From: Sphaerodactylus townsendi
Taxonomy: Eukaryota
Length of the DNA: 64,000 nt
Direction of reading: 5' to 3'
NCBI RefSeq assembly: GCF_021028975.2
Contig: NC_059426.1
Location: forward strand, 142,166,001-142,230,000
The notes under the pieces: generated by a model
What the model was told of the DNA's origin: nothing
Database searches by the model: none
What the model saw: the letters and a program-made list of their open reading frames with translations, nothing else
Translations under genes and position numbers: made by a program
Shown here: positions 1 through 64,000 of the stretch, piece after piece
How the letters are laid out: every line of letters begins with the position of its first letter
Numbering within the stretch: position 1 is the first letter of the stretch

Positions 1-186
1 CTATTTGGGGGAGATTTGGCTGTAGAAAGGCCAAAGAAATGTCTGCAGTTCAAACTTTCATCCTACAAGGGGAGGGCAACCAAGAATTACTCGCTATTTG
101 GACTTAGTGGGTAGGAACCGCTGGGACGGGAGATCTCCTGCTATTACAACTGATTCTCCAGATAACAAAGATCACTTTCTCTAGAG

Positions 187-330
187 CAGGAGTGTCCAAC
201 TCTGGTGCTTCAGATGTTCATGGACTACAATTCCCATCAGCCGCTGCCGGCATAGCCAATTAGCCATGCCAGCAGGGGCAGATGGGAATTGTAGTCCATG
301 AACATCTGAAGCACCAGTTGGACACCTTTG
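187..330. mobile_element. Palindromic hAT MITE
   Basis: Inverted arms; 8-bp TSD CTCTAGAG (179-186, 331-338). Confidence 0.85.
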
Positions 331-1455
331 CTCTAGAGAAAATGGCTGCTTTGTGGCGACCAGGGATGATTTGTGGGAGACTGACCTTATGAGATCCTGT
401 CCTGTCTCAACCTCTACCCTCCCCAGGTTCAACCCCCAAATCTCCAGGAATTTCTCAGCCTAGAGATGGCAACCCCAATCTGTCCTTTCCCTCCAGAAAA
501 CCATAGCCAGGCACCTGTAATTCCCAGCCCACAGTGCAGAAACTCCAGTGGCCACCGTTCCCAGCTCAGCATCTCTGCTTATCATATGAGTACAGCTCTC
601 TTTAGCAATCATCATAATATTGACCTAAAATGAGATAATTTCAAGGTATGCAAGAAGGAAGCAGAAGGGAAGTGTATGGGAGGGCATCTAATTGAGTTAA
701 AACAGGTGTCTTGGTGGTGCAACCAAACAAGTATTCAATTTGGCTTTTGGAGGCCTGCTATAATATTGACTTGGGTGACCTTGGGCAAGTCATTCTCAGT
801 GTAACTTGCTTTGCAGGACTGCTGTGAGTATAAACGAGATAAGAATTGTATGTGAATTTCTGCTGTCAAACTCTGCGCTCCTGTCCAGAGGCCTGATGTC
901 AACATATCATTTACCAATGTTTCAAAGACAGATGAGGCCTGAATAAATGTTTGGAAAACATCTGCAGGAAAACAGACATGGTTGGCTTGTGCACAGATTC
1001 TTTTTGGAAAGATTTTTGGGATTTGGTATTATGATTCCCCCTTCCTTATTTCTCTGAACCCACTCCCGTTAATTAAAACATAAGGAAAATAAAGTTGGAG
1101 AGTATCTGGTATTCTGACTTCAGTTGCATTTTTCAGATTCTTTTCCCCAGGGATAAATGATGCCACATCAATGTGTCAGGAACAAACTTGGACTGCACCA
1201 ACAGTTGTAACTATAGTAGAAATAGTTTACTGGCAGCATACTAGCCGTTGCCACAGTGCACTAGAGATCATACTTGAGGGTTGCCAAACTCCAGGTGTGG
1301 CCTGAAGATCCCCCAGAATCAGGGCTGAATCTATGGGAAACAGCAACTAAGGCAAACAAACCTGCACATGATGTTGGTATGCTTCTCATCCCCAGTGCGC
1401 TCTTGCGCCTCTCCAGGATGGTCAGGAGTGACCCTGGCCTCTTTGCCCTTTTCTA

Positions 1456-1750
1456 GGAGCAGCAGTGGCGTAGTGGTTAAGAGCAGGTGCACTCTAATCT
1501 GGAGAACCGGGTTTGATTCCCCGTTCTGCCACTTGAGCTGTGGAGGCTTATCTGGGGAACTAGATTAGCCTGTGCACTCCCACACACGCCAGCTGGGTGA
1601 CCTTGGGTGAGTCACAGCTCTTTGGAGCTCTCTCAGCCCCAGGGTGTTTGTTGTGGGGTGGGGGGGAGGGGAAGGGAAAGGAGATTGTCAGCCCCTTTGA
1701 GTCTCCAGTAGAGAGAAAGGGGGGAGGTATAAATCCAAACTCTTCTCTTC
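1456..1750 (+). mobile_element. tRNA-derived SINE (Squam3/MIR-like)
   Basis: A box TGGCGTAGTGG, B-box-like GGTTTGATTCC, CTT-rich tail; multiple similar copies in the window. Confidence 0.85.
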
Positions 1751-1967
1751 TGTTTCCTCTCCCTCCCTGGAACCCAAGGACGTGTCCACAGAAAATGATG
1801 CCTGGATTAAGCTCACAAACTGTGCTCCCTCCAGCTACGGAGATGGCACCCAGCTTCAAGTAGGGATGGCACCCAGCTTCAAGTAGTACTCAGGGTACAT
1901 GCCATACCTTAGATACACCACTACACAAAACTGCAACTTATCTCCACATGGTAGATAATTTCCCCTG

Positions 1968-3332
1968 TAATGAATAAGGTTATATATATGACAAAAATTA
2001 TTTAGGTAGGGGGATTCCGAAATGCAAGAATATTATGAAGCATTCCAGATTAAGAGTCTGATGAGTATAAAGGAAGATAATGTTGAAGGAGGGTTAAGTT
2101 CGAAAATGAAATAAACGAAGGAGTTGGTGTTTATGGTATTTTTAATAAAGAGTTGAAGAAAGGAAATCAAACTGCAATAGGGCCAAGAAAGGTGCTACTA
2201 GATATGTGGGGAAAATGAAGAGGTAAATGGATGCCTGACACTCTGGATGTGGCACCTTTGGGAAGTGTGACTGGAAAAGAAGGGAAAAAAGTGATAAAAG
2301 TATTGAAAAGAAAAGGAATCCAAACTGTGGCAAATTTGATTAGAGAAGGAGGAGAAATTATGACATTACAAAAATTTATAGAGTTAGGAGGAAATGAGAA
2401 CTGGTTGGTTTTGAGAGGTATTTGGGAAAGGATAAAGATTTCACGAATAAAAGGAGAATGTATAATGTTGAAGTGTCTTGAACTATATGAAAAATTTAAA
2501 GGTAAAATTCTAGGGCATATATAAAATATATGGTAGATGATAAGGAATTCATGATAAGAACATTGAATCAAAAATGAGAGAAGGAAGGATTTTTAGACAC
2601 TGGAAATATTGAAAAATTAATAGACAGTTGGAAAAATATAAAGATTGAAAAATATATGGAGTTAGAAAGAAAAGTGATATTAAAATGGTACAGAACACCA
2701 AAACAACTAGCATATATGATAAAAGGACCTAGTTCCAAATGCTGGCACTGTGGAGACCAAGAGGCATATTATAGTCATATGTGGATAGAATGTGCAGAAG
2801 TGAAAAAATTTTGGGCAATTGTACTGTTATATATTGAGAAACTGGTGAAGATTAATATTGTTTTAAATGATGATTTAATGTTCATGGGTATAATGGAGGA
2901 TAGAAGGGTGGATAAAAAATATAGTTACATGTATAAAATAATGATTAAAGCAGCCCATGCAACAATAGCTTTGGGCTGGAAAGAAAAGAAAAAATGGACA
3001 ATTCAGAAATGGTTGGAATATATCTGGGAACAAGTGACACTAGATATTTTCGATATAATAACAAAAAATAAATTGTGGCAAGATAAACAGAGCGAAATTT
3101 TGAAGATATGGACAATATATGCGAACTGGATGAAAGAAGCTGGAGTCAATGAAGAAATATTGGAGAAGAGGCTACAGAGAATGAACTTACTGCTGTTTGT
3201 GTGATAAAATTATGAAGAAGATGTAACGGGGAGGGGGAAAAAGAGGGGAAATGTATTGTTTGAAAATGTATGATGAAGGATACTTATATAAAATGTAAAA
3301 TTCAAATGATACAATAATTTTTTTAAAAAAGT
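1968..3332 (+). mobile_element. 5'-truncated L1/Tx1-clade LINE (ORF2 C-terminus with zinc knuckle)
   Basis: ORF 2656-3204 KWYRTP...CWHCGDQEAYYSHMWIEC...FW (zf-RVT-like); A-rich strand; TSD TAATTTCCCCTG at 1956-1967 and 3333-3344. Confidence 0.85.
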
Positions 3333-3512
3333 TAATTTCCCCTGGATAAAATGGCTGCTTTTCTGGGTGGACTGTATGACATCATACATTGCTGATGTCC
3401 CCATAGGCTCCACCCCCAAATCTCCAGGAATTTCCCCACCTGATGTAGTATAGTGCCATTATGGAAGAACCCTCCGGGAGGATGAGGGATTTTATCCTGC
3501 CTTCCAGTATGT

Positions 3513-3730
3513 ATAGGCTTGCCAACCTCCAGGTGGTAGTTAGAGATCTCCTGCTATTATGGCTGATTTCTAGGCAACAGAGATCAATTCACCTGGCAAA
3601 AATGGCTACTTTGGAAAGTAGACACTATGATTTTATACGAAATAGAAGTTCCTTCCCCTCCCAAATACCATGCTCCTCAGGCTTTGCCTCCAAAATCAAC
3701 AGGCGTTTTCCAACCTGAAGCTCATAGTCC
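3513..3730. mobile_element. Abundant TAGGGTTGCC-type MITE family (hAT-Blackjack-like ends); other copies at ~105-477, ~6587-6790 and ~38440-38652
   Basis: Recurrent core AGATCTCC...AAAATGGCTGCTTTGGAAG...CCCCAAATCTCCAGGAATTTC; GGTTGCC/GGCAACCC termini. Confidence 0.6.
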
Positions 3731-6700
3731 TAGGTTTATTAGCAACTAGGTTCCATGAGCAAAGTAGGCTACAGGATTACTTCCTCTTATTTATTCAGCC
3801 TTGCTGAAGTGAGTTTTAGGTGTACACATTAACCACAAGTTGCCTGATTTCCAGCAGTTGCTAGTCCTGGGAGGCTAAAAAGGAAGAGAAAGAAGCAGAG
3901 GGTGGGCTTCATCAAAGTTGCTAGGAACAGCTGTTGCTGTAGGAAGCCCCCAGAGGCTAAAGGGGAAAATGAAACAGTTTTGCTCATATTGTGGCTTTCT
4001 TTCTTTTGTGTAATTAAAGTACATTTTATGTTGCCAAGATACCTTACCTCATTGAGCTTCTTTGACCACCCAACTCCACTAAAGAATCTCTGCCTCAGGC
4101 AAAATGGCCTCTGGTAAAACACCTGTAGCTGGCAACCCTAACATGCACGAAGAGCCTGAGCCAGACATGCCCAGAACAGCACGGAAGTGAACCAGTGCTG
4201 CCAAGATCATATTATTAAACTGGAAGTGTCTCTGCTGGACATTTTCCAGACCATGCCAGCATAGCCGACTCTCCAGCCTGGGAAAAGGGTGGAACCCACT
4301 TTTAAGCTGACTCTTGCTGCTATTGGTAATGTAGCCAATTACAGGGTCTCTCCAGGGACACACAGGCTCCAGCTGTGTGAAGGCAATTCTTTGGGCAGTG
4401 GCTGAAAAGGGATAGTGGTGCCGTGATTTCTGCACAGAAAAACAACATTTAGGAGCCCAAACATTCCTCCATTCCCTTATTTGTAGCTATTATTTATCTG
4501 CAGACCATGGCCTCCTGTTTGACGCAAGAACTCGACTCCTCTGTTAAAAACTAGGATTTAGCCAGAGGAAGCAAGTTTGATCGGGGCACCCATGGGGAAG
4601 GTTAAAGAGGAAGGCTGTGGGTCAGAGATTCTCTCTGATGAGAGCCGTTTGGCTTGTGCTGCAGCCTGAGCAACATCCTCTGTCTTCCAGCAACTGCATA
4701 CAAAGGAAGGGACTGCCTTGGCTTTTGCTTTGCCTGCCCAGCACATCAAGCTGCCAGGAATGGCTGCTGTCCCACCTCGTTTGCTTTGGCCCTGCATTTG
4801 CATTGCACTCTCCAAAATAAATCCAGTGTTTTCTCCAATAAGCCTCCGCCTGAAGCTTGATCCTGGCATCACTCACTGCAGCTTCCATGTCCTCGTCATG
4901 CAGACGCCTCCTGCTTCTTTATACGATCCCCTTCCCAGACTGCCTCTGCTTCTGCTGCTTGGGGCACAGAGCCCTTGTCCCAATTTCAGACTTGCAGACA
5001 ACGGAGGGTGGCTGATTGTTTTCCATTAATGTGGGAAATTCAGACCTCCTCTGTCTTGATCATAATTCACAACCGGCAGTTGACATGAATGATAAATGAT
5101 TTAAAATACAGTACTTTAGAATTAGTTAGCCGATTATGCCACAGGTTTTCATAAACAACGGCAGACTTAATTGAATCCTCCGGATAATCTGGGAAAGTGG
5201 TGGGAGGCACATGGGCTGAAGTGGGAGGGACAGTAAACCAAGTTGAAAGAAGCACAATTATTGGAGCATGGTGCATCATCTAATACTTTTCTATATTTTA
5301 TTTATACAGTGGTGGTTCAACGGGGATGGGGTGGAGATCACCACAGAATACACATCTCTGACTCCACTCTACCTTCGTTTCTCACCCAAGGAGTTAACAG
5401 CAGAGTCCTAAGCAGAGTTGCAGCTTTCTAGTTTATTAAGTCAATGGGTTTAAAGCTGTAATTCTCCTTAGCAGTGCATGGTCAAGCTCCTTTCTACCCC
5501 ATTCACCTGGTGTCCTGAAACAGAGCACATCAAGCCTTGTGGGGCTTCTCAAATTCTCACAGCTTGTTGAGAGCTTTATGGGCAGGGCTTGATGGGAATG
5601 CACAGCTTACTACACTATATTTCAAAAGCAAGTTCACCTCTCTTCTCATCCCCAATTGAAACAGAAGTGAAACATTTGCTCTTGTTTGTCCCTCGTTATC
5701 ACTGCTTCTGCTTTTCCTCCCTCTCTCTGGAGCGTGGCCTTGGTTGTTGAGATTTAGATTGCAAATGTCTTGGATACAAACCTCCTTCTGTGTTCATCTT
5801 AACATGTAGAGTTCAGTTTTTATGTTGAGTATAAAATTAATAACAGGAATAGTATCAATAAAGTGACAAGACCAAATATCAAGACCAGGACGCTGGCAAA
5901 AAAAAAATACATCAGTTACTGAATTCCATTTATAATGTGCCATTTATAATGTCTCTTTGGTCCCTCTAGGCAGAAAAAGGAGACAGCACAGAACTGGTGT
6001 GTCAGGACAGAAGCCTCGTACTTCCCTTTGCCCCATCACCTCTCTCCTCTCCTTCTTCTTGAGGGCATTTGATGCCAAGGTTGCAGCAACCGACCCTGGG
6101 AATGCACCAGATGGGTTTTCTCAGACAGTTTATGCTGGAGCCGGCCTCCCCCAGCTGAAATAACAACAGCCTTAACCCAAAAATCTGATATTGCAGCCCA
6201 TCGGAAAGACGCTAGACTCAGGGCAAACGAAAGACGCAGGGACCAGACCTGGAGACAACTGCAAGAAGAATCTCTTCTTAAAAGGTTGAGGGAAAGTGAC
6301 AGGCCAGACAGAGACCAGGCTGGCTTGGAAGCGGCCCAGCCAATCTGAACCAAGCTGGAGGCGCCCAGGCGCTGAGAAGGCAGCTCTCCACGGATGTATC
6401 TAGGAAGGAGCGTGACCTCAGGAACGTCTCCTTCAGATGAGAAATCGTGGGACTGTTACTATTTGAATCAAGGAACAACAAAGGGGCTTCTGGGTAAAAA
6501 AAAATACAAAAAGATCCTGAGAACTGCCCAGATGAAGTTGTGGGTGGGAGATGCAATTCAAAGCTCACCCCACCCTTTTTCTGCAGTAGGATTGCCAAAT
6601 CCAACTTGTCAGATTTCTGTAGATTTGAGAGAAGTGCCAGTGCATTTTGGGGAGGGAGCTCAGCAGGGTGTGATGACATAAAGGCCACCTTCCAAAGCTG

Positions 6701-6868
6701 CCATTCTCTCCAGGGTAAACGGTCTCTGTACTCTGAAGAGCCACTGTAATTCCAAGAGAACTCAAACTTTCCCTTGCTGGAAACCATGGCTCCGGTGTGC
6801 CTATGACAAATTCAGTGTGAGATTTGGGATTTATCATACATATAAGAAAACTGGGGGAAATGCTAGAA

Positions 6869-7093
6869 TATATTGTTGAAGGCTTTCACAGCCGGAATCA
6901 CTGGGGTGCTGTGTGGTTTCTGGGCTGTATGGCTGTGTTCTAGCAGCATTCTCTCCTGACGTTTCACCTGCATCTGTGGCTGGCATCTGAAGATCTCCTT
7001 TGAAGATGCCAACCACAGATGCAGGCGAAACGTCAGGAGAGAATACTGCTAGAACATGGCCATACAGCCCAGAAACCACACAGCACCCCACTG
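6869..7093. mobile_element. Penelope-like-element-derived inverted (fold-back) repeat; related copies at 7184-7392, 50755-50840 and 57483-57702
   Basis: ~85-bp inverted arms containing GAAGATGCC...GGCGAAACGTCAGG. Confidence 0.65.
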
Positions 7094-9514
7094 ATACAAT
7101 ATAGTTTAAAAATTAGAATGATAGGGCTGGTGGAAAGATAAGAATTGGCTTGTCCAAGGCATTTTAAAAAACAGAATCCCTGCTATTGTCAAGGGCTTTC
7201 ACGGCCAGATTCAACTGGTTGTGGTGGGTTTTCCGGGCTGTGTGGCCACGGTCTGTAGATCTTGTTCCTAACATTTCGCCTGCATCTGTGGCTGGCATCT
7301 GAAGATTGCCAAGAACAATAGATGCAAGCCGAAGCGTTAAAGGAACAAGAATCTACCAGATGCAACCACACAGCCCTGAAAACTCACTACAACTCAGATG
7401 CATCCATGCAACTTTTAAGAATTTTCTTTATTATTTATTAATTGCCAGCAATCCTCCAAGAAACCGACCTCTGTCACACCCTTTTGTCCCCTCACGACAA
7501 CCCTGTGAGGTAGCTTAGACTAAGACAGAGAGAGTGACTAGCTCAGGTTCATCCAGTGAGCTTGATGGATCAGTGAGAACATGATCCTGTCCCCACCCCC
7601 CCAACCCCTTATGTCTGCATGACAAGGCCCACTTGACAATTTTTTGCTTTCTGCAGTTTTTAGGCTGCAATTCTATGCACAATTACTTGGGAGCAAAGCC
7701 TCACTGAAAGTAGGGGGGACTTACTACCAAGTAAAGATTAAACTGATCTGGCTGAACATGTGGCACAATCCTTTTGCACTTGGTCATCGGATCTGAGCAT
7801 TGGCTTGCGCCTGCTGCTGTTTCTTGATCCCTTAAAGCAGGGATAATCACACAGTGGCTAAGGACCCATATGTGGCTTTTTGACATGCCACTTGCAGCCT
7901 TTCTGAGCACTGTTCTGCAGTGTGGCATCTGCCTCATGATTCAGGAAAGTGGACAAAGCCAATGGATAGTGGGACGTGGTAGGCACATGGTTCCCACCTT
8001 GAAATAGCTTCTGCCTGAGAAATGGGTAAGCTGAGAGCCTGCCTGAAGTACACACCTCATGCCAGGGATGTGGCTGATTTGCTTTGTGGTAACTGCAAGT
8101 GTGGCTTTCCGTTAACTGCTGCATGAATACCACAGCCTTAGAGGAAAGCAGCTGCCAGCAGGAGGGATGAGCTGCTACCACTGTAGGTGCATAAAACATA
8201 AATCTGGAAGATATCTCAAGGGTCATCTAGTCCAACTGTCTGCACAAGGCAGGAAATTCACAATGACTCCCTCCATTCCCCCAGTGACTAGGGGAAGGGA
8301 AAAACCTTCAGGATCCCGGGCCAATCTGGCCTGGAGGAAATTCCTTTCTTACCCCAAAGTGGAAATCAGCATTAACCTGGGCGTGCAAGAAAGGGCCAAG
8401 AGAGCTGAGTACTGGTTTATCCCTTCCTGCCCTCCCTCTCATAATCTGCCTAAGTCCACCTTATGCCTAAATTCACACAGTAATTGATATCTTATGTGAC
8501 ACATTCAGGAACCACTTTTACTCAGTTGCTTTTAGGAGCAAAGAACACAATTGAGGTGGGCAGTTGTGTCTGATGGAAGGTGCTTTATAGAATTATATTA
8601 GGTGAAATGAGAGAAGTGTAGGAGTCTTCTTGGCCACATCAGGCCAGCCATTCCACCAGGCAGAGATACAGCATGGTCTACTGGTTAAGAGCAGTGGACT
8701 CTGGAATCTGGAGAACAGGATTTGATTCCACATTCCTCCATATGAGCAGCAGTTTTTTATCTGGTGAACTGGATTTGTTTCCCTGCTTCTACACATGGAG
8801 TCTGCTGGGTGACCTTGCGCTAGTCACAGTTCTTCAGAACATTTTCAGCCCCACCTTGGGCTGTGGATGGGGCTGCCTGGCTCTTTATCATTTTACAGCC
8901 AAGACTTTTGTACAGGTAGAATCAGTATTGTGATTTTATACACTGCTGGTTTTCCCACTAACATTCTGCAGGCCACATTTATAGTGCAAATGCATAATGG
9001 GTGGCACAGCACTGGCAGGCATACCCTGCACAATATAAGTGGGCAGTAACACAACATCTTTTTCTAATCCCTAAAGACACATGCAAAAGAATCACTGAAC
9101 AATGTAGCTTTGTTCAAGTAAAATAAATAGAAATTTGTATGGTAGTATCACAGTAACCCAATTATATATAATTATATAATTATAAAATGTAACCCAATTA
9201 TAACACAAAGCCCTCAGCAACTTCATGAGGTGCGGAGTTGGGACCAGTCCCAGGTTTCTTTGAGTTCTGGGCAACTGAGTGTAACTTGGCCCCTTTCCCC
9301 CTCTGTTAGAGTCCCTTTTTCCTCTAACAACACTCCTTCCATTTGGCCCATCCCCTTTGGCCCTGCCCTTTTTTCTTTAACTGCTCCCTCTTCCATTTCA
9401 ATGTGTTACTTTGGTAAAGAGAAATCATCTAACATTTTGCTTCCTCTGTTACCTTTAATTGTGGGTATATGTGTTAATTGTGATCCTAGGAATTACTGAC
9501 ATCCAAAAACATCC

Positions 9515-10545
9515 TATTGTTGCTTAGGTCTTGAAAAATGAGGGCGATGGCTTCCTAGATTGAGTCAATCCATCTCATGTTGGGTCCTCCTCTTTTCTCT
9601 GCTGCCTTCAACTTTTTCTAGCATTAATGTCTTTTCCAGTGACTTTTATCTTCTTATTATGGAAACAACGTACAATAGCCTAAATTTAGTCATTTTAGTT
9701 AACAGAGTTCAGACTTGTTTTGATCTAGAACTCATTTACAGACCAATCTGAGGAGGGGGGCAGTTAGGCAGCACCTGGGGACTGCACCACTGCAGCGCAG
9801 CCATGCCCCCTCCAATGGAGTTCCAGATGGCATGGCAAGCATTGGGAAAAAAGATAACCCACTGCTGCCTGGAAAACTCCACAGAAAATAATGACTTAAG
9901 CCATATACTTTCATGGCATGTCAGAAGGCTGAGTCACAGGCAATCCCAAGCCGACAGGCCTTTGGAAGTTTGAGTACAGTCAGCTTCTCCCCCAAGAATC
10001 CCCCCATCCTCAGATGTGCAAGTGTCCCCTTTTATGCTGGTATAACTGGGGTGTCAGCCTCTTCCAGGTTGGGCACAGCAAAGCTGTGGAATGCCTGCCT
10101 GCTGGCTTGTTTGTTCTCTCCACCAGCATATTTGCTTCTTTGCCTGCAGGGTGGGCAAACACACTGGCATGGACTTGAAACAGTTCCATTACTCCTTTTG
10201 CCCCCACCCCAGATTGGGCTGCCCTTCGTCTTTTTCGCTGTTCACAGTATACATAAAACTCTCCTCTAACACCACATTTCAAATGAATTTACTTTCTTCC
10301 TGTCAGCTTTCTTCAATGTCCAAATTTCATACTCACATATAGTAATGGGGAATACTGTGGTATGAATTATTTTGATCTCCAGTGACACATCCTTACACTT
10401 AAGAATCTTTTCTAGCTTCTTTATGGCTGTATTTCCCAGTCAATCTCCTTCTGGTTTCTTGGTTGCAGTCTCCCTTGTGGTTGATGATGGAGCCAAGGAA
10501 TAGAAAAATCTTTAACAATTTCAATTTCTTCATTGTCGTAATTGC
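9515..10545 (-). mobile_element. RTE/BovB-like LINE fragments (two pieces, ~9515-9745 and ~10260-10545)
   Basis: Recognisable RTE 3'-region text (CCTCTTTTCTCTGCTGCCTTCAACTTT...); degenerate. Confidence 0.5.
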
Positions 10546-11455
10546 CCTACAGTAATTTTATTAATTTGTATAAAACTACAGAGAAGAAAATATGCTTGCC
10601 TTGATTTTATTTTGAGTCCTATTTGGTAAAATTGGAATCCTTTGTGTGAAAGTATAAATGTTCTGAAGGAACCTTGGTCTCAATTATAAAGAAATTTCTC
10701 CACTCTGTTCATGGGAGGTGAGAGGACCAACATTTCATCACTCAGTACTGGATTAAAGTAACCATAACTTAGCTAATATAAAAAAAGACTCTTACAACAC
10801 AAGACGACATATCTATCTATTTTTATTCTGCCTGTTCTCCAAGAAGTTCAGAGCAGTGCACTTAATTCTACCTTGTCCAATTTATCCTCTGTGAGACTGG
10901 TTAGACTGAAAGAAAATTAATGTAATTCAAAACAGAGCAATCCCCCATTGGAATTACTTAGCATTGTACTGAATGACTGCCCCAAGGTAATCCAGCAAAG
11001 TTCCTTGTCAACACACATGGACCATAATTTGGAAACGGTGGGCATCCCTGTAGCAGCCAGAAATAAAAACAAAATGTAGCTTCCTTGGCTCCTGCAAGGA
11101 AAAAAAGTGGAGGGCGTGTGTGTGAAAGGGGTTTTTTTTTAAAATGGTATTAAAGTACAGATTTGTCGTGGCATACGCTTGTGGATTCGGGGGCCCTTCT
11201 GCACATACAAAACAATGCACTTTGAAATTGGATTTTACTGTGCGGAATAGCAAAATCCACTTTCAAACAATTGTGGAAGTGGATTGAATGTGCATTATTC
11301 TGCATGTGCGGAAGGGATCTCGGATACAAAGGATTATCCCGTAATAAAGGTCTTTCAGGAGTCGCAAATTGGATCACCTGCTGCGTGATCCAATTTATGT
11401 CAGTTCAATCCCAAACTGAGACCGGCATCACCTCTTCCCTTCCTCAACTCCCCAT

Positions 11456-11540
11456 CAAACAAACAAACAAACAAACAAACAAACAAACAAACAAACAAAC
11501 AAACAAACAAACAAACAAACAAACAAACAAACAAACAAAC
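11456..11540. repeat. (AAAC)~21 perfect microsatellite
   Basis: Read directly. Confidence 0.97.
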
Positions 11541-11599
11541 ACCCTGCGCAGAAAGATCTCACCTCCTCATACGACTAGCCACACCGCTTGTAATCCGCC

Positions 11600-11746
11600 T
11601 GGGCCCATGTGTGCCCTCGACCAATAGAAACAATTCTAAACCGGAAATACGTCCGTCCTCGGAGTCATTCCGGCCGGCTGTGGATCCCTCGCTTTCCAGT
11701 TCCGCCGCTGAGTAGTCTCCCCCTCCCCCTCTTCGGAGTCGCCGAA
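11600..11746 (+). promoter_or_regulatory. EIF2B2 CpG-island promoter/5'UTR with CCAAT box (~11621) and ETS-type CCGGAAAT motif (~11641)
   Basis: CpG-dense segment directly upstream of the ATG; motifs read directly. Confidence 0.65.
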
Positions 11747-11918
11747 ATGTCGGGAATGGCGGCGGCGACGAAGAAGGAGTCGGAGCTGTCCGGCCAGATC
11801 GAGGACTTCGTGGCGCTACTGAAGCGGGGCGGGGAGCGGCCGCGCTCAGAGGAGGCTGCCCGGCAAACCGTAGGGCTGCTGCGGAGGATCGTGGCTCACG
11901 GACGCTGGGACAATGCGG
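11747..11918 (+). CDS. EIF2B2: eIF2B subunit beta, coding exon 1 (MSGMAAATKKESELSGQIEDFV...WDNAG)
   Basis: CpG-rich first exon; peptide resembles the eIF2B-beta N-terminus; donor G|GTGAG at 11919. A second in-frame ATG at 11756 gives 351 aa. Confidence 0.95.
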
Positions 11919-13879
11919 GTGAGAGCGGCCGTGCGAGGTCTGAGCTCCCCCGACTGCCTTGCTGAAAGATGCTCTTCGCATTCTTGATCCTTCAGGGACC
12001 ATTGTCATTTCTTCGCTGAGGATCTTATTTCAGTGGGATCAGCTTCCCTGAGCATGTATTATTGGCCGAATATATCTTTAAGTCTGTAACACACACACTC
12101 GAATCTATTAAACAATAGTTTGGTTTTCGCCTTGCTATGGCCAGCAGCAATTGAAGTATATAAGGCGTCCATACTTTTCAGCAGGAGTGCAATGCAATCC
12201 TCTGCAGTTACTCCTGTCTAAGCTCACCATGGGGTTAGAGTGGAGTAACTCTGGGTAGGCTTGTACTGTAGATGTGCAGCGTGTGTGGCTTCTGTTCTTA
12301 TTTTTTCCCACAGAATAAAGTCGACCGGATTTTGTAGAAAGGCAGACTGTAGGACTTTGTTTTGATACCTTGTTTCACACATCTGATTAAGTCAGGTCTG
12401 ACTGGTGTTAGTCTTTAAGGTACCATTGGATTCGAGTTTTACTTCAACACACTAACACATTCTTGAAAAATCATCATGGAAGGCTGTGGCTTTAAAGCAC
12501 TAATAGGGCAAGCTATTCATTTTGGCACCTACAGAAGAGGGAATTTTGGCAGGGTGCAGCTTGTCATGTAGGGTGCAAAAACCTAAACTCTGTAAGGTGC
12601 AATTGTGGAGAAGGAGACAACGCACAAGTGAAAGGAGTACTTTGACCTCCGAATCGCTGGTGAGGTGCATCAACTTGGACATTTATAGTGCCATCCTAAG
12701 CAGAGGTACACCACTTTCTTCAGTGGATTTAGAACTCTGCATAAGATTGCACGGTTTGTCGTGTGAGGAGGGGGGGACTCAGATAGAAGGAGGGGTCAAG
12801 GGTCAAATGCAGAGGAAAATTAATCATCATTAACAAGCTCATCTTGTCAAGCTGTATGAAATGTTTCAGAAACTGCAAGTAACATCAGAAGAGCAAACCT
12901 TTGCATTGCATAAAAATTGATTTCCTCTACCTTTTAACACAACCTCTAAGATAAGGTTGGTTGGCTGTGGTATACTTGGAGTTAGAAAGTCATTGCAGTC
13001 CAGATTTATCTACTATGTTGGCATAAATTACTGTTGGAGCCATGGTCAAAAACTTCACAGTCTTCATTTTCTGCAAGGAAACTCTCCTTCCTTTACCACA
13101 GACAAAACAAAACTGTCCCATCATCCTTTACTAGCATTTTGTGTTACTGGAAACTTTTATGTGTTTGGCCCCATTTCTATCTTGTAATCCACTTTCTGTA
13201 TTGTTTATTGTATACCTTGCCTTAGATAGCTTGTTTGCATTGTTCTTTAATTCTGTAATCCTACTTCTATTGCATCATTCACAAGTTGCCTTATACTATC
13301 TGATTGCACTGTCCTGTAGTGCTCCTTGAATCTCAATGAGAAAAACGGATTATAAATAAATAGAACAAATACTATTTTCCACTGAATAAAGTCAATTCTG
13401 ACTTTGCAGAAAGACTGAGTGTAGGATTTTTTTAAAAAAAGTTTATATATGATCAATTCTTTGTAGTTTCAGTAGTAAAGATTTTGCTTGCAAGATTACA
13501 TAGGTATAAGGAGTATCCTCCACTTTAAAAGTGACATATTTCATTAGAAAATAAAGAAGAGACAAAGTTGATAGTTGTCTCCTTGTTTCACAGCAGATGA
13601 TCTGGAACATAGAATTGCTTCTATAATGCCAACTTCCTGTTCTTTTAGGTCAGTACTATATCATACAACTTGGAGCTCAGGAAATGTATCCCTGATAAAG
13701 GCAGATACATTTGCTTCATGACTGACTTGTGTGAAAAGTGGTGAGGTGAAGGAGCATGCCACATAGCCATGTAGTTCCCTGCTAATTGTATTGACAGGCA
13801 GAGAAATAGAATATGTGGAAATCTCTTCTGAATGTGCACTGTTGGAAGTAAGTGGGCAAATCCTGCAGTTTGAAAGTGA

Positions 13880-14032
<153 letters not shown>

Positions 14033-15084
14033 TAAAGCGGCTTCTGTTGTCTACCATGTCCTTGTTCTCTGAGATTAATGTGTTCATTGGTGGTCTTTCG
14101 TGATCAGAATCCAACCACGTCTTCTAATAAAGGCGGTCTCGCCAATGACGTAAAATATAGACAACCAGAGACTTTTGTAGGAAGGTCTTTTGCAGGAGAC
14201 CCCCTTAAAGTTTCTTGCTGAGTTTTATTCCCATGTATATGCGCTGTTTCTTTGCCCGATAAAGTATTTCCTTTAGTTAAGACTGCTTTGCACGTGCTGT
14301 TTTTTGCCCAACACTCTTCCTTAATAGCAAATGTGGATAAGGTTGCTCATAACATTTGGATTTGAAGTGAAGACACAAAGCTCAGTTTCTAGTGCGCATA
14401 ATATTTTGATAATGGTTGGGGATTTTAAAACATCTGAATATACTTAAGATTTACTTCACTGGCTTCCTGGTCTCTTGAAACAAATTATAAGTATAACCAT
14501 ATGGTCTCTCTTCAGTTGGTTAACAATGGCAGAAAGCTTCTTCTGAGCTTTGCCTCTGTCTCTCTCTGGCTATCATTTTTATCCCGGCTTTTTCAAGGAT
14601 CTTGAGCAATATAGTATATATGTGGTTTCCCTCACCCTTCCTTACACAACCTCTCACAACAAATGGATAGTTGGCCCAAAATTACTCAGTGAGATTTATA
14701 ACAACGGGATCTAATCTCAGGCTTTAGCCCAACACTGTAACCACTAGACCACGTTAGCTCTCAAAAGCAGTCCCAAAACCTTCAAAGCAGTATATTTTAT
14801 TCTTGGTACAGTCATTGTCTTTCCCCCACTTTGTTCAGAGGTGCAGATTAAAAAACAACCTGTTTAAAAAGCTAGATTTTTTTAAGACCTGAAGGGAGGG
14901 GCTCTTTTTAAACACATTTCTTGCTTTCTTTTTATTTTGACACACTAAGGATATTTCTCAGCTTTGCTCCTCAGGGTAGGGAAAAGATATGACTTCTTAA
15001 CTGCCTTGGTGGGAAGCCACATGCTCCTCCTAATCTCCCCTACTCTTCCAGGAAGGTAATATTTTCTTGGTTTTGGTTCCTCAG

Positions 15085-15233
15085 GCTCCGAGGACGCAGT
15101 GAGGAGAGTGACCAGCAGGAGTCGCTACACAAACTTCTGACCTCAGGAGGTCTCAATGAGGACTTCAATACCCATTACAGCCCACTCAGGGCCAATGTAA
15201 TTGAAGCTATTAGTGAGCTGTTAATTGAATTAG
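15085..15233 (+). CDS. EIF2B2: EIF2B2 exon 3 ([22 protein letters not shown]...LLIEL)
   Basis: ttcctcag acceptor, AG|GTAAG donor, 149 bp. Confidence 0.97.
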
Positions 15234-16087
15234 GTAAGAGATGCAAGCAGAAGTAATGGGAAGACTGTACTGTTAAGGTAGAACATAGCTGTTGGGAGTC
15301 AAAGACCCTAGGTTTAATCACTAGCATCTGTCATTAAAAGATTTTAGGTATTAAGTATCGGATATCCCAGAGCCACTGATAGTTTGAACAGGCAGTAATA
15401 AACTAGATGGGCCATGTCTTAGTAGGCTATTCAATGGGTTCTAGTAGTGAGTCTTCCTGAAATTTTGTATCCCAGAGCCCTACGAGGGCTTCCCACCTGT
15501 CTGATCGGCAGTGAAAGGAGACAAGTAGAATGATCAGAAGACACAGGTGCTCATTAATTGTGAGTGGCACAGTTGCAACCCAGCTAGGACAGCATAACAA
15601 GGCAAGGCTTGACAAATCCTAGATGCCTGCTTGCCGTGGTGCCTAGAAATTTCATTGTGGCACCTAGGACTAGAGAACAGAATCATGAAAAAACAAAACC
15701 ATGAAGACTGAAAAATAAGCCTGGCTCTTACATTTTTGGGCTGACTTCTGGAGGCAAAGAACTTTTGTCAAGACTTGTCATAGGGAAGTATGATTTTCTT
15801 GGAAGAAACAATAACTGTGTGTTGCAAGGTTCATTAAAACTAGAATGGACATAATGTGATTGCAGACCTTAGATGTTTGCTTAGCTGATACTCTGAATTC
15901 AATGCATGTGCTTTGCCGCCTTAATACCAGAAGACCCGATCAGTATAATTAGGTTAAAGACTCAGATGTGGTAGGAAAAGGTGAAAGTTTGCAAGCTATT
16001 TTAACTGTGGTCCTAGTTTCTAGTTGATTCAGTGAAGATGCGTTGGACCTGGCTCTCCTCTCATAGATGAATTACTCTTTCTTGTAG

Positions 16088-16251
16088 AGGGTACAACTGA
16101 CAATATTGCCATGCAGGCACTGGAGCACATCCACTCCAATGAGGTGATCATGACCATTGGCTATTCACACACTGTGGAGGCATTCCTGAAGGAGGCAGCA
16201 CGCAAGAGGAAGTTCCATGTCATTGTGGCTGAATGTGCACCCTTTTGCCAG
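16088..16251 (+). CDS. EIF2B2: EIF2B2 exon 4 ([24 protein letters not shown]...ECAPFCQ)
   Basis: cttgtag acceptor, CAG|GTGAAG donor, 164 bp; IF-2B domain sequence. Confidence 0.97.
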
Positions 16252-16972
16252 GTGAAGACTGTTTTGCTGTTTGCTGCTGATTACCAAGGACTGCCTCAGC
16301 TATATTTTTATCTGCCCTAAGAGGGAATTAATAGGCTGTGTATACAAAAACTGGGCTAGGGAGGACTGGCCACCTTTTCCAGCAGGGGATACTGCTTCAA
16401 GTGGTATTCCCAGAGGAAGTGTTGTGTTTTGCTGGATTAAGCTTCTAACTTGGACAGGCAAGACAATGTCAGACAGCTTGATGTAGGAAGAAAAATTACT
16501 AAGGTATAATATTAAACTTGTATAATTTTGAGCCATATAAAAAAATTAAATATGAGAAAATACAGTCTGAAAAACAAATTCAAAGAAGATAAACAGCACT
16601 TTCCAGACGCAAGGAAACATTTCCTCATATAAAACCCAATGAATCTATGGAATTCATTGCCATGTGGCTTTATAATAGTAACTAGCATTAATTTTTGTAA
16701 GCAATGGGGAATGCTTGGAAGGATAGATGTCGCAGATCAGCAAAAGCAGCTGAAAGTGTGCCTCCCTGTTCAGACTTTGGTTACCTGATGCTTGGGTTAA
16801 GGGGAGCTGGCTGTTACCTTTGCGCTAAGGCTACCTGTTGATAGAAGGAATGCTGAGTTTGGAGGGACCATTGGTGTGACTTTGCATGGTGTGACTTTGC
16901 ATGGTGTGACTTTACTTGCCCGGCCTCTCCCCTCCACAGTCTTCAGTTTTCTTCCTCTCTTTTTTTGGGCAG

Positions 16973-17068
16973 GGCCATGAAATGGCTGTTCGTTTGGCCA
17001 AAGAGGATATAGAAACCACAGTCATGAGTGATGCAGCCATCTTTGCTGTTATGTCTCGAGTCAACAAG
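16973..17068 (+). CDS. EIF2B2: EIF2B2 exon 5 ([32 protein letters not shown])
   Basis: Polypyrimidine tract plus CAG acceptor, AAG|GTAGG donor, 96 bp. Confidence 0.97.
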
Positions 17069-17824
17069 GTAGGTATGAGCAGGCTGCTTGCTCCTGTGCT
17101 TCTCTTTCCTCCAGATAAAACCTAGAGAGTCCGTTTGCTTATGCCTTGATGGCAGTGTGAAAAGAGGGAGTGCAAGTAGAAGGGGCTCTGGTCCAACGTA
17201 TATCTTAATATCCTTTGAATATTACAAATCCATCACAAGGGAAAGATCTGTTTCACACATCTTGAAATGGCCAAACACACTCAAGATTATTCTTTTCAGA
17301 ACATATGATCTAAAAGAAATTCCATCCCCTCAAACTGGTTTAAGGAACATGTTGGAACAAGAATGCTGATCCAAGCCACTGAATGAAGAGAAAGTCTGTT
17401 TTGAAAAAAAAGTAGCTATTGTTGGAGAAGTTATTGTTTTTCTTAACAGGAATATGTATATTTGGGTGACAGCATTTCCAATAATTGGGCAACCTCCTAA
17501 CAGACAGCTTTTCCTACTTTTGGAGATATTAAAATAAGAGAACAGGGTGGGCTGCTAGCCTACATGATGTCCGACCTGTGACATAATCAAGGGGAAAGTT
17601 TGTTGATTCAAATGACTGGAAACCAGCCTCAGTCTTACAACTGTAACAAAGTGGGGTGGTTTTTTTGCCATAGTAGATTATTCCACCATCTAGGAATGCT
17701 AGATAAGGATATGACTATCGTTATCATCACCACATGTCATGCTACAGAATTCGAAACTCACTTTTTCTTTCACCCCAATTCATTTTTGCGCACTCTTTCC
17801 TAACATTCGTTTTTTATTTTGTAG

Positions 17825-17995
<171 letters not shown>

Positions 17996-18340
17996 TGATC
18001 CAGTGTCGCACTCAAGCTCAAAACAAGTAAGAGGTGCAGGAGGAGGAGAAATATGACAGTAGACTAAACGAAGCCTTTTTTGGTGCAAGCAACACAATTT
18101 TTGAGTAAGAACTGAAAAGAGGAGGCACCCCAAGATAGAACTGCAGAGCATTGGCACAACTATCGTGCTTGAGGCTGCCAGGGTTATTCATATGTATAAG
18201 CAGAGACTGGTATTGGGTAACAGATTTGGAATCCTGACACCTGCAATTGTTGTGCTCTTAAAACTGTGGAGGCAGCAGGCTCTGTGGGAGGGTTGTCAAA
18301 CACAAGATAATGATGTTGCCTTTGATGTTTTGTCTTTCAG

Positions 18341-18407
18341 TTCCTTAATGAAGAAGATTCATTCCATAAGTTTGTCTCTCCACAGGAAGTACTGCCTTTC
18401 ATAGAAG
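18341..18407 (+). CDS. EIF2B2: EIF2B2 exon 7 ([22 protein letters not shown])
   Basis: tgtctttcag acceptor, AAG|GTAAAC donor, 67 bp. Confidence 0.96.
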
Positions 18408-18834
18408 GTAAACATCCTTTGTTTATTAAGTCTTTCTTAGAGGATGTACCCATGATGTTATCTTTTAGAGATTCTGAAATTCCTGAGAAAGTAGTTTTTT
18501 TTACAGGATAACTTAGTAAATACTTTGTGCCTTACTTCTGCAGCTACTTGGCCTATCAAGTGCTCTGTTATTTAACTGATTGAAAAATATCATAGCTTGG
18601 CCTCCTCTGGCACATTTACTTGCATACTATATAGGGACTTGGTGGAACATGAGCATACTAATGTACAATTAAATTATGCTAAGTCTCTAACATGCACTGG
18701 TGCATGATTGTAATGAAACGTTATATACCTTGTCGAAAACGGTTAGCGTGTTTAGTGGGTTTTCTATTTTGAAGTCTTTAAGGAGAGTGTGAACTTCCCT
18801 ACAAGGATCTGACTGGGCAATGATATACCACTTG

Positions 18835-19030
18835 CTGAGGCTGGCCCAGTCTCATCAGATTTAAGAAGCTGAGGAGAATTGGTCCTGGCTAATACTTGGA
18901 TAGAAGAACACACACACACACACCCTCCTCGGAAATCCAGGTTGCTCTGCAGAGGCAGGCAATGGCAAGTCATCTCTGTTTATCTCTTGCTTTGAAAATC
19001 CTTCGGACCACTAGTTTGCTGCACCTTGAT
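18835..19030 (+). mobile_element. 5S rRNA-derived SINE (degenerate); related copies at ~27230-27410(-) and ~55620-55790(-)
   Basis: TCTCATCAGATTTAAGAAGCTGAG...CCTGGCTAATACTTGGAT resembles the 5S internal control region. Confidence 0.6.
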
Positions 19031-19364
19031 GGCATTTTCTGCCACAGCCACTTGGAAGGTTTAGTTTGATCACTTAAATGGACAGAATTCATAACTGCAA
19101 TCATAAACACTCTTACAATGTTGCAAATCTGTTCTTGAGTTGGTGAGAATTTCTTCTAGGTAAACACATGCAGGATTCTGCTCCTCCACGACCAAATAAT
19201 AAGGCACAGCTGGCAGGATGTTTGTCTTGCCACCTTGCCACTGCATACAGGGCAGGCTGTTTCTTCGCATATCATATGAAGGAGCGGTGCCAGTTAAAAG
19301 GTGAGGTCGCTTTTTGTTCTCTTCTGCTCACTTTTCAACATAGTTTCCATTGTTTTTCTTCCAG

Positions 19365-19522
19365 GAGAGATTTTATCTAAGGTCAATGTTCATTGTCCAG
19401 TCTTTGACTACGTTCCTCCTGAACTCATCACTCTCTTCATCTCGAACATTGGAGGCAATGCTCCTTCCTACATTTATCGACTCATGAGTGAGCTCTATCA
19501 CCCAGATGATCGGGAACTCTGA
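19365..19522 (+). CDS. EIF2B2: EIF2B2 exon 8 ([51 protein letters not shown])
   Basis: ttcttccag acceptor; conserved C-terminus; TGA 19520-19522; exons total 1065 nt. Confidence 0.97.
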
Positions 19523-19571
19523 ACTACTCACAAAATACATTTATACATTGATTTCCGTGAAGAAATAAGTA

Positions 19572-19577
19572 AATAAA
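19572..19577 (+). terminator. AATAAA polyadenylation signal, probably EIF2B2
   Basis: AATAAA 50 nt after the stop codon. Confidence 0.6.
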
Positions 19578-19674
19578 CATTATGCACCAAAACCAGACAT
19601 TGCTGTCTTCAAAACAGGCTGTCCCCTGGCCGTGCTTTTCACCATCAGCAAAAGTGCTTCTCTGTTTGTTCAAC

Positions 19675-19680
19675 TTTATT
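19675..19680 (-). terminator. Candidate AATAAA polyadenylation signal for MLH3
   Basis: TTTATT on the + strand about 830 nt past the MLH3 stop codon. Confidence 0.5.
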
Positions 19681-20513
19681 AAATGATATACAACAATTAT
19701 TTCCCTGAAAATATTCTCTCTGAGAATCATTGCATAACATTCAGTGTTGGATTCAGCTCAATAACTGTCTTAACTGTAAAAGGAATTACTGACGATAGAA
19801 GCTGCCCTCAGTCTGTTAAATGCCCTCATGAGGGGTCCCTTTTTGCAGCAGCATCTGGGTGGCAGGAAGAGGCTTTTCAATTCCACCAGGACCTGTAAAC
19901 AAAAAGTCAGGCTTCTTGACCCATTTTTGTTTTATGCAAGGAGGATGTTTTACACCTTTCAGAAAGGGCAACTCAGACTGCCTTAACTTGCAGATAGCGA
20001 TGTATCGCTGTGATTATTCATTGCATAAAAAGCCCTTTTTAGTTCTGATGCCTGTATTGATTCACTGTGACTAATTAGCATTTGAATGCAATTCAAGCAA
20101 CAGATGACATTAAAACAAAACTAGAACAGATTGTAGTGTTGTTTGGCCTAAGCAAAAGTTGTAATCAAAACTGTGGCCGAGTATGTGGTCCCCTTTTATG
20201 ATAGCTGCTGCTTCCTCAGAATAAAGGGTGTCATATTGATTAAAACAGTTGTTCTACAGTCTTTACTTACACATTTTAAATGCAAGATAGAGGCTTGCCA
20301 TGTTCCCCAGGAAAACAGGGCTTAGTTTTTGCCTCCGGCTGGTGGGATCTTTGAAGTACCACATTTTGGGCTCCTCCTGCATTCAGAATGCTGAATTGCT
20401 TTCTGTTGCTGTGCTTTCAAGGCCACTCTCTGGGCCTCGCCGCTTTCAGTTTCAGAGGAGGAGCTGCTGGAGATGGGTTGCTTGAAACCTAGGAAGCACT
20501 GAGGCGGCAGGGC

Positions 20514-20600
20514 TCACGTTTTCCTAGTGAGATCTGTTTCTTTCCTAAAGCGCTGCCAGGCTTTAGCCATTTTTCTGAGTTTAACCAGATTGGGCTTGGG
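20514..20600 (-). CDS. MLH3: MLH3 last coding exon (PKPNLVKLRKMAKAWQRFRKETDLTRKT*)
   Basis: ttttccttcag acceptor; KPNLxKLRKMA motif; TGA at 20516-20514; total CDS 4230 nt = 1409 aa. Confidence 0.93.
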   Translation of the reverse strand, partial: PKPNLVKLRKMAKAWQRFRKETDLTRKT

Positions 20601-23238
20601 CTGAAGGAAAAAAAGAGCAGTTAATGTTATGACACTGCATGCTTCAACAGATAGTACAGAATCCTATTTATGATTATTTTCTAAACAAATGGATAAGAAC
20701 ATAAGAACAAGCCAGCTGGATCAGACCAAAGTCCATCTAGTCCAGCTCTCTGCTACTCGCAGTGGCCCACCAGGCCATTTATGCTAAGAACGTGATTGGA
20801 CGGTTTATGTACAATAAATGACAATCTGTGTGTCATGCTCCCCAGACACCCTCACTATTTTCTTTATTTAAGCCTCAGTTGACTCTTAGAATGGGTTTAG
20901 TTATCTTTGTATAGTTTTTTGTGGGAGGGAACCTTCGTTAGACTCTGTCCCTTTAAGAAGCCCTCTAGACGCAAGAGCCTTACAGTCTTCTTTATTACCC
21001 AGTAGTCCTCCAGTTAGTTGTAGTCTAAGGTGCCAGTACAGCTGGAAGGCTGTAATATATCTTATGTATAAGGTGTTACAGAAAGCGGGGTCCAGATAGA
21101 GGAAACTGAAGAAACTAAGAGGAAGCACAGACAAAGTGGACTTTCTTGGAAGCAGTCAAGGCAGAATCAGGGTCTCAAGCTTCAAGCTGTTCCAATCAAA
21201 CAAGTACTTCATTTTAGTCAGACCCTGGGAGGAGTTAGGGTCTTAATTCTTCAATGCAATTAAACCTTCTTCTTCTTTTTTTTGAACTGTTACAACTTTA
21301 TCTGTGAGTCTCCCACTCTGTTCAGGGCACCTAATATAGTTTACTTGGGGAACAGAACACTGTGTGACTTATAAAGATCTTCTCTCCTAAAAAGTAATTT
21401 GTAAAGGTGAAAATTATGTACCTTTTTGTACATTCAAAAAATAAAGCAAAACAAGCAAAGGACCCACAAGGGCTTGTGAGAGGTGTCTCCTTTCCCCTTT
21501 CCCCATTTTTTTATTTTTTCCCATAGGCCAAAGCCCACGTAGCCTCTTTTCCTACTTTCTTTTCTCCTTCCAGCCAACCTTTTATCTGTTCCCAGTGTTC
21601 AGCCTTCCCTCCCCCAGTAGCATCCATCTGGGAAAACCATGTTCCAGTTCCACAGTGTTGGCTGCCAGGATGGGCCCAGTTGTATAGTGCAGAACCTTCA
21701 GGGTTCTGCTTCCCCAGATGGCTCCTTCTTTCCTTCTTCTGGGCAACCTGCATATCCTCACCTTTCCCTGGCTCCTCTCCTGTCCATCCACCAAACAACA
21801 TACCTTTTATTTGCTCCCCCATCCTCAGCTATATTTATCATTCATTTACTTCATATATACTTCCTATTTTTTCCCAGTGATGACCCAAAGCAGCTTACAT
21901 CGTTCTCCTCCATTTTATCCTTAACAGCAACATTGTGAGGTATGTTTGGCTGAGTGTGCATGGCTGGCTTAAACTCACCAAATAAGCTTCCACAACAGAG
22001 TGATTCAACCCTGAATCTCCCAAATCCTAATCTGTAACTAATCATTACACCACACTGCCTTTAGTAGGGTGGCTGCTGAGGAACAGTAGCAAGCAACCAG
22101 TACTGGCTAAGTCATGCAATTTGGGAGTTATAAAGGCGTCTGCTGGTAGTTGCTAGGGTTGGCACAAGTCGTCCTTCAAAGTCTACAAGGGCCCTGCCCT
22201 TGCCTTTTTGCTGACAAAACCCAAGGCTTGAAAGCTAGAAATACAGTTGTGGTTGCCTAGCAATAGTTACTTTGGGCATTAAAGTTACAGGTGCCACTTA
22301 TATTATTTGGCCAGAGAGTTAACCCCCAACTTAAATTTTTAAGATTTCAGATTTTTCTGCAATGCTGGGGCTTTTTTCAGGTTTATAGAAAGGCCTGTCT
22401 TGTCAATTCACAGGTCCAGTTTCTAGATTTAAGTATCCACAGATTGGAACATGCTGAGCATTAGATATATTGATGGCACACACCTAGATGAGAGAGGGAG
22501 AAGTAGTATTTAGTAAAATGTTATGAAAACTATTTTTTCTGTCCTGTGCTCATGAAAAGTTATTTTGCAGGCACTATCTGATCCAAAAGTGCAGAAAATG
22601 AGCAAAAAGTTGCTCAGATCCCCCTTGACGTTCTTGCTCTGGATGAGTGGGGGAGGGGATGGTGCAGTGCCAAGCTAGGTTTGGAGCAGATTCAGCACAG
22701 ACAGCGCCTACAGCTGCTGTTTGTTCTTCTGGTGCAGGGAAGGACGATAGTTGCTTCTAGCACTGGGGTCCCCAACCTTTTTGAGTCAGCATTTTAATTC
22801 TGAAGTCCTAGGTGCAAAATCCAGCACTTCAGACGTATTGTCTGCCGTGGCATTCCGAGTCTGGTATTTTACTTAATGGTCCGTTATCCTGCAAGAAATA
22901 AGGTTTTATACCACATAAGCACAGCCTTATGTTTCAGTTGGGGTCTTGCCAGAATGATATCCCCACCGAGATGGTCCACTTGGAAAGGAGATATTTTGGG
23001 AAACATCATGCTTCATTATCCTTTCTACTTAATGAAACATTTTCAGGAAGCAAAAATAAACCTGTTCTTCCTTTTTCTGCATTTCTACACGTTTAAACAT
23101 ATGGAAAGGTCCCTCAGTTAACAATTATCACTGAACGAGAAGAACCGGCTCCTGGTATTGGTTCATGTGAGATCTGTACAGGACAAGCACACTCAGTTAA
23201 AGCATCCTGTGCATTTTTATCAGTTTCATAACACATAC

Positions 23239-23390
23239 CTGACTGTCCTGCTGCAGGTGATCTATATCTGCAAGAGGCAGCATGGAAGGCCTCCCATGAG
23301 CACACTGGAAGGGCAACTGACAACAGGACAGAGATCCCATTAGCTGACAGCATTCTTCAAAAGTCAAAGTGTCATTAAACTTAATAGCAC
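23239..23390 (-). CDS. MLH3: MLH3 coding exon 11 (AIKFND...[26 protein letters not shown])
   Basis: 152 bp; C(A/P)HGRP zinc-binding motif. Confidence 0.97.
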
Positions 23391-23918
23391 CTGCAAGAGA
23401 AGGGAGAAATATGGAAACTGAAATTCTGCACGCAGGGGCAGTTCCCTCCAACTCTGAAGCTGAAAAAAGGAGAAAAGAGCCCAGCCTTTTCTTGGCTGAA
23501 AAACATAAGAATTGCTTTGCCAGATCAGATTTACAAGTCAGACTTAAAGATATCTCCTTTCCCCAGTGTCTGGTATTCATAGATACCTTCCAAAAACAAT
23601 GGAAGATTCACATAACTAAAACACACAAAAAATCATAATATTATTCCCCCAGATTCTTCTGTAAGAGGTATCAGAGATGCCTGTGGTGGAATCATCACCA
23701 CAGGCAGTTTGTTTTATTTACCTCAGGGAACATGGAATTTACTGAACTGGCCCAGGTTCAAAACTGCTAGACCCTAATGGTAGAATGATGTTTACAGTAT
23801 CCATTTTGTCACAATTTCTATGAGTCTGCTTTTAACAAAGTTATCCTTGAGGTATCTGAGTGGACTAGAAAGTGAGCTGTGAAAAAAAGTTACGTGGCAC
23901 AGAGAGTAGTTTCCTTAC

Positions 23919-23997
23919 CATGGCAAGCCTGAGAAGCCAAAACCTTCAGGATTGTTAGTGGTAGTGTTCCTCGTGCTCCTCCTGTGGTCTGTAGTAG
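23919..23997 (-). CDS. MLH3: MLH3 coding exon 10 ([26 protein letters not shown])
   Basis: 79 bp; ACH motif; tttcag acceptor / gtaag donor. Confidence 0.96.
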
Positions 23998-25065
23998 CTG
24001 AAAGCAGAAAGACCACTCATGATCTCACTCATAGAAGAAGACTGATAAAACCTCTGCCCAATTAGAGATGGTTCCTCCTGTGCCACCTGCTGCCACCACT
24101 GAGGCAGGGCAGATGTTGGCACCCCCTTTGCTGAAGCAGTTGAGCTGCCGTTCTTTGACCTCATTCCTAACAGTGGGGTGAAGGGCTCATAACTGCCATC
24201 TTGCCTACAATCCCCCAAATGTCCTGGAGCCAACTCCGTTTGGTCCCTATCACTAGTGATTCTGATATGCAGACTAAGGAAGGTTTACACGTTATCCTGC
24301 AAATGAGGCAACATAAATCTAAGTTATCCTCTTTCCCACCCACCTGATTTAGAATCTGAACAATCCATGTAGTATATTGCATACTTTTTAAAACTCTCTC
24401 TATCCAGCTTACAGATATATACAACTTATGAAAAATTATTTTATTTATTAATTATATATAAATATATAATAAAATATTTATTATATTTCTACTCCCTTCT
24501 ATGGATTGTTCTTTATTGTACTTGTTTTGGAAGTTTCTATCTTGCCAGCCTACATTTTATCACACCAAAGAAAAGAGTGAACTCCTTCCTATCAGTGAGC
24601 CAGAGTAAATATCAACTTTGAAACAGCTAGATCCCCCTGATCCAACAGTAACAATATTAAGCATTTATCCTTTCAACGTTCAAAATACTTCACTAGGTAG
24701 GACAGCTGCTATTTGTCCTGACTGAGAAAGGCTATAGGTTGCCTGTAGGATGCTGGAATTGATTCCCCAACAACGCAAACATCAGCTCTAAGGAAGTATC
24801 ATTTGCAATCTGGAAAGCAACGTGGTAGGGGGAGTTACTGCACCACCTTGCCCGCTTCTCTCAAACTGTTGTCCAAATCTGGACTGGGGACTCTTGTGCC
24901 TGCTATTCACGGGGGAGGGGGGGGGGAATGCTGGAGATCAAATTCTGTCTGACCTGGCAGTGGCTGGAAAGAGTCTAAATCAAGAACTAAAACATATATC
25001 CCTGCATTAGGAAGGTAATGTGGACATCTACCCAATTCTGAACTCTTCTTTAAAAGATAACATAC

Positions 25066-25089
25066 CTCAACTTCCTCTCGAATGAACTC
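25066..25089 (-). CDS. MLH3: MLH3 24-bp microexon (EFIREEVE)
   Basis: ttttag acceptor, GAG|GTATG donor; matches the recalled mammalian EFIREQLE microexon. Confidence 0.9.
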
Positions 25090-25539
25090 CTAAAATAAAA
25101 CAGTAAAAAGGTGCAAATCAGTCCAATGTAGTTGTTTTCATTTACACCATCCATCACTGTGGTTATCATTACAATTAATCTACACATGCCACTTAGAGGA
25201 TATAAATATAACACACTAGAAGCCTCAAGGGAAAGTATTTGGATTAGACCAAGAAGTGCTCTATATAATGAATTCACAAATACAATATTAAAGTTTTCAT
25301 CCCGTCCAAGTCAGCATGACCAGTATTTCTTAAAGGAAATTTGTGCACATTATTTATTAAAACATTTATACTCTGTCTTTCCTTGTGGTTCACGGTAGCT
25401 GCCCTCAGCTTGTTTAAATGCAAAGGAAAGTATCATGTGCTGCTGCTGCGTTACTGTTTGCACAAGTGGAACTGCAGTGTCTTTCCCATTCAAGCAACAC
25501 TGGATCCTATTCAATACATTTCTGGCATCTCCCTCTCAC

Positions 25540-25699
25540 CTGTACAATGCTCTTAGCCACTGTTTGTCTTCCACGGCGCAATTCATTGGCCTCTCTCTCT
25601 ACAAAACACAATGGCACTTTCCCCACAAGAATCTGCAAGGGATTGTTCTCTGGAAAGGATAACTCAAGGCCTAAATCTTCTAGACTTTTGTGGTAGCAC
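25540..25699 (-). CDS. MLH3: MLH3 coding exon 8 ([15 protein letters not shown]...[26 protein letters not shown])
   Basis: 160 bp, ttgcag acceptor / gtgag donor. Confidence 0.96.
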
Positions 25700-28191
25700 C
25701 TGCAAATTAAAATTTAAGCACAAGCCTCAGAAATGGAAGATCAGCCCCAAATGTTCCCCTTCCTCTAGGTGTTTAAAATCCCAAGTCATGGTTACTACAG
25801 TTTCTCAAAAACAAAACGTGATAAAGTAAAGGATCTCCCACATTATCGGCTGAACTGTTTGTCCACAAGGAAGTGAGAGATAAATACCCTGAGTATCTTT
25901 TACAGAGAACAGGTTCTTGCCGATTTGAATACTGGCTTGGATCCTAATGAATGAGTTCTATTTGTGCAGGATAGTCTCTGCAGTGAAGCATGATTCCTCT
26001 TCGGTTAAAACTCCTGTTTGTGCAAGGGTCCGTTGAAAACCAGTGATCGTGCACAATCAGAAGTTTTAGCAGAAGAGGAAGCATATCCATGACAGAGACT
26101 ATTTAGGGTGCACTCGTTCACAGCTCAATTCCTTTTTCCATCAAAAGGTGATATCTGCTTTGAACTAATGTAGTAGATCCTTTAAATAACAAATTAATAT
26201 GCGCTTATCATTTTAATTGCAATTTTGTTTTGATATAGGCTGATTATACACTGGTGTTCTGCCCCGCACTGAAGGGAGATTCTTTTCGGGGCACAATGTC
26301 TGTTACGGACACCTTTTCCATCCTCTCACACTCACAGCACGGCAGATCCCATAATCTCCACTGTTTGTGAGAGCAGGCAAAGAGCAACCTTTCCCCCGGC
26401 TTTGCAGGGAAGATAAAAGAAACAGTCCTGCATTATTCTTTGCTTTGGGCTTTTTGGCTCCACCCCACCTCCCTTGCTCTACTTCTGCCCTCCCTAATGA
26501 TCAGGAGGGCTTTGTAAAACTTTATTTCAACTTCAAGCATTTGTACCATTTTAGATGTATCAAAATAATGGCAGATCTAATTCAGGAATATTGAAATACC
26601 AAGGAATATCAAAATAACAAGCCTCTCTCTCTTCCCATGGGAGCACCAGCAGCAGGATGTGTGTGTGAGGGGGAGGGAGAGAATATCATTTCTAGGATAT
26701 GGTCCCCTTCTTGAGCAGAATTGCTTTGCCTCTTTCATTGGGGGGGGGGTATTTTTTGAAAGGAGCTACAATATCAATATAAAAGTAATTTAAAGGGCTT
26801 TAACAAAGCCAGCAATCTTGAGACTACTGACCATTGGGTGTGATGAGGTATGTGCCTTTAAGAGTGAGCAGATGGGTGGAGTTAAGAGAACCAGGAAAAG
26901 CAGAGGCCCAGGAGAGTTAAGAAGACAAGCTGTGCACCATGCAGTGGGGTGCCTCCTCATATGTAAATAGAGAAATGCGAGGAGACCCCACTACAACTCC
27001 ACTGCACAGGGAAGAGCTCTGAGGTAAGTGTTCCATGCATCATAGGTCATAGTCTAATCAAATTTAGAGTAAGAAACAAACAAAATTAATTGATTTGGAG
27101 CAGATGTGCAGTTTTACTGAAAATTTAAGAATACAAGGATCTTACTGGTAAACCTGAAACTTGGCTGAGAAATATTGCTCAGGGTCTCCACAATTACTTT
27201 ATGAGGAAGAGAATGATTACATATATTCATATGTGCCATCAAGTTGCAACTGATTTATGGCAACCCCAGCAAAAGGCTTTCAAGGCAAGTGAGAAGCAGA
27301 AGTGGTTAGCCGTTACCTTCCTCTGCACAGTCTTCCTTGGTGGTCCCCCATCCAAGGACCAACACTACATAGCTTCCAGGATCTGACAAGGCTGGGCTAT
27401 ACCCTCCCAGTAAGAAAGTTATCAAATATCAATTACCACATATTCCCAAAGTATAATGAAGGATCCTCCCTTTTTTTGCTTGCAGAAAATTAAAAAACAT
27501 ACATCTCTATGCAAACTTTTTTTTGGCAAATATCTGAATAACAGGATTCAACATTTTACCTAAGCTGTTCACTACACTAGGGAATTTCACATGAAGGTTT
27601 TCCCATGGGTTGAGGGCTGAACAAAAGGGTTTTTCCCTCCATGCTTCTTTAGAACATTATTTTCCATTTGTTGCCCCTTCTCTGGTTTCCTTTTTGTTTT
27701 TCCATATATTGTCTAACCATTTTTGAACCAATTGGAGAAACACAGAGGAGCGACAAAGAAACTACAGAAGGGTAGCAAATGGAAAATCATATTGTGAAGT
27801 AACTCAGAAAAAGCACTGCATTTCGGCACACAAACCACAGAAAAACCTAGGAGCTCTTATTTAAGGCCTTTTCTCTAGGGCTCTGCTATATATTCCTGAG
27901 CCTCATTCTTTTCGTACTATCTTCAGCAGAAAGAATGAACAATTAATTCCCCTCTTTTTTCCTGACATCTTCTTAAACTTTAGAAAGGCGGCAACATGCC
28001 TCCTCACCCCAACCTTCTGCTCAGTAGGCTAAATACAAGTTATTGTCCAGCAATTGACTCCCTTAGCTTTGTCTTTCTCTTTCACCCTGCAACTGGTGAA
28101 CTGCATAATTTTTCCAGCACAGAAGGGGGAAAGCTCCAGTGTTGGCTCTGAAAATACAGCCAATATATTTGACACTGTGGCTAGTACTAAC

Positions 28192-28300
28192 CATAAGAGT
28201 CTTCTCTGCTCCTCTGTTACCTCAATTTCCAGTGGTGGACACACAGTGGAGACCAACAACTTCTTCTTACCTGATGCTTCAGACTGATTCTCATAGGAAT
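28192..28300 (-). CDS. MLH3: MLH3 coding exon 7 (SYENQSEASGKKKLLVSTVCPPLEIEVTEEQRRLL)
   Basis: 109 bp, ctcag acceptor / gttag donor, frame continuous. Confidence 0.94.
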
Positions 28301-28574
28301 CTGAGGGCAGAACAAATTCATTGTTTTTTAAACTGGCATACAGGAACCATCCTTGCTGTCTGTCCCCCACATTCCTCAAGTTGGGAACAAAGCACATGTA
28401 TTGCAATAAGAAATGGCCACACTCTCTAAAAATTGACAGGATGCCTGTACTAGTAAGAAACAGAAATTTTCTCTGTGCTAGTCTCAGTCTTCAGCAACAG
28501 GCTTCTTAACACACTCAGATTCCCAGCCAGTATCAGTTTCAGTCACCCTAATAAGCAACATTTATTACAACACT

Positions 28575-28877
28575 GAGAGCCAGCGTGGTGTAGTGGTTAA
28601 GAGCAGGTGCACTCTAATCTGGAGAACCGGGTTTGATTCCCTGCTCTGCCACTTAAGCTGTAGAGGCTTATCTGGTGAACTAGATTAGCTTGTGCACTCC
28701 AACACATGCCAACTGGGTAACCTTGGGGTAGTCACAGTTCTTTGGAGCTCTCTCAGCCCCACCCACCTCACAGGGTGTTTGTTGTGAGGGGGAAGGGAAA
28801 GGAGTTTGTAAATTCCTTTGAGTTTCCTTACAGAAGAAAAAGAGGGGAATATAAATCCAACTCTTCTTCTCTTCTTC
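28575..28877 (+). mobile_element. tRNA-derived SINE (same family)
   Basis: Closely similar to 1456-1750. Confidence 0.85.
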
Positions 28878-29437
28878 AACAAATTACTATATATTGTGAT
28901 GACCGTCTCACAATGTAGCAGAGCAAACTGTTAGAAGTGTGTGATTCTATTACTAAACCCTGCTACAAACATTTCCCTCAGTCCCAGAGGGCATTTCACA
29001 TTCTTTAGCAGCTTTTGCTGCCAAGTCACAACCAGAGAAGTTTCTCTTGGACTCTCCTCTGTAGAAAATTCACAGCTCTTGTTGACAAAGAGGTCAGTGA
29101 ACTGTTAATTGCACAATGTACTTCTGCTAGGTTTTATGAAGTTTTGGCCAGAATCTCCTGAGGCTGGAAACAGTTGCATCCCTTGTAGGCAGTTTAAGCA
29201 ATCTGCATTCTGCTAAAAATATGATGTGTAAAAAGAGAACAAAAGAAACCAGCAGACGCTTTGCAATCACTGGGAGAAGGGGACGTTGGTCATCCCTAAG
29301 CAAGTACCAAATCAAATTAATACAATATTCCTGCTCTCTGCAATTAATTACATGGTTAGCACAACTGATCAGATACAGTTTGTACTTCCTCCACATTATT
29401 TTGTCAGTAATGAAACCCTCACCCACTGAATCTGTAC

Positions 29438-29509
29438 CTGTGATAAGTTGCTCAAGGCGGATACGTTCATGGGCAGCATGTTGATCCACCAGCACAAGAA
29501 GGTTCCCAT
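29438..29509 (-). CDS. MLH3: MLH3 coding exon 6 with the endonuclease motif DQHAAHERIRLE
   Basis: 72 bp; DQHA(X)2E(X)4E metal-binding motif of MutL endonucleases. Confidence 0.97.
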
Positions 29510-29679
29510 CTGGAAATGTAAAAAATAAGATCATTATTTTTATTTCTACAATTCTTTTCAGTATAAATGTGTTACAGTTTTCATTTTATTTTATTCCCAC
29601 CTTGTGAGGTTAGGCTAGGCTAGACTGAGAGAGTTTCCCAAACCCATCCACCAGCCACAACTATAATGTGCAAAGGCAT

Positions 29680-29900
29680 CCCCTTGCTATACCTTTTTCA
29701 ACATAAAGATGGACATTTGAGAATTCATCCACCATTTCCTGGCCCATTTTTGTTCTAGAATGCTCCATTTGGGTTCTAGTACCTTGGGGACAGAACTAGG
29801 TACCCAAACAAGGCATTTTAGAACAAAGATGGTTCAGGAAATGGCGAATGAATTCTCAAATCTCCTGTCATCTTTATGTTGAAAAACGTACGGCAAGGGA
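29680..29900. repeat. Old ~220-bp fold-back (MITE-like) inverted repeat
   Basis: TTTTTCAACATAAAGAT...GAGAATTCAT pairs with ATGAATTCTC...ATCTTTATGTTGAAAAA. Confidence 0.7.
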
Positions 29901-30210
29901 AAAATGCATGTATTTTGATACTTTAATATACTTGAGATCTTAAACCTGTGCATACCAAGGTCCGGATTCAGATCAACACTCAGAAAAACGATGGGGAAAA
30001 GACTATTAAGACAATTCAGCAGAAAGGGTTTTTATTTATAAACAGCAAAAGAACCAAATTAATCTATGTAAATAGAAAAATGGAAATGAAAATTACAGAA
30101 AGGAAAGAGCAATGGCAGTAAATGACAGACAATAACCTTTCTCTAGAACAACTGCCTACCTATTGGGGAATAAAACTTAAAGGGGGAAAACAAGAAATAT
30201 GAGCCTGCTC

Positions 30211-30565
30211 CAGAAGCGTATCAAGAGGAAATGGCACCTGGGAGCAACACCTCCTCTGAGTGCCCCCTGTGCCCCCCCCCACCACTCAGGGGCGGGGGCG
30301 AGGCTCACACCGAGCCCCTCCCACCCCTCTGCAGGCTGACTCCTGCCATCCCCAGGGCCTGGGGAGGACAAAAGCCAGCCTGCACAGAGGCTGGAGGGCA
30401 AGGCTCGGGGGTGGTGGGTAGCCCAGGCAGGTGCCGCAGTCATCCACCACCAAGTTTCCTGCAGGGGGGTGAGGCGTGGTGGCATGTGGCTGGGCCGCAT
30501 GCCATTTTGTCACGTGACCGAAAGGCATGCACCCAGGGACATGGGTGATCCTATGTACGCCTCTG
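30211..30565. mobile_element. GC-rich hAT non-autonomous element
   Basis: TIRs CAGAAGCGTA / TACGCCTCTG; perfect 8-bp TSD GCCTGCTC (30203-10, 30566-73). Confidence 0.85.
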
Positions 30566-31705
30566 GCCTGCTCTTGGATAGAAAGCTGGGCATGGGGGCT
30601 GTTCTCAACTGTGATAAACCAACATAGGGTGATGATGAAACTGACTGGATTAGTTAGTTAGAATCACATTATCAGGGAGGAAGCTCTGAGGTCCTCGGGG
30701 GAAATGGCCCTCAGCTGACTCCCTCTTAGAGTGTGTATTTGCACGATACACAGAGGAGCTGCCTTTCATTCCTTTCCTGGCATGACTCATTGTTTTTTTT
30801 ATATAAGTTTAATTCAGGCTTGTCTATAAATCATAGGTCCACACTGAGGTGTACACATGTACAAAATGGGAGAATAAGTCATGGTAAAAATGGGGATCCC
30901 TGGGGATGAAAGATTTCCTAGTCCAGCATTCTATCCACAACACTACATAGGCTCTCTTCATATGAGGCAGACTGTCCTCATCTCAATCAACACATTAGGC
31001 AACATTTCACTTATTGATATGGCAAAATGACTCATAATTTGAATATGCGTGTAAATTTAAGCTAATTTGCATGAACTTGTTCTAGTTATCCTGCTCTGAA
31101 CTGACACCATCAGTGCATTTGCTGAATGGCATTGCTTATTTTTTAATAACATTTTTAGAGTTTTGAAAGCAATATATTTTGCAATTTGTACAGCATAGTT
31201 GACATTGTTGGAATGTTAGTTAAGTGCTCTTCCTTTTTTTCTTTTCTTTTTTTGGTGCCAATCTACTCACATAGTAGTGTCAGGGAAAGCCTTGCTTACA
31301 TGTCTGTCATCAGCTTCAGTCTGAACTTAGTCAGTTGTATGCAAGTGCTGTCTAGCACAGGATTTGGCTTTTGGCTCACCCCTTCCTACAAATACTGTTT
31401 TGTTAAAATATTTGCAGAGAAAGATCACACATTTCAATTCAGATCTTGTGCATGTCAGTACATCTGTAAGAACTGGCATGAACTAATGTGGCAGGGAAAC
31501 AACAGGAATATTTATTTATTTATTTGTTTGTTTATTATATAAACTCCAGCATATATTATATTATATTAATTATATTGTATTATACTGTATTATATTGTAT
31601 TATATTGTATTATATTAAGGAAGGTGGACTACTCGACCTATTTAATATACATTTTCTGTTCCCATTCCTTGGCCAGTAAAAAATCAGAGGGGATAAAAGT
31701 CTTAC

Positions 31706-31778
31706 CCGTCTCTTTGTTTTCATCTGGCCTAGTGTTGATTAAACAAGCAATAAATTTGTTGTCCACTTGATTGAGGAT
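31706..31778 (-). CDS. MLH3: MLH3 coding exon 5 (ILNQVDNKFIACLINTRPDENKET)
   Basis: 73 bp; QVDNKFI motif; ttacag acceptor / gtaag donor. Confidence 0.96.
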
Positions 31779-31830
31779 CTGTAACACATTAAAATGATAA
31801 TTGTTTGTCAAAAATTCCAAACAGTAACTA

Positions 31831-32083
31831 CCCTGTTTCCCCGAAAATAAGACATCCCTGGAGAATAAGACGTAGTAGAGGTTTTGCTGAAGTGCTAAAT
31901 ATAAACCATCCCCCGAAAGTAAGACGTAGCAAAGTTTTTGTTTGGAAGCATGCCCGTCGAACAGAACACCAGAGCATGCAGCTGTGGAGCGGAAAAATAA
32001 GACATCCCCTGAAAATAAGACATAGCGCATCGTTGGGAGCAAACATTAATATAAGACACTGTCTTATTTTCGGGGAAATACAG
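31831..32083. mobile_element. 253-bp Tc1/mariner (Tc2-like) MITE
   Basis: TIRs CCCTGTTTCCCCGAAAATAAGAC / GTCTTATTTTCGGGGAAATACAG; TA flanks; subterminal AAATAAGAC repeats. Confidence 0.9.
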
Positions 32084-32597
32084 TATGTAATCGTTCAGCA
32101 AGAAGACTTTAGAGTTGTCTAAATGTCTAACCATTCATTGTGGAAAGTTAGCTGTGCTAACCTGTTGCAGCCAAAATAGCAAAGCGTTTTGTGGCACCTT
32201 AAGTACAAATATTATGGTATAAACTATCAGGAGCAAGAACCCACTTTATCAGATACATGAAGAGTTACACTTGGTTGGAAGAAATATATACAGGGGTACA
32301 AACAGAAGAAGGTGAGGGGGCAAAGGAAAGAGTTATTAAATAGCAAAGCCAGAAGACTCAACAACAAGCATGTTGCCTCATTTTGCAGAACAAAGAACAA
32401 GAACCAGACAAAAGTATAAACAGTCCAGTCCAGTTTTGACAGAGTAAGTCGCAGAATGGCTGGCACATGACAGCATTTGTTATGGAGAATGTGCAGGTGA
32501 ATGAGAAGACCTGGGATTGTACCAATCTACATCTCAACAACAATGAAGACAATGTTCTTTGTCTAGTGACAGCTGCAGTTCTCCCATTTAGGCTTAC

Positions 32598-32702
32598 CTG
32601 CACTGACTCAATCATGTTCTTGGTGAACCGGTAAGGATATAGGATATTATGAATTTTCACAGCAAGGTTGTCAGCCTGTTCGCTACTCACATTAAGAGCA
32701 AC
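32598..32702 (-). CDS. MLH3: MLH3 coding exon 4 ([35 protein letters not shown])
   Basis: 105 bp, ttgcag acceptor / gtaag donor. Confidence 0.96.
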
Positions 32703-32754
32703 CTGCAAAACAAAGAATATCAAATAACATCTTAGGATTCCCAAAAGAAATCAC

Positions 32755-32830
32755 CCCCCCACCCACCCACACACACACACACCCACACACACCCACCCCC
32801 ACACACACACCCACACACACACACACACAC
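32755..32830. repeat. Imperfect (CA)n microsatellite
   Basis: Read directly. Confidence 0.9.
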
Positions 32831-33477
32831 AGGAGGAAGAATCAAGTCTTCCCATTGGTGGAAGACCATGATAGAAGGAGACAGATTAATCTGCCTAGAG
32901 AGGGAATTCAATAATCTTGGTGCCATGATCCTTTCTTGGGTGGTCATCTGTTTAGCCTCAGATGGTAAGAGTACCTAAAGCAGGTCTTCCAAAGGTAATC
33001 ATAGTGATTGGGCAGTTTGATATGGGAGTATGCAGCCCATATGGTATCAAGCTTTAAAGGTCAGCACCATCATCTTGAATTGGGACTGGCAGCAAATTGA
33101 GATCTACTGTGGGTGGAACAAGACTGGAGTGATATGGTTCCTTCAACCCACTCCAGCCAGAATCTGGCCACAGCATTCTGCACTAATTGTAGCTTCTGGT
33201 CACTCTTCAAGGCCAGTCCCACAGAGAGCCCACTGCAGTAGTCTTAACCTAAGTTACTAGGGCATGCATCACAACAGGATCTTGTACTGTTGTACTGTTA
33301 CTCGACATCATCACTTAATGAGGCCATGCATGTTAAAGGTAACTCACCTATTCAAGAGTGAAGTTCCTTGTATACTGAGACTTTGTTTCAAAGTTTGAAA
33401 AAAGGCAATGCAGTCAAAGAAAAAAAATGCATGTGTGCCTCAGCACAAATTTTGTACATTTACAAATACATCTCTGT

Positions 33478-33547
33478 TAAAGTGATTTGGAAATAGATTC
33501 CATAAAGTGATTTGGAAATAGATTCCATAATGGAAATAGATTCCATT
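33478..33547. repeat. Short tandem repeat (AAAGTGATTTGGAAATAGATTCCAT, about 2.7 copies); other micro-duplications at 1842-1885 and 16872-16912
   Basis: Read directly. Confidence 0.8.
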
Positions 33548-33854
33548 AGATTCAGCTGCAAGCACTGAAAATACAAGCACTGCAAATAACAATAATATTT
33601 CTCATGAGGAAAAGAAACATAATTTAGAATTACAGTATGTACAGACATTAGTTACTTGGATTCCTGTAGAGAAAGGAAATTTTTCATCAACGCAAGAGGC
33701 TTTTTGACAGCAGAGGAGGATCTAATGTTGGTTGAATGTTTTGTAAACCAGAAGAACACACAAGTGTCTGCAGTATGGACTCACAGAACCCACATGTAAG
33801 GGTTCAGTTAGCTTTACAGCAGCAACCACATTGCCATGTAACATCACAGGTAGC

Positions 33855-33988
33855 AAGTTGGGATTCAAATAATTTAGCAACCGGTTCCGGTGCAGGGATT
33901 TAAATAATTTAACAACTATTTGTTTACAAGCATTATTTTAACAACCGGTTCTGCTGAAGTGGTGCGAACCTGCTGAATCCCACCACTG
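33855..33988. mobile_element. hAT MITE (CAGTGGTGGGATTC-type ends; left end degraded)
   Basis: Right end GAATCCCACCACTG; internal AACCGGTT repeats; related to 63614-63805. Confidence 0.65.
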
Positions 33989-34108
33989 GAAGCAACATAA
34001 TACACTGCTATGTTTAATAGCACCAACTACCAAAATGCAGTGATCATACAAAAAAAAACTCATCGACCAGGAAAAAAATCTATGGGCCAATATAGAATAA
34101 CTGTTTAT

Positions 34109-35603
34109 CATGGACGTAGGTAAGGGGGTGGGGGGGTTCCCTCGGGTTTGAAAAAAAACCCCATTCATGTCCGAAGCTCCGCCCACCCGTTTGTGGGTTT
34201 TTAAAACATTTTAGTGATTTTACGGTTTTTGGCCTGCAGGGGGCGCATTGTTTGTGCTAGCAGCACCAAACTTTCAGGGATTGTTTGGGGGACTCATCTG
34301 ATACTAAATCCCAGATTTGGTGAGGTTTGGTTCAGGGGGTCCAAAGTTATGGACTCCCAAAGGGGGTGCCTAATAGGAGCTAATAGAAGATGGGGGCTAC
34401 ACCTTTGAGGGTCCATAACTTTGGACCCCCTGAACCAAACTTCACCAAACCTGGGATGTATTATCAGAAGAGTCTCTTATTGATCCCACCCAAGTTTTGT
34501 GACGTTTCGTCCAGGGGGTCCAAAGCTATGGACTCCCAAAGGGAGTGCCCCATCCTCCATTGTTTTCAATGGAAGCTAATAGAAGATGAAGGCTACATCT
34601 TTGAGGGTCCATAACTTTGGACATCCTGAACCAAACTTTACCAAACCTGGGATGTACTATCAGGAGAGTCTCTTATTGATACCACCCAGGTTTTGTGAAG
34701 TTTGGCCCAGGGAGCCCAAAGCTATGGACTCACAAAGGGGGTGCCCCCATTCCCCATTGTTTCCAATGGGAGATAATAGGAAATGGGGCTACACCTTTGA
34801 GGGTCCATAACTTTGGACCCCCTGGACCAAACTTCACAAAACCTGGGTGGCATCATTAGGAGAGACTCCTAAAGATACCCTGAAAGTTTGGTGCTTCTAG
34901 CTTAACCATTGCACCCCTGACAGCAGGCACCACCCAAATTTCCCCAGATTCTCCTTTTAAATCCACCTCCTTCTGCATGGATTTAAAGGGAGAATCTGAG
35001 GTCCTCAGTTTAGAAGAAGAAGAAGAGTTTGGATTTATATCCCCCCTTTCTCTCCTGTAGGAGACTCAAAGGGGCTTACAATCTCCTTTCTCTTGCTCTC
35101 TCACAACAAACACCCTGTGAGGTGGGTGGGACTGAGAGAGCTCCGAAAAGCTGTGACTAGCCCAAGGTCACCCAGCTGGCGTGTGTGGGAATGCACAGGC
35201 TAATCTGAATTCCCCAGATAAGCCTCCACAGCTCAAGTGGCAGAGCAGGGAATCAAACCTGGTTCCTCCAGATTAGAATGCACCTGCTCTTAACCACTAC
35301 GCCACATTGCAAGTGATGCTGTTTGGGGGTGGATTCCAGCATCACAGTGACTGCCCGGGTGGTGTGTGTGTGCAAAACTCAGATTTTGCACCAGGCTCCA
35401 TTTTCCCTCTATGCCTCTGCCCAGAGGGGAGGGGCAGGGGAGGGCAGGGCAGGGGAGTCTGCAATCCCCGACCTCAAAGAGCTGCTTTTATAAGCGCTAG
35501 GCCAGGGGTGGGGCTTGGGAAGGCGTGGCCATGCACTAGGGGCGGGTGGGGGTGTGGCCCCACCCCTGAACCCCCCCATAAAAAATCTATACCTACGTCC
35601 CTG
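34109..35603. mobile_element. 1.5-kb hAT non-autonomous element with internal ~196-bp tandem repeats and a nested SINE
   Basis: TIRs CATGGACGTAGGTA / TACCTACGTCCCTG; 8-bp TSD CTGTTTAT (34101-08, 35604-11). Confidence 0.87.
35012..35305 (-). mobile_element. tRNA-derived SINE nested in the hAT element
   Basis: Reverse complement of the same family; (GAA)n tail. Confidence 0.85.
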
Positions 35604-35703
35604 CTGTTTATATAATAATAGCAATTTTTCCATCAAAAAAATCACAACAGAATACAACCATGGAATAATTCCCCCAAAATCATTGCTAATGAATAGCACC
35701 CAC

Positions 35704-35774
35704 CTCTGGGCAGCGAGCAAACACAGGATTGTCCCACTCTGAAAATACAGACTGGAGAGATTCTCCTTGTGCAT
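35704..35774 (-). CDS. MLH3: MLH3 coding exon 3 (DAQGESLQSVFSEWDNPVFARCPE)
   Basis: 71 bp; SEWDNPVFAR motif; ttctag acceptor / gtggg donor. Confidence 0.93.
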
Positions 35775-37906
35775 CTAGAACAGAACACAAATGCAATCTT
35801 GAACTTTCAAGGTTGCTTCATATTTCATATGTTTCTCCAGTATAAATGAAAACTGAATATCCTATCAGGTTTCAAGAACATCAACAAAGTTCTTTCATTG
35901 CAAATACACAAACTAGGCAGTTATTGCACTTCAGAGAAGGAAAAAATAAGTGTTGGATTAGATTTCCCATCATCTCCCAAGCTGATACTTAAGTAACTCA
36001 GAAGATCACTAGTAATATAGCTAACAAATAAAACTTATCAGGTGCAAAATCTGGTATTTATATCTGCAAGATGGAATTCCCTTTCACAGGCCTTGGGAGT
36101 ATGCTGATCCTAGCATACTCAAGTCTGACCCCCTCACCCACTCTAAAGCAATTACTCCCCAGCAACAATGGATCACCCAGTGGAAATACAAATTCAGGGA
36201 CTAGTTCCTGCAAAAACTCTGTGTTCATATTCACTGAAGTAACATACTAGTAAACAGTTTTTTCCAGCTTTTTTCAGATATCCAAAAAATTTGGCTCCAT
36301 TAAAGTCTATGAGGAATTGGGGGGGGGGGGGAGCTCTCAGCGGCTGTTTTTCAAGGTAGAGGCACCAAATTTGCAGCATAGATGCAGGTGACTCTTTTTA
36401 GAAGAACCCTTAACTTTGGTCAAGTTTGGGTCAGGGGGGATCCATTTTATGGGCCTCTGAAGGGGGTGCCCCATCTACCCAATTGAGATTTTAATTGTTT
36501 CCAATGAAAGACTGCAGGACTGCAGCAGCCTAACAAAAATACAATACAAAATGCATTGCAGCCATTGGGCAAATAGGAAAGCTGCAGCAAGCTCTTGTAT
36601 TTGGCCCTCCAAGACTCTCCCCCTCCTTCCTGGAAACCAACCAAATGGCAAGAAAGGGGCAACAGAAGATTGCTCCTTCCAGAGCAATCCAGACCTTTGC
36701 CAGCACAGAAGAACACTATTAGAAGCCCAACAGAGACCACCAAGGTAAGTTTAAAGGAGGGTAAAAATTTAAAGCCAAACTGCAAGCCTCACAAATGGGC
36801 TGTAATTTTTTATTAATAATTTTTTTTAAAAAATTCCCATACCCATGCCCTTACATGGCCTGTGAAAAAGCTGAAAAGTTGGCATATCTGAATGCACATC
36901 CCTAATGTCTATGCAAGATAGACAAACTGACAAATCGGATACTTTAAAAAGCAGTGGGGGACCATTTGAGTCTCTCTGGAGATTCAATAATAGATAAAAA
37001 TAGAAAAGAGACTACTGAAATGTGGCCAAGCTGGAATTCATAAGCAAATCTGATACTATCAGAGTTGGATTCAACTTGGGATGGTTGACTCATTAGAAAT
37101 AATAGTTGTTCTTCTTTACAGGTTATATGTATATTATTCAGAGTTATTCTACTTATCATATAGTTTATCAAGAGGTAAGAGAGGACTACTACGGGCATTT
37201 TGAATAAATAATTTGCATTATCCATGGGTCTCATTTTTATCTGAGCTCTGCAATGCAACACACCATACTTTTTCTTGGGCCACTGGGGCCTTCTGGGCTT
37301 TCTTCATAATAACTCTCCTTGTCAACTGAATGTGACACTTCATGCATCTAATGAAGTGGGCTCTAGCTCACAAAATCTTTGTCAAATTTGCCGTAAAAGG
37401 AGTCTCTATTATTTTACCCACTGAAAGGCAACATCACTACCCATTTGGAATCGTGAAACTTTGGAAAGGATTGTTAAAATGGCATCTGGTTCCTTCTCCA
37501 GCCTGCATCATGCCCTAAGAGAACACCAAGTTAGCAGCTCATTTTGTTCCCACTGGAAAAAGATGCATACCTGAACAATGACTCAACATTGCTTGGATTT
37601 TTAAAAATTACATCTGATGTCATTTCCAACTCAGAATGAAAGCATACTCAAAAGAGGAGATTAAGCAATTTCTCCTCAAGCCACAGATAGAGACTGGCAT
37701 GGAACTGGGCATCCCACACTATCCATGTTCACTCAATAATTGACTTTGACCTAATAGAGTTATTTCCAATTTCACACATTGAGTTATACAAGTCCCATTG
37801 TTAACAGAGTTTGAGTAATTCCAAGTTCCTGTTGGAACAGCTGGCAGACTTCTTTGATTTGTTTTTATTTCACATAGCACTCTATGTCCTGGTAAACTGG
37901 CCCTAC

Positions 37907-38005
37907 CTCTGAAATCTTGGCTTGCCAAATGCCTCTCTTTGTGCCGTCTTGGAAGGAAGGGAACAATAAACTCACTTCTAAAAGGATGACATCTGCTCTG
38001 GAACC
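37907..38005 (-). CDS. MLH3: MLH3 coding exon 2 (FQSRCHPFRSEFIVPFLPRRHKER...)
   Basis: 99 bp, phase 1-1, tttag acceptor / gtagg donor. Confidence 0.93.
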
Positions 38006-39699
38006 CTAAATGAAAGAATGCTTCTGTAGATACTCTTACAGACACAAGTCTGCAAATTCATCCTGTTATTTTAACTATTAAAAGGTCAAACTGTGATAAG
38101 TTCTGCAAAAAAATCCAGAACAGAATCACACCTTTTGCAATGGAGAAAGAAAGTTAGAGGCACTGTATTACGAGAAGTTCCTATGGAAGAGCACACATGA
38201 GCTGTTCAGGTGCAACAGGACAGCAGCTTCCCAGATTGTGGTCTGAAACTGGCACCCAGATTTACTTTCCTCCTAACGGCAGAGGTTTAGCACTGTAGGC
38301 ATCCAGCCTTTCTTAGCCACAGCAGATGCAGAAAGGCAGAGAACGTGTGGGGATTCTTGGTCACGGCAGCTCCTCCCTGCTCCTTTCCTGGCTGGCCGCC
38401 AGTTTCATTGGGCAGAGATACCATGGTCTCTACTAACACTAGAGCTGCCAGCTCTGGCCTGGGAAATTCCTGGAGATTTGGGGGCAGTGCCTGTGGAGGG
38501 TGGGAATTTGGGGAAAGGAAGGACCTCACTGGAGTGTAATGTTATGGATTCCACCCTCCAAAGCTGCAGTTTTCTCCAGGGGAAGAGGCCTCTGTAGCCT
38601 GGAGATTAGCTCTAATTCTTGGAGGCCCCACCTGGAGTTTGGCACCCCCTCTAGTGCCAATTAATGCCTCGCAACTTCATAAGCAGACATGTGCCAGTAA
38701 GATGCTTACTGAAGAGGTAGGGGGAAAATATAGGGGAAGATTTTAAAGCAACTTGGGAAGTTTGAAAAATGCCACAATTAGAACTCCAATAAACCCAATT
38801 CTTGTACGTTGAAACTGACTCTGGAATCTCCCAAGTGGCCCAAAGAATTCTAGAAACAAGAGGGCAGAATGAAATTAGAACCACACTTCTACAAATAGAA
38901 ACTGACAGCACGAAGCCTATAGAACACAGAGCCAGTGTGGGGTAGGGGCTAGGGCAGGGGCCACTAACTTTTTTTTTGAGTCTGCAGCCACATTTGGAAT
39001 TCTGACACAGAATGGTGGGAAGAGGTGGGCTGCCGCAGGAGGTGGAGCTAGTCACAAAATGATTGACACAGCTTAATCTCAGTAATACGGTGCAGACCCT
39101 TGTTTTGTGATGGCAGCTGTTGCCAAAGCAACATTTTTTAAAAATCTGCCCAGCCAACCAAATCTCCAGTAATCAGTCAGAATCCTTGTTGGGCAAAAGC
39201 CTTACCTGGCCCTGCCCGCTACCTGAAAAGAGTTGGCAGACACGAGAAAAGGTGTCGGCGGACACGATGGTGCCCACACTGGGGGACCCATGATCTAGAG
39301 TGCTGGATTAGGATCTGGGAGACCAAGGTACAAATTGCCTCTGCCTTGGAGGCTCATTAGGTGACCTTCAGCCTGTCACTGTCTTTCTCAGCATAATCTA
39401 CATTGTAGGGTTGTGGGAAGGTAGCATGAAGGAGGGGGGGAAATTATGTACACTGCCCTCAGCTGCTTGGAAGAAGGGTAAGATATCAATATACTAAACA
39501 AGCCTACAGGATATCCAGATTATGCTGTTGCCCTTGATCACTTGATACCTGCAAGTACATTTGACATGTGATAAATGAGACACAAAGATGGGAGTCCTAA
39601 GAACACTTTCTCAGGTGTAAACTGCACTGATTAAGATGAAACTTAGTTCTGAGTAGGTCTGCTTAGAATTGCTCCCACAGTTACACACTGTGAACTTAC

Positions 39700-42600
39700 C
39701 ATTCTCCATGACAACATTTACAGCCATTGTACTTATATCTTGAGTACAGACAGCCTTAGGCTGCTCACTGGGAGGAGCACTGTAGGTGCTCAGTCCAGTC
39801 ATTCTATTGATGTATACCGTCCTACCCAAGGATGCATCAAACTGATCAAACCACTCAGAAGGATGACACTGTGATTCCTCATTCTGAGCTGGATTTGCAT
39901 AATCTGAAGCACCTTCACTGATACTTGACAGGACCACCATAGGTTCATGTGTGTTCACGTTTTGCTTTGAAGATCCATCCATAGCACATATGTCTTCACA
40001 GGTGTCTTCAGGACATACCTCTTTATTGGGCAATGCCAATTTTCTCTTTTGGGAGATAACATATTCTCCATCAGTATCAATGAAAGAAAGGCTGGCAGTA
40101 TCTTCCATAGCTATTGTTCTTGCATTAGAGGTTTCCATAGGGTTACTTTGCACAGGACAGTGTGAAGCAAAACTGTAGCTCTTTGTCCCTGTTTCTCTTG
40201 TGAACAACTGAGATACAGAACAGTTATTTTGCAAAAGATTATTTTGAGATGAGAGACACCTGTCTTCAGTTTTTGGACTCAAATTTAATTGGGATTGTCC
40301 AGAAAGCTGCCCTTTGCGTTCTGAATGTATAGCTTCTTTAAGGCGTCCCTTCATTTTAGATACTTTAGCAGCAAGTGTTCCTGTAAATCCAGAAGTTCTT
40401 GGATCTTTTGTTCTGCTTTGGGAGTAATCTCTCAGGGTCAGAGGGCTCTCTCTTACATATGTTTTCTTGCTTTCTTCAAAGGAGAACTGAGACTTTTCCA
40501 AGGGAAAAAGGCAATCACAGCTATTATTATTACAACTAACTTGCTCTTTATCTGGAAGGTCACAAATGCTTGAGTGTTCATGATCTTTATTCTTATCAGG
40601 AACTGCAAACTCATCCCTATTTTTTTCAGTTATGGATTGTGTATTCTTTATGGACCCATAATGTCGCCTGAATCTATCTAATGACCCCAGTTTTGGATGC
40701 AAACTCAGTTTTGTAAAAGTACAGCGCCCAAATCTAGTTAACTTCTCAGGCATTTGCTTTCTTGAGGTTGCATTATCTACACTACAAACAGAACTGGATG
40801 GAGCAATGGAAATCAGTTCCTTGGTATATTGTCTCACGCCCTCACTTCTGCCAACTGCTGGAAGTGAATCCATCTCATCCTTCTGGCTGGATATATGCCC
40901 AATTTCCATGCGCTCGTAGCCCTTTCCTGTGCATATACCGCCTTCGGTCATCCTCAAACATTCTTGAGTATTTGAAGTCGGTCTTGAAAAAGTGAGCTTT
41001 TTGTCAAATACATCCCTGGCACTTACTGGACCTAGTACATGTGGCATGTTTGATGAATGGTTTATGTCTGCTGTTTTATCTGGTGACTGACTTTGCATAA
41101 GATGAACTAAAAGGCCTGTAGAACACAACTTTAAAGATTCTTGTCCCACTGTTGCTTCTCTGTGGGAATTTAACTCTGTAGCAAGTCCTCTGCCCTCTTC
41201 TGCCATCCTGCATTTTCTCGACAAAGCACCTTTTAAGAGAAATTGATGTTTACATAAATCAACATCTCTCACATTTACAACATGTCCAAAAGTGGAAGAG
41301 TTGGAACTACTTTCCTGAAATGCTGGATCATGCAGGCTGCTTGTGTTTTTGTCAGGCGTCTCAAAACAAAGTGATGTGCCACTATCACTGCCTGTTTTTA
41401 AAGCGTCTGACAAGTCCTGTCCACAGCCTTCTTGTGGACTCTTGGAATTTAAGACCTCAGTCTGTGGATCATCATATATATTTGGCTCTTTGTGCATGTT
41501 ACTCAATTTTGGGAGATCAAGAGTGGGGCTATCTTTGTTGGGCAAAGAATTTTCCACTTTACTACTTTTTCCATGAACAGGCTCAGTGATAGTCAAATCT
41601 GTTTCCATATTGTTAGTGGGTCCTGTGAGATCTGATGTAATTTTGTCAAGAGTTATTTTCCTTCTGACAGACTTTGATTGCAGATTAAACATTTCATAAG
41701 AATCCACAATATTATCACAAGCTCGCTTAAAATTCTCCTGCATGTGTTTCTCCTCAAGAAGAGAAGGATGTAAAGTCATAGCAGAATTCAAACAAAATTC
41801 ATTGTATTCATTAAATTCTTTAACATCTTCACCACACAGCTCAATAAACAGATGTTCTTGCTTTAAGAAGGCTTTCACTCCTTCTTCAATGCAAAGCAGG
41901 AGAGCATCCCAACTGCGAAACTCGATTAGAGTTTTTGCAGGTTCCAAACACACATCATATTCATCATGCTGACACTTGACATTCATAACAAAGACTCCAT
42001 AGAGCTCTGGGCCAGAACGATGGCGAACAGGACTCGAAGTGACAGGTCCGCTTTTTGTTTTACATATAACACTTTGTTTTCTTAATAAAAAATCAATTAG
42101 CTTATGTATTCTTGTTTTTAATACCAGTCTATTGTTCACATACAAAAACTGAATATTTTTATTGTAATGCCCTTCAGAACTGATATGGCCACTTATCTCA
42201 AATCCTCCAGACTTATGATATATTCCTCGCAATTTCTGTGATTTACTGAGGCCATAAATTTGAGAAAACCGAGAGCACACATCTTTTGTCTTGGATAGCT
42301 GAAGCACCATAGAGCAGGAAGCATCATTTCTTAACGAAAAAGAGACTGAGGGATGCATAAGTGAAACAGCCTCTACCTTATGCCTCACTCTCTCAAATTC
42401 CAGTATGGAATCCATGCATCTTCTCCGCACAGGCAACTGATGAAATAAGCTGTACACAGTCACTGTTGTTCCTGCAGTTGGTCTATTCAATTCTGCTTCA
42501 GAAACTTCTAGTCCTTTCCCATTGTGAAATAATTTCAAAAAGGTTTTTGCAGTCTTATTTGTCTTGGATGCTATTTCTACTATGCTGGCCATGCTTGCAA

Positions 42601-42898
42601 TGCTTGCCAAAGCCTCTCCACGGAAGCCATAACATGTTAAATTTTCTAGGTCTTCCACCGAGTAGCATTTACTGGTAAAATATCTGTTCCCGACATTGCT
42701 GAGGTCTTCTCTTCTCATCCCAGAGCCATTATCTACCACCTGGATTTTAAATGTTTCCAGATCCACTCTAATGGCCACACATGTTGCTTTGGCATCTATG
42801 CTGTTGAAAACTAACTCTTCAGCACACTGCCCCAGAGAAGTGATGGCCACTCCAGAACGCAAACTGGTTTGCACTTCTTCAGTCAATCGTTTGATCAT
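39700..42898 (-). CDS. MLH3: MLH3 (MutL homolog 3) large first coding exon: GHKL ATPase, transducer domain and long linker
   Basis: Motifs EELVFNSIDA, DNGSG, GFRGEAL, GTT, DVCLEPAKT; acceptor with exon start at 42966; donor G|GTAAG after 39700; 3199 nt. Confidence 0.97.
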
Positions 42899-43918
42899 GA
42901 CAAAAACAGATGGATGACAACTCAGGAGACTGAATATGCATTGAACTTTTTCATTCTATGAATTTCCTGTTAAAATAAAACAGACAAAAAAGAAACACAT
43001 GTATATTATTTTTACCAGAGTTCCATAAACCCCTTAACATTTTTCTTACAGTGCCACAATGGTCATTGTTGTTGTCTTGGCCAGCAAAATTAGATTACCA
43101 TTTTAAAACATTAAACAGCTGCAGATTAATACTCCTCATTCCTAAAATGATTAATTATTCCTATATGTTATCCAACCTGAACATCTACAATAAATGAATA
43201 AACCCGAAATGACCAACATCATAAGGTTAACTGTGATAAACATTGATAGGTGTGAATTGTAACACTCATGAGCTGCCAAAATAAATCAGTTCATGAATCT
43301 CACTACTATCTACAACATAATTTATTTTTGCCTAAATATATTCAGAAGGATGTTCTCCCTGACTTTTTCTACCCAGCACTGGGGTACATAATTGTGGTAT
43401 GCAGAATGCCATAGCAAGAACTGAGCTGGCACATGGATGGTACTGGGAAATACATGACATTATTTCACTAATATTCATTACGCTCCTCAGATCCATTCAT
43501 TATTGCTGTCTAAAGTTTCTGGAGTTTGTGTTAAAGTTAAAATAGCCACTTCTTGTCTCCTGATTAGCACCCTGAAACCTCATTGTGATTTTAATATATT
43601 TCAACTACACCTGCCCATACAGTCGGTGCCTGCCTCTCCTAATTTCACAGATGATAACAGTGACTTACTTGCAATATACTCATATCAAGAACCTCAACCT
43701 GAGCCATCCAGTTTCCACAATTACAAGCTGCTGAAGGCTCTGCTTTACATCTTGCCTGCTATAATCTTTCACTTTGAAACAACAACGACCAGTGATTGGG
43801 CCAGGGACCAGTAAGAGATATGCTGCTGTGGAATGGTGTTCAGCTACAGCTACTGAGGTTCAAATTGCTATTCAACCAGAAAAAACTTCCTAGGTGATCC
43901 TTCCTTGGCACCCTCTTT

Positions 43919-44070
43919 GGCCCCTTCCACACATGCAGAATAATGCATTTTCAATCCATTTTCACAATTATTTGCAAGTGGATTTTGCTATTCCGCACAG
44001 TAAAATCCAGCTCCAAAGTGCACTGAAAATTGATTGAAAGTGCATTATTCTGCACGTGCGGAAGGGGCCT
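43919..44070. mobile_element. Palindromic MITE (GGCCCCTTCC...GGAAGGGGCC); second copy at 11191-11318
   Basis: Inverted terminal arms of ~30 bp; two homologous copies. Confidence 0.75.
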
Positions 44071-44343
44071 CTGTCAGGTAAACGACCTCACAGAAAAGGA
44101 ACTACTGAGTAGACTGCTTCCCAAAAAGGTACTCTTAGGGCCTCTATTTGGCATGGTGATGAATCGTTCTTAAGGAAAAACAGACATGTTGGTGTCCCAG
44201 TCGGTCCCACGCTTTGTGTAGCACGGCAACTAGCATTCATATGCACGTATTTAAGCACAGGACAGGAGCACTATATATAAGAAACTGTTGGTGTCCCAGC
44301 CCGGTCTCAGGAAAGTCTGACTGGCTTCCAAGTCGCAGGTCAC

Positions 44344-44600
44344 CTTGCGACGGCTAGAAAGTGAATCATCAGCCGCTCACCCCGCACCACGACAGCAGCA
44401 ATGACGGTCTCTGTCTCCTCCTTCCTTCCATCCCAAGCTCTGACAGCAACTTCCGTTTTGCTTTTTCGCTCCGCTTTCAAGCCCCCCCCTCAAAAAAAAG
44501 GGGGGAGTCCCGTTAACCGTAACGAAGCCGACTGCTCTTCCACACAGACGTGCACGAGCTTGCGCTGTTAACTGTGCAATTCACCGAACAGTAGTGAAAG
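44344..44600 (-). promoter_or_regulatory. MLH3 promoter / non-coding exon 1 (CpG-rich, ETS CGGAAG motif ~44450; candidate donors after 44381 and 44344)
   Basis: CpG enrichment ~1.4 kb upstream of the first coding exon; GG|GTGAGC and AAG|GTGACC donors on the - strand. Confidence 0.55.
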
Positions 44601-44810
44601 GACGAAGGCCTGCAGAATGAGCATAGGTGCATCTGATCTATGGACTTCAATTCCCATCGTACACTGAGATTACTTGCAATGCACCATGGGAACTGTTGAT
44701 TTTGTCGAATCCCTGGTTGTACCGTTTGCGGGACTTTACAAATGTGCTTTTTGATACGTTTTAGCTGAATCTTGCTGCTGCCATAAGCGCAATGCCAGCT
44801 AATGATAATA

Positions 44811-46967
44811 CCGTGTTTCCCCGAATATAAGGCATACCCATGAAATAAGACATAGTAGAGGTTTTGCTGAAGTGATCAATATAAGGCACCCCCCAAAAAT
44901 AAGGCGTAGCAAAGTTTTTGTTTGCCCGCCACGGAACAGAACACCAGAGCAGGAAGCTGTGGAGCGGCCCCTGGAGGAAGTGCACCAGCAACAGCAACGT
45001 TTGGCTTTTTACCCCGCCTTTCTTTCCCATAGAAAGAAACCTCGGGCCACCGAGGAAAGAGCAGCTTCTTTGTGCACGTTGGGAAAGGTCGTAGTGCCTC
45101 TTTTCTCCCTCTCACCTTCTACTTGAAAGCCACCTTGAGTCTCCTTACAGGAGAGAAAGGTGGTTTATTAATCCAAACTCCTCCTCTTCTTCTAGTAAGT
45201 TAAAAAAAACCCTTCTAATATTTTGAGACGTTGCTGCCCGCCCCCAGAGCTAGCTGGCCGAGCAGCAAGTGGGCATTTAAACCTGCGCCCGAGGGCCAGT
45301 CCAGCCTCTGTTTCTGGCTGGTGGGGCTCGCCGGCAGCAGCGATGGCAGCGCCCAGGCACAGGAGCAAGTGGGCTGCTGCTGCCTTCCTCTCCCCCTCCC
45401 CACGCCTGCAAGGCTCGGGCTCACCTTGGGGCCTCGGCCGCTGCCCCCTCCGGCACCCTTGCTGCCTCTCCCGTCGCTGCTCCTGCCCCTATCTCCCCAG
45501 GAGGGATGATGACAGGGACGCCTGTTGTGCTGAGGGAGGTCGTCGAGGCGGTGGTCAGGAGCTTCACCAAGCACACGCAGGGCTCCTTCTTCCTCCTCTT
45601 GTTTACCAGCCCGCTTCTCCACCACCTCCTCCTCCTTCCCCCACACCCTGCAAGTTTGCAAGCTTCAGCTTGCAAAAAGACCCCAAAGTTGCAGCCTTTC
45701 CCTGCACCCCCCACAACGGCCCGGGGGTTGCAACTTGCAAGCATCGCCCTGCGGTTTGCAAGCAGCGCTGGAAGGATCGTGGGTATTGCTCCCTCCCATT
45801 TTTTTTGCAAGGGATGCCTGGAGATGCAAAACTGCGAACTTGCCCCCGGGCCTGGGCACATTTGGGTTGGTTGGAAAGACTGGCCCAGGCCGGGGTTTGT
45901 TTTGGCAATGGGTCCCTCCCCACTCGGTCGGGCGCGCGGCTTGCAAGGCGCACCGGGTCGGTTTCTGCATGCACGGCTGAAGTGGGGAAGGGGGACCAAA
46001 CAGCTCCCTAGCGGTGCTGGATTCTGCAGCGCTTTTGCACCGCTGCTTAGGCCAGTAGGGAGAATTAGCGTACTTTTAGGCCCCGTTGGAAGAAGCAAAG
46101 AGTGACTTTTGAGGTTTAGGGTGTGGTTGTTCATGCAGGAGATGGAAAGGGGCGGACGGGATTCCCCTCTCAGGACTTAGCAGCCCTAACCTGCAGCTCA
46201 CTTCAGAGCCCAGCAACAGCTCAGCCCAAGCCCCTCGAGTCTTCCAAGAGGGGGAGGAAGGGTCACTGGGCTGTCAAGAAAGCGGGCGGGATGAGACGAG
46301 GAGGCCCGGCCGGAGGGGACAGCTTGGGGGCAAGCAGGAGGCGCTGGGGTGGAGGAAGGAGAGTGAACGGAGCAGGGAGAAAGTCAGAAGGAAAGAGAAA
46401 GAGAACGGAGCAGAGAGGGAGCCAAAACAGAAGAGAGAGAAATGCAAGGGGGAGAGAGAGAAGACGAAGCAAGACAGGGAGAGAACAGAGAGAAACTGCA
46501 AGAAAGGGCTACCAGGAAGGGAAGGGGGAATTGGAAGCCCTGAGAGTCAGAAGGAGGGGAAAAGAGGAGGGTATCTAGGGAAGAGGCAAACCCTGGGTGG
46601 TGCCTCTTCAACAACTCCCGGGACATCCTGCAGTCTGGAAGACGGGTGGGACAGCCATCACTCTGTGGCTAACAGCCTTATTGAATGACAGACTTCCTAA
46701 AACCGGGGTCTCAGACAGGGACAAGACCACCCCAGATAGGGAAGGAGGGAAGGCACAAATTCTTGATAGGATTCACATTTTGTCTAGTTATGCTGGTTTG
46801 TGATGACAACTACTGTACAGTATATAATAAATGTTCATTTTTTTGTTCAACAATAAATGTGAATTCTTCTTCATGGAAAAATAAGACATCCCCTGAAAAT
46901 AAGACATAGCGCATCTTTGTGAGCAAAAATTAATATAAGACACTGTCTTATATTCGGGGAAACAGGG
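44811..46967. mobile_element. Non-autonomous Tc1/mariner (Tc2-like) DNA transposon with GC-rich captured cargo (Pack-type)
   Basis: 24-bp TIRs (22/24 match) CCGTGTTTCCCCGAATATAAGGCA; TA on both flanks (44809-10, 46968-69); ends homologous to the 31831-32083 MITE; no transposase ORF. Confidence 0.88.
45420..45585 (+). pseudogene. LIX1L: Captured fragment of LIX1-like (LIX1L) exon 1 inside the transposon
   Basis: [23 protein letters not shown] vs recalled human LIX1L [23 protein letters not shown] (19/23); Ala/Pro-rich in-frame stretch upstream; needs BLAST confirmation. Confidence 0.75.
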
Positions 46968-48444
46968 TAGGCTGATACGTAGCCTGCTCCTAAGCTGAAA
47001 AGGCTCACGGATACATCAGCAGTGTTCCTTTACCTTTAAGCAATGAATTACGTTGTTTACGTAAGTTCTGGACTCTTTTGCACTGAAGTTTATTATTTGT
47101 AATAACAGTATTTGTAAAAATCTATGACATGGGCCTCTTCATGTTCACAGTTCTTACGACATAAAACCTATCCATGTTATGTAGCCTTCCCTATGATGAA
47201 CGTCGTGTGCCCACTGTATTTATAAACAATTAAGTAGATGATAGGTTGGACATCTACTCCCGTGTTTCCCCTGAACATAAGTCATAATGAATTCAAGACT
47301 TCTAAAGACAGAACATAATGAAAGCAGTTAGCATAAACTGCATTAGTTGCTTGTATGATTTCTTGCCCTCAGCTTCCCCTACCCTTAAACAACTTCTCAC
47401 TAATGTGGACATAGACTACCAAGATGCCAACTTTGTCCCCTTATACACTCGAACAACACAGTCACTGTACCAATAACAACACCAGCCACATTATCGCAGG
47501 TTCATTCACTTGCTGATCTGCCAGCCTTGTTTGCCATCAAATGTTAACAATGCTCTTCTACTCTATACATCAGCCACACAAGCCAGCCACTACACAAAAG
47601 GATAAATGAACATAAATCTGACATTCAAAATCACATTACTCATAAACCAGTAGGGAAACATTTTTTATCTTCCAGGACATTCCACTGCTGACATAAGAGT
47701 ACCAGTTCTACAGAGAATCTTCAAAGGGAGATCACAATGACAAAATTACCAAATTTAGAATGAGTATTATCCACACCTCTACTAATCTGCCCTAGTTCTG
47801 ATTATTTTGCATTGACTTTTTGCATCCTGACTCCAGCATGCCCTCCTTTTCAACTCACCCACTACCTTCTGACCTAGATATAAGGGCATTCTATATGTAT
47901 CTGACAAAGTCAGCTTTCACTTACAAAAGAATATACCCTGTGGGGGAAAAACTGTTATTTAAAATGTGCTACACCTTTTTCAGCATAGAGAGCTCAGCTG
48001 AAGATCCATCTGTGACGGCTTCCTGACCCTTCTTCGTAGTTGAATGCTCCATGGGGTCCTAGTACCAGTTAGTACTACTGAAGCTTGGTGTTTGGGGAGG
48101 TTTGGGGATGGCAAGCGTGGTGGCAGTCAAGTGACAGGGTGGATGGGGGTGGCAAAAGCAGAGGCTGGTCGGTGTTGCTGGGGGCCCTGGGTGGTGTGGG
48201 GCTTCTTCTGCTGCCCTGCTGATCCCTCTAATGGGCTAGTGTGACCTTGAGCAGCCCAGAGCTTTCCCAGCTGGTCCGAGAGACACTGAAGCCGAGTAGT
48301 GTGGCTTCGAGTGATCCAGAGTTTTTCCAGCTGCTCTGGGAACCACTGGAGCTGGACAGTGCGGCTGTGGACAGTTCAAGGCTTCCTCGGCCACCCTGAT
48401 GACTTCTGGAGTGAGGTGGTGCAGCCCTGAGCCATTCCCCACCG

Positions 48445-48725
48445 CACTGGTGATTAAGAGCAGATGGACTCTAATCTGGAGATCCAGGTTTGACTCCGCA
48501 TTCCTCCACATGAATGGCAGAGTCTTATCTGGTGAACCAGATCTGTTTCTCCGCATTCCTGCTGGGTGACTTTGGGCTAGTCACGGTTCTCTGGAACTCT
48601 CTCAGCCACACCTACCTTACCAGGTGTCTGTTGTGGGGAGAGGAAGGGAAAGGGGTTTGTAAGCCCTTTTGAGGCTCCTTACAAGGAGAGAAAGGGGAGG
48701 TATAAATCCAAACTGTTCTTCTTCT
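48445..48725 (+). mobile_element. tRNA-derived SINE; older copies at ~8665-8860, 14570-14760(-), 21830-22040(-), 39290-39500 and 52390-52620
   Basis: Same head, core and tail. Confidence 0.75.
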
Positions 48726-49456
48726 ATTTCCGCCCTAGGAATGAATGTTAAACATTCTTGGAAGAGAAAGTAAAAGTATGCATTCTGGGCCACAACTCTA
48801 ATGTAAATTAAACCTGCAATCCGTCCTGTGATTCCCCAACCAGTAAGCCTGTCCTCTTCATAGCACTGTCTCTTCAGGCTGTTTGAAGTCTGTTTCTTGG
48901 CTATTACAGGCATGACAGCATGTTGAGGACTGATTTTTATAACTAGACAGAGAATTCACTCTAAAGAACAGGCCATTTCCTCTCTCCATTTATTTATAAG
49001 CCATACTTCTCACTCACACAGAACCTGAAGTGGCTGAAATAACTAAAAACAAAATAACAAACATATTAATACAGATACAGAATAGTCTACAACAGAAACT
49101 ACCATAATTCAGATGGAATGGGAATAAATCCCAGCCCTCTTATGCCCTTCCAACAGTGCTTCAGATTTATTTTTGCTTGTATGCTGGGGACAAATATATC
49201 TTAGCAACGTCTTTATTAATACCTAATATTAACACCAAATATAATAATTATATATACAATATATTATCTTATTAGATCTTTAAGTCAGCAAATTTGTCTT
49301 TATCTCAGCAGAATCAATTTAACAACAATATGGCAGAAATACATAGTACCTAAAACTGAAGGAATCTCTGACTGGGACTGCTAAAAGTAAGAGTAAGTGA
49401 AAGGACAGCTTTTTGGAAGGACTTCCATCTTTTCTCCTATATTTAATGATCTTCTC

Positions 49457-49672
49457 TTATTTCACAATGCAAAAGTCACTATATTCTAATTTGGTTATCT
49501 TCTTCTCATTGCGAAAATCTGCTTTTTCGATGTGGGACTTGGGACTTCCCGTCTTCCGAAGCCATTCTTTAAGCTGCTGTACTTTGAAAGCAGGGCCTTG
49601 GATCTGTCCTTGCACAGTGCCATAGTCTGTATTCTGGACCCAGCCAACCACACCTAACTTTTTTCCTTGCGC
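49457..49672 (-). CDS. ACYP1: Acylphosphatase 1 coding exon 2 (AQGKKLGVVGWVQNT...SDFCIVK*)
   Basis: GWVQN catalytic-Asn motif; 99 aa in total. Confidence 0.96.
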   Translation of the reverse strand, partial: AQGKKLGVVGWVQNTDYGTVQGQIQGPAFKVQQLKEWLRKTGSPKSHIEKADFRNEKKITKLEYSDFCIVK

Positions 49673-51172
49673 CTGAACAAAAGAAAAAATAGGTAAATAT
49701 AGCAAAATAGACATTGCAGTTAGTCTGAACAGGAAGCTACAACTTTTCTTTAACAGCATCCAACATACAAGGTGAATACGCTGTACCTACCATTTTGTTG
49801 TTACTGATGCTTTTTAAAAAGTTTTGAATTGTGTTGTATTTTATGTCTGTAGGAACCATGCACCATCTGTAAGATCCCTGTCCTCAGTTGAGATACCCCA
49901 ATGTGATTCCCCAGTCTCCTTAGTTGTTTTGAAGGGAACCCCCTTGAAAGCCTAATCTTAAAGAGGATGCCCGGGATAAGTTTCAGAGTGAGAAGTGGGT
50001 TATCAGAAGACAGAAAACGCAGAACAGAGGGCACCAACAGCTTGATTTTTTTCCTGCGCCTGCAACATGTATAGACAGGAAACCAGACATTGTTTGGAGT
50101 CATGCTGGTCCCTGTCCACCATCCTGGGTCCTACAACTGTAATTCCTTGGCCACCTGTCCCCCAAACCCATATTTTTCCAGTAAAAGCATTTTTGTATGC
50201 CTAGGCCAGGGAAAAAGAGTGACTGTTCCTGAAATGGAGGCTCAGTACCTTCCCCCCACCCACCCCACCCAATGACAGATAAAGTGAATGAACCCCACTC
50301 CAATCCGAGGGTACCTCTGTGCAATTGGTAGTCGTCACAAACAGTTTGAGTTTCAAGGGAATGTGACTAATGAAGGGTCATTCCGCTGATATGTTGTTGC
50401 TGTAATTCATTGGTCCAAAACTGGTGCCTTGCCACCCCTGGTCTCCATAACATAATGGCACCCAGTGGAGCAGAACCGCCCCCTGGTGTTGATAACTTAT
50501 GGTGCACATGCCCTGCCAGTTCCCATGAGGCAAATATTAGCCAATATTTTGGGGATCTCCCCCCCCCCAGTCAAGTCAAGAACATCTGAGACTGAATGAA
50601 AAGAAGGTTCAGCCACAGAAGGTTCAGAGTCAAGTTTTATGTTTTGTGATTATGCATTTGCTCATTGTATGGATGCAACGGTGGTCCAGAAAGAAAACAG
50701 AAAGGAACTAAAATTAAATCGAACCTCCTGTGATCCTGCGATGGTTAAGGCTACAAAGCCAGCCACAGATGCAGGTGAAATGTCAGGATAAAGTGCTACT
50801 AAAACACAGCCATACAGCCCGGAAACCACACAACACTCCAATAAATTATTCGTTTGCATTTACAGCTACTCTCTCCCTTTTTTCATAATTCTATTTTGGG
50901 ATATTCCTACCCAGGTCTACTCTTCTATATACAGACTACGAAGTCTTGCACTATTCCTTTCTGGAACCCTTTTATTTTCCCTTCTCTGTGTCCAACTCGG
51001 TAACACAACTAAAATGCTATTTGTGGAAAGATAATCTATAACTATTTTAAATTTTAAATAATTACATAATATAAATCCTCCAGGGCTCTCAAAGTTAGAT
51101 TCTCACCAAAGAGCAGTGCAGGTGCCAAACAATAAAGGCTGCCCTGGGGACACTAAAGGAGAGCACACCCAC

Positions 51173-51256
51173 CTGTGTGTGTTTGCGAAAAAACACCCCT
51201 TGGACTTTCCCAGACACTTCATAATCCACCGAAATGAGGCCGTCTCCCTCAGCCAT
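51173..51256 (-). CDS. ACYP1: Acylphosphatase 1 coding exon 1 (MAEGDGLISVDYEVSGKVQGVFFRKHTQ)
   Basis: GxVQGVxFR phosphate-binding loop; acceptor with exon start at 51268; CAG|GTGGG donor; synteny. Confidence 0.96.
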
Positions 51257-51899
51257 AGCAGGTACCACCTGGATGAAAAGGAGAAGCACAGTTAGACAGA
51301 CTAAGGCACGCAGAAACCAACTCCATTTCCACCTTTTCCAATGCAACAGTGCAAAGTGTTTGCGACTATTCTCCACCGATCGCAGCATAAGGAAGCCGTC
51401 TGAGTAGGCCATAGACATCGTGAGGCATTGGACTGCCTTCCCCTATAAGGGCAGGAATGGGGAAGGCAGGGAAGGTTGAAGGGCAAAGGTATACAGGGGG
51501 AATGAATACAGCTGGGACAGTCTTGCAACAGACTCCGCCCATAGTTGCAGCCCTGTGAGCAGAGTAAAGGGCGGGAGCTTTAAGACTTGCCTACTAAGTA
51601 GCTTCTCCGAGCTCTATCCAAAAGCGCGATGTTGTGCTTATTCTCCCAGGCAGCTGCTCAAGAGCCAGGACGCGCAACGAGCTCAACCGCCGCTAACGGT
51701 TCAGGACTTGCATCCCATCACCATAGAGTTGCCCTCTTCTCCGAAGGCTAGAGAAGTCCCGGAGTCTCTGGTGATAGCCACGCTAAGCCTCGGAGGGAGG
51801 CGGGGGAGGGGGCTTTTCTTAGATAAAACGCCGGCCAGAACGGCAGATAATCCGAATCATAGAGACTGAATAATTACATTCCGGGGAAAAACGAAAGAC

Positions 51900-52175
51900 G
51901 GAAAAATATTGTTTGGAAACCGGATGTAGCGCCCGCGTGTGCGTTGCTAGGCAACTGTGGTAAACGGTCACACCTGGCGCTGGAGGCTGAGATAAGAATA
52001 GGAGGGCGGAATGAGGTCTGGCGGATGGACGGAAGAGAAGGGGGGCTTTTTGGAGCAGCCTGGCGAGATAAGTTGCTTTAGCAACCGAGCCGCCATTTAC
52101 ATCCTTAAGGTTCTGTGCGGAAGGCTGGGGCCCCTTACTGCTCATTGTACGGAACTGAACGGTCAAGTCCCTGCG
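51900..52175. promoter_or_regulatory. Bidirectional CpG promoter of ACYP1/ZC2HC1C with two RFX X-boxes (51943-51955, 52072-52085) and a YY1-type GCCGCCATTT (52089-52098)
   Basis: Motifs read directly; candidate donors on - (after 51974) and + (GCG|GTGAGT after 52175) imply divergent non-coding first exons. Confidence 0.7.
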
Positions 52176-54170
52176 GTGAGTATTGCTTTGTGAAATGTTT
52201 TGGTTTAAAATCTAACGAAGTTCTAGCTTTCAGTTTGGGGGTAGTGGGCTAGAATCCCCCCCGCCATGGAAGCTGTTGAGTGACTTTACACCAGTCACAT
52301 ACTACTTTACAAGATTATTCTGTGGATAAAAACAGGGGAAATTCTCCCGAGGGAGAAAGGCAGGGTTTAAATGAAACAGATTTAGTTGCAGAGCATTTGT
52401 GGTGTAGTGGTGAAGATTGTTGCACTAGTATCTGAAAGACCCAGATTTGAATCCTCGTTCGTCCCATGGAACCTCGTTGGGTGATCCTGGGCTACTCTCT
52501 CAACCTATCCTACTGCCTCACAAGGGTTGTTATGAGGATAAAATGGAGGAGACAGGAATGATATAAGCTGCGTTTGGGTCGCCATTGTAAAAAAGGCAAA
52601 ATATTAATTAAATAAATTAGGTGTGTTTAGAGCTGGGGTCTCACCTAAGAGACCAAATAGCCAAATGTTATTCTTGGCTTCTCATAAATAGTATATGCAT
52701 TTAAAATTAAGTCTGGATTAAACTTCAGCCTATTCACCCTTAGCCACTTGATCACACGAGTCAGTAGCTCAGGAAACTTAGATATATGCAATTGATTACC
52801 ATCAGCACACTAATGATGTCTAGCTCCAAATAAATGGACAAACATATTAAACAACATGAATATAATACAGAACCCCATGGCACTTTGCAAGATAACTCTC
52901 AGGATGCTGATTCTTAATCTTTTACCACTATGGTCAGAATTATTTTACTCCAGCCCAGTTCAATCCATGTATTTTCTCATCTTGTAAACAGAGATTATGC
53001 ACCAGATTAATTAAAGCTGTCTCTGTTCCATAACTAGACCTGAAGAAAGACTGGAGTTACTCTGCTTCCATTGTAGATAAATGACGGGTTCAAAAATCAG
53101 CCTGAATTTTCTGATTCAAATGATTATTTAATAGAAGATATATTACTGCTTCTTTAACACCCTTGAGAGAACATTCTGAGATAATTAAATGTTAATGATT
53201 TTCATTGGATGCTTCCTTATCTAGTCAGGATAGCCTGGCTCCCAAGTATTTACATTCATAACCCATAATATTTTCTGTACTATTCCCAAACTAGCGTCCA
53301 ACTTGGATTGTACCTGATATCATCAAAAATATAATGCAGAAGCACTATAGCTAATTGTTAGTTCTCTTTTATTTAGAGATACCAGTCCAGGGGTTTTCAA
53401 CAAACTATCTTAAATAATTAAGCTGGCCACAATTCTGCTCATGCAGTGATGGCAGTAATCATAGCCTGTTCATAATCTTATGAATTATCTCAGTGGGATC
53501 CATCATATCTTCTACCAACAACACTGTAACCATCATCCCATCTTTAAGATGTGGCTGGTCTGATCTGTGTTCCCTGGAAGCAGAGGGACAGAAGGGAAAA
53601 TCCTGATCATAATCCATATGAAGAAGGCATAATCATATGGTAGACTGTCCTTAGTCTGGTGTTAGGACAAACTTCTAAAATTTTACATTGTGTACATATA
53701 TGCTCTTAAGCTATCCAGAGCTGAAGGAATTCTAATAACTCTAACATTAGGAAGCACATAGGGTTAGGGCTAGAATTAGAGCAACTGTGCTTTGTGGGGA
53801 AATTGGTGTGTGTGTGAATGATTAGGTGCTAAATCTCAATTCCCCCTTTCTTACCCCTTTCCTCAGCTCTGTTGACAAATTTACAAATGCATAGGAGAAC
53901 AGGGCCCCCAGCTTGCCTGGGAGTGCTTGAATAACATTTGTGCAAACTTTGGGATCCTGGATATTGTACTGATTTCCAATATGCATTTTGTGGATCACTC
54001 TTCAAGGCCACTGACATTATCTGCACCTTTATAATTGCCCTGTGGGACTAGTGAGTCTTTCCATCTCCTTTGTCTAATATAGTGGGGGAAACAAGACAGT
54101 AGAATGAGAGCGCTAATCACAGTACATACTTAGCTTGTAATATTTCCACAGGCTTTGCTATAAATGCCGA

Positions 54171-55448
54171 ATGGCTCAATTGCAGCTTTCTGTGTGTTCT
54201 CATGCGGATCCAATGGCATCCAGCCCCAGTCTTCCTGCAATAAGTCTGAAGAAATGTCATTCAGAGGCTCTTAGAGAGCAGCCAAGGTTCGAACACCTGC
54301 AGACTAATATCCAGCAACAATTCCTGTCCAACAAAGATAAGAAGCTGAAAGATGTTTGCATCCAAAAAGGCCGGAGTGCTTCCTGTTCTGACCCTGCAGA
54401 AAGTAGCCAGCCAATTTCAGAGAATGTGGGCTTCCAGTCTGCTGGCCCTCATGACTGGTACCTCAAGAACCAAGCTAGCATTCTTCCCTCCCACTGGAGA
54501 GCCAAGCGGAGAGAAGGTGTAGACAGGGCATACCCACTAAGACCAGTCTTCCATCAAAAAGCTGGTAATGGGGCCATAACTAGTTCTTTGCAAGATGCAA
54601 GCCCGCCAGCTACACAGACTGCTTCCCCTAACATTAGTTCAGAGAAAAAAGGAAGATCACATGCAGTCAAAGCCCAGCATGTTGGAGTGCCTTGTTCTTT
54701 TTCAGTAGAGCAGTCATGGAGAGCAGCTGCTTATCCAAGAAGGGCTGAGTCCAGCTACATTCAAAAACTGGAGGCTGCTGGTAGGAATTTGGGGGAGGAG
54801 ATCCAGAGAAAGGAGGCCCTCCTCAGGGAGAAGCTGATGAGAACAGAAGAGGAGCTCCGGAGGATCCAGTGGGAGAGGCGACAGGCAGAGGCAAAAGCAA
54901 GGAAGGAACATGGACTATGGATGCCTGAAAGGAAAGCAGCAGACATTTCTTGGGTTCAACTTTCCAGATCTACAGCCCAGCCAAGTGATGATCAGTGGAA
55001 GAATGTTCCAAATAGCCCTGTAGCTTCTAAAGAGACAACCCCAGTTCCCTCAGAACTCCACATGGAAAGGCTTAAAAAACAACGGTTGGTGGCTAGCAAC
55101 AGTAAAATTCAAGGAAAAGTTTCCCAGGAAAATGCAACAGCTCCTTGTCCCGAGCTGGCTTCCAGGCATGACCAGCCTCCAACAACAGTCCCTTTAGGAC
55201 AGACTGACAGCATGGTTGCAGCAGCACCACTACCACCAGCATACGTGGATGCAGTAAGCAGTGTAGAAGACTGGGGTGAATGTAGTTTTTGTGGACGGAA
55301 GCTTTACAGCGCCAGGTTGGAGAAGCATATAAGTATCTGCAGCAAGAATCACAGCTCCAAGAGAAAAGTATTCGATTCAAGTAAAGCCAGAGCAAAGGGC
55401 ACTGAATTAGAGACGTTTAATCTCTTGATGGGCTCAGATGCCTCTCAG
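54171..55448 (+). CDS. ZC2HC1C: Zinc finger C2HC domain protein 1C, coding exon 1 (coiled coil plus first C2HC finger CSFC...H...C)
   Basis: 426-codon exon; acceptor ends 54151; CAG|GTAAG donor; KRKVFDSSKARAKGT motif; synteny. Confidence 0.92.
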
Positions 55449-55795
55449 GTAAGGCTCTGATTTATTTATATACTATTTCTTCGTGAAACCAAGTGCCAAG
55501 CTGTCTCTGATACAACCTTTAAAAATATAACCAGATCAAATGCTCTCAGACCACCCTCTAGTTCCCACCTTGCCTAGCTAAGGTTCAATTCAGTTTTTTT
55601 TCCTTGGAGTAACCCTTAAAGCCTTATGTGTGCTGCAAGTCACAGCTGACTCACAGCAACCCCAGCAAGGGGCTTTCAAAACAAATGAGAAGCAGATGTA
55701 ACTTGCTGTTGCCTTCCTCTGCAGAGTCTTCCTTGGACTCCCTTCAAAGTACCAACTCTGCTTAGCTTCCAAGGACTGATGGGATTGGCCTATAC

Positions 55796-55938
55796 CAGGG
55801 GACTGCAGCCTGTGGCTCTCCAGATGTTCATGGACTACAAATCAGCCTGTGCCAGCATAGCCAATTGGCCATGCTGTCAGGGGCTGATGGGATTTGTAGT
55901 CCATGAACATCTGGAGAGCCACAGGCTGCAGTCCCCTG
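55796..55938. mobile_element. Palindromic hAT MITE nested in a 5S-derived SINE
   Basis: Perfect inverted arms; same family as 187-330; GCCTATAC at 55788-95 and 55970-77. Confidence 0.85.
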
Positions 55939-56762
55939 GTATAGGCCGTCCACATACTACAGATCCCTGGCCTATACCATGCTGCCTTCCCTCCCAGAAT
56001 GCCTTATGCACCTTGATAATCCAAAAGTACCTTTAATTTCCACTTACTCGCTTAAATGCATTTCCACGTATAGTGACTTCCAAACATTAATTATGCTGAG
56101 CAAAAAGTTTGAAAAAATAACTGGAACTCAGTAAGATTTTGATTTAAGGCACTGCCTTGTCCAAGAAAAGTATAGCTTCTTTCATAGTACAGGAAGTGCC
56201 ATAACTAATTAAGCTCAGCCACCGACAATTAATCTGTAAAAACCATGCTAATAAAACAACATTAAGGCCAGAAGCTTAGTTGGGTACAGCAAAGAATCAT
56301 GGGGATGAAGAAAATATTCAAACTTGGTCATAGTGCAGACTGTAATGGAGCTTGAACGTTTTCTTTTTCAGAAAGTCTGTGCAATTTCAGAAAGTTAGTT
56401 CTGTTAAATTCTTCTCAGTTCAAGTGATTTTGTCTGTACTCCAACCACAATATTCAGATATTAAAAATAGTGGTGCAGTTGGATTAGAGAGAAAGTGCAG
56501 ACCTGCAATGGGACTATAAGGAAGCCCCCAGGACTTTTGGAAGAGCACTTTGTCGATATATGTTCCATCTCCAGCCCTGCATCCTGGGGCTCCACTTGTT
56601 TAACTGCTTCAAAGGATTAGGAATTTGCTGCATTAGAAATGTCCCACTTTCAGACCTGCGACAACTGATTTGGCTTTACATCATACACAGGCAAGAAAGG
56701 TTGCACACTTTACAGTGACAAAATTACACTAATGGTTTTCTTTCTCCCCTTTGTTACTACAG

Positions 56763-57068
56763 AAAAGAACTTCAACCAAAAGTATTGATGCTTCCAAGCA
56801 AAGCAGTATGCAATCTAAGCAAAGCGGCTGGAGACAGAAGCATGAGTCTTTTATCAAGACACTGCGTAGGGCTCGTGAGGTGCAGCGAGTAATTTCTAAA
56901 GGGGGAAAGGCCTCAGATCTTCCCCCAATACCTGCCATGGAAAACCCAGACTACAAATTGTGCCCGTACTGCACACGTCAGTTTGCTCCTAAGGTGGCCG
57001 AGAGACACATTCCCAAGTGCAAAAACATTAAGAATAGACCACCACCGCCACCACAGCAAAAGAAATAA
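56763..57068 (+). CDS. ZC2HC1C: ZC2HC1C coding exon 2 (WRQKHESFI..., second C2HC finger CPYC...H...C)
   Basis: Phase-0 acceptor ctacag; WRQKHE and ERHIPKC motifs; 527 aa in total. Confidence 0.92.
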   Translation, partial: KRTSTKSIDASKQSSMQSKQSGWRQKHESFIKTLRRAREVQRVISKGGKASDLPPIPAMENPDYKLCPYCTRQFAPKVAERHIPKCKNIKNRPPPPPQQKK

Positions 57069-58559
57069 CAGGCCCAGATGAATACTTCAACTGAAATAGT
57101 TACATTGAAACCACCTGCCATTTCCTTCAGTTTGACTGGACAAGTAGCAGAGAGCATGCTAGTGGATGTGGCTTTATTTTTTTAAAACAACAACGCAGGT
57201 GAAGTTTGTAAACCTACAAGCTGTGAGTAGATTATTAAATCTCTCATGTTGTATATTAGGGTCAGTACTTCTTAAGAGTTTAACTAGACCTAAGGCTGTA
57301 TTTTCCATTTCCCTAATATCACTGACTGATCCCAGTTATTTTGTGTGTTTCTTATCCAGAAGCCCTTTCACTTTAAACTGAAGCATTTACATCTTTTGGT
57401 CCATCCCTTTTACACATTGGATCAGTGTACGACATTTTAGGCTCTTGGAAGACATGTGTTTAAGAAAAACATTCTTTGTTCTTGGCTGTTGTGTGTTTTC
57501 TGGGTAGTGTGGCCGTGGTCTGGTAGTTTTAGCTCTTAACATTTTGCCTGCATCTATTCACATCTTGCTGTGACTTGCCTCTGAAAATGCCAGCCATAGA
57601 TGTAGGCAAAATGGTAGGAGCTAAAACTACCAGACCCCAGCCACACAGCCCAGAAAACCCACAACAGCCAGTTGATTCTGGCCATGAAAGCCTTCGATAA
57701 TATATCCTTTGTTCCACTATGTAGAAGCATTGCCAGGTGCAGAGCCAACTAAGTTCTCAAAACTGAAACACAGACTTTACAGTTATTTAGGCTGGCCACT
57801 GTAGTAAGGTGCAGTACCTTCAGGGCAATACCTACTTGAAATAACTCATTCCATCCCTCTCACATCTGGGTTTTAAAGCCAGTGTTTTTCGTTCCCCTGC
57901 AAATTATAGTAGATAGACACTTCTTCAGCACAGCTTTTACTGCCCTTGTTCTCCTTATTTGCTGTACACCCTGGCTGGCTAGATGGCACAACTACTAATT
58001 TGATGTCACGAGCACAGCTCACCCAAATGCTTACCTTCCTAGATATACAACACAAAGCTTTAACAGAATTTGGTTTGTAAGAATACCTACAGATTTCCTG
58101 TGACCTACATTTTCCAAGTGCAGGCCAAATGTGTAGTTTTAATACTGTTTTAAAGATGGCAGGTTTAAAAGGGGTGCTGTCCACAAACTCCTATCTCATC
58201 TCATTGGTTATAAAAAATAGCTTGGAGATCACTGGAGTGTTTGGTTTGGGAAAACTTAGAATGTATGATTGACGATAGCGTGTACTTTGAAGAAACTTTT
58301 GAACTAGGAATATGACACAACAGTTGCAAAATATTCCAGAACTTCAGTTACTAACAAAATCCCCAAAAAGTTGATGCCAGTACAGCTTTTTCGATGGTTC
58401 ATAGACTGTTGCCCCTTTTGAGTGTGTTCAGATCAGATGTTATCTAAGTAGCAATGCTTTTTTTGTGTGCGGCTCTCATACATCCACCTAGGAAAAACAT
58501 GTTTTTAAAGGAGTTCATGAAATATATCTAAATTCAGATGCTGTTTCTCTTGAGTAATG

Positions 58560-59890
58560 GCTTATGATTGGTCCTGAGACAACTTCAGTTGTACTGGTTA
58601 ACAATATTAATTTAAAGTGGGACAAGGGACATCTTCCCTGTTGTTGCTCTCGGATCTCTCAGTGGCCTTTGATATAGTTAATTGCTCCATTTTTAAGTAG
58701 TATGTGTGTATGAATTTTTTAGTTGGGTGTCACAAATATGCAGATAAAACTTAGTTCTGCCTTTCAAGCTTCCAGATGTGTCCATCTTGGTTCAGAATTG
58801 ATACTTTAACTTGTGGCCCTCCAGATGTTATGGGCTTCAGTTCTCATCATCCCCTGCCAGCAGGGCTAATTGCTCATGATGGCAGGGGATGATGGGAACT
58901 GTACTCCATAACATCTGGAGGGCCTCAAGTTTGACACCTGTGCTTTAAGGTTATGGTCAGGTGGCTAAGGCAGAACAAGCTGAAGCTGAATCCTGACAAG
59001 ACAGAGGTAATGCTGGTTAGGAAGGCTGATATTCTAGAAGCACTGAATCCACTTGTCCTAGATCAGGGGTAGGGAACAACAAGTCCAATTGGCCATGCTG
59101 GTAGGGGCTGATGGGAATTGTAGTTCCTGAACATCTGGAGGGCCGCAGGTTCCCTACCCCTGTCCTAGATGGATGCAAGTTGAACAGGTGAGAAGGAAAA
59201 TGGCTGTATTACATCTGGGGTATTTTTATGACAGCCAGTGTGGTGTAGTGGTTGAAGTGTTGTACCCAGTTTCAAATCCCCACTCATACCAATGCCACCC
59301 CCAAACTCTTAATCTGCTCTGAAAAAGAAGAGGTTGCGGGTGCTAGTGGACCTTCCCTTGTTGTTTGAAAAGCAGGTTGGTATGGTGGCCAGGAATGTCT
59401 TCTGTCAGATGCATCTGATTTGCCAGCTTTCTCATTAAATAAATTCAGCTGATCTGGCTATGCTGCGCCATGATTCTATAATCATGTGGTTGGATTACTA
59501 TGTAGGGCTGCCACTGAAGACAATCAGGAACCACAGCTAGTTCAGCATATGGCAGCCTGACTGCTCTCCGGGGCTAGCTGCAAGAAACACGTGCCCAGTT
59601 TGAAACATCTTTATTGGCTGCCAGTCTGTTTCTGAGTTCATTTTAAGACATTGGTTGTGACGTTTAAAGCCCTTCACAATCTGGCCCACATGTTTGAAGA
59701 CCTGTGTGCTAACTATGGTCATCAGGCAGCTACATATTGGCTGTGCCACCACTTAGCCTGGCCCATCTGGCATCAACCAGGGCCCAGGATTTTTCAGTCA
59801 TGGCTTCAGCTCTGTGGAAATGGGTTCCCTGAAAAGGTGAGAAGGACCCCCTAACAAGAAATCTTCAGGAGCTGCTGCAATGCTTAACCA
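58560..59890 (+). mobile_element. Degraded L2 LINE 3' region, interrupted by MITEs
   Basis: Translates WLRQNKLKLNPDKTEVMLV (~58962-59018), typical of CR1/L2-group RT; later WLPV-like segment. Confidence 0.7.
59064..59162. mobile_element. Internally deleted hAT MITE nested in an L2 fragment
   Basis: TIRs CAGGGGTAGGGAAC; TSD TCCTAGAT (59056-63, 59163-70). Confidence 0.82.
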
Positions 59891-60670
59891 TTTCCTAGGG
59901 CTCTTGAGGGGGTTTGAATAGCAGCAGGTGTCTTTTAAGTGCATGGCTGCTCCTGTGGCCCTCCCCACCAGTGGGTCATGGCATTGAACACTACTCCTGC
60001 ACTCTTGCTGCCAACATAATGGGGGCAATTGCGGGGGGTGGGGAGGTGTCCAGGAGACGAACAAACACTAGTTGGCTCCCTCCCAGCCATCACCTATGTT
60101 GCGCCAGTGGCTGGGGCTTCAGACTTACACCACCTATTTTATGGTGTAAGTCCATTAAGCCCCATGGGGGCTTTCTAGCAGCAGGAAGGCTTTTTTTGTG
60201 TTTATAGCCTCCCCGTGCTTCCAGGAAGCCTCCTTGGGAGTGGCAGGCTGGTGCAGCCACAGCACCACAGCCAGGTGCCCTTCCCATTGGATGGGGCTGT
60301 GAGACATAAAAACCCATCAATAGCAAGTTAAATAAAGCGGTGATATCTCACAAGTATGGGTTACACCTGTCATGTTAATGCAGTGAATACTAATGATATA
60401 CAATGCTGATAAAATAGTGTCGTTATTAAAATAGATTGGGGGGTTTAAGTGTGTTAGGGAATCAACATTCCAGTAATGGCTAAGATGTATTACAGTAAAG
60501 AGACACACACTTACTGGAGAACACAGGACGTTTCTTACATGTTAGCATTTCTAACAGTGGGAGTTGTAGAACCATAGAAGGTGAGCAAATTCATTCCACC
60601 ACAGCAAAATAGGATATCCAGTGTTAACATAGCCAGCAGGGAGCTGCAGGCAGGCAAGCATTATCTCACT

Positions 60671-60720
60671 TTTATTAAAAAGAGTCTGGACAGGTAGGCT
60701 AATAAGTGTGAACGTTTATT
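60671..60720 (-). terminator. Two AATAAA signals (60671-60676, 60715-60720), probably ending a ~2.1-kb NEK9 3'UTR
   Basis: TTTATT twice on +, closing a TE-poor region downstream of the NEK9 stop. Confidence 0.55.
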
Positions 60721-62822
60721 TAAAACAAAACTTCAAACCATTCCACCATTGAACATCTCAAAGATAGATAATGACAAACTAGTTTTCAGCTAGTGTCAGT
60801 GCAGATATAAGACATATTCTACCATAACAAATCAACAACAATGCTAGAAAAAGATCAACATCTGAGTGGTTAGCACTGCTGGATGGGGAAGGGATGTGGA
60901 TCTGAAACCGCTTCAAGGCACCCTGGCCCACTTGTCCTTCACTCAAGTCCAGAACAAGGTCTGTTGTAAAATGCTTCTTTGGTTGCATAACATAGTCGGT
61001 GGATAAGTCATGGTCTGTAACAGGCACATACTGGATGCGTGAATCTTTTAAGGCACATATTGCTGTGCATCACAGTCACTCTCAATACAGTAAATCTACT
61101 ACTGTAGTAGTTCCAAGAGGAACCCTGTTCACTTTGTTTTCCAAACATGGAGGACTGAGAAAAAAAGACAGGAGAGCTGTCTCCATCAGGTCAGCGAACC
61201 TTTGCTGGACATGGCCCCAACTTACTTCTTTCCTCTCAAAGTCTCTACTGTATAACATTCATACAAAGCAATTCCAATACTTATAGAAGACAGGAGATCC
61301 CATGTATAAAGAACACTCAAATGGCACAATCATTCGCTGAACAATTTGGAATTCATTATATTCAAGTTCTTTGAGCTGCTCCTTCCTATAGCAAGGAAGG
61401 CAAGCCTACTTGATCTTGGGTCTGAACACAGGAAAAAACTGCCTGATTCTTTTCTATATATTAGAAGCTGAACCAGGTAAAGCTTTTAAAAATCTGCTAT
61501 TCCTAAAAGGATGCTCTGGCAGCCATCTCCAGCCAGAAAATATTTTATCAGCCTTCTAGAATATAAGAGTACCTAGGGATCTTAGAGTGGTTGTGGGAGA
61601 CTAAGATAACATAAATTGACCAGATCAAAAGTAAGGAACATCAAAAAAAAACAGAGTGACTGCTGCAGGTTAGGTTAGACTGTGAGGAACTCTGGGAACT
61701 CTATGCTAGAGTTCAATTATTTGGCAAACTAATTAGCAAAAGTATCAATTTTATTATTTAATGGGAAATGAACTATCCTGCCATCAAAGTTACTTCATAC
61801 GCAGCTTATTACTGACAGTATACAAAAACCTTTAAAGTTATATGTGGCCAAGCAGTGCCAGGAATATGGTCAGATACATTCTGCTAAAGCCCGCACAGCT
61901 GCTTTCTGGCCTTAAAGCTGTGGACAGGAAGCAAAATTTGGGGTGGGGATAGAGTGAAAGGCTTTCAACAGCACTTCTAAGAAACTAGGCACAAACAAGT
62001 TTTGGGACTCAAATCAAGCTGAACAGATGGAACAAATAACCGTCTAAATTCAAATTCTACACATTCCTCCTCTGGCTTGAAAACAGCTGTTGCAAACTCT
62101 ACAAATAGAGACCCCCCTTCTTAGATAACAGGAAGTTTCAGCCAGTTTTTGTGTTTGTTTCAGCTTAGCAGGAAGGGTTAAGAATGGGTGCCTGCAATCT
62201 TCTCCCAAACACCCCTTTAAGTTAAAGCTTTAAATACTTTTGGTACAGACTGGAAGTAACAGGGCTAAAAATGCATGTGAAGTGAAAAATATACGTGCTA
62301 CCATTTCTGTTTTGTGAGCTCTCATCTACATTCAGAACAAGCTCTTGTCCTGGCTTCCCATGGAGGCAGGGGTCCTGCCCCTTAACCTTTCAGGACATTT
62401 TCAGTCTGACTGCAATGCTGGGTCATACATAAGTTTCCCCCTTTTGCTTGCCCAAAGATGAAGTGACTGACATTAGAGACTCAATACTGCCCTTGGGAAG
62501 TTGTGAAAGAATGAAGTGCTAATGGCAGTTAGTCATTCCTGTGGCTACCTAACCTCAAAGGCAGGCTGATATAACAAGAGCTGGCTGCAACTGTGATACT
62601 GGAGTGTGTCCCAGCTAGAGCTTGGAGCTCTGTCACTCCAAATTTCTTCCTAGGATCTTAGCTTAAGAGGGTGTGCCCCCCCGCCCACCCCACACACATA
62701 TATAGGGAAGCTGTTGTGGAGAATCTAATCTCCTATTCACAAAGGACCTGTAGTCAGGAAAGCTGCTCTTTCATTTAGTTAGTGTGCTGTGAAATTGGAT
62801 GGATACCAGTGGCCTCAAAAGA

Positions 62823-62945
62823 CTAGAGACTGAAGCGGCATGAATCAGTTCCCAGGAGACACCAGGAGTCAGAATCCAGGTCAGGCTTTGGATCCACTTC
62901 CATCTCTTCCTTGGATGTTTGTGTGGCTTTGGTGTGAACCTCCAA
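62823..62945 (-). CDS. NEK9: NEK9 terminal coding exon ([40 protein letters not shown])
   Basis: Not in the ORF track; matches the recalled NEK9 C-terminus including KxTQT (LC8-binding) and WCLL (LIR) motifs; synteny. Confidence 0.93.
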
Positions 62946-63613
62946 CTGTCCAGATAAACAAGAAAATCATTCTGTACATAGTAAAGTTGCAGATGATACA
63001 TTAGAACCCAAATTCCATCAACTGGATATCCATGTTCTATTATGGTACACCAAAACACATAGACAGAAAATATTGAAATGCACAGGCTAACACTCATTTG
63101 CCTAGATGTCAAGGAAGTATTATGGGACCCTTTCTGCTTCTCAGGGACTTATTTATCTAGAATTTGCTTGTGTGGACAGTCTGCCTCTGCACCAATGAAT
63201 TAACTGGGCATTAAAAAAATCCCTATTAAAAATAATGGGATAATTCCCCAGCTAAACTCTATATAACAAAAGGAAGCTGGAAAAAAAAGCAACTGTTATT
63301 TTATTATCCTAACTTTTCCCTGACTGTCCATCTACAATGTTCTACATGATTTAAAATCTTGATTAGGACTGCCAATAAATAAAAGAAAAACAAACATGGA
63401 ACAACGTAAAGGAAGACCTGCCGACATCAGCACCTTCGACCACAACTGATGGAGAAATTGCCATCTTCCAATCAAACCACTATTGCCTTACCTCAGTTAA
63501 CTCTTTCAAGCAAGAGAAATTTAAAGAGCCCAAGTTAGTCTGAAAAAACTAATTTTTATAGCGCCTTTTGGCGATCGAATATCATTAAATCTTAACTCAA
63601 TGACTGCTACATC

Positions 63614-63805
63614 CAGAGGTGGGATCCAACCAGTTCTAACCACTTCTCTAGAAGTGGTTACTAATTTTTTCTGAGTGCTGAGAAGGGGTTACTAAAGCAA
63701 CCTCCCCGCCCAATAGGGACTGGAGGTGTGTGTGTGCAGTGACGCCACTGTTTGAATCCCACCACCATCAGAACCTGTTATTAAATTTTTTGGATCCCAC
63801 CACTG
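63614..63805. mobile_element. hAT MITE
   Basis: TIRs CAGAGGTGGGATCC / GGATCCCACCACTG; 8-bp TSD GCTACATC. Confidence 0.88.
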
Positions 63806-63837
63806 GCTACATCCTAGGTTCTGAAGTCCATCCAAAA

Positions 63838-63910
63838 GCATAGAATCATAGAGTTGGAAGAGACCCCAAGGGCCATCAAGTCCAATGCAGGAACACAGAA
63901 TCAAAGCACT
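63838..63910 (-). mobile_element. CR1 LINE 3'-end fragment; similar remnants at ~20693-20775 and ~8195-8480
   Basis: CATAGAATCATAGAGTTGGAAG...AAGGGCCATCAAGTCCAA. Confidence 0.65.
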
Positions 63911-64000
63911 AAATCGAAATATGAATCCAAATCAATTTCAGTGGCCTGCAAGAACACTTGTCAACTGACATGTAATGCGCCCTTACCGGTTGTGTTCCTT

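What the first reader, a model, noticed from the sequence alone, without database searches (positions are those of the whole stretch)
44811..46967. Pack-type Tc1/mariner transposon carrying a captured host-gene fragment (LIX1L exon 1)
Seen: a 2157-bp element with 24-bp TIRs (22/24), TA on both flanks and no transposase. Its ~1.9-kb interior is a GC/CpG-rich patchwork unlike the AT-rich flanks. On the + strand, 45515-45583 reads [23 protein letters not shown], preceded in frame by AHLGASAAAPSGTLAASPVAAPAPISPGG. Recalled: human LIX1L has an Ala/Pro-rich N-terminus followed by [26 protein letters not shown] (19/23 identical), and LIX1L is not part of this synteny block. Similarity stops just before YGR. 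Inference: a DNA transposon captured a host first-exon fragment and moved it (transduplication, as in plant Pack-MULEs). This is rarely described in vertebrates and could be a multi-copy squamate gene-capture system.
Basis: partly seen in the sequence, partly recalled or inferred. Interest (0 to 1): 0.85.

Follow-up and report, generated by a model that had tools for sequence, protein, structure and literature searches.

The report
Gecko transposon carrying a LIX1L gene fragment
A small cut-and-paste transposon in a dwarf gecko picked up a piece of the LIX1L gene and other DNA, then spread with that cargo to an estimated few dozen copies, which is a known process but rarely seen at this copy number in vertebrates.

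Summary
The window is Sphaerodactylus townsendi, 1.9 kb upstream of the MLH3 start codon.

- **Element:** 44811-46967 has 24-nt inverted ends (22/24 matching), TA on both sides and no protein-family hit.
- **Structure:** its two arms are those of an abundant 253-bp MITE (sibling at 31831-32083). A 1909-bp cargo sits between them.
- **LIX1L piece:** 45412-45583 matches coding exon 1 of the gecko's own LIX1L, which lies on another chromosome. Identity is 90.6% over ungapped positions, and half the mismatches are CpG transitions. It is an internal piece with no start codon and no splice donor.
- **Other cargo:** one more piece is a truncated SINE tail. The remaining ~1.66 kb has no identified source.
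- **Mobility:** contigs from a related organism show a precise empty site with a single TA. Cargo contigs, including one spanning the arm-cargo junction, have about 35 times the depth of the flanks.

So the cargo moved with the element and was amplified. This is a new, unusually multi-copy member of the Pack-TIR kind already catalogued in animals (Tan et al. 2021). Copy number rests on k-mer depth, not on counted loci. First-stage notes of this scan report two other candidate captures elsewhere in this genome; I did not check them.

The parts
44809..44810 (.). Left TA target-site duplication
   Evidence: Sequence. The empty-site contig of run X6 joins 44808 directly to 46968, leaving one TA (table 8, record 17).
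44811..44967 (+). Left MITE arm. It includes the 24-nt TIR (44811-44834) and subterminal AATAAGAC-type repeats.
   Evidence: 83% identical to the short MITE at 31831-31992. TIR pair I1 and direct-repeat families D1/D2. Alignment A3.
44968..45122 (.). Cargo segment A, source unknown
   Evidence: Absent from the short MITE. No similarity to the LIX1L locus (z = -0.4). A single ~700-depth contig (44845-45151) bridges the arm-cargo junction.
45123..45195 (+). 5'-truncated 3' tail of a squamate SINE
   Evidence: 80-86% identical to SINE tails at 35011-35081, 48657-48725 and 28818-28877. Hundreds of contigs carry loose ends before 45122/45123 that continue as SINE body (table 7).
45196..45411 (.). 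Cargo segment B, GC-rich, source unknown
   Evidence: Not significantly similar to LIX1L exon 1 or its 5' region (z = 0.3). GC 0.61, CpG o/e 0.50.
45412..45583 (+). Captured internal fragment of LIX1L coding exon 1 (parent codons ~49-114)
   Evidence: blastn to L002:10146-10341, E = 2e-46. 90.6% identity over ungapped positions; 8 of 16 mismatches are CpG transitions; 9-bp and 17-bp deletions. z = 70. Protein 26/31 identical to S. townsendi LIX1L. Single LIX1-family hit in 1.84e9 proteins.
45584..46876 (.). Cargo segments C/D, source unknown. Includes a TTGCAA-rich stretch (45650-45950), a purine-rich stretch (46281-46600) and two AATAAA motifs (46826, 46852).
   Evidence: No Pfam, PDB or Rfam match. 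No similarity to the LIX1L locus with 10-kb flanks on each side. Contig depth is the same ~700 as the rest of the cargo in X1. Motif positions.
46877..46967 (+). Right MITE arm, including the 24-nt TIR (46944-46967)
   Evidence: 95% identical to the short MITE at 31991-32078. Alignment A3.
46968..46969 (.). Right TA target-site duplication
31831..32083 (+). Sibling 253-bp MITE without cargo, flanked by TA at 31829-31830 and 32084-32085
39611..42898 (-). Context: large first coding exon of MLH3. The element lies 1.9 kb upstream of its ATG.
   Evidence: Pfam HATPase_c_3 and DNA_mis_repair hits. 100% identity to S. townsendi Mlh3.

Best explanation
This is a non-autonomous, TA-targeting Tc1/mariner-like element of the Pack-TIR type in Sphaerodactylus townsendi.

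Its arms belong to a very abundant 253-bp MITE. That MITE has 24-nt TIRs and subterminal AATAAGAC repeats, which I take to be transposase-binding sites.

At an internal break between the two arms it acquired about 1.9 kb of filler DNA copied from several places. One source was roughly 200 bp from inside coding exon 1 of LIX1L, on another chromosome. Another was a truncated SINE tail.

The inferred capture mechanism is template switching during double-strand-break or gap repair, or at a stalled replication fork. The composite kept both ends, so a transposase supplied in trans could move it. It was amplified to an estimated few dozen near-identical copies.

This copy inserted at a TA 1.9 kb upstream of the MLH3 start codon, after the lineage split from a related organism that still has the empty site.

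The LIX1L piece has no start codon, no splice donor and only the first ~15 residues of the LIX1 domain. It has decayed mainly at CpGs, so it is most likely non-coding passenger DNA.

Shown: the structure, the parentage of the LIX1L piece, the empty site and the elevated cargo depth. Inferred: the capture mechanism, trans-mobilisation and the absolute copy number.
For: - **Ends:** TIRs and TA. Three independent TA-flanked copies of the family: window 31831, window 44811 and LIX1L intron 1 at L002:18748-18979.
- **Empty site:** a 2315-nt contig of run X6 (another study) runs from 44808 straight to 46968 with no extra letters. Its flanks differ from the window by 42 substitutions over 1596 nt (table 8).
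- **Copy number:** in X1, contigs 44845-45151, 45179-45974 and 46061-46693 have depths 701.8, 699.7 and 694. The flank contigs have 19.4 and 21.5. The first of these bridges the arm-cargo junction, so the cargo exists attached to the arm at the same multiplicity.
- **Other organisms:** cargo also exceeds the flanks in X4 (46-162 against 4-7.5) and X6 (93-295 against 43.6).
- **Youth of this copy:** it differs from the high-depth contigs by 8 substitutions in 1895 nt, plus an 18-bp deletion.
- **Parentage:**. The motif GGCTCGGGCTCACC is shared with S. townsendi LIX1L but absent from Gekko japonicus, which places the capture in the sphaerodactyl lineage.
- **No coding capacity:**
- **Short form dominates:** contigs joining 44965 directly to 46875 or 46876 (short MITE form) are abundant, and arm depth is about 1e5-1e6.
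Against: - Copy number comes from unitig k-mer depth, which the tool itself warns is not a copy number. No second cargo-bearing locus was read, so independent TA sites for cargo copies other than this one were not seen.
- X1 may be the sample the assembly came from.
- No autonomous element or transposase with these TIRs was found or could be searched for.
- Only 172 bp plus 73 bp of the 1909-bp cargo has an identified source, so 'mosaic of captures' is shown for two pieces only.
- The LIX1L piece is about 9% diverged from its parent while copies differ by less than 1%. Capture and the recent burst are therefore well separated in time, and the original capture event cannot be reconstructed.
Confidence: 0.85

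Rival explanations
1. Reverse order of events. The 2.16-kb form, or a still longer ancestor, is the original non-autonomous element, and the 253-bp MITE is its internal-deletion derivative. The interior would then be old element sequence that happens to include a gene fragment, not filler added to a MITE.
For: MITEs usually arise by internal deletion. The arm-arm junction of the short form coincides with the cargo boundaries.
Against: By summed depth the short form is about 3 orders of magnitude more abundant, and its copies are more diverged from one another (83-95% arm identity) than the cargo copies are (over 99%). The interior holds a lineage-specific LIX1L fragment and a truncated SINE, so gene capture happened under either ordering.
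Confidence: 0.1
2. Nested insertion. An unrelated composite repeat, another transposon or a retrocopy, inserted into a resident MITE, and that repeat is multi-copy in its own right.
For: The interior has two AATAAA motifs near its 3' end on the same strand as the LIX1L piece and contains a SINE piece.
Against: The junction-spanning contig has the same depth (701.8) as the interior contigs (699.7, 694), so the interior does not occur without the MITE arm. The empty site lacks the MITE as well as the interior. No duplication or terminal structure of a second element is visible at 44967/44968 or 46876/46877.
Confidence: 0.04
3. Single-locus, transposition-independent gap filling. A resident MITE upstream of MLH3 was broken and repaired with filler DNA in place and never moved. 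This is the commonest route for animal Pack-TIRs in Tan et al. 2021.
For: Most animal Pack-TIRs are single-copy and formed this way (PMC8277862).
Against: The orthologous site in run X6 has no MITE at all, only one TA. Cargo depth is about 35 times flank depth, and cargo is also present in organisms where this site is empty. The parent gene is on another chromosome.
Confidence: 0.02
4. Artefact: chance peptide resemblance or assembly chimera.
For: Pfam and the word-seeded protein search gave no hit for the peptide.
Against: The peptide has a single LIX1-family hit at E = 2e-7 in 1.84e9 proteins. DNA z = 70. Flank contigs with 0 differences run into both TIRs, and the interior is covered by independent runs from three studies.
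Confidence: 0.01

Closest known systems
Pack-TIR elements of animals (Tan et al. 2021, Nat Commun 12:4280, PMC8277862), TcMariner subset
   Same: TIR-bounded, TA-flanked, no transposase, and an internal host-derived sequence with an identifiable parental copy. Like their multi-copy cases, the parent is distal (on another chromosome) and the captured DNA is GC-rich.
   Different: They found 115 TcMariner Pack-TIRs, but only 4 multi-copy Pack-TIRs of any superfamily, in frog and alligator. The example they show has three transposed copies. Here depth suggests tens of copies, there is a precise empty site in a relative, and the host is a squamate not mentioned in their main text.
Pack-MULEs of plants (rice, maize) and Ssk-FB4 of Drosophila
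   Same: Transduplication of gene fragments, often GC-rich 5' exon pieces. Cargo is a mosaic from several loci and is amplified by transposition.
   Different: Different superfamily: MULEs have 9-10-bp duplications and long TIRs, against TA and 24-nt TIRs here. No evidence here of transcription, a chimeric ORF or selection.
Stowaway-like / Tc1-mariner MITEs
   Same: The 253-bp sibling form: TA duplication, short TIRs, no coding capacity, very high copy number.
   Different: The focal copy is about 8 times longer because of its acquired cargo. The autonomous partner is unknown.
LIX1L (limb and CNS expressed 1 like) gene
   Same: 172 bp derive from its coding exon 1. The peptide is 26/31 identical to S. 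townsendi LIX1L residues 84-114.
   Different: Not a gene copy. It has no ATG, no splice donor, and only about the first 15 of 249 positions of the PF14954 model. It contains two deletions and CpG decay.

Membership tests
Tc1/mariner superfamily (non-autonomous, MITE-like) | 2-bp TA target-site duplication | tested here: met
   TA on both sides of three copies. The empty site in run X6 retains a single TA.
Tc1/mariner superfamily (non-autonomous, MITE-like) | Short terminal inverted repeats (<100 bp) | tested here: met
   24 nt, 22/24 matching. The ends are conserved among copies.
Tc1/mariner superfamily (non-autonomous, MITE-like) | An autonomous relative with the same ends that encodes a DD(E/D) Tc1/mariner transposase | not testable with these tools
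   No tool searches the gecko genome. The window holds no transposase. The TIR string is not in the paper library.
Pack-TIR (transduplicating TIR element) | TIRs and duplication bound an internal sequence that is not transposon-derived and encodes no transposase | tested here: met
   The 1909-bp interior is absent from the sibling MITE. No Pfam hit in 10 ORFs.
Pack-TIR (transduplicating TIR element) | The internal sequence has an identifiable parental host locus elsewhere | tested here: met
   LIX1L exon 1 on record CM037614.2, 90.6% identity over ungapped positions. This holds for 172 bp only; the rest of the cargo has no identified parent.
Pack-TIR (transduplicating TIR element) | Cargo moved with the element (multi-copy, transposition-dependent class) | tested here: met
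   Precise empty site, and junction and cargo contigs at about 35 times flank depth. Other insertion sites were not read directly.
Pack-TIR (transduplicating TIR element) | Transcription or chimeric transcripts (not defining, but often claimed) | not tested
   No RNA run was listed as a holder.
LIX1 protein family (PF14954) | Match to the LIX1 domain model above its threshold | tested here: not met
   The 74-aa translation gives no Pfam hit even at E <= 10. The domain spans residues 100-348 of the parent, and the fragment ends at residue 114.

The most novel reading that the evidence does not exclude
Sphaerodactylus geckos may host a currently or very recently active Tc1/mariner Pack-TIR family with tens of copies. 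That would make it a rare vertebrate system in which transposition-dependent gene-fragment shuffling can be followed across species and populations. Its GC-rich, exon-derived cargo, landing next to promoters as it does 1.9 kb upstream of MLH3, could act as a portable regulatory or first-exon module, or as a source of small RNAs against LIX1L.
Probability: 0.15. Interest if true: 0.75.

Novelty: new member of a known kind. Interest (0 to 1): 0.55.

Why it matters
Gene-fragment capture by cut-and-paste transposons is well documented in plants. In animals the catalogued cases are almost all single-copy products of local repair.

Here the cargo clearly travelled with the element. There is a precise empty site in a relative, and the cargo appears to be amplified to tens of copies. 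That gives a concrete vertebrate example of the transposition-dependent route. It could be used to test capture models (gap filling against fork stalling and template switching) by comparing copies and species.

It also indicates that a TA-targeting DNA transposon was active recently in this gecko lineage. For the host, the LIX1L piece itself is probably inert.

Tried and rejected
- **Pfam on the 74-aa translation** and the word-seeded protein search on residues 1-60 gave nothing. This is explained by the fragment lying almost wholly upstream of the LIX1 domain and by low-complexity sequence. The exhaustive search found the family.
- **Extending LIX1L homology** upstream (45196-45411) or downstream (45584-45800) was rejected, with z about 0 against shuffles. 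tblastn alignments reaching 45299-45350 are Pro/Ala low-complexity matches.
- **Looking for LIX1L 3'UTR, intron or promoter, or PEX11B,** in the rest of the cargo found no match in the 40.7-kb parental locus.
- **Sources for the other cargo:** Pfam on 10 ORFs, PDB sequences for 4 ORFs (only chance-level hits) and Rfam (one sub-threshold chance hit) all came back empty.
- **Exact-product look-up** of the 199-aa ORF, meant to fetch other copies, is not on record.
- **Scan notes by sequence** were blank.
- **Paper searches** for the TIR string and for LIX1L plus transposon found nothing relevant.
- **Tandem-repeat search** found only a weak 38-bp two-copy repeat in the purine-rich stretch.

Full report
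**1. What is in the sequence**

The region 44811-46967 is bounded by inverted arms. With the TA included these are 44809-44834 and 46944-46969, 26 nt and 92% complementary.

The TIR core occurs four times in the 64-kb window against 0.09 expected by chance. The other two hits bound a 253-bp element at 31831-32083, which is also flanked by TA.

A self-comparison shows that the focal element's arms correspond to the two halves of that short MITE. The left arm (44811-44967) is 83% identical and the right arm (46875-46967) is 95% identical. The 1909 bp between them (44968-46876) is absent from the short form.

A third copy of the short MITE, again TA-flanked, lies in intron 1 of LIX1L itself (L002:18748-18979).

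**2. Species and setting**

The 1095-codon ORF at 39611-42898 on the minus strand is the large MLH3 exon (Pfam). It is 100% identical to Sphaerodactylus townsendi Mlh3, encoded on a 183-Mb record.

The element therefore lies 1.9 kb upstream of the MLH3 start codon. The stretch just before it, 44000-44810, is moderately CpG-rich (o/e 0.72). I could not determine whether that stretch is the MLH3 promoter.

**3. The LIX1L claim**

The 30-residue translation of 45494-45583 was scored against all 1.84 billion representative proteins. Its only hit was a hagfish LIX1-family protein, confirmed as PF14954 (E = 2e-7).

From that protein I obtained vertebrate LIX1L sequences. The cargo peptide most resembled the gecko forms. 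I then found the S. townsendi LIX1L protein in the same 90% cluster as the Gekko japonicus one. Finally I fetched its locus, L002, on record CM037614.2 (196.6 Mb), a different chromosome from the one carrying MLH3.

- **DNA match:** 45412-45583 aligns to L002:10146-10341 (blastn E = 2e-46).
- **Identity:** 90.6% over ungapped positions. There are 16 mismatches, of which 8 are CpG transitions in the parent-to-cargo direction. There are also 9-bp and 17-bp deletions.
- **Significance:** z = 70 against dinucleotide shuffles.
- **Protein match:** 26/31 identical to residues 84-114 of the gecko's own LIX1L.
- **Lineage:** the motif GGCTCGGGCTCACC is shared by the cargo and S. townsendi but is missing from Gekko japonicus. 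The capture therefore happened within the sphaerodactyl lineage.

The neighbouring cargo on both sides shows no similarity to the 40.7-kb parental locus (z about 0).

In this copy the similarity ends at ...KHTQG. Some copies in run X6 carry nine more bases (GGATACGGT, reading G-Y-G) that continue the match (table 4). The original capture thus ended about 5 nt before the exon 1 splice donor.

The fragment has no start codon and no donor site. It overlaps only the first ~15 positions of the LIX1 domain model, which begins at residue 100 of the parent.

**4. The rest of the cargo**

The stretch 45123-45195 is a 5'-truncated SINE tail. It is 80-86% identical to three other SINE tails in the window. 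Hundreds of contigs carry loose ends that continue upstream into SINE body exactly at 45122/45123.

The remaining ~1.66 kb has no Pfam, PDB or Rfam match and no transposase. Cargo CpG o/e is 0.44, which indicates partial decay.

The 'mosaic' reading of first-stage note s1-740420 is therefore shown for two pieces and remains open for the others.

**5. Did the cargo move with the element?**

I laid Logan contigs of four runs on 44000-47800.

- **Empty site:** in run X6 (coded organism C, a different study) one 2315-nt contig covers 44046-44808 and continues with no intervening letter at 46968-47800. This is a precise empty site with a single TA. Its flanks differ from the window by 42 substitutions in 1596 nt.
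- **Flanks in X1:** the flank contigs match the window perfectly, run 22-25 nt into each TIR, and have depths 19.4 and 21.5.
- **Cargo in X1:** the contigs 44845-45151, 45179-45974 and 46061-46693 have depths 701.8, 699.7 and 694. That is about 35 times the flank depth.
- **Junction:** the first of those contigs spans the arm-cargo junction. The cargo is therefore attached to the MITE arm at the same multiplicity, which argues against an independent nested repeat.
- **Other organisms:** cargo also exceeds flanks in X4 (46-162 against 4-7.5) and in X6 (93-295 against 43.6). The family thus predates the split of these organisms and kept transposing afterwards.
- **Age of this copy:** it differs from the high-depth contigs by 8 substitutions in 1895 nt and one private 18-bp deletion after 46305, so it is young.
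- **Short form:** contigs joining 44965 directly to 46875 or 46876 are far more abundant.

Caveats: depth of unitigs is only a proxy for copy number, and the tool says so. X1 may be the assembly's own sample. No second cargo-bearing locus was read directly.

**6. Mechanism**

Shown: an abundant TA-targeting MITE; a derivative carrying 1.9 kb of foreign DNA at one internal point; at least two unrelated sources for that DNA; and insertion of the whole composite at a TA.

Inferred: the filler was copied in by template switching during repair of a break inside a MITE, either by gap filling or at a stalled fork. These are the models discussed for animal Pack-TIRs in PMC8277862. The composite was then mobilised in trans by a transposase recognising the retained ends.

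The roughly 9% divergence from the parent, against less than 1% among copies, means the capture long preceded the recent burst.

**7. Comparison with what is known**

Tan et al. 2021 scanned 100 animal genomes and found 370 Pack-TIRs. Of these, 115 were TcMariner, and only four were multi-copy (frog and alligator). The example they show has three transposed copies, and multi-copy cases were distal to their parents and GC-rich. Their main text does not mention lizards.

The present element fits that kind on every defining feature I could test. It stands out for its apparent copy number and for the clean empty site. I found no paper describing it.

First-stage notes of this scan mention two other candidate captures elsewhere in this genome: s1-740297 (PAXIP1 exon 1) and s1-740239 (a hAT element with cargo). 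I did not check them.

**8. Verdict**

- The exon capture is partial.
- The captured piece is probably inert.
- The phenomenon is already known in animals.

Novelty: a new member of a known kind. Interest is moderate.

Noticed in passing
window 47255-47290: A solo end fragment (TACTCCCGTGTTTCCCCTGAACATAAGTCATA) resembling the left terminus of the same MITE family lies 290 bp downstream of the element. It has no matching right end nearby.
   Followed up: no
L002:18748-18979 (S. townsendi LIX1L intron 1): A short TA-flanked copy of the same MITE family sits inside the parental gene, about 8.4 kb downstream of the captured exon-1 stretch. A break in a MITE this close to the exon could have provided the setting for capture, but that is only a thought.
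   Followed up: partly
window 45650-45950: The hexamer TTGCAA occurs seven times, often as part of GCTTGCAAG-like palindromes, within 300 bp of cargo of unknown origin.
   Followed up: no
window 54171-55460 (+): A 429-codon ATG-initiated ORF with no Pfam family. It could be a single-exon gene or a large exon of the gene upstream of MLH3.
   Followed up: partly
window 45954-46115: Copies of the cargo vary structurally here. Lower-depth alternative contigs and a 34-nt skip (46005 to 46040) appear in runs X1 and X4, which suggests subfamilies of the element (tables 5 and 8).
   Followed up: no
window 48440-48725: A near full-length SINE, preceded by a GC-rich stretch at 48000-48440. Tandem Repeats Finder reported no array there.
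   Followed up: partly
run X9 (coded organism D) on window 46124-46624: Two low-depth contigs (2.6 and 3.4) match the cargo with 0-1 differences, although nothing from this run covers the flanks. This could be a close relative at low coverage or a mixed sample.
   Followed up: no
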